Shown: in pieces, positions 1-64,000 of the stretch
Layout: every line of letters begins with the position of its first letter
Position numbering within the stretch: the stretch's first letter is position 1
Assembly (NCBI GenBank): GCA_030059665.1
Contig: JANVYR010000002.1
Location: forward strand, 257,441-321,440
Direction of reading: 5' to 3'
From: Candidatus Calditenuis fumarioli
Lineage (GTDB): Archaea; Thermoproteota; Nitrososphaeria_A; Caldarchaeales; Calditenuaceae
Length of the DNA stretch: 64,000 bases
Translations under genes and position numbers: made by a program
The notes under the pieces: generated by a model
Told to the model about the DNA's origin: nothing
The model's input: the letters and a program-made list of their open reading frames with translations, nothing else
Database searches by the model: none

Positions 1-233
1 GGCAGTCGCAGAAGAGCTTCGTCCTAGTGTCCAGCTGCCGGTGGATCTCCAGGCCCACCCTCAGCCCCAGCTCCCGGTAGTTCAGGCCCAAATCGCGGCG
101 CCCCGCCATCGACGAACCGAGCCTGCCAAAAAAGTTCCGCCGGACCCGGAGGGCCTGCCGACGCGAATCGGACGCTCCTCGCACCCGGAGCCCAACAACA
201 ATTTATCAGAGAGATCCATGGGGTTGATCGAGG

Positions 234-863
234 ATGACCACCACGGTGGGGTTCGTCGTGGGGAACGTGGTCGTTCTGGCGACCGATACGAGGGCCACCG
301 CAGGCTTCTTCGTGGCCCACAGGAGGGCCAAGAAGATCCACAAGGTATCGGACTACATCGCGATGACGATCGCGGGGAGGGTCGCTGACGCGCAGGCGCT
401 GGTGGACCTGATGAGGGCTAACGTCAGGCACTACGAGGTCACGCAGGGCAGGAGGATGCAGGTGAGGGCGCTCGCGACGCTCCTCTCCACCTACATGTTC
501 TACTACCGGTTCTTCCCATATCAGACCCAGCTGCTGGTCGGCGGCGTCGACGACTCCGGTGCGCACCTCTTCAACGTTGACCCGCTCGGCGGCGTGACGG
601 AGGAGAAGGTGATCAGCACCGGCTCCGGCTCTCCGGTTGCGCTGGGCGTCCTCGAGTCGGAGTACAGGGAGGACCTCTCAATAGACCAGGCGGTGGAGCT
701 GGCATACAAGGCCGTGGCCGTCGCGACGAGGAGGGACATCGGGAGCGGCGACAGCATCGACGTCGCCTACATCTCGCCCGCAACGGGTTACGTTGAGCTT
801 TCGCCCTCGGAGAAGAAGGCGCTGTTCAATAAGTACGTCTATCCCCACATCATCCAGTACTGA
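234..863 (+). CDS. psmB: Proteasome subunit beta
   Basis: N-terminal MTTTVGF (Thr1 nucleophile directly after Met), GSG, conserved Ntn-hydrolase beta-subunit layout, 209 aa. Confidence 0.9.
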   Translation: MTTTVGFVVGNVVVLATDTRATAGFFVAHRRAKKIHKVSDYIAMTIAGRVADAQALVDLMRANVRHYEVTQGRRMQVRALATLLSTYMFYYRFFPYQTQLLVGGVDDSGAHLFNVDPLGGVTEEKVISTGSGSPVALGVLESEYREDLSIDQAVELAYKAVAVATRRDIGSGDSIDVAYISPATGYVELSPSEKKALFNKYVYPHIIQY

Positions 864-883
864 GCTCCATAAGAGAGATTCTA

Positions 884-2116
884 TCACTCGCCGAACATCT
901 CGACCCTTCCCGTGAGGTCCATAAGCGTGTTCATCAGGTCCAGGCCCCTGATCCTTCCGAGGCCGCCTCGGGCGCAGCTCACCTCATCGAACCTGACCAC
1001 CTCGTCCCTCCTCACGCCCTCGCCCCATATCAGCAGCGGGACCGGGTCACCGTGATGGCGTCCGTCGACGGAGCTCGTGGTGTGGTCTCCCGTGACGCAG
1101 ACGATCACGTCCCCCAGCTGGTCGATCCTGGCCCTCAGCTCCTTATCTATCCGCTCGATGAAGGCCGCCTTGGCCGATGGGTTCCGGTCGTGGGAGGCCG
1201 TGTCGGTGCCCTTGATGTGGAGGAAGACCAGGTCGTACGTCTTCAGCGACTCGAGGGCCGCGTTGAACTTCGCGTTCAGGTCCGTGTTCAGGGTCCCCGT
1301 CGCGGTCGGAACTATCCTGACGTCCATACCGGCGGCCTTGCAGACTCCCCTGTAGAGCGCGCCGCCTGCGATGACCACGCAACTCACGCCGTACCTCTCC
1401 CTCAATGAGGGAAGGCGAGGCATCTTGCCCGCACCGCGGGGAAGTATAGCGTTCGCGGGCCTAAGCCCCTTCCTGACGCGCTCCCGGTTGAGCGGGTGGG
1501 ACTCGAGGACCTCCCTCGCCTTGCGCAGGAACCTCTCCAGCTCCCTAGCGGTCCGCTCGGCCCCCGGCGACCTCGGTCTCGGCATCTCCGCCTTGACCCC
1601 CTCCATGTGCGGGTCGACGTCGGTGACCTCGTCCGATACCCCATCGCCCCTCATCACCAGGACGCCCCTGTGCTCGACGGTGGTGAGGAAGTCGAAGGCG
1701 AACTCCGAGTCGAACGCCGCGGCCATCTCCCTTATCGCCTCGCCCAGCGCCCTCGCCTCCTCCGTGGAGATCCTTCCGGCCCTCCTGTCGATGACGGTCC
1801 AGTCGTCGCCGACGGTGGCGAAGTTCACGCGGAACGCCACATCGCCGGGCCTCAGGTCCATCCCTGCGCCGAGCGCCTCGAGCGGCCCCCTCCCCGTGTA
1901 GAACTTGTAGGGGTCGTAACCGAGTATCGAGAGGTGTCCCGTGTCGCTCCCCACCGGAACTCCCGGAGCCACGGGATCCATGATGCCCGTGACGCCCTCC
2001 GCAGCCAGCTCGTCGAGCCCCGGCTTGTTGGCGCGCTGAAGCGGCGTCATCCCGTTCAGGGACCTGGAGGGCCTGTCGCCGAGCCCGTCGAGGAGGACGA
2101 TGAGGATTTTGCTCAT
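884..2116 (-). CDS. apgM: 2,3-bisphosphoglycerate-independent phosphoglycerate mutase, archaeal ApgM type
   Basis: MSKILIVLLDGLGD N-terminus, VTGDHTT metal-site motif, about 410 aa; start taken at internal Met of ORF 884..2134. Confidence 0.85.
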   Translation of the reverse strand: MSKILIVLLDGLGDRPSRSLNGMTPLQRANKPGLDELAAEGVTGIMDPVAPGVPVGSDTGHLSILGYDPYKFYTGRGPLEALGAGMDLRPGDVAFRVNFATVGDDWTVIDRRAGRISTEEARALGEAIREMAAAFDSEFAFDFLTTVEHRGVLVMRGDGVSDEVTDVDPHMEGVKAEMPRPRSPGAERTARELERFLRKAREVLESHPLNRERVRKGLRPANAILPRGAGKMPRLPSLRERYGVSCVVIAGGALYRGVCKAAGMDVRIVPTATGTLNTDLNAKFNAALESLKTYDLVFLHIKGTDTASHDRNPSAKAAFIERIDKELRARIDQLGDVIVCVTGDHTTSSVDGRHHGDPVPLLIWGEGVRRDEVVRFDEVSCARGGLGRIRGLDLMNTLMDLTGRVEMFGE

Positions 2117-2335
2117 GTGCTGAGAGTTGCGCACCCGAATTTAGCCTTCGTCCACCACCAAGCGACCTATAATAGCGATTCCGGACGATGGGGAGTGCAA
2201 CACATTTTAGCGACCATTGACGAACTAATTTGGCCAATGACATCGGTCACCTCGTCGTCAACGGCCGACCTGCGCGTGACAAAGGGAGGAGATAGCGTGA
2301 GCAGCGGCTTGAGCCACACGACGCTTTTGTCCACG

Positions 2336-2572
2336 ATGGTTACGACGCAATTCGATGTGACGTTGAGCACCGCATTCGTGAAGTTCGATCCAGTCGCGCG
2401 GTCACTCTACGTGTACCTGCAGCCGCTAGGCAGAAGGGCAGCCAGATCGATAGCCGCCGAAGGGACCACCGTGGTCCTCGATCTCGACGAGGAAGGGGCC
2501 CCGCTGGGGATCGAAGTCCTGCTGGACGACGAGCAGGCCGCCGCGTTCACGAAGGAGAGGAGACGTCCTTAG
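2336..2572 (+). CDS. DUF2283-like small protein (antitoxin-like)
   Basis: SLYVYLQ...VVLDLDEEGAPLGIEVL matches DUF2283 signature (alYIrl ... DyDenG.lVGIEIL); occupies 3' end of an otherwise antisense ORF 1496..2572; alternative start ATG 2237. Confidence 0.5.
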   Translation: MVTTQFDVTLSTAFVKFDPVARSLYVYLQPLGRRAARSIAAEGTTVVLDLDEEGAPLGIEVLLDDEQAAAFTKERRRP

Positions 2573-2858
2573 GGTACACCGTCACTAAGGTGAGCGAGCA
2601 ACCGGAACTCTTGTCCACAATGATCCAGATTTGACGACGCGAATCACCGGTCACACGTGAACTCACATCGATAGCTATTTTGTAGCGAAATTCTTTGACA
2701 GTTGGTTCAAACTTTCCCTCGGACCATAATTTCTCCACAAGTCTTACAAATTCGCTCATCTCTAACCCCATATGTTGCTCGATTCCCCTTTCCCTAAATC
2801 TGTCCATAAAATGATTGGATATTCTGCGAACTTTGCAGCTCTGTAGCGATTCTTTCAT
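2547..2858 (-). CDS. DUF4258-like protein (toxin-like)
   Basis: HFMDRFRERGI motif and C-terminal ...LTLVTVYP typical of DUF4258; low-GC (about 42%) islet. Confidence 0.5.
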   Translation of the reverse strand: MKESLQSCKVRRISNHFMDRFRERGIEQHMGLEMSEFVRLVEKLWSEGKFEPTVKEFRYKIAIDVSSRVTGDSRRQIWIIVDKSSGCSLTLVTVYPKDVSSPS

Positions 2859-2860
2859 AC

Positions 2861-3304
2861 CTAATCAGCCAGCTTCACGCTCAATCTCGTACTGTACCTA
2901 ATGTGATATATGGGTGACCCCATCTCATCTTTGTATTCGAGTGTTCTGCTAATAATATCTGGGTAAGCTTCCAACTCTATCAAATACTTCCGTCCATCCT
3001 CACAATCGTAATATACGCTATCGATACCTGGGGTCGATTCCTTTATGGGGATAATAGCCCATATGTCAGGGTTAAACCAGAAATTAGTACCTGTCGGTCT
3101 TGGTTTGTCTTTCACCACCTCCTTTAACTCTGGAGGCGTGATAACTGTCACGACGATCTGGTTTTGAGTCATGAAGCTGGGTCCAGTGGGATATTTAGGA
3201 CCGGTTTCAATCACGTTAACAATCACTGGCCTTATAAGAACAATCGTTCCGTCCTCCAAGTAAGCGTAACCGTACTCTGAACGCGCTACCTTGACCCTGA
3301 TCAT
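2861..3304 (-). CDS. Hypothetical protein, low-GC islet
   Basis: 147-aa ORF immediately upstream (same strand) of DUF4258 gene; AT-rich codon usage unlike flanking genes; no recognisable motif. Confidence 0.4.
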   Translation of the reverse strand: MIRVKVARSEYGYAYLEDGTIVLIRPVIVNVIETGPKYPTGPSFMTQNQIVVTVITPPELKEVVKDKPRPTGTNFWFNPDIWAIIPIKESTPGIDSVYYDCEDGRKYLIELEAYPDIISRTLEYKDEMGSPIYHIRYSTRLSVKLAD

Positions 3305-3461
3305 TTCGCCGCTATCTTTGGGTTCATGCTATAAGGCTTCTCAACTACTGGAGCGTTCTCGCTCGGTTAAACCGACTCGCGGACGCGAGCTGTTTGGAGG
3401 AGCATCGTACGACCGGTGAAGCCGGAATAGGCTAATCCGCAACGTTGCATCCCTCGGAGCG

Positions 3462-4559
3462 GTGAAGGTCGTCGCCTGCCTCGACCTGGACTACTTCTTC
3501 GCGCAGGCGGAGGAGCTCAGGAGACCTGAGATCAGGGGGAAGCCGGTGGTCGTATGCGTCTACTCGGGAAGAACGGAGGTCAGCGGTGCGGTCGCCTCCG
3601 CCAACTACCTAGCCAGGTCGTACGGCGTCAAGGCGGGCATGCCCATATCTCGGGCGATGAGGCTGCTGGAGGGGAAGGACGCGGTCTTCCTGCCGGTGGA
3701 CAAGCGGTACTACTCGGAGCTCTCTGCGAGAGTCTTCGAGGTCGTCGGCCGCTTCGACGTAACGGTCGAGGTGGTGAGCGTGGACGAGGCCTTCATCGAC
3801 CTGACCCGTGTCACCGGCGGCGACTTCGGGAGGGCCGGCGAGGTCGCGGCGTCGATCAAGAGGGAGGTGCTGCTCGAGACGGGGCTCAGGTGCACGGTCG
3901 GCGTCGGGCCCAACAAGGTGGTCGCGAAGATAGCGTGCGATCGCGCCAAGCCAGACGGTCTGCTCGTTGTGAGCCCGGAGCAGGTCAGGTCCTTCCTCAG
4001 CGATCTTCCGGTGGAGGAGATGCCCTACGTGGGCAGGAAGGTCGGCGAGAAGCTGAGGGAGATGGGGATCACCACAATAGGCCAGCTGGCGAGCGCGGAC
4101 CCCCAGGTCCTCGTGGCCAGGTTCGGGGAGGCGATGGGAAGGTACCTCCACCTGGCGAGCAGGGGCGAGTACGACGAGCCAGTTGCTCCGAGGGAGGGGA
4201 GGACGCAGCTCAGCAGGATCGTGACGCTGAAGAGGGACACGTCCGACCCTGAGGAGATACTCTCGCAGCTGGAGGGGCCCATGAGGGCGCTGCTCGATGA
4301 GGCGCGGAGGCAGGGTTACCTCTGCAGGGGCGTCGGGGTGATAGCGATCACGACCGACCTGAGGACCCTTACCAGGTCCAGAAAGCTGGGGAGCCCGGTG
4401 GAGGACCTGGAGGCGCTCAGGAGGAACGTCTCGGCGCTTCTGGAGGAGCTGCTGGGAGGCACCGGCGGGATCAGGCTGAGGAGGGCGGGCGTGAAGCTCT
4501 TCGACCTTGAGAGGGCCTCGGGCCAGAGGACGCTGGGGGAGTTCCTCGGTAGCGGCTAA
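3462..4559 (+). CDS. dinB: DNA polymerase IV (Y-family, Dpo4/Dbh-like)
   Basis: VACLDLDYFFAQ, SVDEAFIDLT catalytic motifs; GTG start; 365 aa. Confidence 0.9.
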   Translation: MKVVACLDLDYFFAQAEELRRPEIRGKPVVVCVYSGRTEVSGAVASANYLARSYGVKAGMPISRAMRLLEGKDAVFLPVDKRYYSELSARVFEVVGRFDVTVEVVSVDEAFIDLTRVTGGDFGRAGEVAASIKREVLLETGLRCTVGVGPNKVVAKIACDRAKPDGLLVVSPEQVRSFLSDLPVEEMPYVGRKVGEKLREMGITTIGQLASADPQVLVARFGEAMGRYLHLASRGEYDEPVAPREGRTQLSRIVTLKRDTSDPEEILSQLEGPMRALLDEARRQGYLCRGVGVIAITTDLRTLTRSRKLGSPVEDLEALRRNVSALLEELLGGTGGIRLRRAGVKLFDLERASGQRTLGEFLGSG

Positions 4560-4583
4560 ATCCACGACCTTCGAACGGCACAG

Positions 4584-5075
4584 GTGTCGGCCGAGGGATA
4601 TCACGTCAGCCTTAGGAAGGTGCGGTTCTCCGACACCGACTGCACCGGCAGGGTCTTCTTCCCCAGGTACGTCGAGTGGATCGACGAGGCCGTGGACGAC
4701 TACCTCGCCTCCCGAGGGTTCGTCTTCGACGAGAGGGGAGGCATGACCGTCAACGGATCCAGGGTCGACTGGACGCTCGTCACCGGCGAGTACTGGTGCA
4801 GGATGCTCAAGCCCCTGAGGCTGAACGACAGGCTCCTGATCAGGATCTGGGTCGAGCGGGTGGGCCGCAGCTCGCTCACCTTCGGAGGCGAGGTGCTGAG
4901 GGACGGCGAGGTGGTGGCGGTCGCGAGGATCACGTACGTCTCCGTCTCCACGTCTAGCCTGAGGTCCGTTCCGGTGCCGGAGGATCTGAGGAAGGTCCTC
5001 GCGGAGCTCGTCAGGGAAGGGAGCTCGCAGAGCGAAACAATATCACAAGCCAACCGGTCGGAAGGTCAGGAGTGA
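4584..5075 (+). CDS. Acyl-CoA thioesterase, hotdog fold (YbgC/4HBT-like)
   Basis: RFSDTDCTGRVFFPRYVEWIDEA motif typical of 4HBT thioesterases; GTG start. Confidence 0.6.
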   Translation: MSAEGYHVSLRKVRFSDTDCTGRVFFPRYVEWIDEAVDDYLASRGFVFDERGGMTVNGSRVDWTLVTGEYWCRMLKPLRLNDRLLIRIWVERVGRSSLTFGGEVLRDGEVVAVARITYVSVSTSSLRSVPVPEDLRKVLAELVREGSSQSETISQANRSEGQE

Positions 5076-5746
5076 GGCTGGTGGCGCTTTTCACGGGCGG
5101 AAAGGACTCGACGCTGGCGCTCGAGAGGGCGATCGAGGAGGGGCACTCGATAGCAGCGTGCCTGACAGTCGTTCCTGAGCCGAACTCCTGGGCCTTCCAC
5201 GAGATCTGCCTCGACGTCACGCCGCTCCAGGCCGAGGCGATGGGAATACCACACCTCATGCTCAGGGTCGGTGGCGGGAAGGTCAGGGAGATCGAGGAGC
5301 TCGGGAGGCACCTCGCCGCGCTGAAGGATAAGCTCGGGGTGGGAGGGTTCGTGACAGGGACCATCAGGAGCAGCTACCAGAAGACGAGGATGGACGAGCT
5401 GGCGGCGGAGCTGGGGATGAGGCACATGGCTCCCAACTGGGGTTCACCTCCGGGATCGGTGGTGCGGGAGGTGGTGAGGAGGGGATACGAGGTGCTCGTC
5501 TCCTCGGTGGCGGCCGCTGGGCTCGGGAGGGAGTGGATCGGGAGGAGGATCGACGCTCGGGCGCTGGAGGAGCTCCTGGACCTCTCGGAGCGATACGGGT
5601 TCGACCCCGACGGCGAGGGAGGGGACTACGAGACGCTCGTCCTCTGGGCCCCTCCCTTCAGGAGGAGGCTGAGGATCGACGAGTGGACCTCCACGTGGGA
5701 CGGCTACTCGGGAAGGCTCGTGCTCGGGAGCTTCAGGCTCGAGTGA
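5072..5746 (+). CDS. PP-loop ATPase, diphthine-ammonia ligase-like (MJ0570 family)
   Basis: ALFTGGKDST PP-loop and C-terminal EGGDYETLVL motif; 4-nt overlap with upstream gene. Confidence 0.65.
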   Translation: MRLVALFTGGKDSTLALERAIEEGHSIAACLTVVPEPNSWAFHEICLDVTPLQAEAMGIPHLMLRVGGGKVREIEELGRHLAALKDKLGVGGFVTGTIRSSYQKTRMDELAAELGMRHMAPNWGSPPGSVVREVVRRGYEVLVSSVAAAGLGREWIGRRIDARALEELLDLSERYGFDPDGEGGDYETLVLWAPPFRRRLRIDEWTSTWDGYSGRLVLGSFRLE

Positions 5747-5798
5747 GTCCCGTGGGGCGAGGCGACACGCTCATAACCCGCTGGCGGGATGGAGGGCC

Positions 5799-6425
5799 GT
5801 GCCGGAGCCTGTAAGGGTGGTCGAGGGCAAGGCGGCGCCGCTGGAGGTGGACGACGTAGACACCGACCAGATCATCCCGGCCGAGTTCCTGAAGGTGCTC
5901 GAGCGGAGGGGCCTCGGCAGGTACCTGTTCTACCGGTGGAGGTACGAGGGAGGGAAGCTCACGGGGAACTTCGTGCTGGACAGGCCCGAGTTCTCCGGCG
6001 CGAGGATCCTCGTCGCTGGTCGGAACTTCGGCATCGGCTCGAGCAGGGAGAACGCCGTCTGGGCCCTACTCGACTTCGGAATCAGGTGCGTGATCGCCTC
6101 CTCCTTCGGCGACATCTTCTACGGCAACGCCTCGAAGAACGGGCTGGTCTGCGTCAGGCTCAGCGACGAGGAGGTCAGGGAGATCAGGGAGAGGGCCAAG
6201 TCGGGAGAACTGGTGTTGAGGGTTGACGTGGAGAGGGGCGTCGTGGAGGCTCCCTACGGGAAGACCTACAGGTTCGAGATGGAGCCGCACGTGAGGGAGA
6301 GGCTGGTTAAGGGGCTGGACGACATAGAGATCACGCTCTCCAAGTACGGCGATGCCATACGGAGGTACGAGGAGAACATGCCGCGCTTCATGAGGCCGAG
6401 GCTGGAGGGCTTCACCGCCGACTGA
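5799..6425 (+). CDS. leuD: Aconitase-family small subunit (3-isopropylmalate/homoaconitate dehydratase LeuD-like)
   Basis: DVDTDQIIPAEFLK and GRNFGIGSSRE swivel-domain motifs; no large subunit adjacent. Confidence 0.8.
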   Translation: MPEPVRVVEGKAAPLEVDDVDTDQIIPAEFLKVLERRGLGRYLFYRWRYEGGKLTGNFVLDRPEFSGARILVAGRNFGIGSSRENAVWALLDFGIRCVIASSFGDIFYGNASKNGLVCVRLSDEEVREIRERAKSGELVLRVDVERGVVEAPYGKTYRFEMEPHVRERLVKGLDDIEITLSKYGDAIRRYEENMPRFMRPRLEGFTAD

Positions 6426-6428
6426 CGG

Positions 6429-6803
6429 ATGTCCTCCCAGTCGATCAGGGTGAAAATCGAGGTAGAGCGGCTCGGGTCGTTGAGGGCCGAGCTGAAGAGG
6501 TACTTGGCACCGCTGACCTACGACGAGGTCGTCAGGTCACTCCCCCTGAGCGGGCCGGCCGCGAGGTGGGAGCACGCCGTCTACTTCCCCATCGAGCTGA
6601 GGAGGGGAGCGGAGAAGACGATCTACTCCATAAGCCCCGGAGACGTCCTTTACTGGGCCTCAGGGCCCGCGATCGTCCTGGTGATCAGGAAGGGCCCGAT
6701 ACCTCCGCACTCGGTGAAGCTGGGCGTGATGCTGGACGACTGCACGGTCCTCGAGCGCGTCAGGCCCGGAGACCGGATAGCGATCCATCGGGAGCAGCAG
6801 TAG
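6429..6803 (+). CDS. Hypothetical conserved protein (possibly cyclophilin-like fold)
   Basis: 124-aa ORF in operon position after leuD-like; weak resemblance to TM1367-type small proteins. Confidence 0.35.
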   Translation: MSSQSIRVKIEVERLGSLRAELKRYLAPLTYDEVVRSLPLSGPAARWEHAVYFPIELRRGAEKTIYSISPGDVLYWASGPAIVLVIRKGPIPPHSVKLGVMLDDCTVLERVRPGDRIAIHREQQ

Positions 6804-6808
6804 GGTCT

Positions 6809-7165
6809 TCACTTCTTGGCGGCCTTCCTTCCCTTCTTCTTCGCCTTCGGCTCGGCGGACTCGGCGACCTCTGCCTCGGAGGCAGCGGACGAGGACGAGA
6901 CCTGAATGCCCGTGGGAGCCTTGCCGCCCACGACGGCGTAGATCCGGAGCCGGTTGGTTCCGTCGACGAGCCTGAGAAGGCCCTGGGAGGCCAGCTGGGA
7001 GAGGACGTCCTTCGCAACCGAGAGCCTCACCTTGAACTTCTCCGCGAGCATCGAGGGCGTCACGTAGCTCTGCGTCTTCAGGTAGGCCTCGATCTCCTTC
7101 ATCGGAGGCAGATCTATCCCCCTGATCGTCTTCTCCCGGACCTCCTTCTTGGCGGCCTTCGACAT
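6809..7165 (-). CDS. rps25e: 30S ribosomal protein S25e
   Basis: MSKAAKKEVREK...PPMKEIEAYL...VTPSMLAEKFKV signature; upstream ORF extension into CRISPR array is artefact. Confidence 0.8.
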   Translation of the reverse strand: MSKAAKKEVREKTIRGIDLPPMKEIEAYLKTQSYVTPSMLAEKFKVRLSVAKDVLSQLASQGLLRLVDGTNRLRIYAVVGGKAPTGIQVSSSSAASEAEVAESAEPKAKKKGRKAAKK

Positions 7166-7224
7166 CCTCCGGACCACCTGACCTGAACGTAATAAAAGTG
7201 ATGGTCTGTAGCTTGGTCCTCGTA

Positions 7225-8465
7225 CTTTCAACTCTCTTCTCGAGATTCATCGCTTACGAGGCGGGGTCCTGGACCTGCCCCTACTGCTTTCAACTCTCTT
7301 CGCGAGATTCGAGCGATGACGTGGGGGTAGAATGGAGCGATAACGTGACTTTCAACTCTCTTCGCGAGATTCGGAAGGCGAATCATAGATGAGGTGAAGA
7401 AGGGCAACATCACTTTCAACATTCTTCGCGAGATTCTTCATAAGCTCATCAGCATAGTCAGTCAGAACGTCTTTCTTTCAACTCTCTTCGCGAGATTCGT
7501 GTCCGACAGCAGCGTTCCGAGACCCGCTAACCCGCTTTCAACTCTCTTCGCGAGATTCGAGGCGCCTCGTCTCGCGCGACGAGATCGAGCGGCTCAAGGC
7601 TTTCAACTCTCTTCGCGAGATTCTCGAGCTGATACAAAAAGAACGCGATAGCGAGGATAACCGCGCTTTCAACTCTCTTCGCGAGATTCTGGTGGCATCG
7701 ATTACGAACACCAATTCAACTTATTCAACTTTCAACTCTCTTCGCGAGATTCGCGTGAAGCGGAGGGCCCTCGCCCGCCGGGGGCGGATGACGTGCTTTC
7801 AACTCTCTTCGCGAGATTCAGCATGCACATGGATGTGCACAAATATCATTTTATTAACACTTTCAACTCTCTTCGCGAGATTCCAGGAAGCGCCGCGTGC
7901 CCTCGTCCAGCTCCTCCCCCGGCTTTCAACTCTCTTCGCGAGATTCTTTTGGTCACGATGGACGGTTTGTCGACCGTTGGGGTTGCTTTCAACTCTCTTC
8001 GCGAGATTCGACCAGGAGGTCAAGGAGGTCTTGCGGTTCGGAGGCGCTTTCAACTCTCTTCGCGAGATTCTCCCAAAGGCTCCAACGGAGAGGTGGGAGT
8101 GAGGATCATGTACTTTCAACTCTCTTCGCGAGATTCGGGCAAATGGTCAATCACGATCGAGGGGGGATACCCATCTTTCAACTCTCTTCGCGAGATTCCT
8201 CAATATAAATTTGGGTCGAATGGGGAGCTACTCAATCCGGAAGCTTTCAACTCTCTTCGCGAGATTCCCAAATTCCTTAAGGGAGAAAAGGTTCGCCTAT
8301 TCCACCTTTCAACTCTCTTCGCGAGATTCCCGCTCGGCTCCCGGCGACGGGAGCACGATAAAACAGACGACACTTTCAACTCTCTTCGCGAGATTCGCGA
8401 GAGAGCTTGGCGGTCGGCGCTACCATATATCCTTTCAACTCTCTTCGCGAGATTCCGACCCCAAT
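7225..8465 (-). CRISPR. CRISPR array 1, 20 repeats of 24 bp (transcribed-strand repeat GAATCTCGCGAAGAGAGTTGAAAG), spacers 35-48 bp
   Basis: Repeat starts read at 7225(degenerate),7297,7359,7423(variant),7485,7545,7610,7676,7739,7806,7870,7933,7996,8057,8123,8185,8254,8316,8383,8442; leader at high-coordinate end; GTTGAAAG 3' handle fixes minus-strand orientation. Confidence 0.95.
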
Positions 8466-8655
8466 TTCCGGGAATCTCGCCTTAATTTTAGGATATTTTC
8501 AGCTCAACCTCCGCCTGCCCCCGTTTTTGCAAGTGGGTATATAAAGAGCAGACGGACCTACTTCATTACAGTTAAGTATTCCTGTAAAAGCTAATTATGC
8601 AGAACAAATGATTTCCGCGCGCTGAGGGCCGTCTTGAGAAGGCACGCAGGGCCAC
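8466..8655 (-). promoter_or_regulatory. CRISPR leader 1 with TATA box (minus-strand TTTATATA about 85 nt upstream of first repeat)
   Basis: About 190 bp, 92% identical to the sequence following array 2; contains gggtatataaagagcag on + strand. Confidence 0.6.
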
Positions 8656-8883
8656 TCCGATAGGCCGGTCGGGCGCTTCGGAGAAACGCGCACCCGTCTG
8701 ATGGTGGCAGAGAGGTCGACGGCGCCAGGGGGTCGATCAGGACCTCGGGCTTCCCCTCCACCCGTAGGCAGTCAGGAGCCGCCCCAACGTCGGAACGGTT
8801 CGTCATGGAGGGATCCTAACGTCATCGACCCCTTCCTTCGACGGTCTTCCCGAGGTCTGAGTCCGTCGGCGCTGTGTCCTCCG

Positions 8884-9543
8884 TCAGATTAGCTGCAACA
8901 TCCCCTTGAGCGTCACCGATACCCTGAGCCTCCGCTCGGCGAGCTCAAGCCTCACGAGGTTCATGTGCTCGAGCCTTCTGACGATCTTCCACGCGGTGGT
9001 TTTGGGAATACCGAGCCGTCTCACCACCTCACCGAGCTCGACTTCCTCTCCCCCTAGATCGACGATCTCCCTCAGCACCGACATCTCCCTTCTGGGCAAT
9101 GTCACCCGATCGATGTCGCCAGCGCTGAAGGCGAAGTAAGCGTCGCGGTACTCGAGGTCGACCTCCACCTGGACCTGACCGCTGACGTCCTGGGGCAAAA
9201 GGAGTGCCGCGAGCAGGGCCTCGATCACGAGCCCCCTCATCCCGCCGCCCAGAACGAGAACCACAGCACCGTGGTTCCCTACCGCGGAAATGAGCACGGA
9301 CTTGATCGCCCTCATCGCGTCCACGAATCTGGTGGGATCCACCCTATGGACTACGGGCTCTATCCCGACGAACTTCGCCAGGAACTGCCTTAGGCTCGAG
9401 AGCGCCGCCTCCCCCCTCTCGTCCCTGGTCCCGGTCTCAGGCATGATTGCGGCAACGCCTGACAACCCCTCAGCGTAGTGTCTCAGCACCGACCTCAGGA
9501 CCGGACGTTCTTCGAACCCCAACGTCGCCACGATGTACACCAT
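8884..9543 (-). CDS. csa3: CRISPR-associated regulator Csa3 (CARF + wHTH)
   Basis: MVYIVATLGFEERPVLRSV N-terminus typical of Csa3 CARF domain, C-terminal wHTH (LGIPKTTAWKIVRRLE); divergent from cas operon. Confidence 0.7.
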   Translation of the reverse strand: MVYIVATLGFEERPVLRSVLRHYAEGLSGVAAIMPETGTRDERGEAALSSLRQFLAKFVGIEPVVHRVDPTRFVDAMRAIKSVLISAVGNHGAVVLVLGGGMRGLVIEALLAALLLPQDVSGQVQVEVDLEYRDAYFAFSAGDIDRVTLPRREMSVLREIVDLGGEEVELGEVVRRLGIPKTTAWKIVRRLEHMNLVRLELAERRLRVSVTLKGMLQLI

Positions 9544-9640
9544 CCTTGTTCCCATCCTAGGCAACAATATTTAAACCAGGAGAGAAGCGACGATACAAAC
9601 TTCACGAAACTTTATTAACTGCTTTTGTTTTCTACGTTCC

Positions 9641-10105
9641 ATGGGCATGGAGTCAGTCTCAGGGATTGTGAATCTTCTGAGGTTCTTCGTCGAGAGCGAG
9701 AGGTACAGCGTGGTCGACAAGTTCGCGAACGCGCTCTCCCCAGAAACCGTGTCGCAAGCCCTGTACGAGGCTCTGAGGATCGCTCGGACGCTCGAGAAGC
9801 AGGAGGTGGTTGTGACCATCAAGGACGAAAGGACCGGAAAGACGTACACCATCCCCTGCTGGGAGATCGGGAGGGTAAGCGCCCCCGGCAGGTATCCTGG
9901 CATGGTGGGCAAACTCGTAGAGGTACTAAAGGGAGATGTGAGGATCGAGCCCGGCGCCACCGTTTACTGCGTACGGAGGGGCGAGATACCCAGTGAGGAC
10001 GAGGTGAACAGGCTCCTCTCACACGAGGATCCCGTTAAGCTAGCGAAGCTGATCGCCATTCAGGCCTATGCCGAGACCAGCAGGAGGAGGGGTGAGGGCG
10101 AATGA
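9641..10105 (+). CDS. csa5: Type I-A small subunit Csa5 (putative)
   Basis: 154-aa helical protein immediately upstream of cas7 with 4-nt overlap, the canonical csa5 position. Confidence 0.55.
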   Translation: MGMESVSGIVNLLRFFVESERYSVVDKFANALSPETVSQALYEALRIARTLEKQEVVVTIKDERTGKTYTIPCWEIGRVSAPGRYPGMVGKLVEVLKGDVRIEPGATVYCVRRGEIPSEDEVNRLLSHEDPVKLAKLIAIQAYAETSRRRGEGE

Positions 10106-11151
10106 CGGCTTACGTCAGCCTATCCGCTAGGGTCCTGGTCAACGTCGAGGCGCTCAATATGGCTGAGAGCGTCGGCAACTACATAAAACACAGGAGGGTC
10201 CCGGTCGTCGTCGAGGAGGACGGCTCGACGGTCGTGAAGTACGTCCCAGCGGTGAGCGGCGAGTCTGTAGGTCACGGATACCAGGCGATCCTTGGCCAGC
10301 TTGCGAGGCAGGCAGGCCTACCTGTCTGCGATAACTGCTACAAGGAGGTCTTCACGAAGCACGCCTCAAAGGAGATGTTCGGTACCTCAGACTGGGAGCG
10401 GAAGCTCAAGGAGCTCATCGGGAAGAAGGACGGGTTCAGCCCGACGCAATTCGAGGCGGAGGTGATTAGGAACTGCGTCGTTGAGGACTTGGGAGGCTTC
10501 CTTTACGCTGAGGAGCCTTTCCAGGTCAAGAGGTCGTCCCTCTTCTCAACAGGGTACCTCATACCAGCAGCGGACGCGCTGAGGTCGGTTGCAGTGGAAC
10601 CCCAGTTCCACGTGAGGTACTCGCCGGCCAGACCAGAGGAAGGACAGGCCATCTACTACGTAGAGATCGGATCCGCCGTCTACACTTTGAGCTTCGTCAT
10701 AGACGTTGCCAGGATCGGATGGACCAAGCTTGCAGAGGTCAAGGACGTGATAGGCGAGGCAGAGCGAAAGAAACGCGTTGAGGTAGCATTGAAGTCGCTC
10801 GCTGCGATGATCGTGGGTCCTCTCTTCGGAGCTAAGCGTACCAGATTCCTACCGAGCTGGGAAGTCAGGAGCATCGTCGCGGCCCTATCTGGGCCGATGC
10901 CCTTCATCACATCGCCCGGCCACACCAAGGCTTACCTCTCATCGACCGCGTTGAGGGCAAAGGAGTTCGTCAAGGCGATGAATCACGGCAACACGGACCT
11001 GAAGCAACAGGTGACGATATACTACTACAACGGCGAGGGGCTCACGACACCCTCAGAGGACGTCTCGCCAGCCGTCCTGAAGCCAGGTTTCGCGAGCCCA
11101 GAAGAGCTGTTCGCAACGCTCATCACCGACGTGGTGGGCGTCAGTGGTTAA
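10102..11151 (+). CDS. cas7: Cas7 (Csa2) type I-A backbone subunit
   Basis: YVSLSARVLVNVEALNMAESVGNYIKHRR hallmark N-terminus. Confidence 0.9.
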   Translation: MTAYVSLSARVLVNVEALNMAESVGNYIKHRRVPVVVEEDGSTVVKYVPAVSGESVGHGYQAILGQLARQAGLPVCDNCYKEVFTKHASKEMFGTSDWERKLKELIGKKDGFSPTQFEAEVIRNCVVEDLGGFLYAEEPFQVKRSSLFSTGYLIPAADALRSVAVEPQFHVRYSPARPEEGQAIYYVEIGSAVYTLSFVIDVARIGWTKLAEVKDVIGEAERKKRVEVALKSLAAMIVGPLFGAKRTRFLPSWEVRSIVAALSGPMPFITSPGHTKAYLSSTALRAKEFVKAMNHGNTDLKQQVTIYYYNGEGLTTPSEDVSPAVLKPGFASPEELFATLITDVVGVSG

Positions 11152-11965
11152 GGTCCTTCACGTGAAGGCTACAGCACCTTGGGGATGGTCCATTAAGGCT
11201 CCAGGACAGTCCGCTGCGCAGACACCGATCCCTGTACCTCCCCCGAGCACTCTGTTGGGGGCCCTCGCCTACCCGTACTTCACCTCCAAGGGATGGCCGG
11301 AGCTGATTTTCGAGGATGGGGCGTACTACAGCCCGGCCTATAAGCTGCTGGAGCAGGTTAGCTATGCAGCGTTCGGGATATCGACGTCCGTTGCGACCGT
11401 CCATCAGGACCTGACCAAGAACGTCATTGCCCCTTACCTTCGGCAACCTCATCGGAAGATCAGTTCTAACTGGTTCGGGGCGCAGGCAATGGGCAAAACC
11501 ATTAACCCTAACGGCAGAATAGAGATAGCGTATGTTTTGAGACCTGGAGCTGATGAAGCTGGCCTGTTAAAGGCAGCTTGGTCGATAACTAGGCTAGGAT
11601 CGAAAGAGGGAATTATAGCTGTGGAGGACGCATCGATTCAGGAAGTTGTCCCCGCAGAAATGAGGTTAGCGACCACGTCTTTCTACGCACCCTATTCCTG
11701 TGTTGAAGTTATTGAACCTGGTGGTGAAATAATCGAGTTCTGGGATTACAGGGATCCAAGGGCCTACATTTACGGCAACACAGAGAGGCGCAGGGGGAGG
11801 GGTGCGAAGCGCGAAGAAGAACGCATACCCTCAAGCACCATGAAGTTCGTCGTCCCAATGGAGAAAGGGCCATATGGCGGAAAGATGAGCGTTAGGGTAA
11901 AGGAGGAGGGGGTAATACTCAAACTCAGAGAGACGAGCTTGATTGTTCCTCGTGATATGTTATGA
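11144..11965 (+). CDS. cas5: Cas5a
   Basis: IPVPPPSTLLGALAYPYF Cas5 signature; GTG start. Confidence 0.85.
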   Translation: MVKVLHVKATAPWGWSIKAPGQSAAQTPIPVPPPSTLLGALAYPYFTSKGWPELIFEDGAYYSPAYKLLEQVSYAAFGISTSVATVHQDLTKNVIAPYLRQPHRKISSNWFGAQAMGKTINPNGRIEIAYVLRPGADEAGLLKAAWSITRLGSKEGIIAVEDASIQEVVPAEMRLATTSFYAPYSCVEVIEPGGEIIEFWDYRDPRAYIYGNTERRRGRGAKREEERIPSSTMKFVVPMEKGPYGGKMSVRVKEEGVILKLRETSLIVPRDML

Positions 11966-13050
11966 ACGGATTTACCATATCAATCCCACCACTCTCTACA
12001 TTCGCATACAAGCTAGCCGAGTTAGCAGCGGTTTACCTCGGATTAGATCGCGAGCCGGACCGGTTCGTCGTAACAGACCTCACGGCCTTCAAGGATCGTC
12101 TTAGACAGGTTGTCGAGACTGCCAGGGATATGCGGGTTAGGATCCAATTCACCGGGAACGACAACAGGTATTTTGTCAGCAGCTATTCTGACTGGCTAAG
12201 ATTGAACAAGTATTCTTCACCCCTTGATCTTTTATCCAAATATGCGGAAACTGTGGATACTCTTGTAAATGATAGGAGACTATTCTCCCCGCCGAGCATC
12301 TTAAAGATAAATTTCTATGAATACGAGAGAAGAATGGGCCTGAAGGACTCCAAAGCAGAGCTGCGATTAGACGGTCACCAAATTGCGCTCTGCCTCGCAG
12401 GAGCTCACATCGCCTTAACTAACAGGGTGGGTGATAACATCGCTGTGTTTTTATTGCTTCCTCGCACGCCTTCATTGATCGTCCTGAAGGAGGGCGAGAG
12501 GCTGAGGAGAACCCATGAGCGATTGAGGGAGGCCCTGCGGCATGTCATCCGGGGAAAGGAGATTCCACCTACGAGCGTTATGCTGCTCTACCTCTCAGCC
12601 TCGCTAATCTTGAAGGGTGATGTACACGACGATGGCGTCTTCGGGTCGATGGCGCTGGTACAGGAGAGTGGTAATAGAGCTTCGATATTATCCGTCGACG
12701 ACATCACTACTCATGGTTTGGTGCGGCTGCTTAGGGATAATGAGCGCCGTGCTGCAAGCGCCTGTCTGACCCTTATCGACGCTTACTTAGACGTCAGAAG
12801 CAGGAATATGGGAAGCGATTTCGTTAGGCTAATAGAGGGATCGAGCAGTAACCTCCTCGTCTATTCGATCTCGGGCTCGCTCGATGCCCTCTACAACGCT
12901 GTCTCGGGATTCGATAGGCTCGCGAGACTATTCCGCGACCCCCAGACTGTCAGCAAGCTGCGTATGAAAGCTGAAACCGCATCATGGGTAGCCCGTTCAG
13001 CCGATATCTTGTCGGCTCACCTAGCTGAGACGTACAAGGTCTCCATATGA
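11962..13050 (+). CDS. cas8a: Putative Cas8a' (Csa4-like large subunit)
   Basis: 362-aa ORF between cas5 and cas3' with overlapping stops/starts; no nuclease or helicase motif; assignment by position only. Confidence 0.4.
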   Translation: MNGFTISIPPLSTFAYKLAELAAVYLGLDREPDRFVVTDLTAFKDRLRQVVETARDMRVRIQFTGNDNRYFVSSYSDWLRLNKYSSPLDLLSKYAETVDTLVNDRRLFSPPSILKINFYEYERRMGLKDSKAELRLDGHQIALCLAGAHIALTNRVGDNIAVFLLLPRTPSLIVLKEGERLRRTHERLREALRHVIRGKEIPPTSVMLLYLSASLILKGDVHDDGVFGSMALVQESGNRASILSVDDITTHGLVRLLRDNERRAASACLTLIDAYLDVRSRNMGSDFVRLIEGSSSNLLVYSISGSLDALYNAVSGFDRLARLFRDPQTVSKLRMKAETASWVARSADILSAHLAETYKVSI

Positions 13051-14876
13051 GGCACCTCTTGCAGGTTGCGGTCTCGTTCTTCGAGAAGGAGATATCTGCG
13101 GGAAGGGTGCCCCTTGTGGTAGTTGACGCGCCGACGGGTTACGGCAAGACGAGTGCCGCTCCCAAGTTCTTTGAGGCCTCCATGGATCAGCTCTCCACAC
13201 GTCTTATTCACGTCCTCCCCATGAGGAGCCTAGTAAAGAGGGCGGTAAGCTACGCCGGGAAGCAAGGGCTTTTCCGCAGCCTGGGAATAGTGGATGAACA
13301 ACTCGGCTACCAAGCCTCAATTGAGCTCGGAGAGCTGAAGAGCCCACAATTCCTGAGCATGGTAATCTACTCGACCTTCGACAGCTTCGTCTACAATCTC
13401 TTCAAGCTGAACGTCGCCGAATCCATTTGGAAGGACTCAATTCATTACGAGGTACCGCGGGGGATGATATTCACAGCTACTGTTGGGCTCGATGAGGTCC
13501 ATCTCTATGGAGGCGACCCTGGAGCTCCCCAACCGAAGGGCTTCGATGCCCTCATTGCCTCAATTGCAGCCCTCGCGAAGGCACTCGTTCCAACTTACGT
13601 CTTGAGCGCGACGATGCCTCGCATGCTTATCGAAGAAATCAAGCGACGTATCGACGGGATATTCAGCTTGAAAGGAAGACTTTCGATTGGGGTCTTCGTC
13701 TTCGACGCTTATGCAAGAGATTTGGGCAATAACTTCATCCTTGACGAGGAATACTTGTCACAAGCTCTTAACACTCTGTGGAGAACCAGTCTCGTAGGAG
13801 ATGAGGAGGAGTTCGGGAGAATGATGCTAGAGGAGGTAGGGCGTTCAGACGAGAGGCGGAAAATGCTCGTCGTGCGGAACACGCCAGAGAAGGCCGCCGA
13901 AACGTACAACCTCCTCGTACAAAGAGCTGGACTTACACCGGGAAGGGACATAGTGTTGCTGCATGGGAGGATGTGCCAAGAGGATAGAGAAAAGGCGGAG
14001 GAGGTATTGGACAGATTGGACAGCGCTAGGGTCGTAGTTGCTACACAGGTCATAGAGGCAGGTGTAACGATCAGCGGGGCCTCTATATTATTCACTGATG
14101 CAGCGGCGCCCACCTCCCTTGCTCAGAGGGCAGGGAGACTAGCGAGGAATGGTGAGACGGAGGCAGACGTGGTCGTCCTTCAAGGGGACGGTGACGGCGT
14201 CTATGAGGAGAAGCTGGTAAGGAGGACATGTGAGCTTATTCGTGCGGTCACAGACGGAGGAAGGGGAATAGATTGGAGGGTGCCAACGGTCGGGCAGAGG
14301 GCGCTCCCAAACGGACTGACAAGTTACAAAACAATCATTGAAGAAGCCTATGCTGGCGAGGAGGTGCAATCGGAAGGACGGCTTCAAACTCATCTGGAAA
14401 TCCTTGATGAGGAAATACATCTAGGCGCGAGGGATGCGAAGATCGTTGAATCTCATTTCTGCGGTCTCGTAAGGGAATCGCTCTTGGTCCCCGTGTACGT
14501 CGGGCCGCTGGACGGCAACTCAGCTCCTGAAGACAAGGAGATCGAGCGATGGCTTGTTACCTGCAGCCTCGGTTGGCTCGCCAAAAGGTTTGATCGGATC
14601 ATCGAGAAAGGAGAGGATGGGTTCAAAGCCATTTTATCGATCAGACGCAAAGGGGAGACCTACAAAGCTGTGGGTCACGTAAAACTCGACGACTTCCTTT
14701 CAGCACGAGAGCAGGACTTCTGCGCGTTTTTCACCGAGCACATTAGGAGGCTTAAGCCGCTCGTCTCGCTGAAGGGAACGACAGGGGTGCCGCAGGACGC
14801 AAGTGTCTCCCTCGTCGCGTTCGTCTGCAGGGAAGGCGTTTACCTGAGGGGGCTGGGTCTCCTTGACCCGATATAG
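13047..14876 (+). CDS. cas3: Cas3' helicase (SF2)
   Basis: VVDAPTGYGKT Walker A, DEVH box, 609 aa. Confidence 0.9.
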   Translation: MRHLLQVAVSFFEKEISAGRVPLVVVDAPTGYGKTSAAPKFFEASMDQLSTRLIHVLPMRSLVKRAVSYAGKQGLFRSLGIVDEQLGYQASIELGELKSPQFLSMVIYSTFDSFVYNLFKLNVAESIWKDSIHYEVPRGMIFTATVGLDEVHLYGGDPGAPQPKGFDALIASIAALAKALVPTYVLSATMPRMLIEEIKRRIDGIFSLKGRLSIGVFVFDAYARDLGNNFILDEEYLSQALNTLWRTSLVGDEEEFGRMMLEEVGRSDERRKMLVVRNTPEKAAETYNLLVQRAGLTPGRDIVLLHGRMCQEDREKAEEVLDRLDSARVVVATQVIEAGVTISGASILFTDAAAPTSLAQRAGRLARNGETEADVVVLQGDGDGVYEEKLVRRTCELIRAVTDGGRGIDWRVPTVGQRALPNGLTSYKTIIEEAYAGEEVQSEGRLQTHLEILDEEIHLGARDAKIVESHFCGLVRESLLVPVYVGPLDGNSAPEDKEIERWLVTCSLGWLAKRFDRIIEKGEDGFKAILSIRRKGETYKAVGHVKLDDFLSAREQDFCAFFTEHIRRLKPLVSLKGTTGVPQDASVSLVAFVCREGVYLRGLGLLDPI

Positions 14877-15729
14877 AGTATATGCTTGGCACTCGGTCCT
14901 GCTATCCAAACACCTCCTGAACGTTTACAGGGTCTTTCGCTACCTCTTCGATCCTGAAACGCGGGTGATCGCCCGCAAGATCGCTCTCCTAAAAGCCATG
15001 AACCCTACTCCGGAATTAGAGGAGGAACTCGAAAAGGTCATTCACGTGGCAGTAATCCTTCACGACTCGGGTAAGGGTCTGGAGAAGTACCAAGAAAGGG
15101 TGAGGAACTGCATCTCTAAGGTGGGAGAACGTATCACGGATGATACGCGATGCTTCTGCAGCTTCAGATGGCACGAGACAGTTTCCGCCCAAATTTACGC
15201 GTCATATGTCCAGTACTACTTGTTGAAAAAGCTTGCAGGAGACCCGACACCCGCACACATATTTGCAGCGGTCGTGGGGCTCTTCTCGATCCTCCACCAT
15301 CACCATGCCATGCGGTTGATCTATCAAGGTCGTTGGAGGGAAGAGGTTAACGGTTGCGGGCTAGCGGATGGAGCGGTCGACGAGATATCTTTAGCGCTCA
15401 GAGGAGCAGGGTTCCCGCCGCTTCACGAGGTCATTCCGAACTTGGACTTGGACAACGTGAGGATGGCTGGTTCTACGGCCGCAAACCAGCTGCCCCGAAT
15501 CATCGAAGGTAAAGGGAAAGGGGTGGGTTTGCTGGTCGAAGAGGTGAATCGCAGCAGAAGCTCGCTCAAGTTCCACGAAATGGTCACTTCGCGGCTCGTG
15601 ATAGCAGACATAATCGCATCGAGTCTCGAGAGGAGAGGGGAGTTGAAGGGTTATGCCGCCGAGCTGGCCCGCGAGCTGAGGCTCAGTATAGACGATCTTA
15701 GGGCACTTGTGGAGGGTGCGAGAGAATGA
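14863..15729 (+). CDS. cas3HD: Cas3'' HD nuclease
   Basis: ILHDSGK HD motif, HHHH cluster, 288 aa, overlaps cas3' end. Confidence 0.8.
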   Translation: MTRYRVYAWHSVLLSKHLLNVYRVFRYLFDPETRVIARKIALLKAMNPTPELEEELEKVIHVAVILHDSGKGLEKYQERVRNCISKVGERITDDTRCFCSFRWHETVSAQIYASYVQYYLLKKLAGDPTPAHIFAAVVGLFSILHHHHAMRLIYQGRWREEVNGCGLADGAVDEISLALRGAGFPPLHEVIPNLDLDNVRMAGSTAANQLPRIIEGKGKGVGLLVEEVNRSRSSLKFHEMVTSRLVIADIIASSLERRGELKGYAAELARELRLSIDDLRALVEGARE

Positions 15730-16631
15730 TCTTCGAGCTCCAGGCGAGGATTCTAGTTGACAGGCCGATAAGGTTCCAGAGCTTCTCGGGCTTCGCTGTA
15801 AGAGGCGTCTTCTACGAGCTCCTCAACAAGGTAGACGTTAATTACTCTGACCTTCTCCACATGGGTAAGAGCCTGGCACCGTTTGCGGTGAAACCCCTCT
15901 CCTTCGACATGGCGGCAACGCGCTACGTCTTCAGGCACATATTTCCCCACTCGAACGTCTGGCTGAGGATCCTGACCTTTGACAGAAGGGTGTTCGAGGC
16001 CTGGAGGAAAATACTGACGGAGGGAATGCTCGAGAGGGTCAGGCTGGTGGGGCACGAGTTCACGGTGGTTGAAATCAGGCTGGTCATCCACGACCCGATG
16101 GCGCTTTTCCCCGAGAACACCGCTGAATCCGATGCGGGTTTCAGGGTGAAGTTCGAGACGCCCACGTTCTTCAGGATGTCGTCGAGCACCATTACATCAC
16201 AGGTCCCGAAGATATCAAAGGTATCGATCAGGAATCTCAAACCAGCATACCGCTACGTTCCTCTCCCCCTACCGAGCCTCATGTTCAGAAGCCTCGCGCG
16301 GCTCTGGACCACTTTCGTAGATCCCACGTTCAATTACCGTGAGTTCCTCGAATGGGTCGATGCAGGGGGAATCGCGATCTCCGGTTTCCCTAGCGGGATC
16401 TACACCCAAAGGCTCTACGAGCATCCCACGCTCAACAAGTGGGTGGTCGGATTCACGGGCACCGTTTACTACTCCATTCCGGAGGACCTCCGCCAAAAGC
16501 GGATGGTGAGGACGGCAATGGGGCTGCTCAAATTCGGTGAGCTCTCGAACGTCGGAGGGGGTCGAACAGCTGGCTTCGGTTCCATGAAGTTGATTCAAAA
16601 TCAGCGGGTGAAGGGAAGGTGTTCTTCCTGA
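15726..16631 (+). CDS. cas6: Cas6 (type I-A)
   Basis: C-terminal glycine-rich loop FGELSNVGGGRTAGFGSM. Confidence 0.85.
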   Translation: MIFELQARILVDRPIRFQSFSGFAVRGVFYELLNKVDVNYSDLLHMGKSLAPFAVKPLSFDMAATRYVFRHIFPHSNVWLRILTFDRRVFEAWRKILTEGMLERVRLVGHEFTVVEIRLVIHDPMALFPENTAESDAGFRVKFETPTFFRMSSSTITSQVPKISKVSIRNLKPAYRYVPLPLPSLMFRSLARLWTTFVDPTFNYREFLEWVDAGGIAISGFPSGIYTQRLYEHPTLNKWVVGFTGTVYYSIPEDLRQKRMVRTAMGLLKFGELSNVGGGRTAGFGSMKLIQNQRVKGRCSS

Positions 16632-17560
16632 GGAGAGAGGAGTTCGAACGACGGATCCGCATCCTACGTGACCAGGGAGACGCGTCCGCGATCAGCCCTG
16701 AGCTGAGGGGATGGAACAACTCCAGGCCACCTGTGAAGCCCATAGGTCGTCATCTCCTGTCGGTCAGCGAGCTGGCATCAAGGTACTGCCCGACGATGAG
16801 GGACATTTACCTCCGTAGGGTTGCAAGGATTCAACCACCACCTAACTTCAAGACGTTTAGGGGCCTGGTATACCACTTCATCATAAACCAGCTGACTGTA
16901 AGGTCAAAGAGGCACATATTCGAGAGGGGTAAGATCGCTGGACCGGAGCTCTTCGAACTCCTCCTCGAGGAGGAGCCTGTAGCCGTCGAGTCGGCGGTTC
17001 GCGATGCATACGCGAGAGTCCAAATCTCCGAGGACGAGGCGCGATCGTTGACACCTCTCGCCTCAAAATTATACCGCTTCCTGGCACTCCAGGTAGCCGC
17101 TAGCGTGGACCTGACCCACAGCAGGTTTCCGCACGCTGATGTAGACTCGCTGGTTAACGAATCGATCCCTGCGGTAAGCGAGATGAAGGTGGACGGGTCG
17201 CTGGTTGGGTTAAGCAGAGAGCTCTCGGTCGACATCTACACCCCATACAACACAGTTATCGACGTGAAGACCGGCGACGTCAGGTCATTTCACAGGTACG
17301 TTGGTGCCGGATACGCGCTCGCGATCGAGTCTGATAAGGGAGTTGAGGTGAACTTCGGCATCACGCTGTATATCTCGGTTCAACCGTCCGCACCCGCACC
17401 TGAAGTCAAGGCGGATTACTACGTGATTGGCGACGAGCTGAGGCGCGAGTTCCTTGAGCTCAGGGACGAGGCGCAGTTGCTCATAGAGAGGGGCAAAGAC
17501 CCTGGTATGCCCGTTAGATGCCCGGAGTTCTGCCCGTACTACACCATCTGTAACGGGTGA
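16619..17560 (+). CDS. csa1: Csa1 (Cas4-like RecB nuclease, type I-A associated)
   Basis: DVKTGD nuclease motif and C-terminal CPEFCPYYTIC cysteine cluster, 313 aa. Confidence 0.7.
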   Translation: MFFLRREEFERRIRILRDQGDASAISPELRGWNNSRPPVKPIGRHLLSVSELASRYCPTMRDIYLRRVARIQPPPNFKTFRGLVYHFIINQLTVRSKRHIFERGKIAGPELFELLLEEEPVAVESAVRDAYARVQISEDEARSLTPLASKLYRFLALQVAASVDLTHSRFPHADVDSLVNESIPAVSEMKVDGSLVGLSRELSVDIYTPYNTVIDVKTGDVRSFHRYVGAGYALAIESDKGVEVNFGITLYISVQPSAPAPEVKADYYVIGDELRREFLELRDEAQLLIERGKDPGMPVRCPEFCPYYTICNG

Positions 17561-17561
17561 C

Positions 17562-18575
17562 ATGAGGAAGCTGGTCATATCGGATCCAGGGTTCTTCCTC
17601 GGCGTGAAGGAGGAGCGGATAGTAGTCAAAAGGGGTCGTGAAGTGGTCGCAGAGGTCCCTGCGGCCCAGATAAGCCACGTCTTCGTCTCTACTAGGGGTG
17701 CAGCCCTTTCGAGCGCAGCCCTGTCCCTCCTACTGCGGCACGGAGCGCAGCTCGTGCTTCTGGACAGCAGGGGAAGGCCGCTGGGAAGGCTGCTGCCCCT
17801 GGTGAGGAGAGGCCTCAGGGCAGTGGAGGCGCAAATAGCGGCGCTTAACGACGAGAGGGGAGTCGTTCTCGCGAAGGCATTTGCGTCCTCGAAGGCATTG
17901 AACCAGGCAGCTCTGCTGAGGTCCGCCGCGCATAACAGGATGGAGTCAAACCCGCAGCTGGCACGCAAGCTCCTCGAGGCCTCGGCCGAGATCAAGGGCT
18001 ATGCGGGGTCAATAGTCAGGGTAGAAGGGAAGCTTGAGGAGGTAAGGCCCGAGATCGTAAGGATGGAGGCTGCGGCTGCGGAGGTCTACTGGAGGGCGGT
18101 CGCAGACCTCCTGAGGGGAGTGGTCGATTTTCCGGGAAGGCGGAAGCGGTTTGACGAGCCCACCGATCCAGTCAACCTGCTACTGAATTACGGGTACGGT
18201 ATACTCTCATCGATCTGTTTCCTCGCGATCGAGCTCTCCTCGCTCGACCCCTATAGGGGATTCCTCCACGTCAATTCCCCGAGGAGGCCAGCGCTGGTGA
18301 TGGACCTGATGGAGGAGTTCAGGCAGACCGTCGTCGACAGGGCAGTATTCAGACTTCTCAGGGAGATCGACCCCAAATCCGTGGTTGGTGCTGAGGGCCT
18401 CTCCAGGGAGGCCAGAAAGCTTCTAGCGCTGAGGGTTCTCGAGAGGGTGAAGGAGAGGACCACGTTCCGCGGCCGTTCCCTTCCCATAGAGGCGCACATT
18501 CACCTTCAGGCGCGGAGGATACGTGGCTTCCTCCTCGGACACGAACCCGAGTACAGGGGGTACGTCGAGAAGTGA
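17562..18575 (+). CDS. cas1: Cas1 integrase
   Basis: LLNYGYGIL, DPYRGFLH, ALVMDLMEEFR motifs. Confidence 0.95.
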   Translation: MRKLVISDPGFFLGVKEERIVVKRGREVVAEVPAAQISHVFVSTRGAALSSAALSLLLRHGAQLVLLDSRGRPLGRLLPLVRRGLRAVEAQIAALNDERGVVLAKAFASSKALNQAALLRSAAHNRMESNPQLARKLLEASAEIKGYAGSIVRVEGKLEEVRPEIVRMEAAAAEVYWRAVADLLRGVVDFPGRRKRFDEPTDPVNLLLNYGYGILSSICFLAIELSSLDPYRGFLHVNSPRRPALVMDLMEEFRQTVVDRAVFRLLREIDPKSVVGAEGLSREARKLLALRVLERVKERTTFRGRSLPIEAHIHLQARRIRGFLLGHEPEYRGYVEK

Positions 18576-18850
18576 GGGTCCTTGTGATTTACGACATATC
18601 ATCTGACAGCATCAGGAACGAGGTGAGCGAGACCTGCAAGAACTTCGGGCTCTCCAGGATACAGAGGAGCGCGTTTATGGGAATTTTGCCGCCTGGGAGG
18701 AGGAAGGAGCTCGCGGTTAGGCTCAGGAAGGTCCTGGGCGATAACGAGGGAAACATTCAGATCTTCGTCATCTGCGACGCAGACCTGGCACTTCGCGAGG
18801 TTATCGGGAAAGAGTACACGGAGAGCGGCGGCGAGGTCGTGATAGTTTGA
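18572..18850 (+). CDS. cas2: Cas2
   Basis: MRVLVIYDIS N-terminus, 92 aa, overlaps cas1 stop. Confidence 0.9.
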   Translation: MRVLVIYDISSDSIRNEVSETCKNFGLSRIQRSAFMGILPPGRRKELAVRLRKVLGDNEGNIQIFVICDADLALREVIGKEYTESGGEVVIV

Positions 18851-19437
18851 GCGAGGACGAGGGAGACCTCATACCCGTGGTCCTGGTGAAGCAGTACGTC
18901 TTCTGTCCAAGGATCGTCTACTTCTCAGAGGTCCTCGGATTGAGGGAGAGGGAGACGGATCTGATGCGTGAGGGGGAGGAGATGCAGCAGGTGGAGGACA
19001 GCCGCGATCAGAGGAGGAAATGGCTGCCCGGTAGAGGAATCGAGACTAAGTCGGCCAGGCACGGGAAGCTTTACGTCTCGAGGGAGCTCGGCCTGGTCGG
19101 CGTCGTCGACGTGATCGCGGAGAAGGGCGAGGTGGCTGTAATCGAGAGGAAGGCAGCGAGGAGACCGAGACGGGTGCACAGGAACCACGTCTACCAACTG
19201 GCCGCATACGCCCTGCTCGTAGAGGAGGCAACGGGCAGACCGGTTAGGCGCGGATACGTCCACTATCTGAAGTCAAATGATGTAGTCGAGGTCACCATAA
19301 CCGAGGAGGCTAAGCGGCATGTGCTCTGGATGGTTCAGCAAATCAGGAGGATAATATGGGAGGAGAGGCTTCCACCGTATGTTGAGAAACCTGCGTGTAA
19401 GAGTTGCGGGTACCGCTGGATCTGCAAGCAGATCTGA
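18847..19437 (+). CDS. cas4: Cas4 (RecB-like nuclease with Fe-S cluster)
   Basis: N-terminal YVFCPRIVYF, DVI..K, QLAAYALL, C-terminal CKSCGYRWIC. Confidence 0.9.
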   Translation: MSEDEGDLIPVVLVKQYVFCPRIVYFSEVLGLRERETDLMREGEEMQQVEDSRDQRRKWLPGRGIETKSARHGKLYVSRELGLVGVVDVIAEKGEVAVIERKAARRPRRVHRNHVYQLAAYALLVEEATGRPVRRGYVHYLKSNDVVEVTITEEAKRHVLWMVQQIRRIIWEERLPPYVEKPACKSCGYRWICKQI

Positions 19438-19514
19438 CCATTCAGAATCCATTAAACTTTCTTTGCTGGGTCCTCGGTCTGAACATCACCGCTATTATGG
19501 ACGCATTCGGTTTT

Positions 19515-20424
19515 CTTTCAACTCTCTTCGCGAGATTCCGGGGTGATGATACGGCCCGATGGGAACCCCGGCCAGTTCTGCTTTCAACTCTCTTCGCGAG
19601 ATTCGGGGGTGGTTGGCTCTGACCTCTCACGCGGCCGTTTATGACTTTCAACTCTCTTCGCGAGATTCGTTCGGGAAGGACGTCGTCGTTGCGATCTGCG
19701 AGTTCCATCCTTTCAACTCTCTTCGCGAGATTCAGGGTTCGGATTCGTTGAAGGCGCGCCGGAGCTGTTTGCTTTCAACTCTCTTCGCGAGATTCTTCGC
19801 GAAGGAGCTGGTAGCCTATTGGGTGTCCGAGAAGCTTTCAACTCTCTTCGCGAGATTCGCGGGACCTAGCGATAATAGGAGGCGCGCTGGTGGTCTTTCA
19901 ACTCTCTTCGCGAGATTCTTGGGAAGTGGGCAACTGGGTGTTCGGCTCGTTCGTGAGGGAGCTTTCAACTCTCTTCGCGAGATTCAATAAACAGGTTGCA
20001 GGATCTGTCGGCTCTATATGAGGCTTTCAACTCTCTTCGCGAGATTCTATTGCTCGGGAAATGCTGACGTCTGAGGAGATTGAACTTTCAACTCTCTTCG
20101 CGAGATTCATGTCTCTCGTGAGGGACGTTCTGAGCGGGAAGGTCAACTTTCAACTCTCTTCGCGAGATTCGAGCTTTTGGCTGCCGGTTATGCCGCTGTC
20201 GGCTATGAGCCTTTCAACTCTCTTCGCGAGATTCAGTCCATGGTGCCCCACCATGGATAGGCGGACTCCCTTACTTTCAACTCTCTTCGCGAGATTCTGC
20301 GTTGGGAGGTGAGGAAGCATCCGGAAGCTGACGCTACTTTCAACTCTCTTCGCGAGATTCGAGATACGCGGAGGCCGCCGAGATGCTCCAGGAAAAGATT
20401 CTTTCAACTCTCTTCGCGAGATTC
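19515..20424 (-). CRISPR. CRISPR array 2, 15 repeats of the same 24-bp repeat, spacers 36-43 bp
   Basis: Repeat starts at 19515,19581,19645,19710,19772,19835,19895,19962,20024,20085,20147,20211,20274,20337,20401; leader at high-coordinate end. Confidence 0.95.
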
Positions 20425-20615
20425 CGACCCCAATTTCCGGAAATCTCGCCTTAATTTTAGGATATTTTCAGCTCACCTCCGCCTGCCCACGTTTTTGCAA
20501 GTGGGTATATAAAGAGCAGGCGGACCTGCTTCATCGCAGTTAAGCATTCCTATAAAAGCTAATTATGCAGAACAAATGATTTCCGCGCGCTGAGGGCCGT
20601 CTTGAGGGGGCATGC
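20425..20615 (-). promoter_or_regulatory. CRISPR leader 2 with TATA box
   Basis: Near-duplicate of leader 1 (gggtatataaagagcag, gctaattatgcagaacaaatgatttccgcgcgctgagggccgtcttga). Confidence 0.6.
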
Positions 20616-20666
20616 GCAGAAGCCCTATGCCCACGGTTTTTATCTCGTCGATCCGGACGCAATCCG

Positions 20667-21443
20667 ATGGAGATCCACGTCCTCGTCAAGGAATCGGTCG
20701 ACGTCTCGACGCTGGAGTACGACCAGAGAACGCTCGAGCCGCTTCTGGAGAAGGCCCAGAGGAAGATCGGCGACTTCGAGATGAACGCGGTCGAGGAGGC
20801 CGTGAGGCTGAAGGAGAAACACGGAGGCGTCGTGAAGCTGCTCTCAGCAGGTCCCTCGGTCCAGCCGATAGTGCTGAGGGAGGCGCTCGCGATGGGGGCC
20901 GACGAGGCGTTCGCCGTCTCAGACCCGAGGCTCAAGGACGCGGACGCATGGGTCTACGCCAACGTGCTCGCGGCCCTCTCGAAAAAGGCGGGGAAGGCGG
21001 ACCTGATCATAGCTGGTGAGGCCTCCGTCGACGAGAGCAACTACCAGGTCGGCGCGAGGGTTGCGGAGGAGCTCGGGATACCGTCGCTGACGCACGTGAT
21101 CAAGCTCGAGGTCTCCGGCGACAGGGTCACGGCCCACAGGGCCCTCGAGGACGGGATAGAGGTGGTCGAGGCGACGCTCCCTGCGTTGGTGACGGTCGGG
21201 CTCGAGATCAACACGCCGAGGCTTCCGAGCCTTCTGATGATCAGGGCCTCCGCGAAGAAACCGATCCACCAGTTGAAGCTCGAGGAGCTCGGTCTGCCGG
21301 AGGAGAAGCTGAGGCCTAAGACGAGAAGGACCTCCGTCAGGGCGATGAGGACTGAGAGGAAGCGCGTGGTCGTCGAGGGGAGCCTGGAGGAGATGGCCGA
21401 GAAGCTTATCGCCTACCTAAGGAGCGAGGGCGTCCTCAGGTAG
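20667..21443 (+). CDS. etfB: Electron transfer flavoprotein beta subunit (EtfB/FixA-like)
   Basis: LLSAGPSVQPIVLREALAMGADEAF, DLIIAGEASVDESNYQVGARVAEELGIP, NTPRLPSLLMIRASAKKP motifs; no etfA adjacent. Confidence 0.8.
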   Translation: MEIHVLVKESVDVSTLEYDQRTLEPLLEKAQRKIGDFEMNAVEEAVRLKEKHGGVVKLLSAGPSVQPIVLREALAMGADEAFAVSDPRLKDADAWVYANVLAALSKKAGKADLIIAGEASVDESNYQVGARVAEELGIPSLTHVIKLEVSGDRVTAHRALEDGIEVVEATLPALVTVGLEINTPRLPSLLMIRASAKKPIHQLKLEELGLPEEKLRPKTRRTSVRAMRTERKRVVVEGSLEEMAEKLIAYLRSEGVLR

Positions 21444-21650
21444 AGCCGGCCCCGGTGGATCGCTGCCACTCGTATACCGCGTAGAGCACGAGGCCTATCA
21501 CGAAGCTCACGTAGGCGTAGACGTAGAACGCGTCGAAGAGCTGCTCCCAGCTCATCCTCGCCCCGAAGGCCATCTTGGACCGGACTAAAAAACGTGCCCG
21601 CCGTTTCCCCCGTCCGGGTCCTCGAATAACGTTTTTCAGAAGGTGGATCG

Positions 21651-22007
21651 ATGTGGTTGAGGCGCTTGAGCGGCGGAGCACCCTGGACCCTGAGCCGCGA
21701 CCCGACGCCGATCTGCAACCCCCTCTGCCGGTTCTTCAGGTGCCAGAAGTTCCTCGCACCGGGTAAGGCGGCGCTGGACTTCAGGAGGGACCCTCCGTGG
21801 TGCAACTGGGTCAACGGCCCCTGCATCGGGTTCAAGTGCGCATACGCCTCGTGCGCCCAGCTGAAGCTTCTGCCGGAGGGGAGGTGTGCGCTCTTCGTCA
21901 AGTCGCAGCAGGAGGGGAAGCAGGAGGAGCTGGAGGTCAAAGAGGAGCTCTCGATGCGGGTGAACCTCGGGCCGAGGGCCGGCAAGAGGGTCCGAGACCT
22001 CTTCTGA
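21651..22007 (+). CDS. Hypothetical Cys-rich small protein
   Basis: 8 Cys in 60 residues (CNPLCRFFRC...CNWVNGPCIGFKCAYASC...C); GC-rich region with competing antisense ORFs, so coding status uncertain. Confidence 0.3.
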   Translation: MWLRRLSGGAPWTLSRDPTPICNPLCRFFRCQKFLAPGKAALDFRRDPPWCNWVNGPCIGFKCAYASCAQLKLLPEGRCALFVKSQQEGKQEELEVKEELSMRVNLGPRAGKRVRDLF

Positions 22008-22073
22008 CCGTCTCACCTCCACGAAGAACAGGCGAACACCCTTTTTCCCTCACCGAATGGGAACGAACGGTGG

Positions 22074-22844
22074 ATGAGGACCGGGAAGGGAGGTGCCCGC
22101 AGGGTCGAGATCGTCGGCCTGAGGCTTCCGATGGTGAGGGAAGGCGACGACCTGGCACAGCTGATCGTGAGGGCCGCAGAGGAGTCGGGCGCGGGGATCG
22201 AGGACGGCGACGTGATCGTCGTCTCTCAGGTGATCGTCTCCAAAGCGGAGGGCAGGGTGGTGCCGCTGGACGCGTTCGAACCCTCCGAGGCCGCACGGTC
22301 GCTCGCGGAGAGGACGGGGAAGGACCCGAGGCACGTGGAGGCTATACTGCGCGAGGCCGTTGAGGTCGTGAGGGTCAGGGGTGAGGTGATAATCACAGAG
22401 ACGAGGCACGGCTTCGTCTGCGCCAACAGCGGCGTCGACCTCTCCAACGTCGGCGAGGGCATGGTCTCCCTTCTTCCCGCAGAACCGGACCTCTCCGCAA
22501 GGAGGATACGCGAGGGTATCAGGAGGCTGACGGGTAAGGAGGTCGCTGTGGTGGTGGCCGACAGCCACGGCAGGCCCTTCAGGAGGGGGGCCGTGAACGT
22601 GGCCATAGGGTCGTCCGGGATAGAGCCGCTGCTGGACTTGAGGGGGAGGCCGGACCTCTACGGGAGGCCCCTCAGGAGCAAGCAGATCTGCGTGGTCGAC
22701 GAGCTGGCGTCGGCCGCGGAGCTCGTGATGGGGAACGCCGACGAGGGGATCCCGGCAGCCATCGTCAGGGGATACCCCTACAGGAGGTCGGAGGAGGGCG
22801 TGAGGGCCGTCATCAGACCCCGGGAGGAGGACCTCTTCCGGTGA
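22074..22844 (+). CDS. cofE: Coenzyme F420-0:L-glutamate ligase (CofE)
   Basis: VREGDDLAQLI, GDVIVVSQVIVSKAEGR, GIPAAIVRGYPY closely match MJ0768-type CofE. Confidence 0.85.
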   Translation: MRTGKGGARRVEIVGLRLPMVREGDDLAQLIVRAAEESGAGIEDGDVIVVSQVIVSKAEGRVVPLDAFEPSEAARSLAERTGKDPRHVEAILREAVEVVRVRGEVIITETRHGFVCANSGVDLSNVGEGMVSLLPAEPDLSARRIREGIRRLTGKEVAVVVADSHGRPFRRGAVNVAIGSSGIEPLLDLRGRPDLYGRPLRSKQICVVDELASAAELVMGNADEGIPAAIVRGYPYRRSEEGVRAVIRPREEDLFR

Positions 22845-23644
22845 CGGGCTTGGCCTCCGTCGGGCCCCTCGTCAGGGCTCGGGTGCTGGGCGCGGTCATC
22901 AGGGCGCTGAGGGAGTCCCCGGAGCTCGACCCCTCGAGGATCTCGGAGCTCTCTGGCGTGGCGCGGGAGGTCGTTAGGGAGCTTCTGGAGGTCTGGAGCG
23001 GCGGGACTGGCCGGCTCGACCAGACGAGGGTCATAGAGCTGGCGGCGGAGGCGCTCGAGAGGTCAGGCGGATCTGTCGAGGTGCTGAGGGCCCTCGGATG
23101 GTCGCTCTTCGAGGACCTGATAGGAGCGCTGCTGGAGAGGATGGGGCTCGAAACGCTGAGGGACGTGAGGGTGAAGGTGGGGAGGAGGTGGTGCCAGATC
23201 GACGTGGTGGCGCTGAGGGGAGGCGACGTCTACGCACTGGAGTGCAAGCACTGGATGAGGAGCGTCACGTCCTCCCTGATGGCCTCGATAGCTTCCTCCC
23301 ATCTGAGGCGCGTTGAGCTGCTCGAGGAGGGCCTCAGGTCGTCCCTCGGTGAGGGAGACGTGACCGTCCGGGTGGTTCCGGTGGCGGTGGCGCTGTACGT
23401 TCCACCCTCGACCGGCGAGGTCCTCTTCGTCCCGGTCCGCGCGCTGGCGAGCTTCCTCTCCGAGCACCCCGCAGCTCTCCCTTCTCCCCCCGTCAGGAGG
23501 TTGAAGTTAGGCAGGAGGCCCGACGCGTCCACCTTCACAAGGCCTCCGTTCAGGGCATCGAGGGAAGCGACAAGGCTCGACGCAGGGTTGACGAGGCTCG
23601 AGGACCACGCTGCTCAGCAGGGCCCGATGACCTCCAGGAGGTGA
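22841..23644 (+). CDS. Mrr-like restriction-endonuclease (PD-(D/E)xK) domain protein with N-terminal wHTH-like region
   Basis: GRRWCQIDVVALRGGDVYALECKHW matches Mrr_cat core (D...E.K); start overlaps cofE stop (GTGA). Confidence 0.5.
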   Translation: MTGLASVGPLVRARVLGAVIRALRESPELDPSRISELSGVAREVVRELLEVWSGGTGRLDQTRVIELAAEALERSGGSVEVLRALGWSLFEDLIGALLERMGLETLRDVRVKVGRRWCQIDVVALRGGDVYALECKHWMRSVTSSLMASIASSHLRRVELLEEGLRSSLGEGDVTVRVVPVAVALYVPPSTGEVLFVPVRALASFLSEHPAALPSPPVRRLKLGRRPDASTFTRPPFRASREATRLDAGLTRLEDHAAQQGPMTSRR

Positions 23645-23865
23645 CCGAGACCGATCGAGGGGATCCTCGACCTCCACGCCTCCCACTCGGCCTCGAAGTC
23701 GGGTGAGACCCTGGGCCTCCGGACGACGTCGTAGTAGTCGTACGGTTTGATGTCCAGCACAGAAGAGCCGGGCCAGGCGTCGAGCCAGAGGACCTCCAGC
23801 CTCGGCGGCTCCACCCTCGACAGCTCCACCACGCTCACCGCGATGGGGTTCGGCCTGGGAGGGTG
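23614..23865 (-). pseudogene. tsaA: tsaA (YaeB/TrmO-family) C-terminal fragment, 5'-truncated
   Basis: RPNPIAVSVVEL and LDAWPGSSVLDIKPY match the conserved RPNPIG and LDGTPvLDIKPY motifs from the C-terminal half of TsaA; the N-terminal 80-90 aa are missing and replaced by the tRNA-like fragment. Confidence 0.55.
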
Positions 23866-23883
23866 GCGCGAAGTTGATAGGGA

Positions 23884-23916
23884 GAACCGGAGGTCCCGGG
23901 TTCGAGTCCCGGCGGG
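23884..23916 (+). other. Orphan tRNA 3'-half-like fragment (T-arm ccggg-ttcgagt-cccgg plus acceptor 3' strand cgggccc and discriminator g)
   Basis: Canonical T-loop and acceptor 3' strand but no complementary 5' acceptor strand (gggcccg) or D/anticodon arms within 300 nt upstream. Confidence 0.5.
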
Positions 23917-23999
23917 CCCGCGAATATAATAGCTTTCCAATTATGAACGATGATTGGGCCGTAAGCATGAAAACAGAAAAGGAAAGAAAGGGGAGGGGT

Positions 24000-24935
24000 T
24001 TACGTCGTCAGCGAGTTATTAGGAAGAAGCCCTCTCCTCTTCAAGTATTCCTCGAGTCTCTTCCTCTTCCGCTCGATCGTGAAACCGACTTTCTCGTAGA
24101 ACGTCAGATTTGACTTCATTCTCACGCTGACATAGTAGGCGTCTTTTCTCGCTCTATACACTTTATCCGTCTTCTTCGGGTCTCTAAACGGTCTTCCTGC
24201 TCGGTGATGTAGTATCGGCTTCTCCGAAGTCGTCTCTATCCCGATCTTTTTCAGCAGATATATCACGTACTCCAACATCTTATAGTTGGTGTTAACCACC
24301 CCAATTTCACCATCTTTATGAGCATATCCCTCACTGTCAAAGAACCCCCGAAGGAACATTGCTATACATCTCTCGCAGTGCTCAACGTACGGTCTGATCC
24401 TCTCGATGTCTATGGGTTTCTTGAGCAGCTCGTAGAGTGTTCTGGACTGAACTTCGACGACCCATAAACTGTATTTATTTTGCCTTGGTATCGGAGGTTC
24501 CCTTCCCAGAACCTTAGCTAATCTCCTGCCAAATTCTTCGGCGAATTCCTTGTCCTTGACCGTCAATCCGACAAAGAATTTGTCATATCTAGGCGCCGAA
24601 ATACTCATCTTATAGACAGTACCGTCTCCAACTATTGCGCCAGCGATGTAAGCCAGATCTTCTGAAGGTTTCAGGAATTCTAATGTCGGTATTCTGATTC
24701 CGTTATAGGGAGAGTGTTTCCTATTTTTCCACCCGCTGAGAGTTGACTTGCGGATAGTAACGTTATATCTTCTCTTTATCTCCTTGATTATTTTGTTATA
24801 GCTCAATCCCTGTTTCCGGAGTTCAAGGAAGTCCTCGTGGATCCTTATCCTCAGTTCTCCCGGAAGGATAGTTCTTCTGCGCTTCCGTTTCAACTGACTG
24901 TGTGCGGAGGCTTCCGCGCTCATGACATCACCCAT
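24000..24935 (-). CDS. Free-standing LAGLIDADG homing endonuclease with N-terminal HTH-like region
   Basis: LAYIAGAIVGDGTV and FLRGFFDSEGY double LAGLIDADG motifs; GC about 45% versus more than 60% in flanks; the GC-rich 5' extension of ORF 24000..25172 is probably not coding. Confidence 0.7.
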   Translation of the reverse strand: MGDVMSAEASAHSQLKRKRRRTILPGELRIRIHEDFLELRKQGLSYNKIIKEIKRRYNVTIRKSTLSGWKNRKHSPYNGIRIPTLEFLKPSEDLAYIAGAIVGDGTVYKMSISAPRYDKFFVGLTVKDKEFAEEFGRRLAKVLGREPPIPRQNKYSLWVVEVQSRTLYELLKKPIDIERIRPYVEHCERCIAMFLRGFFDSEGYAHKDGEIGVVNTNYKMLEYVIYLLKKIGIETTSEKPILHHRAGRPFRDPKKTDKVYRARKDAYYVSVRMKSNLTFYEKVGFTIERKRKRLEEYLKRRGLLPNNSLTT

Positions 24936-26734
24936 GTGAATGGCAGAGGCAACGATTTCGGTTCCCTCAGCATGACGTCTATCCTTCTCAGCGTGTTCTC
25001 TATGGCCTTTTCTCATATCATCACCCTCCCCCTCTGGCTCTGAGAGACGGGCAGGACGAAGATCCTGCCCGACCCCTGCATCGGCTGAGTCAGGGCTTAC
25101 GGCCGGGGCCAGCCGACCCCTTCTCCCGGGGTCCGGGCCGGGATCGGAGGGACCGATCATATCCCTCCCCATGATGTTGGGGAGGCCGGCCTTCTAGGCC
25201 GGGACATCCCTCCGACCGGCCCTCCCCGGGGAAGGGTTGCCACAGAGGGGGTGAGGCGCCGTCCGACGTCAGCCTGATCCGGTGAGGATGGTCAGCTGGT
25301 GATCGCGATGGGGGTGAGGGCTTCTCCGCGCCCGACACCCGACCCCTTCCTCACCCGGTGGCCATCCGGAAGAGGAAGGTACTGGGCGGACGCGCATCGA
25401 TCCGGTCAGACTCGCCTATCCTCCTGAGCGCCGTCACCCGATGGGAGGGACCCCTGCACGCCGCGCCCTTCGCCCGGGTATGCCTGTCCCTCCTTTGGAC
25501 CCGGAGGCCGGCCTTGCCCGGGGATCACCGGATGACGGCGTTCAGGAGGACTTCTGGGATCATCGTGTAATCATCAGGTGATCGTCCGGTCCGGGACCTT
25601 TGCCGACCCCGTGTATACAAATGTGCACAAATGCATACATCCGTTCCTACCCCCTCTCCCCCTCCCTTTCGGGAAGAGGTGGGGGTCCTCAGAATGCCCC
25701 CTGGGGGTCTCAGAGCACCCCCCGGGGGGCCTCTCCCCTCCCTCCCCCTACCCCTGGTTGCCCCCTTTGGGACTAGGGCGGGGGATCGGTGAACCCCCAG
25801 TACCCCCTCCCTTCGACGGAGGATAGGGGATCCCTGAGGGCCATGAGGGGAGCCCCCTTCGCGCATGGTGGGGTCTCCTCGACGGGGTTCTCGGCGGTCC
25901 CGGTATCCGTGCCCAGAGTTCCCACGGCCCCCCGGACGGGGTTTTGAGACGGCCGTGGTACCCCGGGCCATCTACCGGCGGACGGGCTTGGGAACCCTGA
26001 AGGGCCATCGCCCCGGGCTTGTCCCCTCATCGCCCGTTCCCCCCTCCATCCGGAGGGGGTTATGGCGGTTAGCCCTGCCCCCCGGACGGGAGGCGGTGCC
26101 CTCACAGCGGACGCTCAGGCCCTCACATCCCCTGCTGGAAGCGCGGGGGATGCGGGACACCCGCCGCCGCCGTCTCTACGTCCGGGGCCAGAGGTGCTGG
26201 GAGGCCCCGGCGCACCAACCCCTCCCCCAGGATCCCCAGCACCCATGAGTTTGGTGGGTGCTCCGGGATTTGATCCCGGGGTGAGAGGAATAGTTCTCCC
26301 TCGACTCGGCTGACTTCCTCTTCCTCCGCCCTTCGTCTGTCTTCCGGGAGGGCTTAGGGCGATCGCCCTTCCCGGGGAGCCCCTTCTGCCCCTCCCATCC
26401 GGGACTCCCCCGCCGCCCCGGCATCCTGGGGCTACGGGCGGGCTCCCACTTCCCGCCGCTCCCTTCAGGGAGGCGAGGAGACGCTCTCGTCGTCCCCTCG
26501 CCGGGGGCAGCTCCCTTCACCGGAGGAGGTCCAGGGCCGCAACCCCTTTCGGGGCCTCGGCGCCGCCCCGCCGGCTTTCGTCGGCGGCCCCAACTCCTCC
26601 TCCAGCGCCGCCACCTTTCCGTGGCGACCGGGCCCCTCACGTGGCGGGCCTCGGGACCCGTGAGGAGGACCTTGAACCCTCTGTAAAGTGTAGTTCTGTC
26701 GACTTTACTTAAGCATTAGCATTCAACTGGACGT

Positions 26735-27108
26735 GATAGTGTCCGGATAAGCATCTCTACCCACCTCCGTTCCTCATCACATGATAGTAGATCGCGAAGA
26801 GGTTTAGGAATTGGTCTCATCGACAGCTATGCACCTCCTATATCTCGGCTCTGAGGCCACTGTTACCATAGAAGACACCTTCCTGGCAAGATAATGTACT
26901 GTTGATTCGCTTATAGGCTCAATAGCTATGCTGAGTACCTTGGCGACCCTCCTGCAGCTGCCGTGGAACACGTACTCTAGGACAGCTAAGACCTTGACCT
27001 CACGGCTTTTTTGTTGCGCTCGAGACGGCTCGAGATCAGGGCTATGACGTCCACGAAGACGACCATCGAAGACAGGCCTTTAAATGTATTCACTTATCCG
27101 GACACTAC
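26735..27108. mobile_element. Candidate MITE-like element bounded by 15-17 bp inverted repeats (tagtgtccggataag / cttatccggacacta)
   Basis: Inverted repeat read directly at 26735-26752 and 27092-27108, 340 bp apart, in an ORF-free AT-rich stretch. Confidence 0.35.
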
Positions 27109-27870
27109 CGAGATAGTTTAGAAGGCATTGATATACAACCTGTTGCTTAACGCGGCATGAACTTAGGAAACTGAGGCACGAGCTGGAGAAGAGGTAATAG
27201 AACTAGAGGAATTATGCCACAAGGCATGAGGCTGCAGAGGTTCGTCAAGGATTTCGCTCGATCCTGCCGTTTGGGATGCGGCGGGCGCCCGGCTTTGATG
27301 GCCCCATGATGGATTGATTCCGAGGAGAATTGGAGACAATATTAACTCAGGCAGGAGAGTCCTACTACGACGACGTTTACCTCATGGCGAGCACGGACGA
27401 GGAGGGATGGGATGAGGGAAGTAAGGGCCCTTGAGGAGAGGGTTTCCGCAGTCACAGGGTCCACCGGGAATCGCCAGCCACACCCAAAGAGCAGGAAACG
27501 GTCGGGTCTAATGACAAATCTTAGAAGTGTTTACCGTGTGGGGAAGGACGAGGGACTTCAGGACGTGGAAGGCGCAGATGATGGCTTATCTCGTCCGTCA
27601 ACCGCCCTCAAAGGAGCTGGACTCCCTGATAGACCAGCTTGAGAAGCTCCGTAGCAGGTGGTTATCGAGTCTTTAGCCGGCATCAGCAAGCATGAGAGCG
27701 CATCAGGCATTAAGATTCCACCAGAATTGTTACCATCGCAAGAGTAGGTCGAGGCGTGGTCTCGGGAGAGGGAGTGAGGGATGTCGTATTAGCAGTTTAT
27801 TAGGAGCTATGGCGTCGAGGTTTTCAGAATAAACAAGATCAATATCCCGCGCTGAACCCTATCCGGCGGC

Positions 27871-28386
27871 ATGGTGGGGCAGGTCACGGAGCTGATCAGG
27901 ACCAAGCTGGACTGGAGGAGCTTCTCGGAGAGGCCGGTGAGCAGGGAGGACGTGATCGCGATCCTCGACGCCGCGAGGTGGGCGGGCAGCGGCAAGAACA
28001 CCCAGCACTGGCGCTTCGTCCTGATAGAGGACAGAGAAGAGCTGAGGTGGCTGGCGGAGCACACGACGACGGGCCGGTGGCTCGAGGGCGCGGCCTTCGC
28101 GGTGATCGTCACCACAGACTCCAACATACCCTACCACATGCTCGACGCCGGCAGGGCGATAGCGAACATGCAGCTGGAGGCCTGGAGCAGGGGCATAACC
28201 TCCTGCATAACAACGGGCTACGACCAGTCGGTGATCAGGCAGAGGTACGGCATACCCGAGAAGAGGTCCGTCGACGCGATCGTCGGCTTCGGGTACCCCG
28301 ACAGGCCCCTGAAGGGGAAGAAGACGAGGAGGCCGCTGAGCGAGCTGGTCTACGTCGGACGGTACGGCAACCCGCTGAAGGTCTGA
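27871..28386 (+). CDS. Nitroreductase family protein
   Basis: SFSERPVSREDVIAILDAARWAGSGKNTQHWRFVLI and C-terminal nitroreductase fold motifs. Confidence 0.85.
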   Translation: MVGQVTELIRTKLDWRSFSERPVSREDVIAILDAARWAGSGKNTQHWRFVLIEDREELRWLAEHTTTGRWLEGAAFAVIVTTDSNIPYHMLDAGRAIANMQLEAWSRGITSCITTGYDQSVIRQRYGIPEKRSVDAIVGFGYPDRPLKGKKTRRPLSELVYVGRYGNPLKV

Positions 28387-28391
28387 CGGCC

Positions 28392-29969
28392 TTGACGTCC
28401 GAGCGGACGGTGCTGGCCGAGCTCGTCGAGGAGGTCCTCGCCAGGAGGCCGGCGACCAAGGAGGAGCTGAACAGGATCAAGCTGGAGCTCGCCAAGAGGC
28501 TCAGGCTCGAGAGGGTGCCATCCGACGCGGAGCTGGCCGGCGCGCTGCTCGAGAAAGGCGCTGACCCGGAGCTGGTGAGGGTTGTGAGGAAGAAGCCAGT
28601 CAAGACGAGGTCCGGCGTAACGGTGATCACGGTCGTCCTGCCGATCTTCAGGTGCCCCCACGGCAGATGCGTTTACTGCCCCGGAGGCGGAAGCACCGGG
28701 ATACCACAGAGCTACACCGGCAGGGAGGCCTGGGTCTCGGCAGCGAGGGAGATGGGTTACGAGGTGGAGGCGCAGGTCAGGACGCAGGTCGATCGGCTCA
28801 GGAGGATGGGTCACGAGGTCGACAAGGTCGAGCTGATCTTCATAGGAGGGACCTTCACCGCGGAGCCCCTCGAGCTGCAGCGTGACCGTATCAGGAGGGC
28901 GCTCTCCGCGCTTCACGGGCCCTCGGCGACCCTCGAGGAGGCCCTTGAGAAAGCCGAGCGCTCCCTTCCCTCCGTCTCGGGGATAACCGTCGAGACGAAG
29001 CCCGACTGGGCGAAGGCTCCCGTGGCGGACGAGCTGCTCCGGATGGGCATCACGAGGGTGGAGCTGGGCGTTCAGGCGCTCGACGACGTGGTCTATCGGA
29101 TCGTCAACAGGGGCCACACGGTCAGGGACGTGGCCGAGGCCACGGCCGACCTAAGGCAGAGGGCCTTCAAGGTCTGCTACCACCTGATGCCGGGCCTTCC
29201 GGGGAGCGACCCGCACCGCGACCGGGAGTGGTTCAGGCGCCTCTTCGAGGACCCGAGCTTCAGGCCCGACATGCTGAAGGTCTACCCGACGATGGTGATC
29301 CCCGGGACTCCGCTCTTCGAGATGTGGCGGCGCGGGCTCTACGAGCCCTACCCTCTGGAGGAGATGGTGGAGCTGCTGGTGGACTGGCTCAGCATCGTCC
29401 CTCCGTACGTGAGGGTGATGCGGATCAGGCGGGAGATACCGAGCGAAGCCGTCGCCGCCGGTGCCTGGCCCGGAAACCTGAGGGAGCTGGTGGAGGGGGA
29501 GATGAGGAGGAGGGGCCTCAGGTGCAGGTGCGTCAGGTGCCGCGAGATCGGGAACCCCGAGGTCCTCAGGCGGGTCGAGCCTTCCCGCCTGAACTTCGAG
29601 GTGAGGGAGCTCCGGTACGAGGCCTCCGGCGGTACCGAGGTCTTCATCTCCTACGAGGACCCGGAGAGCGACGTCCTCGCAGGGCTTCTCAGGCTGAGGT
29701 TGCAGCGTGAACCCGTCGAGGGGCTCACGGAGGAGGCGGCGCTGGTGAGGGAGCTGCACGTCTACGGTCCGATGGTGCCGGTGGGGAGGGATCACGTCGG
29801 GGGATGGCAGCACAGGGGGATAGGCGCGCTGCTGCTGAGGAGGGCCGAGGAGATAGCCGCATCGGAGGGCTACAGGAGGATCCTGGTCATCAGCGGCGTC
29901 GGCGTCAGGAGGTACTACTACAGGCTCGGATACGTGAGGGCTCTGCCGTACGTCGCCAAGCGGCTCTGA
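28392..29969 (+). CDS. elp3: Elongator complex protein 3 homologue (radical-SAM + GNAT tRNA acetyltransferase)
   Basis: CPHGRCVYCPGG radical-SAM cluster, C-terminal QHRGIGALLL GNAT motif; the 5' part of ORF 27978..29969 overlaps the nitroreductase and is not coding; start TTG 28392 or GTG 28410. Confidence 0.9.
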   Translation: MTSERTVLAELVEEVLARRPATKEELNRIKLELAKRLRLERVPSDAELAGALLEKGADPELVRVVRKKPVKTRSGVTVITVVLPIFRCPHGRCVYCPGGGSTGIPQSYTGREAWVSAAREMGYEVEAQVRTQVDRLRRMGHEVDKVELIFIGGTFTAEPLELQRDRIRRALSALHGPSATLEEALEKAERSLPSVSGITVETKPDWAKAPVADELLRMGITRVELGVQALDDVVYRIVNRGHTVRDVAEATADLRQRAFKVCYHLMPGLPGSDPHRDREWFRRLFEDPSFRPDMLKVYPTMVIPGTPLFEMWRRGLYEPYPLEEMVELLVDWLSIVPPYVRVMRIRREIPSEAVAAGAWPGNLRELVEGEMRRRGLRCRCVRCREIGNPEVLRRVEPSRLNFEVRELRYEASGGTEVFISYEDPESDVLAGLLRLRLQREPVEGLTEEAALVRELHVYGPMVPVGRDHVGGWQHRGIGALLLRRAEEIAASEGYRRILVISGVGVRRYYYRLGYVRALPYVAKRL

Positions 29970-29970
29970 C

Positions 29971-31212
29971 TCAGAAGAGCCTGACCCTGCCCTCGAGTAT
30001 CAGCCTGGTCAGCTCGGTTATCCTGCTCAGCTCCTCGTCGACTATCGAGCGGGCCTCCTGGACGTCACCTGACCTGATCTGCCTGGCGGGGATGTAGCTG
30101 ACCGTGACGGAGAGCGGCTGGTCTATCCTCCGACCGATCTGGGAGAGGACCTTGACGTAGACCTCCTCGAAGGCGTCGGTGCTGTTGTAGATCCTCCCGG
30201 CCATGCGGAAGGCGAGCACGTTGTAGAGCTTGCCCACATGCGAGACCGGGTTCTTGCCAGCCGTTGCCTCCATCGACATGTACCTGAACGGCGTTATCAG
30301 ACCGGAGGCCCTGTTGCCGCGGCCCGTGTTGCCGTCGTCGCCGTGCTCCGCGGAGGTGCCAGTGACGGTGAGGTAGACCGTGCTCCTGTCCGGCTGACCA
30401 GGGAAGATCCTGTCGGCGGTGTTGACGTCGACCTTGACCTCGTACTCCGGCGTGATCTTGGCCGCCAGGTCCCGAACCGCGTCGGCGATCTCTTCCTTCA
30501 CCGAGATGTAGTGGTCCAGGTCGTAGGTCAGGTGGGAGACGATGCCGTTGGCGACGGTGAGCCTGACGGTGTTGTTCGTCCTGAGGCCCATGACCTTGCA
30601 GTCCTCCCCGCTCTCCTTGACCCTCGACTTGAACTGGGGCGAGTTGATCGTGGCCTCGACCTCGTAGACCAGCCTCTCCAGCGGCGAGAATGGCGCGAAG
30701 CCGACGCCGAAGGACGTGTCGTTCGCGAGCGGGACCTCCTCCTCCGCCTCCACGACGCTCACTAGATCCGCGCTCCCCGGCTTGACCTTGTAGTCGAAGA
30801 CGATGTGCCGATCCGGGTCGAGGAACCTGAACTTGTTCCGGATGAACTCCCTGCCGGCCTCGAGTATCAGCTCGCCCACCGGAACCTCCTCCCGCATCCC
30901 TCCCCGCTCAACCGAGGTGGTGGCCCTGCCAGCGACGATGATCTGGATCGACTCCAGCAGCTCCCCTCCGCCGAACCTCGGTGCTGCCCTCCCTCCCACC
31001 AGCAGCCCCTTGTCGAGGTTGTGGTGGAGGATCTTCCCGAAACGCTCGAGGTAGTGCCTAGAGAGCTTGACGCTCGCCAGCTCGCAGATGGCGTCTATGA
31101 TGTAGTCCGGATGGCCGAGGCCCTTCCGCTCGACGATCTCCACGTCCCTCTTCGCGACCGGAACCTGCCTGAACTCCTCGAGGACCACGTTGCCCTGACG
31201 AGAGGAGACCAT
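29971..31212 (-). CDS. mat: Archaeal-type S-adenosylmethionine synthetase
   Basis: [19 protein letters not shown] and overall archaeal MAT architecture, 413 aa. Confidence 0.9.
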
Positions 31213-31294
31213 CGCGCTCCCATCAACCCCCTCCCCCCTCTATTTTGCGGTTGCGCGCCTTCCGGGACGTTGGGTCGGAAACGCAGCGACGGCC

Positions 31295-31534
31295 TCAGAT
31301 CGGCTCGGTGAGGGCTATGTAGACTATGTTGTTGCCCCTGATCAGCAGGTACGGGTAGGAGGCCCGCTTGTTGCCGCCGTGGTACTCGTCAACCTCCGTG
31401 AGGACGAGGTTCATGTGCATGTCCACCTCCACCAGCTTGCCGACGTACTCGACGTCGTTCTTCAGGACGACCTTCACCTCCTTGTTGAGCGCGCTCCTCA
31501 GCATCTCAACGGGCCGCATCGTCTCCGCGGTCAA
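31295..31534 (-). CDS. Sm-like archaeal protein (LSm)
   Basis: Sm1/Sm2 motifs (VKVVLKNDVEYVGKLVEVDMHMNLVL...LIRGNNIVYI). Confidence 0.85.
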   Translation of the reverse strand: MTAETMRPVEMLRSALNKEVKVVLKNDVEYVGKLVEVDMHMNLVLTEVDEYHGGNKRASYPYLLIRGNNIVYIALTEPI

Positions 31535-31604
31535 GCCCTTTCCCCTGGGGATGCCTGATCCTCGATGATAAACGTTGGCGCCCGAAGGTCCGGGAAGAAA
31601 CGCC

Positions 31605-32261
31605 TCACCTCTGACCTGTACCGGGGACGGTCACGCGCTCCAGCTCGCTGAAGCATATGCCGCAGACGAAGAGGTCGCCCGAGAGGCGGCTGAGCCTGCT
31701 GAGGGGGGCTCCGCAGACGGGACAGCCGGAGTCGCGGTCGATCGTGAACCTGAAGCCGCAGGACGGACAGATCTCGGCAGCTACCTCGACCGAGCCGCCG
31801 CAGGAAGGACAGACCTTCGAGTCGCTCCTCGTCCTCACCCTCAGGGCAAGTTCCCTCCTCGGCTGGGGTGGCTGCGGCTGGACACGACCGGTGCCTGTGG
31901 TGGCCTGCTGCTGAACCCGGACGCCGGGTTCCGACGAGGCCTGCTGGGTTCGCACCCCGGTCGCTGCGCGGGCCTGCTGGACCCCCGATCCTGCCTGAGG
32001 GGCCGCACCGGTCCTGCTGGAGAGGACCTGCGACGCCACCAGCTCCCTCACGCCCCTTCTGAAGGTCACAGCTCCTACGATCGACGGAGGAACGCCGACC
32101 ATGGAGAGCATCAGGTAGAGAGGTATCGAGGGGAGCACCTCAGCTCCGAGCGCGTCGCCCATCGGCGTCCCCAGCGTGGCGAGATACAGCATCGTCGGCA
32201 GCAGCGCGACCGCGAGTCCGGCCGCCGATAAGATGAGGCCGAGCGTGATCTTGCTGACCAT
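31605..32261 (-). CDS. Membrane-anchored protein with C-terminal double zinc-ribbon
   Basis: Two N-terminal TM helices, Q/T/G-rich linker, CPSCG...CPSCG and CPVCG...CGIC pairs. Confidence 0.5.
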   Translation of the reverse strand: MVSKITLGLILSAAGLAVALLPTMLYLATLGTPMGDALGAEVLPSIPLYLMLSMVGVPPSIVGAVTFRRGVRELVASQVLSSRTGAAPQAGSGVQQARAATGVRTQQASSEPGVRVQQQATTGTGRVQPQPPQPRRELALRVRTRSDSKVCPSCGGSVEVAAEICPSCGFRFTIDRDSGCPVCGAPLSRLSRLSGDLFVCGICFSELERVTVPGTGQR

Positions 32262-32339
32262 GAAGCCAGTTCCCCCGCGTTACGCCCATCGAGCCCCCGC
32301 GCCACATATCAACGTTTTTCCGAGCCGGTTGCGAGGTGG

Positions 32340-33227
32340 TCAGACCTGGAGGAGCGAAGCGATGACCCGCTCCGAGTCCTCGTCGGGGTCTACATCCACG
32401 TGGAACCTCCTCCGGAAGAAGTCGAGGACGTTCCTTACGTCCCTCCTCAGGTAGTCCTTGGCGTTCGGGTGGTCCGGCCGGACCCACTGGGGCCAGTCGA
32501 TCACCCAGACCCTCTCCTCCTGATCGACCATGACGTTGTAGGCGCTCAGGTCGCAGTGCACCACACCTGACCTGAATGCGGCTCCCACCGCTTTCAGCAG
32601 CTCCTCCATCACGATCTCCGGTCGCCGGAGGGACCTGACCTTGGCGAGGATGCGGCCCTCTATCCGCTGCATGACCACCGCGTGCCTGTTCCTGTACACC
32701 GGCTGGGGCACCGGAACCTCGGTCAGGCTCAGCCTCCGGAGCGCATCGATCTCGCTGGAAGCGAAGGCCTTGGAGGCGCCGAGGTAGAAGGACACGTCGG
32801 AGGGGAGCGACCTAGTCCTGCGGTACTTCGTCATGCTCTGACGGCCCACCCTGTAGAACTTCACCATCACCTCCATGCCCTCGGGCGTCAAGGCGGAGTA
32901 GACGTCGGCCTCCTTCCCCACGCCGACCCTGTTCCCAAGGCTCTTCAGTATGCCCCTAGAGGCCATGGTCCTGAGGGCCAGTGCGTCGAGCCCCGCGTAG
33001 TTCAGCACGTAGCCCGACGGTCTGCCGCGGGGAGCCCAGATCAGTCCGTACCTGTGCAGCTCGGTCAGAATCCTCGCCACGTACTCCTCGGAGAGACCGG
33101 TGGAAGAGGAGAGCTCCCTCGAGGTCACGAGCAGGCCCTTCTCGGAGAAGGACTCGATGGCCCTGAGGACGTTGAAGTGCCTGTCGGAGAGCTCCCTCAC
33201 CGCGGCCGCTACGCGCTCGATCCTCAT
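32340..33227 (-). CDS. rio2: Serine/threonine protein kinase Rio2
   Basis: N-terminal wHTH (HFNVLRAIE...YGLI), kinase motifs VVHCDLSAYNVMV and IDWPQ; start at internal Met. Confidence 0.8.
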   Translation of the reverse strand: MRIERVAAAVRELSDRHFNVLRAIESFSEKGLLVTSRELSSSTGLSEEYVARILTELHRYGLIWAPRGRPSGYVLNYAGLDALALRTMASRGILKSLGNRVGVGKEADVYSALTPEGMEVMVKFYRVGRQSMTKYRRTRSLPSDVSFYLGASKAFASSEIDALRRLSLTEVPVPQPVYRNRHAVVMQRIEGRILAKVRSLRRPEIVMEELLKAVGAAFRSGVVHCDLSAYNVMVDQEERVWVIDWPQWVRPDHPNAKDYLRRDVRNVLDFFRRRFHVDVDPDEDSERVIASLLQV

Positions 33228-36200
33228 GAGCCCCTGCCGACGGTCCTCTTCAGACCAACGACGAGCCTCTTGCCGCCGACCTCCCACTCCCTCACCGCGT
33301 CGTTCTCCTCCGGTCTCGGAGGCGCTCCGAGTATCTCGAGCCTCGACCTCGTCTCCTCCTCGAAGTGCTCGGAGAGCGTCTTGAGGGCCTCAACCCAGCC
33401 GCTGTCGTCGACGTAGACCCTGCAGTCCACGAGCTCCGTGACCTCGAGGTTCAGCTCCTTCCTCAGGACCTGGACGCGCCTGATCACCTCGTTCACCGCG
33501 GAGAGGGCCTTGACGCTCTCGTCCTCCTTCAGGTCGACGTAGACCCTCGCGAACCTCCCCTCGTGCTCCCTCAGCCACTCGGGGAGCCTGGTGACGACCT
33601 GAACGTGCTCCTGCGTGAGGGTGAAGAGGGTGCCGTCGGGGAGCCTCAGCACGTACTCTCCCTCGCTCTCCAGCGACTCTATCACCTCCATCGGCCTGAG
33701 CGACCTCAGCGCGGAGATCACTTCGTTCAGCCGCTTCCCCGCAGCCGGTCCCAGAGACCTCAGCACGGGCTCCAGGTCCTTCACCGCCTCCCTCGGCTCC
33801 TGGCCGACGTCGAGCACCTCAACGCGTAGCGAGTTCGTCATCCTAGCGATGTAGTCCAGCAGCCTGATCACCGCGTCCTTGGCCCTGGCCGACTTCGGGG
33901 ATATTATCAGCCTGGCAACGGGCCACCTGAGCTTGTACCCCGCCTTCTGACGGGCTGCGAGGGAGGAGGAAATCACGTCGTCGGCCACCTCCATCGCGTC
34001 CTCCAGGTCAGGGTCTATCCTGTGCTCCTCCACCTTCGGCCACCTGGTCAGGCAGACGCTCTCGGGCATCGAGGGAGACCGGATGCGTTGGTAGAGGTAC
34101 TCGGCGATGTGCGGCGCGAAGACGGAGAGGACAGTGAGGTACCTGGTGAGGACGTAGTGGGTGGCTGCGTAGGCCGCTATCTTCTTCGGCGTCCTCTTCT
34201 CGTCCCAGAACCTCCTCCTGACGGCCCTGATGTACTTCCTGCTGAGGTCCTCCGTAGCGAACCGGAGCAGCGCCCTGACCGCATCGGTGAGCTCGTAACG
34301 CTCGAGGGAGGAGGTGACCGACCTTATCAGGGAGTTCACCCTGGAGACGATCCACCTGTCCTCAGGCTCCGCGAACCTCTCGTAGGCGTCGTACCCCTCC
34401 CTCTCGGGATCGTACCTGTCCAGGTCGAAGTAGGTCTTGGCGAAGGAGACCACGTTCCAGAGGACGTTGAGGTCCGACCTGACGACCCTGATCTCCTCCG
34501 GATCGAAGTTCATGGTCTCCCAGACCTGGGCCTTCGTGAGCAGGTACAGCCTCACGTTGTCCACCCCGAGCTCCCTGAAGGCGTCAGAGGCCCAGATGAC
34601 GTTCCCCCTGCTCTTGGACATCTTCTTCCCCTCCCGGTCGAGGACGTGGCTCTGCGTCAGCACGGTCTTGTAGGGGGCCTTCCCGAAGAGCAGGACCGAG
34701 GTGAAGAGGAGCGTGTAGAACCAGCCCCTGGTCTGGTCTATGGCCTCCGTTATGAAGTCGTACGGGAAGAGGCGCTCGAACAGCGAGGGGTTGGAGAGGT
34801 AATCAACGCTGGCGAAGTGGGCCACGCCCGAGTCGAGCCACGTGTCCAGCACGAAGGGCTCCCTCCTCATCAGGCCGCCGCACCTGTCGCACCTGAAGAC
34901 GACCATGTCGATCCAGGGCCTGTGCATTCTGAGGGGCTGGGGCTTCTCGATCGCGTCGCGCTCAATCTCGGCCTTGGAACCGACGACCCTCCTCGCGCCG
35001 CAGGACTCGCAGGTCCAGACGTTCAGGGGAGTGCCCCAGACCTTGGTCCTGGAGATGCACCAGTCCTCTGCGTTCTCGAGCCACTCCCGGAACCTCGCCG
35101 ACCCCGCCCACGCGGGTATCCACCTGACCCTGCTGTTCTCCTCCAGCATCAGCCTCTTGATCCGGTCGACGCGGAGGAACCACTGCCTGCTGAGCAGGTA
35201 AACCAGGGGAGTCTGGCACCTCCAGCAGAGCGGGTACGTGTGAACCACCTTACCCTTGTGGAGGAGCAGTCCCTTCCTCTCCAGCGCCGCGATCACGTCC
35301 TCCGCCGCCTCCCGGTGGTTCTTCCCGGCGAAGGCTCCCGCCTCCTCGGTGAAGACGCCCGTCGTGGAGATCGGACACGGAGCCGGCAGCCCTAACCTCT
35401 TCCCCAGCTCGAAGTCCTCCGGACCGTGACCGGGAGCTATGTGGACCAGACCGGTGCCCTCCTCCATCGAGACGAACTCGGCCTCGACGATCGTGTGGGC
35501 CGGTGGCGCGTGATCTGCGTGGATCCCGACCTCCTCTGCCAGCGGATGGGAATACCTGAGGCCCACGAGCTCCGATCCGGAAAGGCGTCTCACTACGCTC
35601 ACCTGGCCGAGCCCTGTCTCAGCCGCGACGCGGTCCAGCAGCTTCTCGGCGATCAGGAGGTTCCCCTTCCCGGTGGCCACCTCCACGTACGTCTCCTCGG
35701 GGTTCACCGCCACGGCCTCGTTGGCCGGCAGAGTCCACGGCGTCGTCGTCCAGATCACGGCGTACGTTCCGGGCATCGACTCGATCGGGAACTTCACGTA
35801 CAGCGAGTAGTCCTCGACCTCCTCGTACCCCAGCGAGACCTCGTGGGAGGAGAGGGGAGTCTCGCAGCGAGGGCAGAAGGGCACGACCTTGTTGCTCACG
35901 ATCAGGTCGCCGTTCTCGTAGGCTCTCTTGAGGAGGTACCATATGTGCTCCATGTAACGCTCGTTCCTGGTCTCGTACGCCGTGTCGTAATCGAGCCAGA
36001 GTCCGAGGGTCTCCGAGTCCTTACGCCAGTGCTGGATGTAGTGGTCCACGAGCCTGTTCGCCTCCTCGACGAACCTCTCCATCCCGATCGCCTCGACGTC
36101 CTTCTTCGTCCTTATGCCGAGGATGCGCTCGACCTCCAGCTCCGTCGGCAGTCCCTGACAGTCCCATCCGGCCCTCCGCCAGACCCAGAAGCCCTGCATC

Positions 36201-36415
36201 GTCGCGAACCTGAGCACCACGTCCTTGCAGACCCTGCCCCTGACGTGGCCGACGTGCATGTAGCCGTTGACCGTCGGAGGCCCCTCCAGGAAGGAGAAGA
36301 TCGGGCCGCCTCTGTTGAGCTCCAGGAACTTCTTGGGTATCCCCCGCTCGGCCCAGAACCTCCTCACCTCCTCCTCGACGGTCCTGAAGTCGTACACCGG
36401 TGGCAGCGCGTACAT
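33224..36415 (-). CDS. ileS: Isoleucyl-tRNA synthetase
   Basis: PPTVNGYMHVGH (HIGH), WDCQGLP, CPRCETPL zinc knuckle, KMSKSRGN; 1063 aa; 4-nt overlap with rio2. Confidence 0.9.
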   Translation of the reverse strand: MYALPPVYDFRTVEEEVRRFWAERGIPKKFLELNRGGPIFSFLEGPPTVNGYMHVGHVRGRVCKDVVLRFATMQGFWVWRRAGWDCQGLPTELEVERILGIRTKKDVEAIGMERFVEEANRLVDHYIQHWRKDSETLGLWLDYDTAYETRNERYMEHIWYLLKRAYENGDLIVSNKVVPFCPRCETPLSSHEVSLGYEEVEDYSLYVKFPIESMPGTYAVIWTTTPWTLPANEAVAVNPEETYVEVATGKGNLLIAEKLLDRVAAETGLGQVSVVRRLSGSELVGLRYSHPLAEEVGIHADHAPPAHTIVEAEFVSMEEGTGLVHIAPGHGPEDFELGKRLGLPAPCPISTTGVFTEEAGAFAGKNHREAAEDVIAALERKGLLLHKGKVVHTYPLCWRCQTPLVYLLSRQWFLRVDRIKRLMLEENSRVRWIPAWAGSARFREWLENAEDWCISRTKVWGTPLNVWTCESCGARRVVGSKAEIERDAIEKPQPLRMHRPWIDMVVFRCDRCGGLMRREPFVLDTWLDSGVAHFASVDYLSNPSLFERLFPYDFITEAIDQTRGWFYTLLFTSVLLFGKAPYKTVLTQSHVLDREGKKMSKSRGNVIWASDAFRELGVDNVRLYLLTKAQVWETMNFDPEEIRVVRSDLNVLWNVVSFAKTYFDLDRYDPEREGYDAYERFAEPEDRWIVSRVNSLIRSVTSSLERYELTDAVRALLRFATEDLSRKYIRAVRRRFWDEKRTPKKIAAYAATHYVLTRYLTVLSVFAPHIAEYLYQRIRSPSMPESVCLTRWPKVEEHRIDPDLEDAMEVADDVISSSLAARQKAGYKLRWPVARLIISPKSARAKDAVIRLLDYIARMTNSLRVEVLDVGQEPREAVKDLEPVLRSLGPAAGKRLNEVISALRSLRPMEVIESLESEGEYVLRLPDGTLFTLTQEHVQVVTRLPEWLREHEGRFARVYVDLKEDESVKALSAVNEVIRRVQVLRKELNLEVTELVDCRVYVDDSGWVEALKTLSEHFEEETRSRLEILGAPPRPEENDAVREWEVGGKRLVVGLKRTVGRGS

Positions 36416-36670
36416 GAGTCCGGTCTGTGCACCGATGCCGAGTTATAAAACCCCTATCGGCAGAAGGCCCCAAGGTTAACTGCTTGCTGCCCAGCCCTTT
36501 TGTTCGACGGGACCAGTCCCATCGATTCCAACCGTGACGACCCGCATTCCCACACTTCGAGAGGGTTGCTATGCGCGTTGGAGCGAGGAACCGGAGGCAG
36601 GAGGGGCAGAGGTGTGCAGCGACACCGCGTGTGTCGGAACCATTTTAGGACGAGAAATCGACGGAGGACC

Positions 36671-37417
36671 GTGGACCCCCTCGCTGCCTTCAACCTGGCC
36701 TTCTCGATCGCGATGCTCTTTGTTGCCTCGCTGATGGACCTCCTCCGGAGGGAGGTGGACGACTGGGTTTGGCTGCTGATGGCATCGGTCTGCGGTCCGG
36801 TGACCCTCTTCAGGGCCCTGCTCTCGATGGGCAGCTCCTTTCCGACGACGGCGGCGCTCTCGGTGGCGATCTCCTCCTCCATCGCCTACCTGTTCTACCG
36901 GCTCGAGCTTTACGGCGGTGCCGACGCTAAGGCGCTGATCGCCCTCTCCCTGGCATATCCGGTCAACCTACACGGCAGAGCCCTCCACCCGATAGCGCCG
37001 GTCAGCGTCCTGCTCAACGCCCTGATCCTATCGCTGGTCGTGCCCCTCGGCCTGCTGCTGCTCAACGCCTTCAGGCTGCTCGTGAGGCGTGAAAACATCC
37101 TCTCCGACCTCTCGGGAGCTCCAGCCCACGTGAAGGTCGCTGCGCTCTTCCTCGGAACCCGAATCAGGTACCCGAAGAGGTTCTGGGCTCCAATGATCGC
37201 TTTCGGTGAGGACGGATCCGTCAGGATATCGCTGTCCCCGCCGTTCCACAGCTATTTCGAGGATCGGAAAAGCGGAGAGAGGAGGGAGGTCTGGGCTACC
37301 CCCGGCATCCCGCTCGTGGTCTTCATCGCAATCGGTCTGCTCTCCTATCTTGCGGTGGGCGACTTCCTGTACCTTCTGATCACCTGGCTGACTGGAGCTC
37401 CTTCACTATCTCCTTGA
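36671..37417 (+). CDS. pibD: Type IV prepilin/preflagellin peptidase (A24 family, PibD/FlaK-like)
   Basis: Polytopic membrane protein with LYGGADAKAL (GxGDxK) catalytic motif and N-terminal Asp; GTG start chosen inside ORF 36500..37417. Confidence 0.65.
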   Translation: MDPLAAFNLAFSIAMLFVASLMDLLRREVDDWVWLLMASVCGPVTLFRALLSMGSSFPTTAALSVAISSSIAYLFYRLELYGGADAKALIALSLAYPVNLHGRALHPIAPVSVLLNALILSLVVPLGLLLLNAFRLLVRRENILSDLSGAPAHVKVAALFLGTRIRYPKRFWAPMIAFGEDGSVRISLSPPFHSYFEDRKSGERREVWATPGIPLVVFIAIGLLSYLAVGDFLYLLITWLTGAPSLSP

Positions 37418-37724
37418 TCGATATGCCGAGCTTCACCGCCTGCTTCAGGTCCCTCATCACCCTCTGCAGGATCCTCTCCGCCTTCATCCTGTTCATGGCG
37501 ACCTTCTTTCCCGCCGGTGTGAGGTAGAACTTCCTGTTACGTCTGGCCTTGTCGCTCCGGACGTAGCCCAGCTTGGAGAGCCTGTTGAGGGAGAGGTAGA
37601 TCGTCGGCTTCTTGATCTTCGTCACCTTCTCGAGCTGAGAGACCGTCAATGCGTTCTTCAGCAAGGCCCTCATTATAATTGGCTCGGAATAGCCCTTGGG
37701 ATTTCTTTTCCTGCCTCCCTTCAT
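37380..37724 (-). CDS. PadR-family transcriptional regulator
   Basis: wHTH pattern GYSEPIIMRALLKN...KPTIYLSLNRLSKLGYV. Confidence 0.55.
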   Translation of the reverse strand: MKGGRKRNPKGYSEPIIMRALLKNALTVSQLEKVTKIKKPTIYLSLNRLSKLGYVRSDKARRNRKFYLTPAGKKVAMNRMKAERILQRVMRDLKQAVKLGISIKEIVKELQSAR

Positions 37725-37793
37725 CGATTATAAGTTGCATATGGCCCTATATATTTTTAATTTCGGGGTCCAATTCCAATGGAGTGACCGGCC

Positions 37794-38330
37794 TCACCTA
37801 ATAACAGATTGGGGAATGAAGTTTGAGACCGCTTCCAGCAGCAGATATTCGAGGAGCGCCGCGGAGAGGAGAACTATTGCCCCTACTGCAATCATGAAAA
37901 GCGCAGGTCTCAGCTCCTCGCGGAAACGTCTCCTTAGCAGCGTGTAGGAGAACCTGAGGCCGTGATGGAAGAAGAAACCGTAGGCAACGAACTCGAGCGC
38001 TCCGTAGATCGTGATCAGAGGCGTTACGATTGCGACGATGGGTGGAACGTTGTTGGTGATCGAGAGCGCTGAGAAGAAAAGGCCTGTGTTGTAGATCACG
38101 AAGGCTCCCGCAGGGGGGCCGACGAAAGGGACGAGCATCAGGAGGGAGACGAGGAGGTTGTTGGCGAAGATCTGCAGCGGCGAGTTTATGCTGCTCGTAA
38201 GTTCGTTGAGCGTGCGCATCCTTTCCTCGGCCTCTGACCTGCTCAGGGGCGTGAAGGCTCCCGCTACCAGGATCAGGTACAGCAGCACCGAGGTCAGAAG
38301 GGACCTGAAGAACCTCCGCTCGTAGTCCAA
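37794..38330 (-). CDS. Integral membrane protein (DUF95/SpoIIM-like)
   Basis: 4-5 TM helices, 178 aa. Confidence 0.45.
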   Translation of the reverse strand: MDYERRFFRSLLTSVLLYLILVAGAFTPLSRSEAEERMRTLNELTSSINSPLQIFANNLLVSLLMLVPFVGPPAGAFVIYNTGLFFSALSITNNVPPIVAIVTPLITIYGALEFVAYGFFFHHGLRFSYTLLRRRFREELRPALFMIAVGAIVLLSAALLEYLLLEAVSNFIPQSVIR

Positions 38331-39380
38331 TCACCTGACACCTTTCGCGACTGAGCTGACGGACTCCCTGATCTTAGGGATTATCCTCAGCTTCACCGGA
38401 TCCACCCCGAGGAGGTAGGAGGCGTAGAGGCTGACCAGATCGGCCCACATCACCGCGGAGAGCATCTCGAACACCGCGCCGCCTGAGAATGAGACCTCGA
38501 GACCGACGCTAATCGTTCCCTTCAGAGCGTCGAACTGCGCCGAGACGTCCCTGCTCTCGAGCCTGCTCCTCAGGAGAACTGCCGAGTGGTCCGGAAGGGA
38601 GTTGACCCCCTCGATGATGTTGTGCAGGTCTTCCGGGACCCTGAGGACGACCGATCCGCGCTTGGCGTTCTCGGCGAGCTGGTTCCTCAGCCTCAGCGCT
38701 GCGACTGCCATGTGGGACCATCCGACGGCCACCGGGAGGCGGTTGACCGCGAGCTCGGCGCACCTCATCGCGGAGTTCTCCTCGACCTTCGCCTCAGGGG
38801 AGACGACCGACCAGTAAGTGGGCAACCTGTCCGCTGCCTCCGAGACGGAACGGGGAGAGATGGCGGGGCTTCCGGAGACCCTGTGGTAGAGAGCTGCGAG
38901 GACGCCGAACATCTCCGGAACCGCCATGCGAGGCGTCAGTCCCTGCTCGACTTGGATCCAGGGTACGCCGAGCTCAGCGGACCTCCTCTGCAGAGCTCCG
39001 CCGCTGGAGATCGCGACAGCCCTCAGCGACCTCGAGGAGGCCTCCTCCAGCGCGAGCACGCACTCCGTCGTCTCACCCGAGTAGCTCACGATCACCAGCA
39101 GGTCCTGAGGGCCGACCCACCGGGGAAGCCTCGAACCGTCGCAGACGTGTACCGGAAACTCGGCCAGCATCTCCGCGAGGCACTCGAGCATCCTCCCTGC
39201 CATACCGGACCCTCCGAGGCCGTAAACCACCATGGACCTGAAACCATCTCCGGGGAGATCAGCCCTCGAACCGCTCACGAGGCCTGCCTTGTACATCAGG
39301 TGCTGGCGCTCGACCTGCTCGAGCATCGCCGCGTAACGCGGGTCCTTTCTGATCTGCGACGGATCAGGGCCTCCGCTCAT
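38331..39380 (-). CDS. pgi: Bifunctional phosphoglucose/phosphomannose isomerase (SIS domain, crenarchaeal PGI/PMI)
   Basis: VSYSGETTE SIS motif and two-SIS architecture of about 330 aa. Confidence 0.7.
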   Translation of the reverse strand: MSGGPDPSQIRKDPRYAAMLEQVERQHLMYKAGLVSGSRADLPGDGFRSMVVYGLGGSGMAGRMLECLAEMLAEFPVHVCDGSRLPRWVGPQDLLVIVSYSGETTECVLALEEASSRSLRAVAISSGGALQRRSAELGVPWIQVEQGLTPRMAVPEMFGVLAALYHRVSGSPAISPRSVSEAADRLPTYWSVVSPEAKVEENSAMRCAELAVNRLPVAVGWSHMAVAALRLRNQLAENAKRGSVVLRVPEDLHNIIEGVNSLPDHSAVLLRSRLESRDVSAQFDALKGTISVGLEVSFSGGAVFEMLSAVMWADLVSLYASYLLGVDPVKLRIIPKIRESVSSVAKGVR

Positions 39381-40239
39381 CGCCGAGAACCTCCTCCATG
39401 CTCATCCTCCTCAGCTCCACCGGTTGAAAAGCCCTCAGCCGCTCCTCGAGGGATCCGATGAGAGATTCGACCGCATCCTTGACCTTCTCCGGATCCTGGC
39501 CCTCGCCGTGAACGACGACCTCCACCACCGAGACGCCCTCCTCGAGGCCCTTCGGGTGGGACTTGACGTACAGCTCCGGCCTCTCCGATGCGAGCTCCCT
39601 GAGGACAGGGGCCATCGAGGACTCCGGGACTCCCCTCACCAGCAACCCGGCCGCGTAGCGGAAGACCCTCCTCGCCTCGGCCTTGATCAGCGGTACCACC
39701 TCGTTCAGGAAGATGTCCTTCAGCTCCCTCGGCACACCGGGAAGCGAAACGATCCTGGAGCCCTTGTACCTGAGGAGGGACCCGGGAGCGGAGCCGGCCC
39801 TGTTCCGGAGGGCCTTCGCACCCCGGGGGAGCATCGCCATCTTCAGCCTCGAGGGCGTCAGCTCGGCCTCCTTCACCACGCCCATCTCGTACAGCCTGGC
39901 GTACCTCTCCTTCAGCATCTCGAGGGCCTCCGGGTTAAGGACCGTTTTCCTGTTGGTGGCCAGAGCGACCGCCTCCAGGGTCATGTCGTCGTGCGTCGGC
40001 CCGAGGCCTCCGCTGGTTATGATCCACTCGGCCCTTCTCCTGATCGCGTCCCTCACGGCTCCAGCGATCTCCCTGAGGTCATCGCGCACCACCGTCACCC
40101 TCCTCAGCTCCAGTCCGAGGAAGTAGAGCTGCTTGGCGAGCCAGTTGCTGTTGGTGTCCAGAACCTCTCCGTTCAGCACCTCGTTCCCAACCACGATGAT
40201 CTCGGCCGTCGAGGGCCTGACCTTCCTCCTGGACGCCAT
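39364..40239 (-). CDS. CinA-like molybdopterin-binding (MoCF-biosynthesis domain) protein
   Basis: IIVVGNEVLNGEVLDTNSNWLAKQL...ITSGGLGPTHDD; this is the real 3' part of the giant antisense ORF 39364..42657. Confidence 0.6.
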   Translation of the reverse strand: MASRRKVRPSTAEIIVVGNEVLNGEVLDTNSNWLAKQLYFLGLELRRVTVVRDDLREIAGAVRDAIRRRAEWIITSGGLGPTHDDMTLEAVALATNRKTVLNPEALEMLKERYARLYEMGVVKEAELTPSRLKMAMLPRGAKALRNRAGSAPGSLLRYKGSRIVSLPGVPRELKDIFLNEVVPLIKAEARRVFRYAAGLLVRGVPESSMAPVLRELASERPELYVKSHPKGLEEGVSVVEVVVHGEGQDPEKVKDAVESLIGSLEERLRAFQPVELRRMSMEEVLGDERRP

Positions 40240-40341
40240 GCCGGAACCTCTTGGATCTGCGACCTGAAAAGATTGGAGCGGCCCCGCATTCGTCGGAGTT
40301 GATGATACAAATATTGCCTCCGCGGTGGGGATGCGGCGCTC

Positions 40342-42390
40342 ATGGGCGTAGTCGGCCTTCTCAGGGCGAGGGTGGTGGTTCCGAGGAGCAGGGTCGGTGA
40401 GGTGCTGAACGACCTTTACCGCTTCGGCGAGTTCCACGTGACGGAGCAGGACGGAGAGCGCCTGAGGGACGTCGAGGAGCTCTACGCCAGGGCCAGGTCC
40501 CTCTACCTCGAGCTGGAGGCCACCGTCAGGGAGCTCGACGTGACCGTGGAGAGGGGGCCGCTGCAGGTGCTTCTCAGCGGCGACCTGCCCGACCCCGAGG
40601 AGGTGAAGGTCTCGAACGTGGCCGAGGCGCTGGACCTGATCGAGCGGGAGGCGAGGCCGGTTCTCGAGGAGCTGAGGGCCCTGAGGCAGGAGCTCTCGTC
40701 CGTCTCCGAGAGGCTGAAGTCGCTCGAGTCGAGGGCCGAGGTCCTGGAGGCCCTGAGGGGGCTGGGAAGCGTTGGCGCGGAGCTCCGGCAGCTGAGGCGC
40801 TTCCACGTCTCGCTCTTCACGCTCCCCGCTTCGGCCGTCGAGGAGGCCAGAAGGGCCCTCCAGGACTTCGTGGTAGTCCACGAGCGGATAGGGGAGGGGA
40901 GGGCGCTGCTGGCGGTCGTCTGCAGGCCGAGGGACTCGGACCGCGTGATGAGGATCGCGAGGGGGCTCAACCTGACGCCGGTGCAGCTGGATCAGGTGCC
41001 TCAGGACGTCGAGGCGGCCCTTGCCTCCGTGAGGGAGGAGCTCGGCGAGCTGAGGAGGAGGGAGGGTGAGCTGAGGGCGAGGCTCGCGGCGATCAGGGAG
41101 GAGAAGGGCCCGAGGCTCGCGGCCCTGAGGGACCTGGCATCGGAGCTGAGGGAGAGCCTGGACAGGTTCAGGGAAGCGGGCATCAGGAGGGCCGCGGTGA
41201 TCGAGGGTTACCTGCCGGAGGAGATGAAGGACGAGTTCCTCTCGGCGATCGGGAGGAGGGCGTACGTCGAGCTCGAGGAGGTGGAGCACCACACCGGTCA
41301 CGGCGGTGAGGGGCATCAGGAGGAGGCGCCGCCGACGCTGCTGAGGCACAACAGCTTCTCCGAGGCCTTCAGGCCCATCACATCGATGCAGGGCATTCCG
41401 GGCTACGGCGAGATAGACCCGACACCGTACGTCTCCGTCTTCCTCATGGTCTTCTACGGGATAATGTTCGCGGACCTGGGGCAGGGCCTGGTGATAGCCG
41501 CCGTGGGGTTCCTGCTGATGCGGAGGGCAAGGGGCTACCTGAGGGTCTGGGGGAAGCTGCTGTTGCTGCTGGGGATCTCGGCCGCCACCGTCGGGTTCGC
41601 GATACAGGAGGCCTTCGGCTTCGGGATATACAACCTGACGGGCCTGAAACCGGTCATAGAGCTGGTGGAGCACCACGGTGAGGCGAAGGTGCTGAGCCAG
41701 AGTGCGGTGCTGACGCTCTTCAGCTTCGCCCCCCTCCTCGGGTTCGTGCACATCACGCTCGGCATGCTGCTCGGAGCCGTGAAGTACGCCAAGGCCGGAG
41801 AGCTGGGAGAGGCCATCTTCTCCAAGGGAGTCTCGATCGCGATGTACGTGTTCGGCCTGCTGTTCGCCATCGCGTTCATCGGCGCCGGAGGCTTCGACAG
41901 GATGTTCGTCTCGCAGGACCCCGCGCCTCTGATAGGCGTGCCCATAGCGCAGCTCGGAACCATCTCGGTATACGGCGTCCTGGCGTCGCTGGTGCTGCTG
42001 GTGCTCGGGAGACCGATTTCGGGAGCGCTGGGAATAGGTCACAGGACCTCGATCGTCGCGGGGATCGGTGCGGGGCTCCTCGAGGTTCTTGAGAACATAA
42101 TCCACTTCATGTCCAACACGCTCAGCTACCTCCGCGTCCCGATACTGATGGTGATCCACGTGGCCCTGATGATGCTGGTCAACGCCGCCTGGGAGGGCCT
42201 CAGCTGGGCCTCCCTTCCAATACTGTTCATAGGTAACGTGGGGATAATGGCGCTCGAGGGGACGCTCGCCTTCATCCAGGCGCTCAGGCTCCACCTCTAC
42301 GAGTTCTTCAGCAAGTTCTACGAGGGGACCGGTTCGCCCTTCAGGCCCCTGAGGCTCGAGTCGAGGCTGCTCCGTCTGGTCTTCCGGTGA
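40342..42390 (+). CDS. atpI: A/V-type ATP synthase subunit I
   Basis: N-terminal coiled-coil, 7-8 C-terminal TM helices, LSYLRVPILMVIH proton-channel motif. Confidence 0.85.
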   Translation: MGVVGLLRARVVVPRSRVGEVLNDLYRFGEFHVTEQDGERLRDVEELYARARSLYLELEATVRELDVTVERGPLQVLLSGDLPDPEEVKVSNVAEALDLIEREARPVLEELRALRQELSSVSERLKSLESRAEVLEALRGLGSVGAELRQLRRFHVSLFTLPASAVEEARRALQDFVVVHERIGEGRALLAVVCRPRDSDRVMRIARGLNLTPVQLDQVPQDVEAALASVREELGELRRREGELRARLAAIREEKGPRLAALRDLASELRESLDRFREAGIRRAAVIEGYLPEEMKDEFLSAIGRRAYVELEEVEHHTGHGGEGHQEEAPPTLLRHNSFSEAFRPITSMQGIPGYGEIDPTPYVSVFLMVFYGIMFADLGQGLVIAAVGFLLMRRARGYLRVWGKLLLLLGISAATVGFAIQEAFGFGIYNLTGLKPVIELVEHHGEAKVLSQSAVLTLFSFAPLLGFVHITLGMLLGAVKYAKAGELGEAIFSKGVSIAMYVFGLLFAIAFIGAGGFDRMFVSQDPAPLIGVPIAQLGTISVYGVLASLVLLVLGRPISGALGIGHRTSIVAGIGAGLLEVLENIIHFMSNTLSYLRVPILMVIHVALMMLVNAAWEGLSWASLPILFIGNVGIMALEGTLAFIQALRLHLYEFFSKFYEGTGSPFRPLRLESRLLRLVFR

Positions 42391-42433
42391 TGGGAGCATC
42401 ACCCTTTTCAGATGAGAGGACACCGGCCACTCG

Positions 42434-43630
42434 GTGAGCGAGGTCCCCGCGATTAGGGGTGGAAGGCCCGTCAGGACCAGACCTTTCCCCAGCTGGCCCC
42501 AGTGGGGCGAGGAGGAGGAGAGGAACCTGCTCGAGGTGCTGAGGTCGGGCGTCTGGGGGATAGGAGGGAGGAGGGCCTTCGAGTTCGCGGCGGAGTTCGC
42601 CAAATACTCGGGGTGCAGATACGGCGTTCCGTGCGCCAACGGCACGGTGGCCCTCAAGGTGGCCCTCAGGGCGGTCGGTGTGGGCGAGGGGGACCTCGTG
42701 GTGACGTCTCCCTACACCTTCATCGCCACCGCGTCAGTCCTCCTGGAGCTCGGAGCCGTCCCCGTGTTCGCCGACCTGATGGAGGGCGGTCTCCACATGG
42801 ACGTGACGACCGTCCGGGACGGACTTGAGGTGAAGGCGCTTCTACCCGTTCACATAGCAGGCATGCCGAACCCGATGGACGCTATCTGGGAGGTCTCGAG
42901 GGAGCGCGGGATACCTGTGGTGGAGGACGCGGCACAGGCCCACGGCTCCGAGTGGAGGGGGCGGAGGGCCGGATCGCTCGGGAACGCGGGCTGCTTCAGC
43001 TTCCAGTCGAGCAAGGTGATGACGAGCGGTGAGGGAGGGTGCATCACGACCGACTCGGAGGAGCTCGCGGACCTCTGCTGGTCCCTCATCAACTGCGGCA
43101 GGACGAGGACCGCCGACTGGTACGAGCACGAGCTGATAGGGTACAACTACAGGATGACCGAGTTCCAGGCTGCGGTGCTGCAGGCGCAGCTAACCCGACT
43201 CGACGCGCAGATCGAGAGGAGGCAGAGGAACTATGGGATCCTCCTCGAGGAGTCCTCGTCCCTCAGGGCGCTGGAGGTGCTCCGGCCGCCGGAGGGCACG
43301 ACCCGGTTCAACGGGTACCTGGTGCCAGTCAGGATCGACAGGTCCAGGGCCGGTGACGTGGACAAGAGGAGGGTCGTGGAGGCGCTGAGGGCTGAGGGGA
43401 TCCCGGCGAGCCCCGGCTACACGGTCCCGCTCAACAGGCATCCCGGCATCGCGAGGTACTTCCTCTCCAAGCTTCCCGACCGGTCCCTGCTGGGCCCGCT
43501 GCCGAACGCCGAGGCCGCGGTGAGGGACGTCTTCTGGCTGCCCCATGTAGTGCTGCTCGGAGATCAGGAGGACGTTCTGGACGTCGTTAAGGCGCTGGTG
43601 AAGGTCGATGCAGAAATAGAGAATCTATAG
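42434..43630 (+). CDS. DegT/DnrJ/EryC1/StrS-family PLP-dependent sugar aminotransferase
   Basis: CANGTVALKVAL and SFQSSKVMTSGEGG (Lys-PLP) motifs. Confidence 0.85.
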   Translation: MSEVPAIRGGRPVRTRPFPSWPQWGEEEERNLLEVLRSGVWGIGGRRAFEFAAEFAKYSGCRYGVPCANGTVALKVALRAVGVGEGDLVVTSPYTFIATASVLLELGAVPVFADLMEGGLHMDVTTVRDGLEVKALLPVHIAGMPNPMDAIWEVSRERGIPVVEDAAQAHGSEWRGRRAGSLGNAGCFSFQSSKVMTSGEGGCITTDSEELADLCWSLINCGRTRTADWYEHELIGYNYRMTEFQAAVLQAQLTRLDAQIERRQRNYGILLEESSSLRALEVLRPPEGTTRFNGYLVPVRIDRSRAGDVDKRRVVEALRAEGIPASPGYTVPLNRHPGIARYFLSKLPDRSLLGPLPNAEAAVRDVFWLPHVVLLGDQEDVLDVVKALVKVDAEIENL

Positions 43631-43861
43631 ATGCCATCTAAGACCGGAGGAAATAGACGGCGGTTCTGGCCAAAAGGGTCATTGTAGCTCAAAGTTTAAT
43701 AATAAGCGACGTGAACCTGCGCCAGGTGTTGGGAAAGGTTAAAATTTTAAAGATTTTATGTGAATCCCCGTGAGGTATAGACAGTCTAGAGATCATGGAG
43801 GTTACGTGTCGTGGACGACGATGGGACCCGGAGTGCGCGGTTCCGTTGGAGGTGGTAACGG

Positions 43862-44455
43862 GTGATGGTGGAGAGCTCTGAGCAGAGGAACGAGGGCAGG
43901 ATCGACCGGCTCCTGAAGGAGATCAGCGAGCTGAAGGGGCCGATCGAGAGGACGCTGATGGACGTCAGGGAGATACTCGCGGCCGTGGACTCTCCCCTCA
44001 GGGCCGTGCCGACGGTACAGCCGCAGCAGAGGTCCGAGCGGACGGGAAAGGAAGCTCCAGCCAAGCCCCAGGAGGCGACGAGGGACCAGAACAACCGCGC
44101 ACCGGCAGCCGAGGCGTCGGTACCTGCGTCCACGGGGTTCGACGTGCTGACCTTCAACGCGTTCGCGATGACCGAGCTTCTGGTCAAGTTGCTGGGTAAG
44201 TGGCACCTCGAGCGGCTGATCATGTCGCTGGGGAGGGACGAGGCCGTCAAGGAGTCGCTGAGGAAGGCCCTCGAGTCGATAACCGCGACCGAGCCGATAC
44301 CGGATCACCCTCCCCTGGGCGTGGCGCCGAGGGACGCGGTTCAGGCAGGGGTCGTCCTGCTCAGCCTCCTCTTCGAGAACCCGAGGAACCCAGCGATAGG
44401 GATACTGGCGCAGTCGCTCGACAAGCTGCTCTCCCCTTACCTGGTCAAGAGGTGA
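43862..44455 (+). CDS. Hypothetical coiled-coil protein, first gene of archaellum cluster
   Basis: Preceded by AT-rich promoter-like region (aaagtttaataataag, aaaattttaaag); N-terminal coiled coil; no TM. Confidence 0.35.
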   Translation: MMVESSEQRNEGRIDRLLKEISELKGPIERTLMDVREILAAVDSPLRAVPTVQPQQRSERTGKEAPAKPQEATRDQNNRAPAAEASVPASTGFDVLTFNAFAMTELLVKLLGKWHLERLIMSLGRDEAVKESLRKALESITATEPIPDHPPLGVAPRDAVQAGVVLLSLLFENPRNPAIGILAQSLDKLLSPYLVKR

Positions 44456-44460
44456 GGGCC

Positions 44461-44937
44461 GTGGGGTCGTCGATCATCTCGGAGGGGCTCGTCCTGATCG
44501 CTGCGGTGATCGCGGCGACCTCGATGGCGATGGCCGTGATCAGCAACCTGAACCAGCTCCAGGAGCTCCAGACCTCGGTGGTGCGCGACCTGAGGGACAG
44601 GGCAATGACCAACCTCGCGGTCGTTGCGGTCCTCTACGAACCCTCTGGCCCGGAGCTCAGGGTCTACCTGAAGAACGTCGGCACCAGGGCGCTCACGCCA
44701 TCAGACATACAGGGGATGACCGTGATGCTCGTCTCCAGCAGCTGGTCAGGAGCCCTGAGGTACTCGGCCGACGGATCGCCGGGGACGTGGAGCGTCAGCG
44801 GTTCGCTGAAGACGGTCCTCAGGGGAGACACCTTCCTCATCAGGCTTCACCTTCCGACATCGCTCGGCAGGGGGGAGCACGTGCTGAGGCTGGTCCTCCC
44901 CAACGGCTCGGTCTTCGAGGACGTGTTCTCCCTGTGA
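44461..44937 (+). CDS. flaG: Archaellum protein FlaG-like
   Basis: N-terminal hydrophobic helix followed by beta-rich domain; position before FlaF/FlaH. Confidence 0.45.
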   Translation: MGSSIISEGLVLIAAVIAATSMAMAVISNLNQLQELQTSVVRDLRDRAMTNLAVVAVLYEPSGPELRVYLKNVGTRALTPSDIQGMTVMLVSSSWSGALRYSADGSPGTWSVSGSLKTVLRGDTFLIRLHLPTSLGRGEHVLRLVLPNGSVFEDVFSL

Positions 44938-44946
44938 GGTGGGAGG

Positions 44947-45456
44947 TTGGGAGGGCTGGGTGCGATCTACGCGGCCTCGCTCGTCCTGACGGTCCTGATG
45001 ATAGTATCCTTCGGCGTCGTCCACTCGCTCGTCACGTCGTACGGCTCGCTGCTGCACGAGGTAAGGCGGGTTGGGGATCCTCGGGTGAGGCTCGAGGGCA
45101 CGGGCCTCCGGTTCAACGGGACCCACGTCCTCGCGGACTTCCGGAACGCCGGGACCGGCAGGATCAGGGCGAGCGAGTTCCTCCTGTCGGACGTTGTGCT
45201 GCGCTACAGGACGGATAGCGGTGGGGTCGCGACGCTGGTCCTCTCCTGCTGCGACGGCTGGTCGCTTGCCAACGTCTCCCTCAACGGAGGCCCGGAGCTG
45301 CTCAACCCCGTCGACGTGAGAACCGGGAAGGGGGTGATCGACCCCACCGAGACGGTCACCATCGCAATTCCCGTGCCGGCGGACCTGGACCCCACGGGGC
45401 CGTTGATGGTGGAGGTGGTAACGCCCGAGGGGGCGAGGGGGGTGGTTTCCGGATGA
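44947..45456 (+). CDS. flaF: Archaellum protein FlaF-like
   Basis: N-terminal TM then beta-sandwich-like domain; position immediately upstream of flaH. Confidence 0.45.
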   Translation: MGGLGAIYAASLVLTVLMIVSFGVVHSLVTSYGSLLHEVRRVGDPRVRLEGTGLRFNGTHVLADFRNAGTGRIRASEFLLSDVVLRYRTDSGGVATLVLSCCDGWSLANVSLNGGPELLNPVDVRTGKGVIDPTETVTIAIPVPADLDPTGPLMVEVVTPEGARGVVSG

Positions 45457-46175
45457 ATGGGGAGTCGGGGGCGAAGGTCCTGCTCAGGACCTACAACGAG
45501 GAGCTGGACAGGAAGCTCGGCGGCATACCGCTGCCCTCTGTGACGCTGATAGAGGGGCCGAACGACTCCGGCAAGAGCGTCCTCCTCTACCACTTCGTCC
45601 ACGGATGCATCAAGGCCGGCCTCAGGACGTGCCTCCTCTCCAGCGAGGGAGGTGGGAAGGTGATCGTCGAGTCGGTGGAGAACCTGGGTCTGGACCTGAA
45701 GAGGGCCTTCCTGATGGGCGATCTGGTGGTGGTGCAGCTGAGGGTCGAGCCCAGCGAGCAGACCGCTGAGGAGAGGAGGTCGATGCTCCACGCGCTCCTC
45801 GCGTACTTCGAGCGGAAACGTGAGAGGTTCGGGGTCTTCGCGGTGGACTCGCTGACGGCGCTGACCATAGGCCTGGACGAGGGAGACCTGCTCGGCTTCT
45901 TCTCGCGGCTGAGGGAGATGAGGGAGAAGGACGGGCTGAGCTTCTTCGTCACGGTCCACACCTACTCGTTCCCTCAGGACCTCCTGGTCAGGATCAGGGC
46001 GATGGCCGACACGCACCTCTCGCTGAGCATAAGGGAGGTCTCGGGGCAGCTGCTGAAGACGCTGCAGGTCCTGAAGATCAGGGGAGCGTCGAAGTCGACC
46101 GGCGACGTGATCACCTTCGAGGTCGAGCCGGGCTTCGGGATCAAGGTGCTTCCGTACACGCAGGTGAAGGTCTGA
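45453..46175 (+). CDS. flaH: Archaellum ATP-binding protein FlaH (RecA/KaiC-like)
   Basis: Walker A GPNDSGKS, 240 aa. Confidence 0.8.
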   Translation: MNGESGAKVLLRTYNEELDRKLGGIPLPSVTLIEGPNDSGKSVLLYHFVHGCIKAGLRTCLLSSEGGGKVIVESVENLGLDLKRAFLMGDLVVVQLRVEPSEQTAEERRSMLHALLAYFERKRERFGVFAVDSLTALTIGLDEGDLLGFFSRLREMREKDGLSFFVTVHTYSFPQDLLVRIRAMADTHLSLSIREVSGQLLKTLQVLKIRGASKSTGDVITFEVEPGFGIKVLPYTQVKV

Positions 46176-49135
46176 TGTCGTCGCAGCAGGGCCTCAGGCA
46201 GAGCGACCTCCTCGCCCGGTACCCGCACCTCAGGGATTACCTCACCGAGCTTCAGCGGAGGGGTTTCAGGCCTCCGACGTTCGCGGTCCAGCTCTCGAGG
46301 GAGATGAGGGACCTGAACGAGGTGAACGTACTCTACCCGATAGGCGACCCCTACTTCGTGCACGTCTACTCGGTTCCCGGCGAGAAGTGGAGGAGGTACG
46401 TGGTCGTCCAGCCGGAGATCGAGGGAGAGGCCTGGAAGGCGCTGCAGTACGTCGACGAGGCCCTCGCCTACCGCCTGCTGAAGGTCGACGAGCAGGAGGT
46501 GAAGGAGGACAGGGCGAAGGTCCTCGAGCGCCTCCTCTCCGAGGTCGTGAGGCCCGACCCGTCCCTCAAGCGCGGCGAGTTCAGGCCCCTGAGGCGCAGA
46601 GGGGTTGTGGTGCAGATACTCGCGGAGCCGAGGCTTGCGGAGGGGATAAGGCACTACGTCCTGATGGAGAAGACCGCCCACGGCGCAATAGAGCCACTGA
46701 TCAGGGACCCCTACATCGAGGACATCAGCTGCACCGGCATCGGGCCGGTCTTCATAGTCCACAAGGTCTTCGAGTCCTGCGTCACCAGCATCGAGTTCAG
46801 GGACGAGAAGGAGCTGGACGAGTTCGTGGTGAGGCTCTCCATCAAGTGCGGTAGGCCCGTTAGCTTCAGGAACCCGATCGTGGACGCCCAGCTCCCCGAC
46901 GGATCGAGGGTCAACATCGTCTACGGCTCCGACGTGAGCAGGAGGGGGTCCAACTTCACCATCAGGAAGTTCTCCGACAAACCGATCAGCATAACGCAGC
47001 TCGTGAAGTGGAACGTCCTCAGCGCGGAGATGGCCGCCTACCTCTGGATGCTCCTCGAGTCGAACATGAACGTCTGGTTCTGTGGCGAGACCGCGTCGGG
47101 CAAGACGACGCTCCTCAGGGCCGCGGCCGTCTTCATCAGGCCGACGTACAAGATAGTGTCGATAGAGGACGTTCCGGAGATAGTCGTGCCTCACGAGAAC
47201 TGGGTCAGCGAGGTGACGAAGAGGTCCGAGACCGGTGTGGGTGGGGTCGAGCTCTTCGACCTGCTCAAGGCGGCGCTGAGGCAGAGGCCGAACTACATCA
47301 TCGTGGGCGAGATACGCGGTGCCGAGGCCTCGGTCGCGTTCCAGGCGATGCAGTGCGTCGACGACGCCCTCCTCCACACCTACAGGGGTCCGGTGTGGAT
47401 CTCGGAGCTCTACAGGGCATACGCGCACCTTGCGGAGCTCGACGGTGACGGCTCGGCTCTGGTCAGGCTCCCCTCAGGGATCAGGGTGCCCGTGACGACG
47501 CCGGGGAGGAGCGAGGCCTGGGTCGGAGAGGTGGTGGGGCTGAAGAGGATGGAGGCTGGGGCGACGGTGAGGGTCGAGCTGCCCAACGGCCTCTCGATGA
47601 GGGTGACGCCGAACCACCGCTTCGTGGTCAGGTCCAACGGAGGCGAGGAGGAGGTGACCGCGGCCGAGCTCCTCGAGCTCTGGAGGTCGGGCATGAGGTC
47701 CGTCAAGCTTTCCCTCAGGAGGCCTGCGGTCCTGGCCCCACGACAGAACCTCCCGATGCCCAGAAGGTACGCGATCCCAGCCAGCGGAGGGACGCTTAGC
47801 TACCTCATCGGCCGCCTGATCGGAGGCGACTACCTCGTCAGGGAGGACGGAGGGTACGCGCTGGTCTCGAGGGTCAGAACGGGGTCGGAGGCGGGGAGGC
47901 TCGAGGGCCTGCTGGGGTCGATCACCGACTGCGAGCTGAGGTTCAGGTCCAAATCGCTCAAGGGCTCGGTGAAGGTCCTGGCGCGCGGCATCCCTGCGAG
48001 GCTCGTCCACTGGGCGGCGAGCAGGGGCCTCCTGGTGGGAGACGGCAGGACGTTCTGGGCGGTGGCCGATCGGGAGGCACGGCTGAGGTGGGACGCCCTC
48101 GCGGCGGGCCTGGTAGACGCACTGGAGGGATGGGAAGGGAAACCGCAGGGTCCGGACCCGGTCAGGAGGGCGCTGGACCTCCTCTGGTCGATCCGGGAGC
48201 TGGGCCTCGGGGACTGCGCCGAGCTCAGGGTGGGGTACGGGTTCCATGGGTCGGCGGAGCTGGAGAGGGCAGCGGGGAACCTCGGGATCCGGGTCAGGAG
48301 AGTCGGCGGGAGGTCGTTCTCGGTCTCGGTGGAGCGCGGCGTCGACTGGGAGGCCTCCGGAGGATCGCTCGAGGTGCTGGAGCACTTCAGGGTTCCGGCG
48401 GACGAGTGGAGCTGGGCCGTGCACGACCTCTGGAGGGCCGGGATCAACGTCCTCTCCTTCAGGGAGGGAGACCAGGTCTTCCTCCAGCCCGCACAGGACT
48501 GGGTCAGGGTCTCCGACGTCTCGCCGTCCGGGCCGGCGACGGTCTACGACCTCGTGCTCGAGGGAGGGAGCTACTACATGGCCGGGACGGGGCCGGTTCT
48601 CCCGGTGATGGACACGGGCCACGGCGTGATCTCGACCTTCCACGCGGGAAGCGTCCAGAAGCTGATCCAGCGGCTGGTCAGCGATCCGATCAACGTCCCG
48701 AAGACGTTCATAGACAACCTGAACTGCGTCGTCCTCCAGAGCGCTGTCATCCACCCCCAGACGGGGAAACTCGAGAGGAGGGTGCTGAGCTTCAACGAGA
48801 TCCTCGGCGTGGACTCCGAGACGGGAGGGGTCAACTACGTCGAGGTCTTCAGCTGGAACCCCGTGACCGACATGCACGAGTTCAGGGGCGAGGGCACGAG
48901 CTACCTCCTCGAGGAGAAGGTGGGAAGAATGCGCGGTATACCCCGGAGGGAGATGAGGAAAATCTACAGGGAGCTGTACACCAGGGCCGAGTTCATCAGG
49001 AAACTGATCGCGCTCGGCGTCTTCGAGTACAAGGACGTCTTCAACGCCGTGGCCCGGGCCTACTCGGTCGGCGTCGAGAGGGCTCTGGAGGAGGTGGAGG
49101 TGGTTGCTCGGCAGAGGGCGGAGCAGCGACGCTGA
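46175..49135 (+). CDS. flaI: Archaellum assembly ATPase FlaI, intein-containing precursor
   Basis: Walker A GETASGKTT, IIVGEIRGAEA Walker B, TGHGVISTFHAG; 986 aa versus about 560 aa typical because of 420-aa insertion. Confidence 0.85.
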   Translation: MSSQQGLRQSDLLARYPHLRDYLTELQRRGFRPPTFAVQLSREMRDLNEVNVLYPIGDPYFVHVYSVPGEKWRRYVVVQPEIEGEAWKALQYVDEALAYRLLKVDEQEVKEDRAKVLERLLSEVVRPDPSLKRGEFRPLRRRGVVVQILAEPRLAEGIRHYVLMEKTAHGAIEPLIRDPYIEDISCTGIGPVFIVHKVFESCVTSIEFRDEKELDEFVVRLSIKCGRPVSFRNPIVDAQLPDGSRVNIVYGSDVSRRGSNFTIRKFSDKPISITQLVKWNVLSAEMAAYLWMLLESNMNVWFCGETASGKTTLLRAAAVFIRPTYKIVSIEDVPEIVVPHENWVSEVTKRSETGVGGVELFDLLKAALRQRPNYIIVGEIRGAEASVAFQAMQCVDDALLHTYRGPVWISELYRAYAHLAELDGDGSALVRLPSGIRVPVTTPGRSEAWVGEVVGLKRMEAGATVRVELPNGLSMRVTPNHRFVVRSNGGEEEVTAAELLELWRSGMRSVKLSLRRPAVLAPRQNLPMPRRYAIPASGGTLSYLIGRLIGGDYLVREDGGYALVSRVRTGSEAGRLEGLLGSITDCELRFRSKSLKGSVKVLARGIPARLVHWAASRGLLVGDGRTFWAVADREARLRWDALAAGLVDALEGWEGKPQGPDPVRRALDLLWSIRELGLGDCAELRVGYGFHGSAELERAAGNLGIRVRRVGGRSFSVSVERGVDWEASGGSLEVLEHFRVPADEWSWAVHDLWRAGINVLSFREGDQVFLQPAQDWVRVSDVSPSGPATVYDLVLEGGSYYMAGTGPVLPVMDTGHGVISTFHAGSVQKLIQRLVSDPINVPKTFIDNLNCVVLQSAVIHPQTGKLERRVLSFNEILGVDSETGGVNYVEVFSWNPVTDMHEFRGEGTSYLLEEKVGRMRGIPRREMRKIYRELYTRAEFIRKLIALGVFEYKDVFNAVARAYSVGVERALEEVEVVARQRAEQRR
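47354..48613 (+). mobile_element. Intein with LAGLIDADG endonuclease domain inside FlaI (between AMQ and TGHG)
   Basis: Starts with Cys (CVDDALL), block B TPNHRF, LAGLIDADG-like LSYLIGRLIGGDY and LLVGDGR, block G-like VYDLVLEGGSYYMAG; ends ...VLPVMD before Thr (+1). Confidence 0.7.
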
Positions 49136-49139
49136 GCTG

Positions 49140-50561
49140 ATGATGGCCTACCTGAGGGCCCTCGCCACCGAGGACCTGGACGACCTGACGTACCTGGACC
49201 TGGTGGCCTCCACCTCGGGCCGCATGGGATCCGTTGTGAGACCGCTGGCCCAGGCGAGGAACCTCTTCCGTAACTGGGGATTCGGGCTGGGGAAGGCCCT
49301 CAGGTCAGTTGCATCGACCGTGGCCGACGTGAGGGTGAGGGGCCTGGTGGAGAGGATGGGGAAGTCGGTGGAGGCCGGGATGAGGTCGGTCGCCTACGTC
49401 AGGATGGAGTACGAGCGGATGAGGGACATAGGAAGGAGGGAGATGGAGAACGCGCTGGAGCACGCCAAAACGCTCGGCGACCTCTACATGACCCTGATCA
49501 GCACCTTCACCTTCCTGATAGCGGCCTTCGTCATCGCCTCGAGCACCTTCAGCGGCATCAGCGGATCTACCGTGCTCTCGGCCGTCCTCGCCGGGATCTG
49601 CGCCTCCTCGGTCTTCGTCGTCATCCTCACCTGGAGGTACGTGGGCACGGACTCGATCGTCTCAACCGGGCCCTTCGCGCCTCCGTGGATCAGGACGGTG
49701 GAGTGGGTGGCGCCCTACGCGGTGGTCGGATCGCTGGTCGCATCGCTCCTCTCCGCGCTACTCCTCGGCCCCGGTACCGGGAGCCTGCTCAACGCTTTCA
49801 TCGGCGGAGCCCTCGCATCCCTCGGCCTCTCCAGCTGGATCAGATCCAGGAAAATACCGGCGCTCGACGCAGACCTGCCGATCCTCTTCAGGGCGCTCTC
49901 CGAGGTGATCTCCCACTTCAAGGACCCGGTCGAGGCGATAGGCGTGGTGTCGGAGGGCCAGTCGAAACCGCTCCGTCGGCTGCTCGAAAAGGTCAGGTCG
50001 CTCCTCAGGGGAGGGGTGGAGCTGGGGGCCGCGATGAGGTCGGCCTTCTCCGCCACCGGCAGCAGGCTCGCCTCAGACGCGTCCGAAGTTTTGGTGGAGG
50101 GGATAAGGTTGGGGGTTCCGTCGTCCGGGGTCGGTGGGGTCATCTACCTCTACCTGAACGACAAGCTCTCGCTGAGGAGGAAGAGGTCCCAGGTCGCCGG
50201 TTACCTCAAGGGCGTCGCTTACCCCTCGGTGGCCACCTCGGCAGCCATCATGGGAGTCGTCGGGTCGCTCTACTCGCTGCTCCTCGACGCGGTAACCATG
50301 GTGAGGAACTTCCTGCCCCTGAGCCCCGACCTGCCGCTGGAGCTGATGTGGCGAGTGATGGCCGTCTCCCTCGTTGCGATCTCCCTCACCTGCGCCATGT
50401 TGGTCTACCTGATCGAGGGCTCCTCCAGGGCCCACCTCCTCCTCCACCTCGGGCTTATGCTGCTGACCTCCATGGTCCTGTTCTACGCCACGGCGACCGG
50501 GACGAAGGCGCTGCTGGAGTCGATGACCTCGCACCTGTCGCGCATAAGGTCGATGTGGTGA
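49140..50561 (+). CDS. flaJ: Archaellum membrane protein FlaJ (TadB/GspF-like)
   Basis: Polytopic membrane protein with two cytoplasmic domains, directly after flaI stop. Confidence 0.8.
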   Translation: MMAYLRALATEDLDDLTYLDLVASTSGRMGSVVRPLAQARNLFRNWGFGLGKALRSVASTVADVRVRGLVERMGKSVEAGMRSVAYVRMEYERMRDIGRREMENALEHAKTLGDLYMTLISTFTFLIAAFVIASSTFSGISGSTVLSAVLAGICASSVFVVILTWRYVGTDSIVSTGPFAPPWIRTVEWVAPYAVVGSLVASLLSALLLGPGTGSLLNAFIGGALASLGLSSWIRSRKIPALDADLPILFRALSEVISHFKDPVEAIGVVSEGQSKPLRRLLEKVRSLLRGGVELGAAMRSAFSATGSRLASDASEVLVEGIRLGVPSSGVGGVIYLYLNDKLSLRRKRSQVAGYLKGVAYPSVATSAAIMGVVGSLYSLLLDAVTMVRNFLPLSPDLPLELMWRVMAVSLVAISLTCAMLVYLIEGSSRAHLLLHLGLMLLTSMVLFYATATGTKALLESMTSHLSRIRSMW

Positions 50562-50565
50562 GAGC

Positions 50566-51012
50566 TTGCAGGAGCTGCTCGGCGCCCTTAGCATCGCCTC
50601 CGCGCTTGTGGTGCTGGTGCTGATCTGGGTTACCGCGAAACCCGTTAGGAGGCACGGTACGCCGACGGCCGCCTGGAGGGCTGAGGAGAGGGTTGCGGTG
50701 ACGCGTCAGGCCCACCGCGAACCGGAGGCGAAAGGTCTGCCGGAGGAGAGGGCCGAGGCCGTGGAAATGGGGAAGGAGGCCGCAGAGGAGAAGCCGGCAA
50801 CGGAGCAGCAACCCACATCCGTCGAGGGCGGGTCGCGGCAGCAGGGATCGGAAACCCAGGAGGTCGCGGCGGACGCCGGTCAGCAGGAGACGGTAAGCAG
50901 CGACGAGGAGGTCGAGGAGGAGCTGGTGAGGGAGCTCTCGGAGACGCTGAGCCTCTACCGGCAGCTGCTGGAGGAGCTGAACAAGCTGAAATCAGGAGGT
51001 GGTTCGAAGTAG
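50566..51012 (+). CDS. Hypothetical membrane-anchored coiled-coil protein
   Basis: Single N-terminal TM, acidic linker, C-terminal coiled coil; last gene of archaellum cluster. Confidence 0.4.
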   Translation: MQELLGALSIASALVVLVLIWVTAKPVRRHGTPTAAWRAEERVAVTRQAHREPEAKGLPEERAEAVEMGKEAAEEKPATEQQPTSVEGGSRQQGSETQEVAADAGQQETVSSDEEVEEELVRELSETLSLYRQLLEELNKLKSGGGSK

Positions 51013-51519
51013 CTCCAGAGCCCTCATCCCGAGCTCGTGGTACTTGTCGCCGTGGCGCTGAACGTTCGCTATCACCCTGCCCTTCGACGCGGACAGCATC
51101 TCCTCGGAGCTGAGGAGGGCCTCTCCGATCGCGATGGCCTGAGATCCCCTCTCCTCCCTCACCACCACCACGTCGCCCCGCGAGAAGGTGCCCTCGATCC
51201 GGACGATGCCGGGCCTCATCACGGCGGCGCCGTTGAGCACGTGCGGCACCGCTCCGAGGTCCACGTAGACGGCCGGGTACCTTGAGAGCAGGGGACCGTT
51301 GACCCTCTCGGCGGCTATCGGCAGCAGAAGACCCCTGTGTTCGAAGAGGACGAAACCGTCGAGGACCAGTACCCTCCGCTCCTCGGCCTCCATCACAGCG
51401 CCGGTCCTGCACTCAAGCTCCAGGCCCTGAGACCTCAGCTTCTCCCGCAGCGCCCTCAGGTCGGACTTGCTCAGCCGGTGGAAGCGCAACGCCTGCCCGG
51501 TCAAGGTGTGCGGAGCCAA
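50992..51519 (-). CDS. PUA-domain RNA-binding protein
   Basis: GAAVMRPGIVRIEGTFSRGDVVVVREERGSQAIAIGEAL PUA motif; true start may be the internal Met at 51393. Confidence 0.6.
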   Translation of the reverse strand: MAPHTLTGQALRFHRLSKSDLRALREKLRSQGLELECRTGAVMEAEERRVLVLDGFVLFEHRGLLLPIAAERVNGPLLSRYPAVYVDLGAVPHVLNGAAVMRPGIVRIEGTFSRGDVVVVREERGSQAIAIGEALLSSEEMLSASKGRVIANVQRHGDKYHELGMRALELLRTTS

Positions 51520-51550
51520 GCCTTATCTCCTATCCGACGGTGAACGGAGC

Positions 51551-51844
51551 GTGAGGAGGCTCAGCGAGAGGGCCGTCAGGAAGGCGCTGGAGGGTCTCCC
51601 CAAGTGGAGGCTTGCGGGGAAGAGGATCGTCAGGGTCGTGAGGTACGAGGGCTTCATGCCCGGCGTGGAGCTGCTGAACGAGATCGCGAGGCTGGCGGAG
51701 CAGATGGAGCACCACCCCGACGTTACCGTCTCTTACGGAAGGATGAGGATCTCGGTAACGACGCACGACGTCGGAGGCCTGACCGAGCTGGACTTCCGGC
51801 TGGCGGAAAGGATCGAGGAGCTCCTGAGATCTAAAGGGCTCTGA
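51551..51844 (+). CDS. Pterin-4a-carbinolamine dehydratase
   Basis: EHHPD signature; the ATG at 51467 would overlap the divergent PUA gene, so the in-frame GTG at 51551 is preferred. Confidence 0.65.
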   Translation: MRRLSERAVRKALEGLPKWRLAGKRIVRVVRYEGFMPGVELLNEIARLAEQMEHHPDVTVSYGRMRISVTTHDVGGLTELDFRLAERIEELLRSKGL

Positions 51845-52916
51845 GGGCACCCTCCGCGTCGAGGACCACCGCGATCCCCAGCCTCACCACGGCCTCGAGG
51901 TCCCTCAGGTCCAGCATGAGGTTCGGCGAGTGGAGGTACCTGCAGGGCGTGGCCAGCACCACCGTCGGTATCCCCCTCCTCTGGAGGTGTATCCTGCCGG
52001 CATCAGTCCCGCCGCCCGTCATCACCTGGACCTGGTACGGGATGCCCCTCGACTCGGCGAGGCCGATGAGCCACCTGACGAGGCCCGGGTTGGTCAGCAT
52101 GGTGGAGTCCATGGCCCGTATGGCGGCGCCCGCACCGAGCCGCGTGACGTGGTCCTGCGGAGGGACTCCCGGAACGTCGGCCGCGACCGTGCACTCCAGG
52201 ACGACAGCGAGGTCCGGATCCACCTGCTCCACCACCACGGAGGCCCCTCTCAGGCCCAGCTCCTCCTGCACCGTGAAGACGGCGTAGAGCTCTGGACGCT
52301 CGGAAGAGGACGCCAGCTCCCGGGCTATGGCGACCTCCGCAGCGCACCCGGCCCTGTCGTCGAGGGCCTTCGAGATGACCCTGTTGCCGGAGAGGTGAAA
52401 GTTGGGAGGGAAGGTGACGTAGCTCCCGACCCTGATCCCCATCGCCTCAGCCTCGGCCCTCGAGGACGCTCCAACGTCGACGTACAGGTCCTTAACGTTC
52501 GGGACGGTCTTCATCTCCTCGGGCGTCATGACGTGCGGCGGCTTCACGCCGATGCATCCATCTACCGGGGAGGAGCCGTGGACGACGACCCTCTGGCCGA
52601 TCAGCACCCTCGGGTCCAGCCCGCCGAGCGGCGCTATGTGGAGGAACCCGGACTCGTCGACGTGCCTGACGATCATGGCCACCTCGTCCATGTGGGCCAC
52701 CAGCATCACCCTCGGTCCCCTGCCCCGGCCTATGCGGAAGAAGAGGTTGCCGAGGTTGTCCCTCCACCTCTCGGAGGAGATTGGTGCGAGGGCCTCCTCG
52801 ATCCTCGAGGCGACGTCTTTCTCCCACGCAGGAGGGCCGTATGCCGATGCGAGCGCCTTCAGGGTTCCCAGAAGCTCCTGCCCCTCGACCACCACGTACG
52901 TGACGTGACGCCTCAT
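51831..52916 (-). CDS. M42-family aminopeptidase (TET/FrvX-like)
   Basis: VMLVAHMDEV, KALDDRAG, FTVQEELGLRGA metal-ligand motifs. Confidence 0.85.
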   Translation of the reverse strand: MRRHVTYVVVEGQELLGTLKALASAYGPPAWEKDVASRIEEALAPISSERWRDNLGNLFFRIGRGRGPRVMLVAHMDEVAMIVRHVDESGFLHIAPLGGLDPRVLIGQRVVVHGSSPVDGCIGVKPPHVMTPEEMKTVPNVKDLYVDVGASSRAEAEAMGIRVGSYVTFPPNFHLSGNRVISKALDDRAGCAAEVAIARELASSSERPELYAVFTVQEELGLRGASVVVEQVDPDLAVVLECTVAADVPGVPPQDHVTRLGAGAAIRAMDSTMLTNPGLVRWLIGLAESRGIPYQVQVMTGGGTDAGRIHLQRRGIPTVVLATPCRYLHSPNLMLDLRDLEAVVRLGIAVVLDAEGALRAL

Positions 52917-52948
52917 TGCTATAAGCCCGATGCGTTGGTGGATGTCGG

Positions 52949-53749
52949 ATGGAGAGGCTCCAGGTCCTGAAGATCGGAGGCTCGGTCCTCACCGATAAGA
53001 GGGCCGGAAGGGGCGAGCTGAGGGAGGAACTCCTCAGGGAGATCTTCAGGCGCATCAGGGAGGAGGTGAGGGGGCCGCTGGTACTGGTCCACGGAGGAGG
53101 CAGCGAGGTCCACAGGGTGGCGGTCGAGCACAACGTCTCGAGGGGGATCGGGCACAGCACGCCGGAGGGCTTCGTCAGGACCGCGATCGAGGTCAGGAGG
53201 GTCAACCTCAGGGTCACGGAGCTGATGCTCTCGTCGGGCCTTCTGCCGTTCTCCGTCCCAGCATCCCTGGCCTTCAGGACCTCGGGTGGAGCGATAAGGT
53301 CCGCGAACCTCGAGCCCTTCCTCGCTTCGTTGGAGCTCGGCATGACGCCGGTGACCTGCGGCGACGTCGTCTTCGACAGGGAGCTGGGCTTCACGGTCCT
53401 CTCGGGGGACGCGATAGCGGTCCACCTGGCAATCAAGCTGAGGGCCGCGAGGATAGTCCACGCAACCGACGTGGACGGCGTTCTGGTCAGGGACCCGGAC
53501 GGAGGAACGAGGGTGCTGCCCGCGATGGACTACGAGACCCACCGCAGGACCATCTACACGGAGGTGCCCGACGCGACAGGTGGGATGGCCACGAAGGTCG
53601 AGGAGGCCTTCGAGGCCGTCAACGCCGGCGTCGAGGTAGTCATCGTCAACGGCCTCAAGCCCGAGCGGGTGATCGGAGCCCTGAGGGGCGACCGCGTCGA
53701 GGGGACCTACCTGGTCAAGGACCTGACCTCCTTCAGGCCGAGGGTCTGA
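52949..53749 (+). CDS. ipk: Isopentenyl phosphate kinase (amino-acid-kinase fold)
   Basis: VLKIGGSVLT, LVHGGGS, CGDVVFD...LSGDAIA motifs. Confidence 0.75.
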   Translation: MERLQVLKIGGSVLTDKRAGRGELREELLREIFRRIREEVRGPLVLVHGGGSEVHRVAVEHNVSRGIGHSTPEGFVRTAIEVRRVNLRVTELMLSSGLLPFSVPASLAFRTSGGAIRSANLEPFLASLELGMTPVTCGDVVFDRELGFTVLSGDAIAVHLAIKLRAARIVHATDVDGVLVRDPDGGTRVLPAMDYETHRRTIYTEVPDATGGMATKVEEAFEAVNAGVEVVIVNGLKPERVIGALRGDRVEGTYLVKDLTSFRPRV

Positions 53750-53887
53750 GTCGGCGTCTTCCAACGATGCCGCAAAACTCCATCGCTCCGTGACGGGTGC
53801 CCCTCGCCTGGCGCGGAGAACCGGTAGCCTGGTCCCGATAACGTTTTCTAAGGCCGAGTCGGAGAGCGATCGGCGCCCTTGAAGGCG

Positions 53888-54556
53888 ATGCTCCTGAGGG
53901 TCCGCGGAAGGGTGCAGCGCGTGGGATACAGGAGGTACGTCCTGGACAGGGCGCAGGAGCTCGGCGTCAGCGGTTACGTGGAGAACCTCGAGGACGGCTC
54001 GGTTAGGGTTTTCGTCCAGGCAGAGGACGAGGAGGCCCTGGAGCAGTTCCTGAGGGCCCTGAGGGAGCCGCCGCCCCCGGCCCTCGTCAGATCCGTCGAG
54101 GAGAGGCCGGCCAGGCCCAACCGGAAGCTCAAAACCTTCAGGATAAAGTACGGCAGGCTTGCGGACGAGCTGCAGGAGGGGTTCGGCGCTATGCAGGCGG
54201 TCTTCATGAGGTACTGGGACGAGTTCCGCGACTACAGGAGCGAGTTCCGCGAGTACAGGGAGGAGTTCAGGGAGTTCTCCCGGAGGACCGACGAGAACTT
54301 CAGGCAGATCCTCGAGAGGTACGGCGAGATATCCGCGAAGCTGACCGAGATCTCCGAGCGGCTGACGAGGCTGATGGAGGCCTTTGCGGAGGAGACGAAG
54401 AGGAGCAGGGAGAACTTCGAGGCGCTGATGAGGGAGTCGGCGGAGACCCGGCAGAGGCTCTCGACCGCCCTCGAGCTGCTGAGGCTCACCGTAGAGAAGC
54501 TCGGCATCAGGACTCAGGGTTCCTCGAGCTTGGGGACCGAGCGGGAAGCGACCTGA
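53888..54556 (+). CDS. Acylphosphatase-like domain fused to C-terminal heptad-repeat coiled coil
   Basis: N-terminal LRVRGRVQRVGYRRYV...GYVENLEDGSV acylphosphatase fold; EFRDYRS-EFREYRE-EFREFSR tandem heptads. Confidence 0.6.
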   Translation: MLLRVRGRVQRVGYRRYVLDRAQELGVSGYVENLEDGSVRVFVQAEDEEALEQFLRALREPPPPALVRSVEERPARPNRKLKTFRIKYGRLADELQEGFGAMQAVFMRYWDEFRDYRSEFREYREEFREFSRRTDENFRQILERYGEISAKLTEISERLTRLMEAFAEETKRSRENFEALMRESAETRQRLSTALELLRLTVEKLGIRTQGSSSLGTEREAT

Positions 54557-54611
54557 CGCGCTATCCTATCGCCAGCGCTCCATGATGCCTGCCTGCCGTG
54601 CGGGCTCCTTG

Positions 54612-54720
54612 GTTCAGGCACCGATCGGCGTCAGCTCAGCCGACCTTTCCCTGACACTTGTCGCATACCCTCTTTCCCTTCACCATGAAGAGCTTCTCGG
54701 TCTTGCGGCCGCAGAGCTCG
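54612..54720 (-). CDS. Candidate small zinc-ribbon protein (about 35 aa)
   Basis: Minus-strand reading VVGVPRCELCGRKTEKLFMVKGKRVCDKCQGKVG* with two CxxC pairs; below the ORF-track size cutoff. Confidence 0.25.
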
Positions 54721-54956
54721 CACCGGGGCACGCCCACCACCCCACCAGTCGACGTCGGCCGCGGTTATTTGGCTTTACCCGTCCTGGATGTGGTCCAGTT
54801 AACTCCCACGAACCCTTTGCTGGTCCGGCCCGGGTCAGATGCACCGCATTCGATGCATGGTCCGCTATCGCAACGAACGATCAACACGTCTGCACATCAC
54901 GAAACATGATGTTATACCATCACCATATTATGGAAACTGCCAGAAGGTGAAATACA

Positions 54957-55030
54957 TGGGCCCGGTGGGATTCGAACCCACGACCTCCCGGTTATCAGCC
55001 GGGCGCTCCGCCAGGCTGAGCTACGGGCCC
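54957..55030 (-). tRNA. tRNA-Ile (anticodon GAU), no intron, CCA not encoded
   Basis: Reverse complement folds as GGGCCCG-TAGCTCAGCCTGGCGGAGCG-CCCGG CTGATAA CCGGG-AGGTC-GTGGGTTCGAATCCCAC-CGGGCCC-A. Confidence 0.9.
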
Positions 55031-55194
55031 AACCAAGGTTACGCCAATCGCGTCGTTAATTTAGCTTACTAGGGAAGTCGGCGTTACTGAAGCGATGGAT
55101 GCTAATTGACCCACCGTACACACCCGATAGCTGGGCTCGACGGACTCCGTAATGACCGAGAGCCTTTTGTCCTCCGGAGGATGAGAGCATCAGG

Positions 55195-55581
55195 ATGCAG
55201 CCGGGCGAGAACGAACGGGTCAGGCGGATCGCCGCCGCGATAAAGTCGGGAGCCAAGCTCAGGACAGAAGTCTGTCCGGTCTGCGGAAGCCCACTCGTCG
55301 AGATGAGGGGCGAGGTAAGGTGCGTCGTCTGCGACAGGCCGGTGGTGATCGTGCGGGACGAGGCCGAGGCGGGGAGGGCGATGTACCCCTACGTGCTGAG
55401 CGCGCTGGAGGAGGTGGTGGTCGCAAAGCTGGAGGAGCTCACGAGGGTGCTCGCAGGCGCAGCGGAGCCGGAAGAGGTCGGCAGGGTCTCCGATGCCATC
55501 GACAGGCTGCTGGCGGTGCTCAGGAAGGGGATAGAGCTGGAGGAGCTGGTGAGGAAACGGGAGGAGCAGGGGAAGGGGTGA
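55195..55581 (+). CDS. UPF0148-like zinc-ribbon / coiled-coil protein
   Basis: CPVCGSPL...RCVVCD zinc ribbon followed by helical region. Confidence 0.5.
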   Translation: MQPGENERVRRIAAAIKSGAKLRTEVCPVCGSPLVEMRGEVRCVVCDRPVVIVRDEAEAGRAMYPYVLSALEEVVVAKLEELTRVLAGAAEPEEVGRVSDAIDRLLAVLRKGIELEELVRKREEQGKG

Positions 55582-55586
55582 GGGAC

Positions 55587-56618
55587 TCAGAGGTCCAGCC
55601 AGAGGCCCACGCCCTCGCGCTCCGCCTTCCGCAGGACCAGCTCGCCCGTGGCCACGTCCAGTATGGACAGACCCGTCGAGTCGTAGACCGTGATCTCGGC
55701 GTCCGAGGTCCTCCCGGGCTTCTTACCCGCCACCACCTCGCCGATCTCGCCCCTCACGTCGGAGAGGCTGATGATCCCCTGTCGGAGGGGGACGTTGATC
55801 TCGCCGCTGTGGGAGGCCTGCTCGAGGTCGTCGACGAATATCGTCGCTGATTTGAGGATCGCGGGGTCCAGCTCCTGCTTCCCCGGTGCATCGGCGCCGA
55901 TAGCGTTGATGTGCGTTCCAGGAGAGATCCAGTCCCTCATCACTACCGGTGACCTCGAAGGGGTTGTGGTGCACACGACGTCCGCCCCTTTCACGCACTC
56001 CTCGATGTTCGGGACGGGTCTGATCTCGACGCCCAGGCTGCGGGCCATCTCCTCCGCGAATTTCCGTGCGACCTCGGGCTTCCTGTCGTAGACCCGGATC
56101 TCCCTCAGCTCCCTGAGCACCTCGACCATCGCCATGGCCTGCGTCCTCGCCTGCGTTCCTGCGCCGACGATGCCGACGACGGCCGAACCCTTCCTCGCGA
56201 GGTACTTCGTTGCGACACCGCTCCCCGCACCGGTCCTCATGGCCGTGAGCCAGGTGGCACCCATCACGCAGAGCGGCCTCCCGTCGGGCGGGTTTACCAG
56301 AACCAAGAGAGCCATCACCGTGGGAAGCCCGTACCTCTCTGGGTTCAGCGGATGCGAGTTGACGACCTTCACGCCCGCCACCTCAAGCGACTCGATATAC
56401 GAAGGCATGACCCTGAGATCGCCGTCATACTTGGTGAAGTAGAGGTAGCTCTTCGGTGGCATCTGGACCCTGCTCAGCCCCTTCTCCCGGTAGGCGGCCT
56501 CGACGGCCTCTATCGCCTCCCTCATCGTGAGCAGCTCCCTGACTTCGTCGTCCCTGAGGAAGAGGACCCTCACGGAGGTCCATCGGACTCTGACCGTATA
56601 AGCTGTGCGGCGGGTCAA
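55587..56618 (-). CDS. Ornithine cyclodeaminase / mu-crystallin family protein
   Basis: Rossmann GIVGAGTQAR and family-wide motifs; true start probably 15-16 codons downstream of the ORF start. Confidence 0.8.
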   Translation of the reverse strand: MTRRTAYTVRVRWTSVRVLFLRDDEVRELLTMREAIEAVEAAYREKGLSRVQMPPKSYLYFTKYDGDLRVMPSYIESLEVAGVKVVNSHPLNPERYGLPTVMALLVLVNPPDGRPLCVMGATWLTAMRTGAGSGVATKYLARKGSAVVGIVGAGTQARTQAMAMVEVLRELREIRVYDRKPEVARKFAEEMARSLGVEIRPVPNIEECVKGADVVCTTTPSRSPVVMRDWISPGTHINAIGADAPGKQELDPAILKSATIFVDDLEQASHSGEINVPLRQGIISLSDVRGEIGEVVAGKKPGRTSDAEITVYDSTGLSILDVATGELVLRKAEREGVGLWLDL

Positions 56619-56666
56619 TACGTGAGCGAGCAGTCGACCTTCAAAGGTCTTCCGGCCCGGAGGAAC

Positions 56667-56894
56667 TCAATCGCCCTCGGGCCTCGTGTAGTTGAAGCGA
56701 TCCTCGAGCAGGTTGATGACCTGTTTCATCACACCCCTTGACAACTCTCGATCACAGTGAACGGGCAGCGTCACCTTCTCGCCCGTTGATCTGCCCAGCG
56801 TGAGGTGCGATCCCTTCTGCCGCTCTTTTTTGAAACAGAGTTTGTGAAGTCTTTTGGCAACATCTCTTGCCGACAGATTCGGCAATCTGCTCAT
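56667..56894 (-). CDS. hicA: HicA-family toxin (mRNA interferase)
   Basis: KRLHKLCFKKERQKGSHLTL...TLPVHCDRELSRGVMKQV matches YcfA/HicA pattern. Confidence 0.7.
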   Translation of the reverse strand: MSRLPNLSARDVAKRLHKLCFKKERQKGSHLTLGRSTGEKVTLPVHCDRELSRGVMKQVINLLEDRFNYTRPEGD

Positions 56895-56897
56895 TTC

Positions 56898-57635
56898 TCA
56901 ATTTCCGGTCTCCAGGTGGAGTTCAATCGCCTCCTCAGCGTTCCTCATCGCCTCCTCTGCCGTGAGTCCCTGGGTGAAGCAACCGGGAAGGCTGGGAACG
57001 ACGGCTGAAACCCAGCGATCGCCGCGCACCTTGAACAGGACAACTTCCCTCCCCTTGACCTCCCGAACTTCGTAGTGCTCCGTCTCCGGGTCCATCAACA
57101 CCCTGAGCTTCGTCAGTTCCTCAACGGTCACTTCGACTCGATTCTCAAATCTGTAAGGGATCAAAATAGGATGCCTCATGGGGAGCTCAGCGATTGTGAC
57201 GTTCTGTCCCCTCAGGCGGCTCTTTAGACCGTAAACGTGCTGAAGAAGCTCCTCTAGCGGCTTCCCACCGAACTCCACGACGACGTTCTGAAGTATTCTG
57301 ACCTGCCCTGCGTTCCTTTCGAAGAACGCCTTGAAGGAATCCAGCACCTCTACGCCAGAGTCCGCGATGCGAGGTGGGAGTTCGATGTAACCCCTCAGTA
57401 CGAGCGCGTTCAGGTCACGTGCGAGGCTCGGCGAATACGGACCATGCTTTGCCTTGACGTACTGGTGATGAAAGCACTCGACTCTCTCAATTATGCCCTC
57501 CCTTTCAGCTAAGAAGACGAGCTTCTGCAGTTTGGTGAAGCCCGTTGACCAGCCCGCCTCGCGAAGGAGCCAAAGCATCTTCAGGAGCAGTAGCCTATCG
57601 ATGCACTCCTCCCGGGAGCCGCGACGGCGATGCAT
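56898..57635 (-). CDS. Panacea (DUF4065) domain fused to HicB-like antitoxin domain
   Basis: N-terminal TKLQKLVFLAEREG...KHGPYSP (Panacea pattern) and C-terminal AVVPSLPGCFTQGLTAEEAMRNAEEAIELHLE (HicB/UPF0150 pattern); 4-nt gap to hicA. Confidence 0.55.
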   Translation of the reverse strand: MHRRRGSREECIDRLLLLKMLWLLREAGWSTGFTKLQKLVFLAEREGIIERVECFHHQYVKAKHGPYSPSLARDLNALVLRGYIELPPRIADSGVEVLDSFKAFFERNAGQVRILQNVVVEFGGKPLEELLQHVYGLKSRLRGQNVTIAELPMRHPILIPYRFENRVEVTVEELTKLRVLMDPETEHYEVREVKGREVVLFKVRGDRWVSAVVPSLPGCFTQGLTAEEAMRNAEEAIELHLETGN

Positions 57636-57872
57636 GACCGAGTTGCCGTTCAGCAGAGTTGCAGATCACATAAAATAGTTTAAGGGACTACGTTTGTCCA
57701 GGGTTCAGCCGCTCTCGTGGGTGGCGTCGCTGCGCCCTCAGACCCTTTAAGTGCAGTAAAACCACCGGGCTCTGGGTGCTGGAGGTCCACGAGTACGCGT
57801 TCGGCTTAGGCGAGCTTTGGAAATGCTGTCCGCCCCCGCATAGGATTAAATTGTCATTGTGGACGCTAAACG

Positions 57873-57994
57873 CGGGGTCCGGTCATAGGGCAGGGGCCAC
57901 ACCCGGACTCATTCCGAACCCGGAAGTTAAGCCCTGCCCGCACGGCGAGTAGTGGGGTGGGCGACCACCCGCGAAAGCCGTGTGCTGGACCCCC
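57873..57994 (+). rRNA. rrf: 5S ribosomal RNA
   Basis: CCCGGACTCATTCCGAACCCGGAAGTTAAGCC loop C/helix III signature; terminal helix GGGGTCCGG/CTGGACCCC; followed by CCCCTTTT terminator; AT-rich box (attaaat) about 25 nt upstream. Confidence 0.9.
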
Positions 57995-58653
57995 TTTTCG
58001 CGCTCATTTTTGCGCCGACAGGGCGCGACCTTTCCGACCCCCGAGTTCGAGGTCCGAGTTCGAGGACAGATCGCGCTATCTGCGAGCTAAAGATAAAAAA
58101 CAAAAAATAGATTTTGGGGAGAGGTTGCGTTCGCTTCTCCCGTCTTCTGCGCCATCCCGCTTCACCGACGGTTGCCCCGCTTCGCCAGCCACCTCTTGCG
58201 AGCCCTTCCAGACCTGTCCCTCAGGCAGGGCACACCCGGATCCCTGTCGCCCGGTGGGGTCCTGGCCGGGCGAGCCTGGTCCTACGGCACATCATCGGAG
58301 GAAGGTTCATTAGCGCCCTCTCCCACATCTCCCTGGCCCTGCCCGGGCTCCGGGGAGGGTTCTGGGGAAGGGATGGAGAGAAAGGTACCCACTAACACGC
58401 CATGCAATCCCCAGCAACGCAGTAATGGTATAGGTTCTGCGCAACGAGCATGAGGTGAAAAATTATTGTGATGATACGATAGTAGACTAGTTCGGGAACA
58501 AGAATAGACCTCTCTTAGAAAGTCCTCTAAACACTACCATTTACCTTCTCTCCTGCATGCATGAGAGTGAGTCTCGTTCACCGTAACCGTCCTATGTTGG
58601 AAGGGATAAATATACCCCTAGAGATGCTATGAACAGCGGGTCAGTGGTCTGCA

Positions 58654-59349
58654 ATGATTCCAGTAATAAAGGTATTGGTAAATAATGTTGTCATAGGTAA
58701 TGTCATCGCTGATGACTTCTTTAACAAATATGGAAATTGCGATGGGCATAATATCGTCGGTTTAGTAGCTGAAGCTTACCTCGTGAAAAAGCTGAGAAGC
58801 ACGGGCTATGAAGTGATGCTAGTGTTGAGTCACAATGTCGAAATAAGGAGCATTAAGCGACATGGTTTTTCTTACGATTGTGTAGGTGAGTATGGTGAAG
58901 TCTTGGAAAAGATGCCTGCTGAGTTAAAGGCTGTAGTCGATGAGATGTGCGAGAGAGGGGTTGATATCAGGATAGAGAATGATGGTGATGTGCCGGTGTA
59001 CCTAGAGGATAGAATGCTGTTTAAAACTAGTTTCAAAAGAACGCTCTTAAAAATCATAGCTGCGCACGGAGACAGATATCTCTCACCTCTAATAATATTT
59101 AATTCGGAATTCGAGCCTTTCCTGACGGCTCTTAGCTACAAATTGGTCCTCATGCTAGAATATGGGGCTAATATCCCCATAAAGAGATTACCTCTCAGCA
59201 GAGTTGAAAACCTTCTTGATGATATCGAGAGTATACTTGCGGAGAAAGGTCTTAAGCTTGAAAGTGATTACTGTGACGGTTTGAAAATCTCTAATGAGAG
59301 CGAGTTAATCGAAGACCTTCGTGGATTATGGAGAGTCTTTGAGGGATGA
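58654..59349 (+). CDS. Hypothetical protein on low-GC island
   Basis: 231-aa ORF, about 40% GC, no recognisable motifs. Confidence 0.4.
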   Translation: MIPVIKVLVNNVVIGNVIADDFFNKYGNCDGHNIVGLVAEAYLVKKLRSTGYEVMLVLSHNVEIRSIKRHGFSYDCVGEYGEVLEKMPAELKAVVDEMCERGVDIRIENDGDVPVYLEDRMLFKTSFKRTLLKIIAAHGDRYLSPLIIFNSEFEPFLTALSYKLVLMLEYGANIPIKRLPLSRVENLLDDIESILAEKGLKLESDYCDGLKISNESELIEDLRGLWRVFEG

Positions 59350-60309
59350 AGACCGTTTTCGAATAGGAGCGTGTCCCAGGAATTCCATTATGGTCTTCCT
59401 TATCCTTATCAGCATTTTACTGCGTGTGCTACCAGACTTGCTATTATCACTGATGGCACTGTCAACTAGGTATTACACCCCTTTTCCAAATATGTTCAGG
59501 AGTGAGTTGTAAGTCAGAGCTATAGCACTTACTAGCTCTTCTATGCTCTTCAACGTCTTACCGTTAAAGTTATTGTAGAATTATCTTAGTTGCGTCCTTA
59601 CAACTTCCTGAACCACCTCCCCATTCTGTATCTGTTGCCGAGGTTCTCGTTTACTTATTCTAATCCCATCTCATTCAAAGCCCATGGATACCACGCCCCT
59701 TTATCAATTACTGCCAACGGCCTGTTCTCGCAAATCTCGAGGGTTGTCATCAGAACCTCAGAGCGTTCAGGATCGATTTACCTCTAGAGGCGCAAATAGC
59801 CAAAATCGCGTCGGAATCCACGTCTATTGCAGACCATATGAAGCATCTGTGTCCGCTCGAGCACATCACGGTCACGTCAGCGGCCATAATTCTCCTGGAC
59901 TTCCTTAAAGGATTGAACAGCATTGATGTCCTGTGAACCCTTATCCTGACTCTCCCATAGCTGCATTGACCAGGGAATATCCCTGAGAAATGCCGCTCAG
60001 GCTTAGCCTTGCTATGTATAGGGTGACTGCGCAGACCTTATCGAAGGGATGGTAGTTATAGAACCTAACAGGGAAGACAACCTCTCGATAAGACAATCGA
60101 ATAAATGCACGAAGGATTTAGGATGAACAACACCATAAGCGGTTCTTTGAAAGGATCAAGCAAAAGTTGACAGTACTTATGTCAGGAATTTTTAACTCAT
60201 TTTCAATCTTGAAATATTGAACGGAGTAGCGAGGACAGTTTCCGGATCGATCACGAACGTGACGATAAGAAGAATAAGAATTATAATCCTGAAGAGAGTG
60301 GGATGAACG

Positions 60310-61311
60310 ATGAGGGTAGATCTCGGATTCTCTCTCCCCGTAGGGCAGTTGAGGGTCGGAGAACTCGTGCATGCAGCAAGGATTGCGGAATCAGCGGGAA
60401 TTAGCTCTATCTGGCTGCACGAAAACCCAGCTTACGGGGACAGTCTGATAGCATGCCACGCTATTCTATCGTCCACAACCTCAATCAAGGTTTGCACGGG
60501 AGCAGTAAGCGTGGTGACTAGACACCCTGTTATGCTGGCAGCAAGTGCAGCGACTTTACAAAACGAGAGCAACGGTCGGTTCGTTCTGGGTGTGTCCTTG
60601 GGTGGATTCCCATGGCTACCCCTCATCGGATATTCAATCCATCCCTTGTCTGAGTCCAAACCGCTGGTGAGGATTTTCGAAGCAATTTCTATTATAAGAG
60701 ATCTGCATGAGAACGGAATAACAAATCGCAAAGGGCGATTCTACAACGTGAATGGTTTCAGAATAGTAGTTAAGCCATATGTGAAGGTACCAATTTACGT
60801 AGCAAGCATGGGGCCAAGGATTTTGAGGAAGGCGCCAATGATCGCAGATGGTGTGATAACATCGCCAGGCGTAATGACCGTTAAATCCGTTGAGGAGTTG
60901 CTGAAAGCCGTCAAGAGCGGTGAGGCTATGTGCAATAGGGCCATCGACAAGGCGGCCTATGTGCTCAGCTCGGTCGCTAAAGACCGCGCTGAAGCGTATA
61001 AATCGGTTAAGAGGGACCCATTCTTCATTTATCAGCTTTCGGAGGTCGTCTCAGAGGAATCGCTTTTGGAGTGTGGTGTGGGGGTTGAGAGGCTGCCAGA
61101 TATAAGGAATGCGTGGAGGAACAGGGACCTGTTGAGGGCCTCTGAACTGATTACGGACGAGATGGTCCATCATTTGACGGCCACGGGGAAGCCTGAGGAC
61201 GTCATGAACCGGCTTGAGGAGTATTGGTCTACCGGTCACGATAGGCTGATCGCGGCAGCGGTAGGGGACTGGAGGTCGCTCATAGATGTCATCGGCACGC
61301 TTAACCAGTGA
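60310..61311 (+). CDS. LLM-class flavin/F420-dependent oxidoreductase (luciferase-like)
   Basis: TIM-barrel luciferase-like pattern (SIWLHENP, GVSLGGFPW, VASMGPRIL). Confidence 0.8.
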   Translation: MRVDLGFSLPVGQLRVGELVHAARIAESAGISSIWLHENPAYGDSLIACHAILSSTTSIKVCTGAVSVVTRHPVMLAASAATLQNESNGRFVLGVSLGGFPWLPLIGYSIHPLSESKPLVRIFEAISIIRDLHENGITNRKGRFYNVNGFRIVVKPYVKVPIYVASMGPRILRKAPMIADGVITSPGVMTVKSVEELLKAVKSGEAMCNRAIDKAAYVLSSVAKDRAEAYKSVKRDPFFIYQLSEVVSEESLLECGVGVERLPDIRNAWRNRDLLRASELITDEMVHHLTATGKPEDVMNRLEEYWSTGHDRLIAAAVGDWRSLIDVIGTLNQ

Positions 61312-61918
61312 AAAACCCATCAACGCACTGATCGTCACGGTAGCCGTAGCTTACATCCTGTGGTACTTCGCATTCATGATCGAGTTCTCGAGTTTCTGGA
61401 CTCGACTGGCGATAAGTTCAACCGTCCTGCTCTTCATGTGCGCAGCGCTTGCCTGGAATGGGTCGTTTCCGGGAAAGGTGGGGCTCAATTGGAGAGCCTT
61501 GATCATAGGTATCTGCTGGGGCCTCGGGATGTACGTCGCTACACTCATGAGCTACAAGGCTGTGGAGAACTACGTCAGGGATGATGCGGGAGCCGTGTAT
61601 GCTCTCATGGGAGACGTTGACGTAGGGTTGGTGGTCCTCACACTGCTGTACGTCAGTTTCACCGAGGAGCTCTACTGGCGTGGCTTCGTCTTCGAGACAT
61701 TGAGTTGCGGTTTGGGGGTTACTAAGGCGCTCCTCCTCACCACACTATTCTACTCCACGATCCATATCTGGACGTCAAATCTACCATTGATGCTCGTCGC
61801 CGCAGTCGCTGGCCTCCTGTGGGGCGTCCTATACAGACTGACTCGATCAGTCTTTTCTGCGTGGGCGTCCCATGCTTTGTGGGACCTGATGGTTTTCGTC
61901 TTTCTCCCATTGCGCTGA
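61286..61918 (+). CDS. CPBP-family intramembrane metalloprotease (CAAX protease/Abi)
   Basis: EELYWRGF and HALWD motifs in polytopic membrane protein. Confidence 0.8.
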   Translation: MSSARLTSEKPINALIVTVAVAYILWYFAFMIEFSSFWTRLAISSTVLLFMCAALAWNGSFPGKVGLNWRALIIGICWGLGMYVATLMSYKAVENYVRDDAGAVYALMGDVDVGLVVLTLLYVSFTEELYWRGFVFETLSCGLGVTKALLLTTLFYSTIHIWTSNLPLMLVAAVAGLLWGVLYRLTRSVFSAWASHALWDLMVFVFLPLR

Positions 61919-62138
61919 AGTCTTCCAACTGTTCGAATTATTCTCTGCAATTAGGGGCACCATGATAGCGTGCTGATCGGATCTGCGCGGGGTATGTGGA
62001 TGAAATCAACGCCCGATTTCGTTCGTGAAACCTTAGAGCTCTATGCGATAGGCGAAAAGACGCGATTGAGGTTCATAGATCGCATGTGGTTTGCTGTGCC
62101 GGAATATGAGGAGATACTGATAGCCCCAACAAACACGC

Positions 62139-63014
62139 TCAACCCAAAAGAATTCCAATTATCAGTGCGGCTCCGAAGAACATCGTTAGGCCCGCGACCC
62201 TAGCATCTGAGTCCACAGGAAGTGACCTCCTGAAATGCGACAGCATCTTGACAGCCATCGGGACTGTCACCAGAATCGCCAATGACGTGGGTGGCAGAAG
62301 CCTGAAAGCCACCTGGATCAGTACTATCAGGTACGAGACAGCTAGCAGGGCAGCGAAGATGACGAAGCCCCACCTGAGGCCAAGAACCGTGGCGACTGTC
62401 CTGATGTTGGCGCTCCTATCGTACTCGATGTCCCTGAGGTTGTTGGCTAAAAGGACGGCCCCGACTAGGCATCCCACGGGAATGGAGGTCAGCAGAACGC
62501 CCGCCTCCAACCGACCCGTCAAAACCAAATAGGTTCCTCCGACCATCAGAGGTCCCCAAGTAGCTATGACGCTCGCTTCACCGAAGGCCCTGTACTTCAG
62601 AGTCAGGGGAGGTGCCGTATAGAAAACGCTCAAGAAGGTCCCAGCCAGCGCGAACGCGATGACCAGAGGCCCCCTCAGCAGGCTTAGGTAGGTTGCTATC
62701 CCGAGAGACACAGTATACAGCGAGGCTGTGACCAAGGCGTAGGTCTTTTTCGTCGTCACCCCATAGGCTAAAGGATGAGGCCTGTACCTCGTCGTAGGGG
62801 CGCCTGCGACATCAACTCTGAAGTTGACGTCGTAGATGTCATTGGCTAGGTTCGTCGCTGCATGCAACACGACTAGCCCAGCAAGGACTAGAACGAAGAG
62901 GACGGCATCGAAGGAACCGGACTTAAAGGCTAGCACGCCACCAAGAGAGGACGAAATCAGCGTCATCACGAAGGACCAGGGTCTGCTTGCAAGAAACCAT
63001 TCGGCGACCCTCAT
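62139..63014 (-). CDS. UbiA-family prenyltransferase (MenA-like)
   Basis: NDIYDVNFD aspartate-rich motif, 8-9 TM helices; start at internal Met. Confidence 0.8.
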   Translation of the reverse strand: MRVAEWFLASRPWSFVMTLISSSLGGVLAFKSGSFDAVLFVLVLAGLVVLHAATNLANDIYDVNFRVDVAGAPTTRYRPHPLAYGVTTKKTYALVTASLYTVSLGIATYLSLLRGPLVIAFALAGTFLSVFYTAPPLTLKYRAFGEASVIATWGPLMVGGTYLVLTGRLEAGVLLTSIPVGCLVGAVLLANNLRDIEYDRSANIRTVATVLGLRWGFVIFAALLAVSYLIVLIQVAFRLLPPTSLAILVTVPMAVKMLSHFRRSLPVDSDARVAGLTMFFGAALIIGILLG

Positions 63015-63509
63015 ATGATTCCCCTTTGATGATCGTACAGCCCAAATTAAAAACCTCCAAGGGGGTTTTCCAATCACCAGTCAGTGTTTTTGTGGCTTAA
63101 TTCTCTGATTCTGGAAACTATTGACGAAGTGTTGGCAAGGTCATCCACGACGCCTAGGCCTTTCGGACTGATCAGGGGGTCGGAACGGGGAATTTGTCCC
63201 GAACCATCCCGGCAAGGCGCTTAAGTCGCTGCTGCACGTGTTGTTGTAGACGAGGGCGTTCGTACCGGGTCCACGGACCTGGACGCACGGGATGCATAAC
63301 CTCGTTTGCTCTGACCTCCTCCCCGCCCTAGAGGACGGGGATTCCCTTTGGAGCAGGATGTTCTGGTCCACATCCCCAGCTTTGTAGCCGTCGGTAGTCG
63401 TACATTTGGTTGGTTCTATTGGCTCCTCCCCCTACAATGCCAGGCCAGCGTCAACGTTTAACCCGTTCACCGTCTGCTTTTATCACGACAATGCGGATGT
63501 TGTATCGCC

Positions 63510-64000
63510 TTGGGCGGAAAGTTTGGCGTCCTGAAGGGGGCGTGCCTCGCTGGTGCGCTTATCCTGATCCTCGCGGCAGCGTTGCTGGCCGTCCCCGTGC
63601 CTGCCTCAGCCATAGTCTACGCTCAGGGCGTTCCAGGCAACCCTCCTCCGAACGCAATTCCGAACAAGAGGTTCACACTCATCGCTTCTGAGACCGACGT
63701 GGTAATAGACGAGGGGGTTGTTTTCAAGGCATTCGTCTTCAACGGCACCTCCCCTGGTCCCCTGATAGTCGTTGAGGAGGGGGACGTCGTGGAGATCGTC
63801 GTCAAGAACGCCGGCCGATACACGCACGGTTTATCGATTCACGCCGCTAACACGCAGACCTCGAAGTTCGTCGGCAACATACCGCCTGGCGGAGAGGGGA
63901 GGCTGGTGTTCAAGGCAGACTTTCAGGGCGTCTACATGTACCACTGCGCCCCGGGAGGACATGGGATATTGACCCACACGATGGCCGGCATGTACGGGAT
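63510..64000 (+). CDS. Copper-containing nitrite reductase / multicopper oxidase N-terminal part (continues beyond window)
   Basis: Signal peptide (LILILAAALLAVPVPASA), HGLSIHAA and type-1 Cu site YMYHCAPGGHGILTHTMAGMYG; read in frame 0, not listed in ORF track. Confidence 0.6.
   Translation, partial: MGGKFGVLKGACLAGALILILAAALLAVPVPASAIVYAQGVPGNPPPNAIPNKRFTLIASETDVVIDEGVVFKAFVFNGTSPGPLIVVEEGDVVEIVVKNAGRYTHGLSIHAANTQTSKFVGNIPPGGEGRLVFKADFQGVYMYHCAPGGHGILTHTMAGMYG

What the first reader, a model, noticed from the sequence alone, without database searches (positions are those of the whole stretch)
56667..57635. HicA toxin paired with a Panacea(DUF4065)-HicB fusion antitoxin
The 75-aa downstream ORF has the HicA pattern. 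The 245-aa upstream ORF combines an N-terminal Panacea-type domain (TKLQKLVFLAERE…HGPYSP) with a C-terminal HicB/UPF0150-type domain (LPGCFTQGLTAEEAMRNAEEAIELHLE). Panacea is a promiscuous antitoxin domain usually found on its own. A Panacea-HicB fusion next to HicA is an unusual architecture and suggests a two-module antitoxin. The gene order (antitoxin first, 4-nt spacing) also differs from canonical hicAB.
Basis: partly seen in the sequence, partly recalled or inferred. Interest (0 to 1): 0.6.

Follow-up and report, generated by a model that had tools for sequence, protein, structure and literature searches.

The report
Archaeal HicA toxin with Panacea–HicB antitoxin
This is a real two-gene toxin–antitoxin module from a thermophilic archaeon whose antitoxin joins a Panacea scaffold to a HicB toxin-binding fold, a domain combination I could not find described, although this copy looks partly decayed.

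Summary
Both ORFs exist as described, on the minus strand and 3 nt apart. The 75-aa ORF is a HicA RNase toxin: it scores above Pfam's cut-off and keeps the GSH catalytic histidine. The last about 60 residues of the 245-aa ORF are a HicB fold, supported by Pfam above its cut-off and by Foldseek matches to solved HicB structures. The N-terminal 150 residues score below Pfam's Panacea cut-off. However, the family profile aligns to threshold-passing Panacea proteins at hhalign probability 99.8%, and a high-confidence AlphaFold model shows seven helices and two strands as published for Panacea. In every related locus with enough DNA, the fused gene is followed by hicA. This held down to 37% identity, in Calditenuaceae, Thermoprotei and metagenome contigs.

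Most relatives of the scaffold instead end in a RelB/YefM-like tail. In the six such loci examined, a ParE/RelE-like gene follows. The HicB fold therefore looks like a swapped-in neutralising cassette. This fits the published model of multidomain Panacea antitoxins, but this combination is absent from the Panacea and HicA surveys I read.

This particular copy looks damaged. A 1-nt insertion removes HicA's conserved tail. The closest relatives carry a 5'-truncated antitoxin and a His30Arg toxin. I rate it a new variant of a known kind, of moderate interest.

The parts
56898..57635 (-). Fused antitoxin gene (245 codons plus a TGA stop at 56898-56900). Architecture: Panacea scaffold, then linker helix, then HicB fold.
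   Evidence: ORF listing. Fifteen full-length homologues at 53-64% identity. AlphaFold2 model built on a 115-sequence alignment: pLDDT 96.4, pTM 0.92.
57192..57629 (-). Panacea-type (DUF4065/SocA-like) domain, residues about 3-148. It contains seven helices and a beta-hairpin, and includes a winged-helix-like segment at residues about 69-100.
   Evidence: Pfam SocA_Panacea scores only 13.2 bits against a cut-off of 25.7. hhalign to six threshold-passing Panacea proteins gives probability 99.8%, E 4.7e-28. 38 of 66 profile hits are Pfam Panacea. The top Foldseek PDB hit is the DarG C-terminal domain, 7yk3_B, probability 0.99. PADLOC PDC-M19A matches at E 9e-8.
57084..57191 (-). Extended linker plus a conserved helix (residues 149-184, ...VTVEELTKLRVLMDPE). 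It is shared with relatives that lack HicB. The module-swap junction lies right after 'L.DPE'.
   Evidence: The N-terminal profile matches stand-alone proteins of about 215 aa across query positions 1-193. An alignment of fusion and non-fusion relatives shows divergence after DPE/DPD. The tail profile of non-fusion relatives weakly matches only RelB/YefM-type antitoxins in the PDB.
56901..57083 (-). HicB-type toxin-binding module, residues 185-245. It has strands 185-193, 196-203, 209-212 and 220-223, then helix 226-244. The protein ends after the helix, so the canonical beta4 strand and the C-terminal DNA-binding domain of HicB are absent.
   Evidence: Pfam HicB_lk_antitox scores 35.1 bits against a cut-off of 27. 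Foldseek hits to 6g1n, 6g1c, 4p7d and 6g26 have probability 0.93-1.0 (0.98-1.0 for all but one chain), rmsd 1.1-2.6 A over 46-52 columns, 31-35% identity. Translation; secondary structure.
56667..56894 (-). hicA toxin gene, 75 codons plus stop. The dsRBD core is complete, but the C-terminus is truncated by a frameshift relative to the 90-97-aa family norm.
   Evidence: Pfam HicA_toxin scores 38.7 bits against a cut-off of 27, covering residues 9-61 and profile positions 1-54 of 58.
56805..56807 (-). Codon CAC for His30 in the GSH motif, the presumed catalytic histidine of HicA. It is CGC (Arg) in the closest relatives L001-L004.
   Evidence: Sequence, DNA alignment and the HicA listing. The histidine is kept in all other orthologues.
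56674..56676 (.). Frameshift site. The + strand has a CCC run (GGG on the coding strand) where the 98.8%-identical relatives have CC. The extra base gives ...PEGD* instead of ...PEAIEFLRTGRPLKIDCPLTY*.
   Evidence: DNA alignment, column 1461. Translations.
56615..56674 (-). Out-of-frame but still open remnant of the conserved HicA tail (AIEFLRAGRPLKVDCSLTY*). Its stop overlaps the TTG start of the downstream ornithine cyclodeaminase-like gene.
   Evidence: Translation. The family HicA HMM also detects it at E 7e-4.
57670..57685 (-). Candidate archaeal BRE/TATA element (CCTTAAACTATTTTAT), 35-50 nt upstream of the antitoxin start codon. The matching motif AAAC(C)TATTT(T)A occurs at the same position in relatives.
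   Evidence: Upstream sequences of 33 related loci compared by eye. This is an inference and was not tested.
57387..57388 (.). Synteny break relative to the closest relatives. Their homology (98.8%) stops here, inside codon 83 of the antitoxin. Upstream they carry purS-purQ-purL-purF instead.
   Evidence: blastn of L002 against the window, gene maps and DNA alignment.

Best explanation
This is a type II toxin-antitoxin operon of the HicA family, arranged antitoxin first.

The toxin. HicA is a small dsRBD-fold RNase that uses His30 in its GSH motif.

The antitoxin. It has three parts:
- a Panacea-type scaffold (residues about 3-148);
- a conserved linker helix (residues 149-184);
- a C-terminal HicB fold (residues 185-245).

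Proposed neutralisation. I infer that the HicB fold is the neutralising element. Its beta-sheet and helix would bind HicA and cover the active site, as in solved HicAB complexes.

Role of the Panacea domain. It occupies the place that a DNA-binding/dimerisation domain holds in other HicBs. I infer that it provides oligomerisation, possibly operator binding through its winged-helix-like part, and/or the sensory role proposed for Panacea in multidomain PanA antitoxins.

Evolutionary origin. The architecture looks like a cassette swap. The same scaffold in most relatives ends in a RelB/YefM-like tail. In the six such loci examined, it is followed by a ParE/RelE-like gene. In this subfamily the tail after the 'L.DPE' junction was replaced by a HicB fold, retargeting the antitoxin to HicA.

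What is shown and what is inferred:
- Shown: domain identities, fold, co-conservation and the swap junction.
- Inferred: which domain neutralises, what Panacea does, and whether this copy is still active.
For: Domain identities:
- HicA and HicB both score above Pfam cut-offs.
- The HicB fold superposes on solved HicB N-terminal domains at 1.1-2.6 A.
- Panacea homology comes from profile-profile comparison (probability 99.8%) and from 38 of 66 relatives hitting PF13274.
- The AlphaFold2 model (pLDDT 96.4) has seven helices and two strands, as published for Panacea (PMC10440598).

Co-conservation:
- In all 31 fusion-bearing loci with downstream DNA, including ones at only 37-40% identity, hicA follows directly, usually overlapping or within a few nt.
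- HicA's histidine is kept in all of them except the truncated-antitoxin relatives.

Cassette swap:
- Only 6 of 148 cluster representatives of the scaffold family carry the HicB module.
- Six non-fusion relatives were examined. One downstream gene scores as Pfam ParE_toxin at 24.4 bits against a cut-off of 23. Two others gave no Pfam hit and look RelE/ParE-like only by eye. The other three downstream genes were not scanned.
- Fusion and non-fusion relatives diverge at one junction.

Published precedents:
- Panacea fused to Phd-C, PAD1 or MqsA-ZBD neutralises through the fused module (PMC10440598).
- HicB contacts HicA mainly through its beta-sheet (PMC10865869).
Against: - Nothing here tests binding, toxicity or neutralisation. 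No complex model could be computed.
- The window protein itself fails Pfam's Panacea cut-off (13.2 against 25.7 bits).
- The HicB module is minimal. Pfam covers only 35 residues, and the model ends after helix alpha1, without the canonical beta4.
- This copy shows decay. HicA lost its conserved tail to a frameshift.
- Between the window and its 98.8%-identical relatives, the antitoxin has 7 non-synonymous and 3 synonymous changes. The neighbouring gene has 4 and 21 (Fisher p = 0.004).
- Those relatives carry a 5'-truncated antitoxin and a His30Arg toxin.
Confidence: 0.72

Rival explanations
1. In this genome the locus is a decaying remnant, not a working toxin-antitoxin module. The HicA frameshift and relaxed constraint would mean that neither gene currently does anything. 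This is compatible with the family-level mechanism above.
For: - A 1-nt insertion removes the conserved 19-aa HicA tail.
- The antitoxin has omega of about 0.7 against about 0.06 for the adjacent gene (Fisher p = 0.004).
- The nearest relatives have a truncated antitoxin plus His30Arg HicA.
- Other loci show hicA with an in-frame stop (L014, L021) or a truncation (L037).
Against: - The whole dsRBD core and His30 of the window's HicA are intact.
- The antitoxin ORF is full length, with every family-invariant residue aligned.
- The shifted tail frame is still open. The indel is therefore very recent or an assembly error in a homopolymer run.
- The high omega may reflect decay only in the relatives' lineage.
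Confidence: 0.4
2. The N-terminal domain acts simply as a winged-helix DNA-binding and dimerisation domain for autoregulation. The protein would then be a HicB with an N-terminal DNA-binding domain, like Gerdes's class 5/6 with Phd/YefM, with no Panacea-specific sensing role.
For: - Several relatives hit winged-helix families weakly (HTH_45, PadR, CggR_N, F-93_WHD) over residues about 65-105.
- The PDB profile search finds Sso10a, PadR and MepR weakly.
- A sequence conserved in the closer relatives (CTGATCA(A/G)CGG-like; a perfect 12-bp palindrome only in L005) lies between the TATA-like box and the start codon.
- Other hicBA classes do have N-terminal DNA-binding domains.
Against: - All winged-helix hits are below their cut-offs, and Panacea is the commonest hit (38 of 66).
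- The best structural match is a toxin-binding domain, the DarG C-terminal domain, not a transcription factor.
- The candidate operator is degenerate in the window itself.
Confidence: 0.3
3. The Panacea domain neutralises HicA directly, as stand-alone PanA proteins do. The HicB-like segment would be an accessory or stabilising element.
For: Stand-alone Panacea neutralises toxins directly in published cases (PMC10440598).
Against: - The HicB module appears only in the subfamily paired with HicA. The six examined scaffold relatives with a RelB/YefM-like tail are each followed by a ParE/RelE-like gene instead. Toxin specificity therefore tracks the C-terminal cassette, not the Panacea core.
- The nearest relatives kept the HicB module while losing the Panacea N-terminus.
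Confidence: 0.08

Closest known systems
Multidomain PanA antitoxins (Panacea fused to Phd-C, PAD1 or the MqsA zinc-binding domain; Ernits et al. 2023, PMC10440598; Kurata et al. 2022, PMC8832971)
   Same: A Panacea scaffold is linearly joined to a module borrowed from the cognate antitoxin of the partner toxin. The locus has two genes. The neutralising role is assigned to the fused module, with Panacea as an accessory or sensor.
   Different: - The fused module here is a HicB fold and the toxin is HicA. Neither paper nor its held supplements mention this pairing. The 2023 paper states that HicBA escaped its prediction.
- This Panacea branch is divergent, falls below Pfam's cut-off, and its fusion-bearing members were found only in thermophilic archaea and metagenome contigs.
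hicBA classes 5 and 6 of Gerdes 2024 (PMC10865869): HicB with an N-terminal Phd/YefM DNA-binding domain and a C-terminal HicB fold
   Same: The gene order is antitoxin first, often with overlap. The HicB fold is at the C-terminus, and a different domain at the N-terminus replaces the usual C-terminal HTH/RHH. Class 6 HicA also has a C-terminal extension.
   Different: - The N-terminal domain here is Panacea-type, not Phd/YefM.
- The HicA extension here is a short Cys-Pro tail of about 19 aa, not the three-helix 'Shared Domain' of 55-60 aa.
hicBA class 8 of Gerdes 2024 (Thermococcus litoralis WP_004069337.1 and WP_004069339.1)
   Same: It is archaeal. It has a long antitoxin with a C-terminal HicB fold and an unassigned N-terminal domain, and a HicA of about 95 aa with extra C-terminal structure.
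   Different: - The class 8 antitoxin has 342 aa and three domains.
- It shows no homology to this family (hhalign probability 0.07%) and has no Panacea hit in Pfam.
Canonical HicAB (E. coli K-12; Burkholderia pseudomallei 6G26/6G1N; Yersinia pestis HicB3 4P7D)
   Same: The toxin family, the catalytic histidine motif and the antitoxin's toxin-binding fold are the same (31-35% identity, rmsd 1.1-2.6 A).
   Different: - Canonical HicB has the fold at its N-terminus, followed by beta4 and a C-terminal RHH or HTH DNA-binding domain. The gene order is usually hicA first.
- Here the fold is C-terminal, ends after alpha1, and is preceded by an extra hairpin strand.
DarG C-terminal (DarT-binding) domain, PDB 7YK3 chain B
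   Same: It is the best solved-structure match to the N-terminal domain (Foldseek probability 0.99, 144 columns). Weak sequence matches to DarG models also occur. It too is a toxin-antitoxin antitoxin domain.
   Different: - Identity is only 14%, and TM-score is 0.35-0.44.
- DarG carries a macrodomain, and its toxin is an ADP-ribosyltransferase.
Sister subfamily found here: the same scaffold ending in a RelB/YefM-like tail, followed by ParE/RelE-like genes (L009, L041, L043, L045-L047)
   Same: They are homologous over residues 1-184, including the linker helix. The arrangement is the same: antitoxin first, with overlap.
   Different: - The C-terminus is a tail of about 25 aa, ...GR.LTHEEVFG, instead of a HicB fold.
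- The partner is a ParE/RelE-like protein of 107-130 aa carrying a CxxC...CxxC insert. Only the L009 partner passes Pfam ParE_toxin.

Membership tests
HicA toxin (PF07927) | Sequence match to the family model above the curated cut-off | tested here: met
   38.7 bits against a cut-off of 27, covering residues 9-61 and profile positions 1-54 of 58.
HicA toxin (PF07927) | Conserved catalytic histidine (G-S-H motif) | tested here: met
   His30 in KGSHLTL. It is Arg in relatives L001-L004.
HicA toxin (PF07927) | Full-length product as in orthologues | tested here: not met
   The product is 75 aa against 90-97 aa in orthologues. A 1-nt insertion at 56674-56676 removes the conserved tail. The dsRBD core itself is complete.
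HicA toxin (PF07927) | RNase activity and growth inhibition | not testable with these tools
   This needs expression and RNA-cleavage assays.
HicB antitoxin (PF15919 / partial RNase H-like fold) | Sequence match above the curated cut-off | tested here: met
   35.1 bits against a cut-off of 27, but only over residues 209-243. All 15 orthologues hit the model at E <= 1, best E 6.7e-10.
HicB antitoxin (PF15919 / partial RNase H-like fold) | Three-stranded sheet plus helix fold that superposes on solved HicB | tested here: met
   Foldseek hits to 6g1n, 6g1c, 4p7d and 6g26 at probability 0.93-1.0, rmsd 1.1-2.6 A over 46-52 columns. The model's pLDDT is about 97-98 in this part.
HicB antitoxin (PF15919 / partial RNase H-like fold) | Complete fold including beta4 after helix alpha1 | tested here: not met
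   The protein ends 1-2 residues after the helix (226-244 of 245). An extra strand, 185-193, precedes the fold. Whether it replaces beta4 could not be checked because no coordinates were available.
HicB antitoxin (PF15919 / partial RNase H-like fold) | C-terminal RHH or HTH DNA-binding domain (canonical classes 3 and 4) | tested here: not met
   No such domain is present. A Panacea-type domain lies N-terminal instead.
HicB antitoxin (PF15919 / partial RNase H-like fold) | Gene adjacent to hicA and co-conserved with it | tested here: met
   All 31 fusion-bearing loci with downstream DNA have hicA directly after the antitoxin gene.
Panacea / PanA (PF13274, DUF4065, SocA-like) | Pfam match above the gathering cut-off | tested here: not met
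   13.2 bits against a cut-off of 25.7 (E 0.18) for the window protein. The best orthologue reaches E 2.3e-4, and close relatives score 14-20 bits.
Panacea / PanA (PF13274, DUF4065, SocA-like) | Homology to bona fide members by profile methods | tested here: met
   - The N-terminal profile retrieves 710 proteins.
- 38 of 66 sampled proteins hit PF13274.
- Six proteins pass the cut-off at 27.3-31 bits.
- Those six align to the family profile at probability 99.8%, E 4.7e-28.
- Caveat: the six were themselves found with this profile.
Panacea / PanA (PF13274, DUF4065, SocA-like) | Compact architecture of helices alpha1-alpha7 with strands beta1-beta2 (PMC10440598) | tested here: met
   The model has helices 7-26, 33-49, 69-80, 92-99, 102-107, 109-122 and 127-136, and strands 60-62 and 65-67. 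Direct superposition on a published PanA model was not possible.
Panacea / PanA (PF13274, DUF4065, SocA-like) | Located in a conserved two-gene toxin-antitoxin-like locus | tested here: met
Type II toxin-antitoxin system | Direct protein-protein neutralisation, a labile antitoxin, and autoregulation | not testable with these tools
   No complex prediction or experiment was available. Only a candidate promoter and operator were seen.
Gerdes 2024 HicA context classes 7 and 8 (long HicB) | Class 7: two DUF1902 domains, 216-233 aa. Class 8: three-domain antitoxin of 331-356 aa | tested here: not met
   - The example class 7 protein hits DUF1902, while the window protein does not.
- The class 8 antitoxin is unrelated (hhalign probability 0.07%).
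- Family motifs are absent from the held part of Table S1.

The most novel reading that the evidence does not exclude
This is a previously undescribed class of HicA system, confined so far to thermophilic archaea. A Panacea scaffold exchanged its RelB/YefM-like tail for a HicB fold at a fixed junction. The partner HicA acquired a co-conserved C-terminal tail (EAIEFLKTGKPxKxxCP) that docks on the Panacea domain. Panacea would then act as a trigger-sensing switch, for example for virus infection, that releases the RNase.
Probability: 0.2. Interest if true: 0.6.

Novelty: new variant of a known kind. Interest (0 to 1): 0.42.

Why it matters
It links two well-studied parts of the toxin-antitoxin field that published surveys left unconnected. 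One is the Panacea network, whose authors note that HicBA escaped their prediction. The other is the 14 HicA context classes, none of which has Panacea.

The family provides a natural experiment. One scaffold carries either a RelB/YefM-like tail or a HicB fold, joined at the same point, and the partner toxin changes with it. This supports the idea that Panacea is a reusable chassis and that toxin specificity lies in a swappable end cassette. It also offers defined chimeras for testing what Panacea itself does.

The locus and its near relatives also show three different routes of toxin-antitoxin decay: loss of the tail by frameshift, an active-site His-to-Arg change, and 5' truncation of the antitoxin.

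The advance is incremental. The parts and the principle are both already known.

Tried and rejected
- AlphaFold2 with only the 15 close homologues gave an unusable N-terminal model (pLDDT 49). It was rescued with a 115-sequence alignment.
- The BFVD viral search gave only one weakly named Panacea hit, at rank 24.
- PDB sequence searches with the family profiles gave only weak HicB and winged-helix matches.
- Exact-sequence look-ups of both window proteins found nothing, so the source genome is not in that index.
- I suspected a relationship to Gerdes's class 8, which has a long archaeal HicB and a 95-aa HicA, and rejected it.
- NCBIfam gave no HicA or HicB assignment, only a weak DarG hit.
- The sigma-70 promoter and intrinsic-terminator scan is not appropriate for an archaeon, and I ignored its result.
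- A literature search for 'YwgA', the name JGI gives some homologues, found nothing relevant. I did not verify how that COG relates to Panacea.
- My coordinate mapping for dN/dS of genes beyond the ornithine cyclodeaminase-like gene was thrown off by indels. I discarded those values.
- I decided against spending a large protein search on the HicA tail subfamily.
Full report
**1. What is in the sequence**

Two minus-strand ORFs lie head to tail.
- The 245-codon ORF is at 56898-57635.
- The 75-codon ORF is at 56667-56894.
- They sit between an ornithine cyclodeaminase-like gene (55587-56618, minus strand) and a 5S rRNA gene (57875-57993, plus strand).
- No second copy of either gene exists in the window.

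**2. The toxin**

- The 75-aa product scores 38.7 bits on Pfam HicA_toxin, against a cut-off of 27. The match covers almost the whole model.
- It has the G-S-H motif, with His30.
- It is shorter than its orthologues. The 98.8%-identical relatives encode 92 aa (L001-L004; identity measured for L002), and more distant ones encode 90-97 aa.
- The DNA alignment shows one extra base in a short G/C run at 56674-56676. This turns ...PEAIEFLRTGRPLKIDCPLTY* into ...PEGD*.
- The displaced frame is still open and reads AIEFLRAGRPLKVDCSLTY*. The change is therefore either very recent or an assembly error.
- The lost tail is conserved across the family. It has a helix-like EA(I/V)xFL segment, then basic residues, then a Cys-Pro in most members.
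- The dsRBD core is untouched.

**3. The C-terminal part of the antitoxin**

- Residues 209-243 score 35.1 bits on HicB_lk_antitox, against a cut-off of 27.
- With a deep alignment, AlphaFold2 gave a very confident model (pLDDT 96.4, pTM 0.92).
- Residues 185-245 form four strands followed by a long helix.
- Foldseek places this part on solved HicB N-terminal domains: B. pseudomallei 6G1N, 6G1C and 6G26, and Y. pestis 4P7D. Probability is 0.93-1.0 (0.98-1.0 for all but one chain), rmsd 1.1-2.6 A and identity 31-35%.
- The module is minimal. The chain ends right after the helix, so it lacks the beta4 strand and the C-terminal RHH/HTH domain of canonical HicB.

**4. The N-terminal part of the antitoxin**

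Pfam alone does not support Panacea for this protein (13.2 bits against a cut-off of 25.7). Four further lines of evidence do.
- All 15 full-length homologues give weak Panacea hits.
- A profile of residues 1-184, searched against 1.84 billion representatives, found 710 proteins. Of 66 sampled, 38 hit SocA_Panacea, with a best E-value of 1.5e-10.
- Six members that pass Pfam's cut-off align to the family profile at hhalign probability 99.8%, E 4.7e-28, over 148 columns. The caveat is that my own profile selected these six.
- The model has seven helices and a two-stranded hairpin in residues 7-136. This is the architecture published for Panacea (PMC10440598).

Other matches are consistent with this.
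- The best solved-structure match is the DarT-binding C-terminal domain of DarG (7YK3_B, probability 0.99). Weak DarG sequence hits agree.
- PADLOC's candidate-system protein PDC-M19A also matches, at E 9e-8.
- Part of the domain (residues about 65-105) looks like a winged helix. Sub-threshold HTH_45, PadR, CggR_N and Sso10a matches occur there.

**5. Co-conservation**

- Scans of genome and metagenome collections returned 43 related loci.
- I built HMMs for the scaffold, the HicB module and HicA, and scanned all six-frame ORFs with them.
- 33 related loci carry the full-length fusion (scaffold and HicB module in one ORF), besides L001-L004, whose copy is 5'-truncated. In all 31 that have downstream DNA, hicA follows directly. 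The genes usually overlap or lie within a few nt of each other. The other two end at the contig edge.
- This holds down to 37-40% identity. Examples are a Thermoprotei MAG (L007), a Calditenuaceae genome (L006) and a 39%-identical cluster representative whose hicA had not been annotated (L010).

**6. Where the architecture comes from**

- Only 6 of 148 cluster representatives of the scaffold family carry the HicB module.
- About 110 are proteins of 195-235 aa without it.
- Many of these end in ...ETLxILxDPxxxxxLxxAxxDxKxGRxLTHEEVFG (19 match a strict version of the tail).
- A profile of this tail finds, weakly, only RelB3 (3BPQ), an antitoxin peptide (6L8G) and RelB (9G12) in the PDB.
- In six such loci the downstream gene is a 107-130-aa protein that looks RelE/ParE-like. 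One of them scores above the Pfam ParE_toxin cut-off, two others gave no Pfam hit, and three were not scanned.
- Aligned together, fusion and non-fusion relatives share everything up to a conserved 'L.DPE', at window residues about 181-184. They diverge immediately after it.
- The simplest reading is a cassette swap on a common Panacea chassis. This step is an inference.

**7. Mechanism**

- In published HicAB complexes and models, HicB binds HicA mainly through the beta-sheet of its partial RNase H fold, against HicA helix alpha2 (PMC10865869).
- In published multidomain PanA antitoxins, the fused cognate module neutralises the toxin. These modules are Phd-C, PAD1 and the MqsA zinc-binding domain. 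[quoted passage not shown]
- By analogy, residues 185-245 should neutralise HicA.
- Toxin partner tracks the C-terminal cassette rather than the Panacea core. This argues against direct neutralisation by Panacea here.
- The role of Panacea in this protein remains open. Dimerisation, operator binding through the winged-helix part, and sensing are all possible.
- A conserved BRE/TATA-like box lies 35-50 nt upstream of the start codon. Relatives carry a conserved CTGATCA(A/G)CGG-like motif (a perfect palindrome only in L005) between that box and the start. These are leads for autoregulation, not evidence.

**8. State of this copy**

- Besides the HicA frameshift, the closest relatives (L001-L004) show a synteny break inside antitoxin codon 83, at window 57387/57388.
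- Their gene is cut to 149 codons and abuts purS. Their HicA reads G-S-R instead of G-S-H.
- Between the window and L002, the shared antitoxin region has 7 non-synonymous and 3 synonymous differences. The neighbouring gene has 4 and 21 (omega about 0.7 against 0.06; Fisher p = 0.004).
- Other loci carry hicA with an internal stop (L014, L021) or a truncation (L037).
- The module is therefore prone to decay, and the window copy may be inactive. Its antitoxin is nevertheless intact and its toxin core is complete.

**9. Comparison with the literature**

- The Panacea papers (PMC8832971, PMC10440598) and their held supplements contain no HicA or HicB partner. The second states that HicBA escaped its network.
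- Gerdes's survey of HicA contexts (PMC10865869) defines 14 classes.
- The nearest are classes 5 and 6, which are hicBA with an N-terminal Phd/YefM domain, and classes 7 and 8, which have long HicBs.
- Class 7 is a DUF1902 pair. The class 8 antitoxin is unrelated to this family (hhalign probability 0.07%).
- The family's signature motifs are absent from the held part of that paper's table. That file was cut when stored, so absence is not proven.
- JGI's automatic annotation of one homologue already lists both 'HicB family nuclease' and 'YwgA'. Annotation pipelines therefore see the architecture even though I found no description of it.

**10. Verdict**

- It is a new domain combination within two known frameworks, so I rate it a new variant of a known kind.
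- Interest is moderate. The natural cassette swap makes the role of Panacea experimentally tractable.
- The principle is already published, nothing is functionally tested, and this particular copy looks damaged.

Noticed in passing
window 57388-64000, compared with L001-L004: Upstream of the antitoxin breakpoint the window has a lone 5S rRNA gene (57875-57993, +) and then a low-GC stretch (47-51% against about 65% elsewhere, 58-62 kb). The 98.8%-identical relatives instead have purS-purQ-purL-purF. A rearrangement or insertion therefore distinguishes these strains, and its edge lies inside the antitoxin gene.
   Followed up: partly
window 58654-59349 (+) and 60310-61311 (+): Inside the low-GC stretch, a 231-aa ORF has no Pfam match. 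A 333-aa ORF is a luciferase-like monooxygenase (145 bits). The composition suggests foreign DNA.
   Followed up: partly
L041 1842-2165, L043 3105-3431, L045 1069-1395, L047 1051-1377, L046 772-1164, L009 3655-3981: The toxins paired with the non-HicB relatives of the scaffold are RelE/ParE-like proteins of 107-130 aa carrying a CxxC...CxxC insert, which may be a zinc ribbon. Only the L009 protein reaches the Pfam ParE_toxin cut-off. The others have no Pfam hit.
   Followed up: partly
L014 3250-3546, L021 1036-1332, L037 3262-3426: hicA is interrupted by an in-frame stop at about codon 54 in two metagenome loci and truncated in a third, while the fused antitoxin stays intact. Toxin loss therefore seems recurrent in this family.
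   Followed up: no
Upstream regions of L005 and L012-L021; window 57640-57665: A motif conserved in these relatives, CTGATCA(A/G)CGG(A)C, lies between the TATA-like box and the antitoxin start codon. It is a perfect 12-bp palindrome, CGCTGATCAGCG, in L005. It is degenerate in the window (GCTGAACGGC). It could be an operator or a conserved 5' leader.
   Followed up: no
L007 3078-3736 (-): In the Thermoprotei MAG, a pair that by eye looks like a VapC (PIN-like) toxin and an AbrB-type antitoxin (not scanned against Pfam) lies directly upstream of the Panacea-HicB/hicA pair. This would be an example of toxin-antitoxin clustering.
   Followed up: no
L008 3776-5073, L048 2075-3221: Bacterial relatives of the N-terminal domain, one from Armatimonadota and one from a metagenome, are about 200-245 aa with an acidic insert. 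Each is followed by an overlapping protein of 186-210 aa that has hydrophobic segments and no Pfam hit. These may be Panacea-membrane-toxin pairs like those published.
   Followed up: no
window 53879-54556 (+): An acylphosphatase domain (residues 6-89, 79 bits) is fused to a C-terminal region of about 135 aa that is rich in repeated E/R/F heptad-like sequence (EFRDYRSEFREYREEFREF...). This is an unusual extension for this enzyme. The gene calls for relatives give 211-222 aa.
   Followed up: no
window 54956-55031 (-): A tRNA-Ile (GAT) gene lies 1.6 kb from the module. I looked for no integration signature.
   Followed up: no
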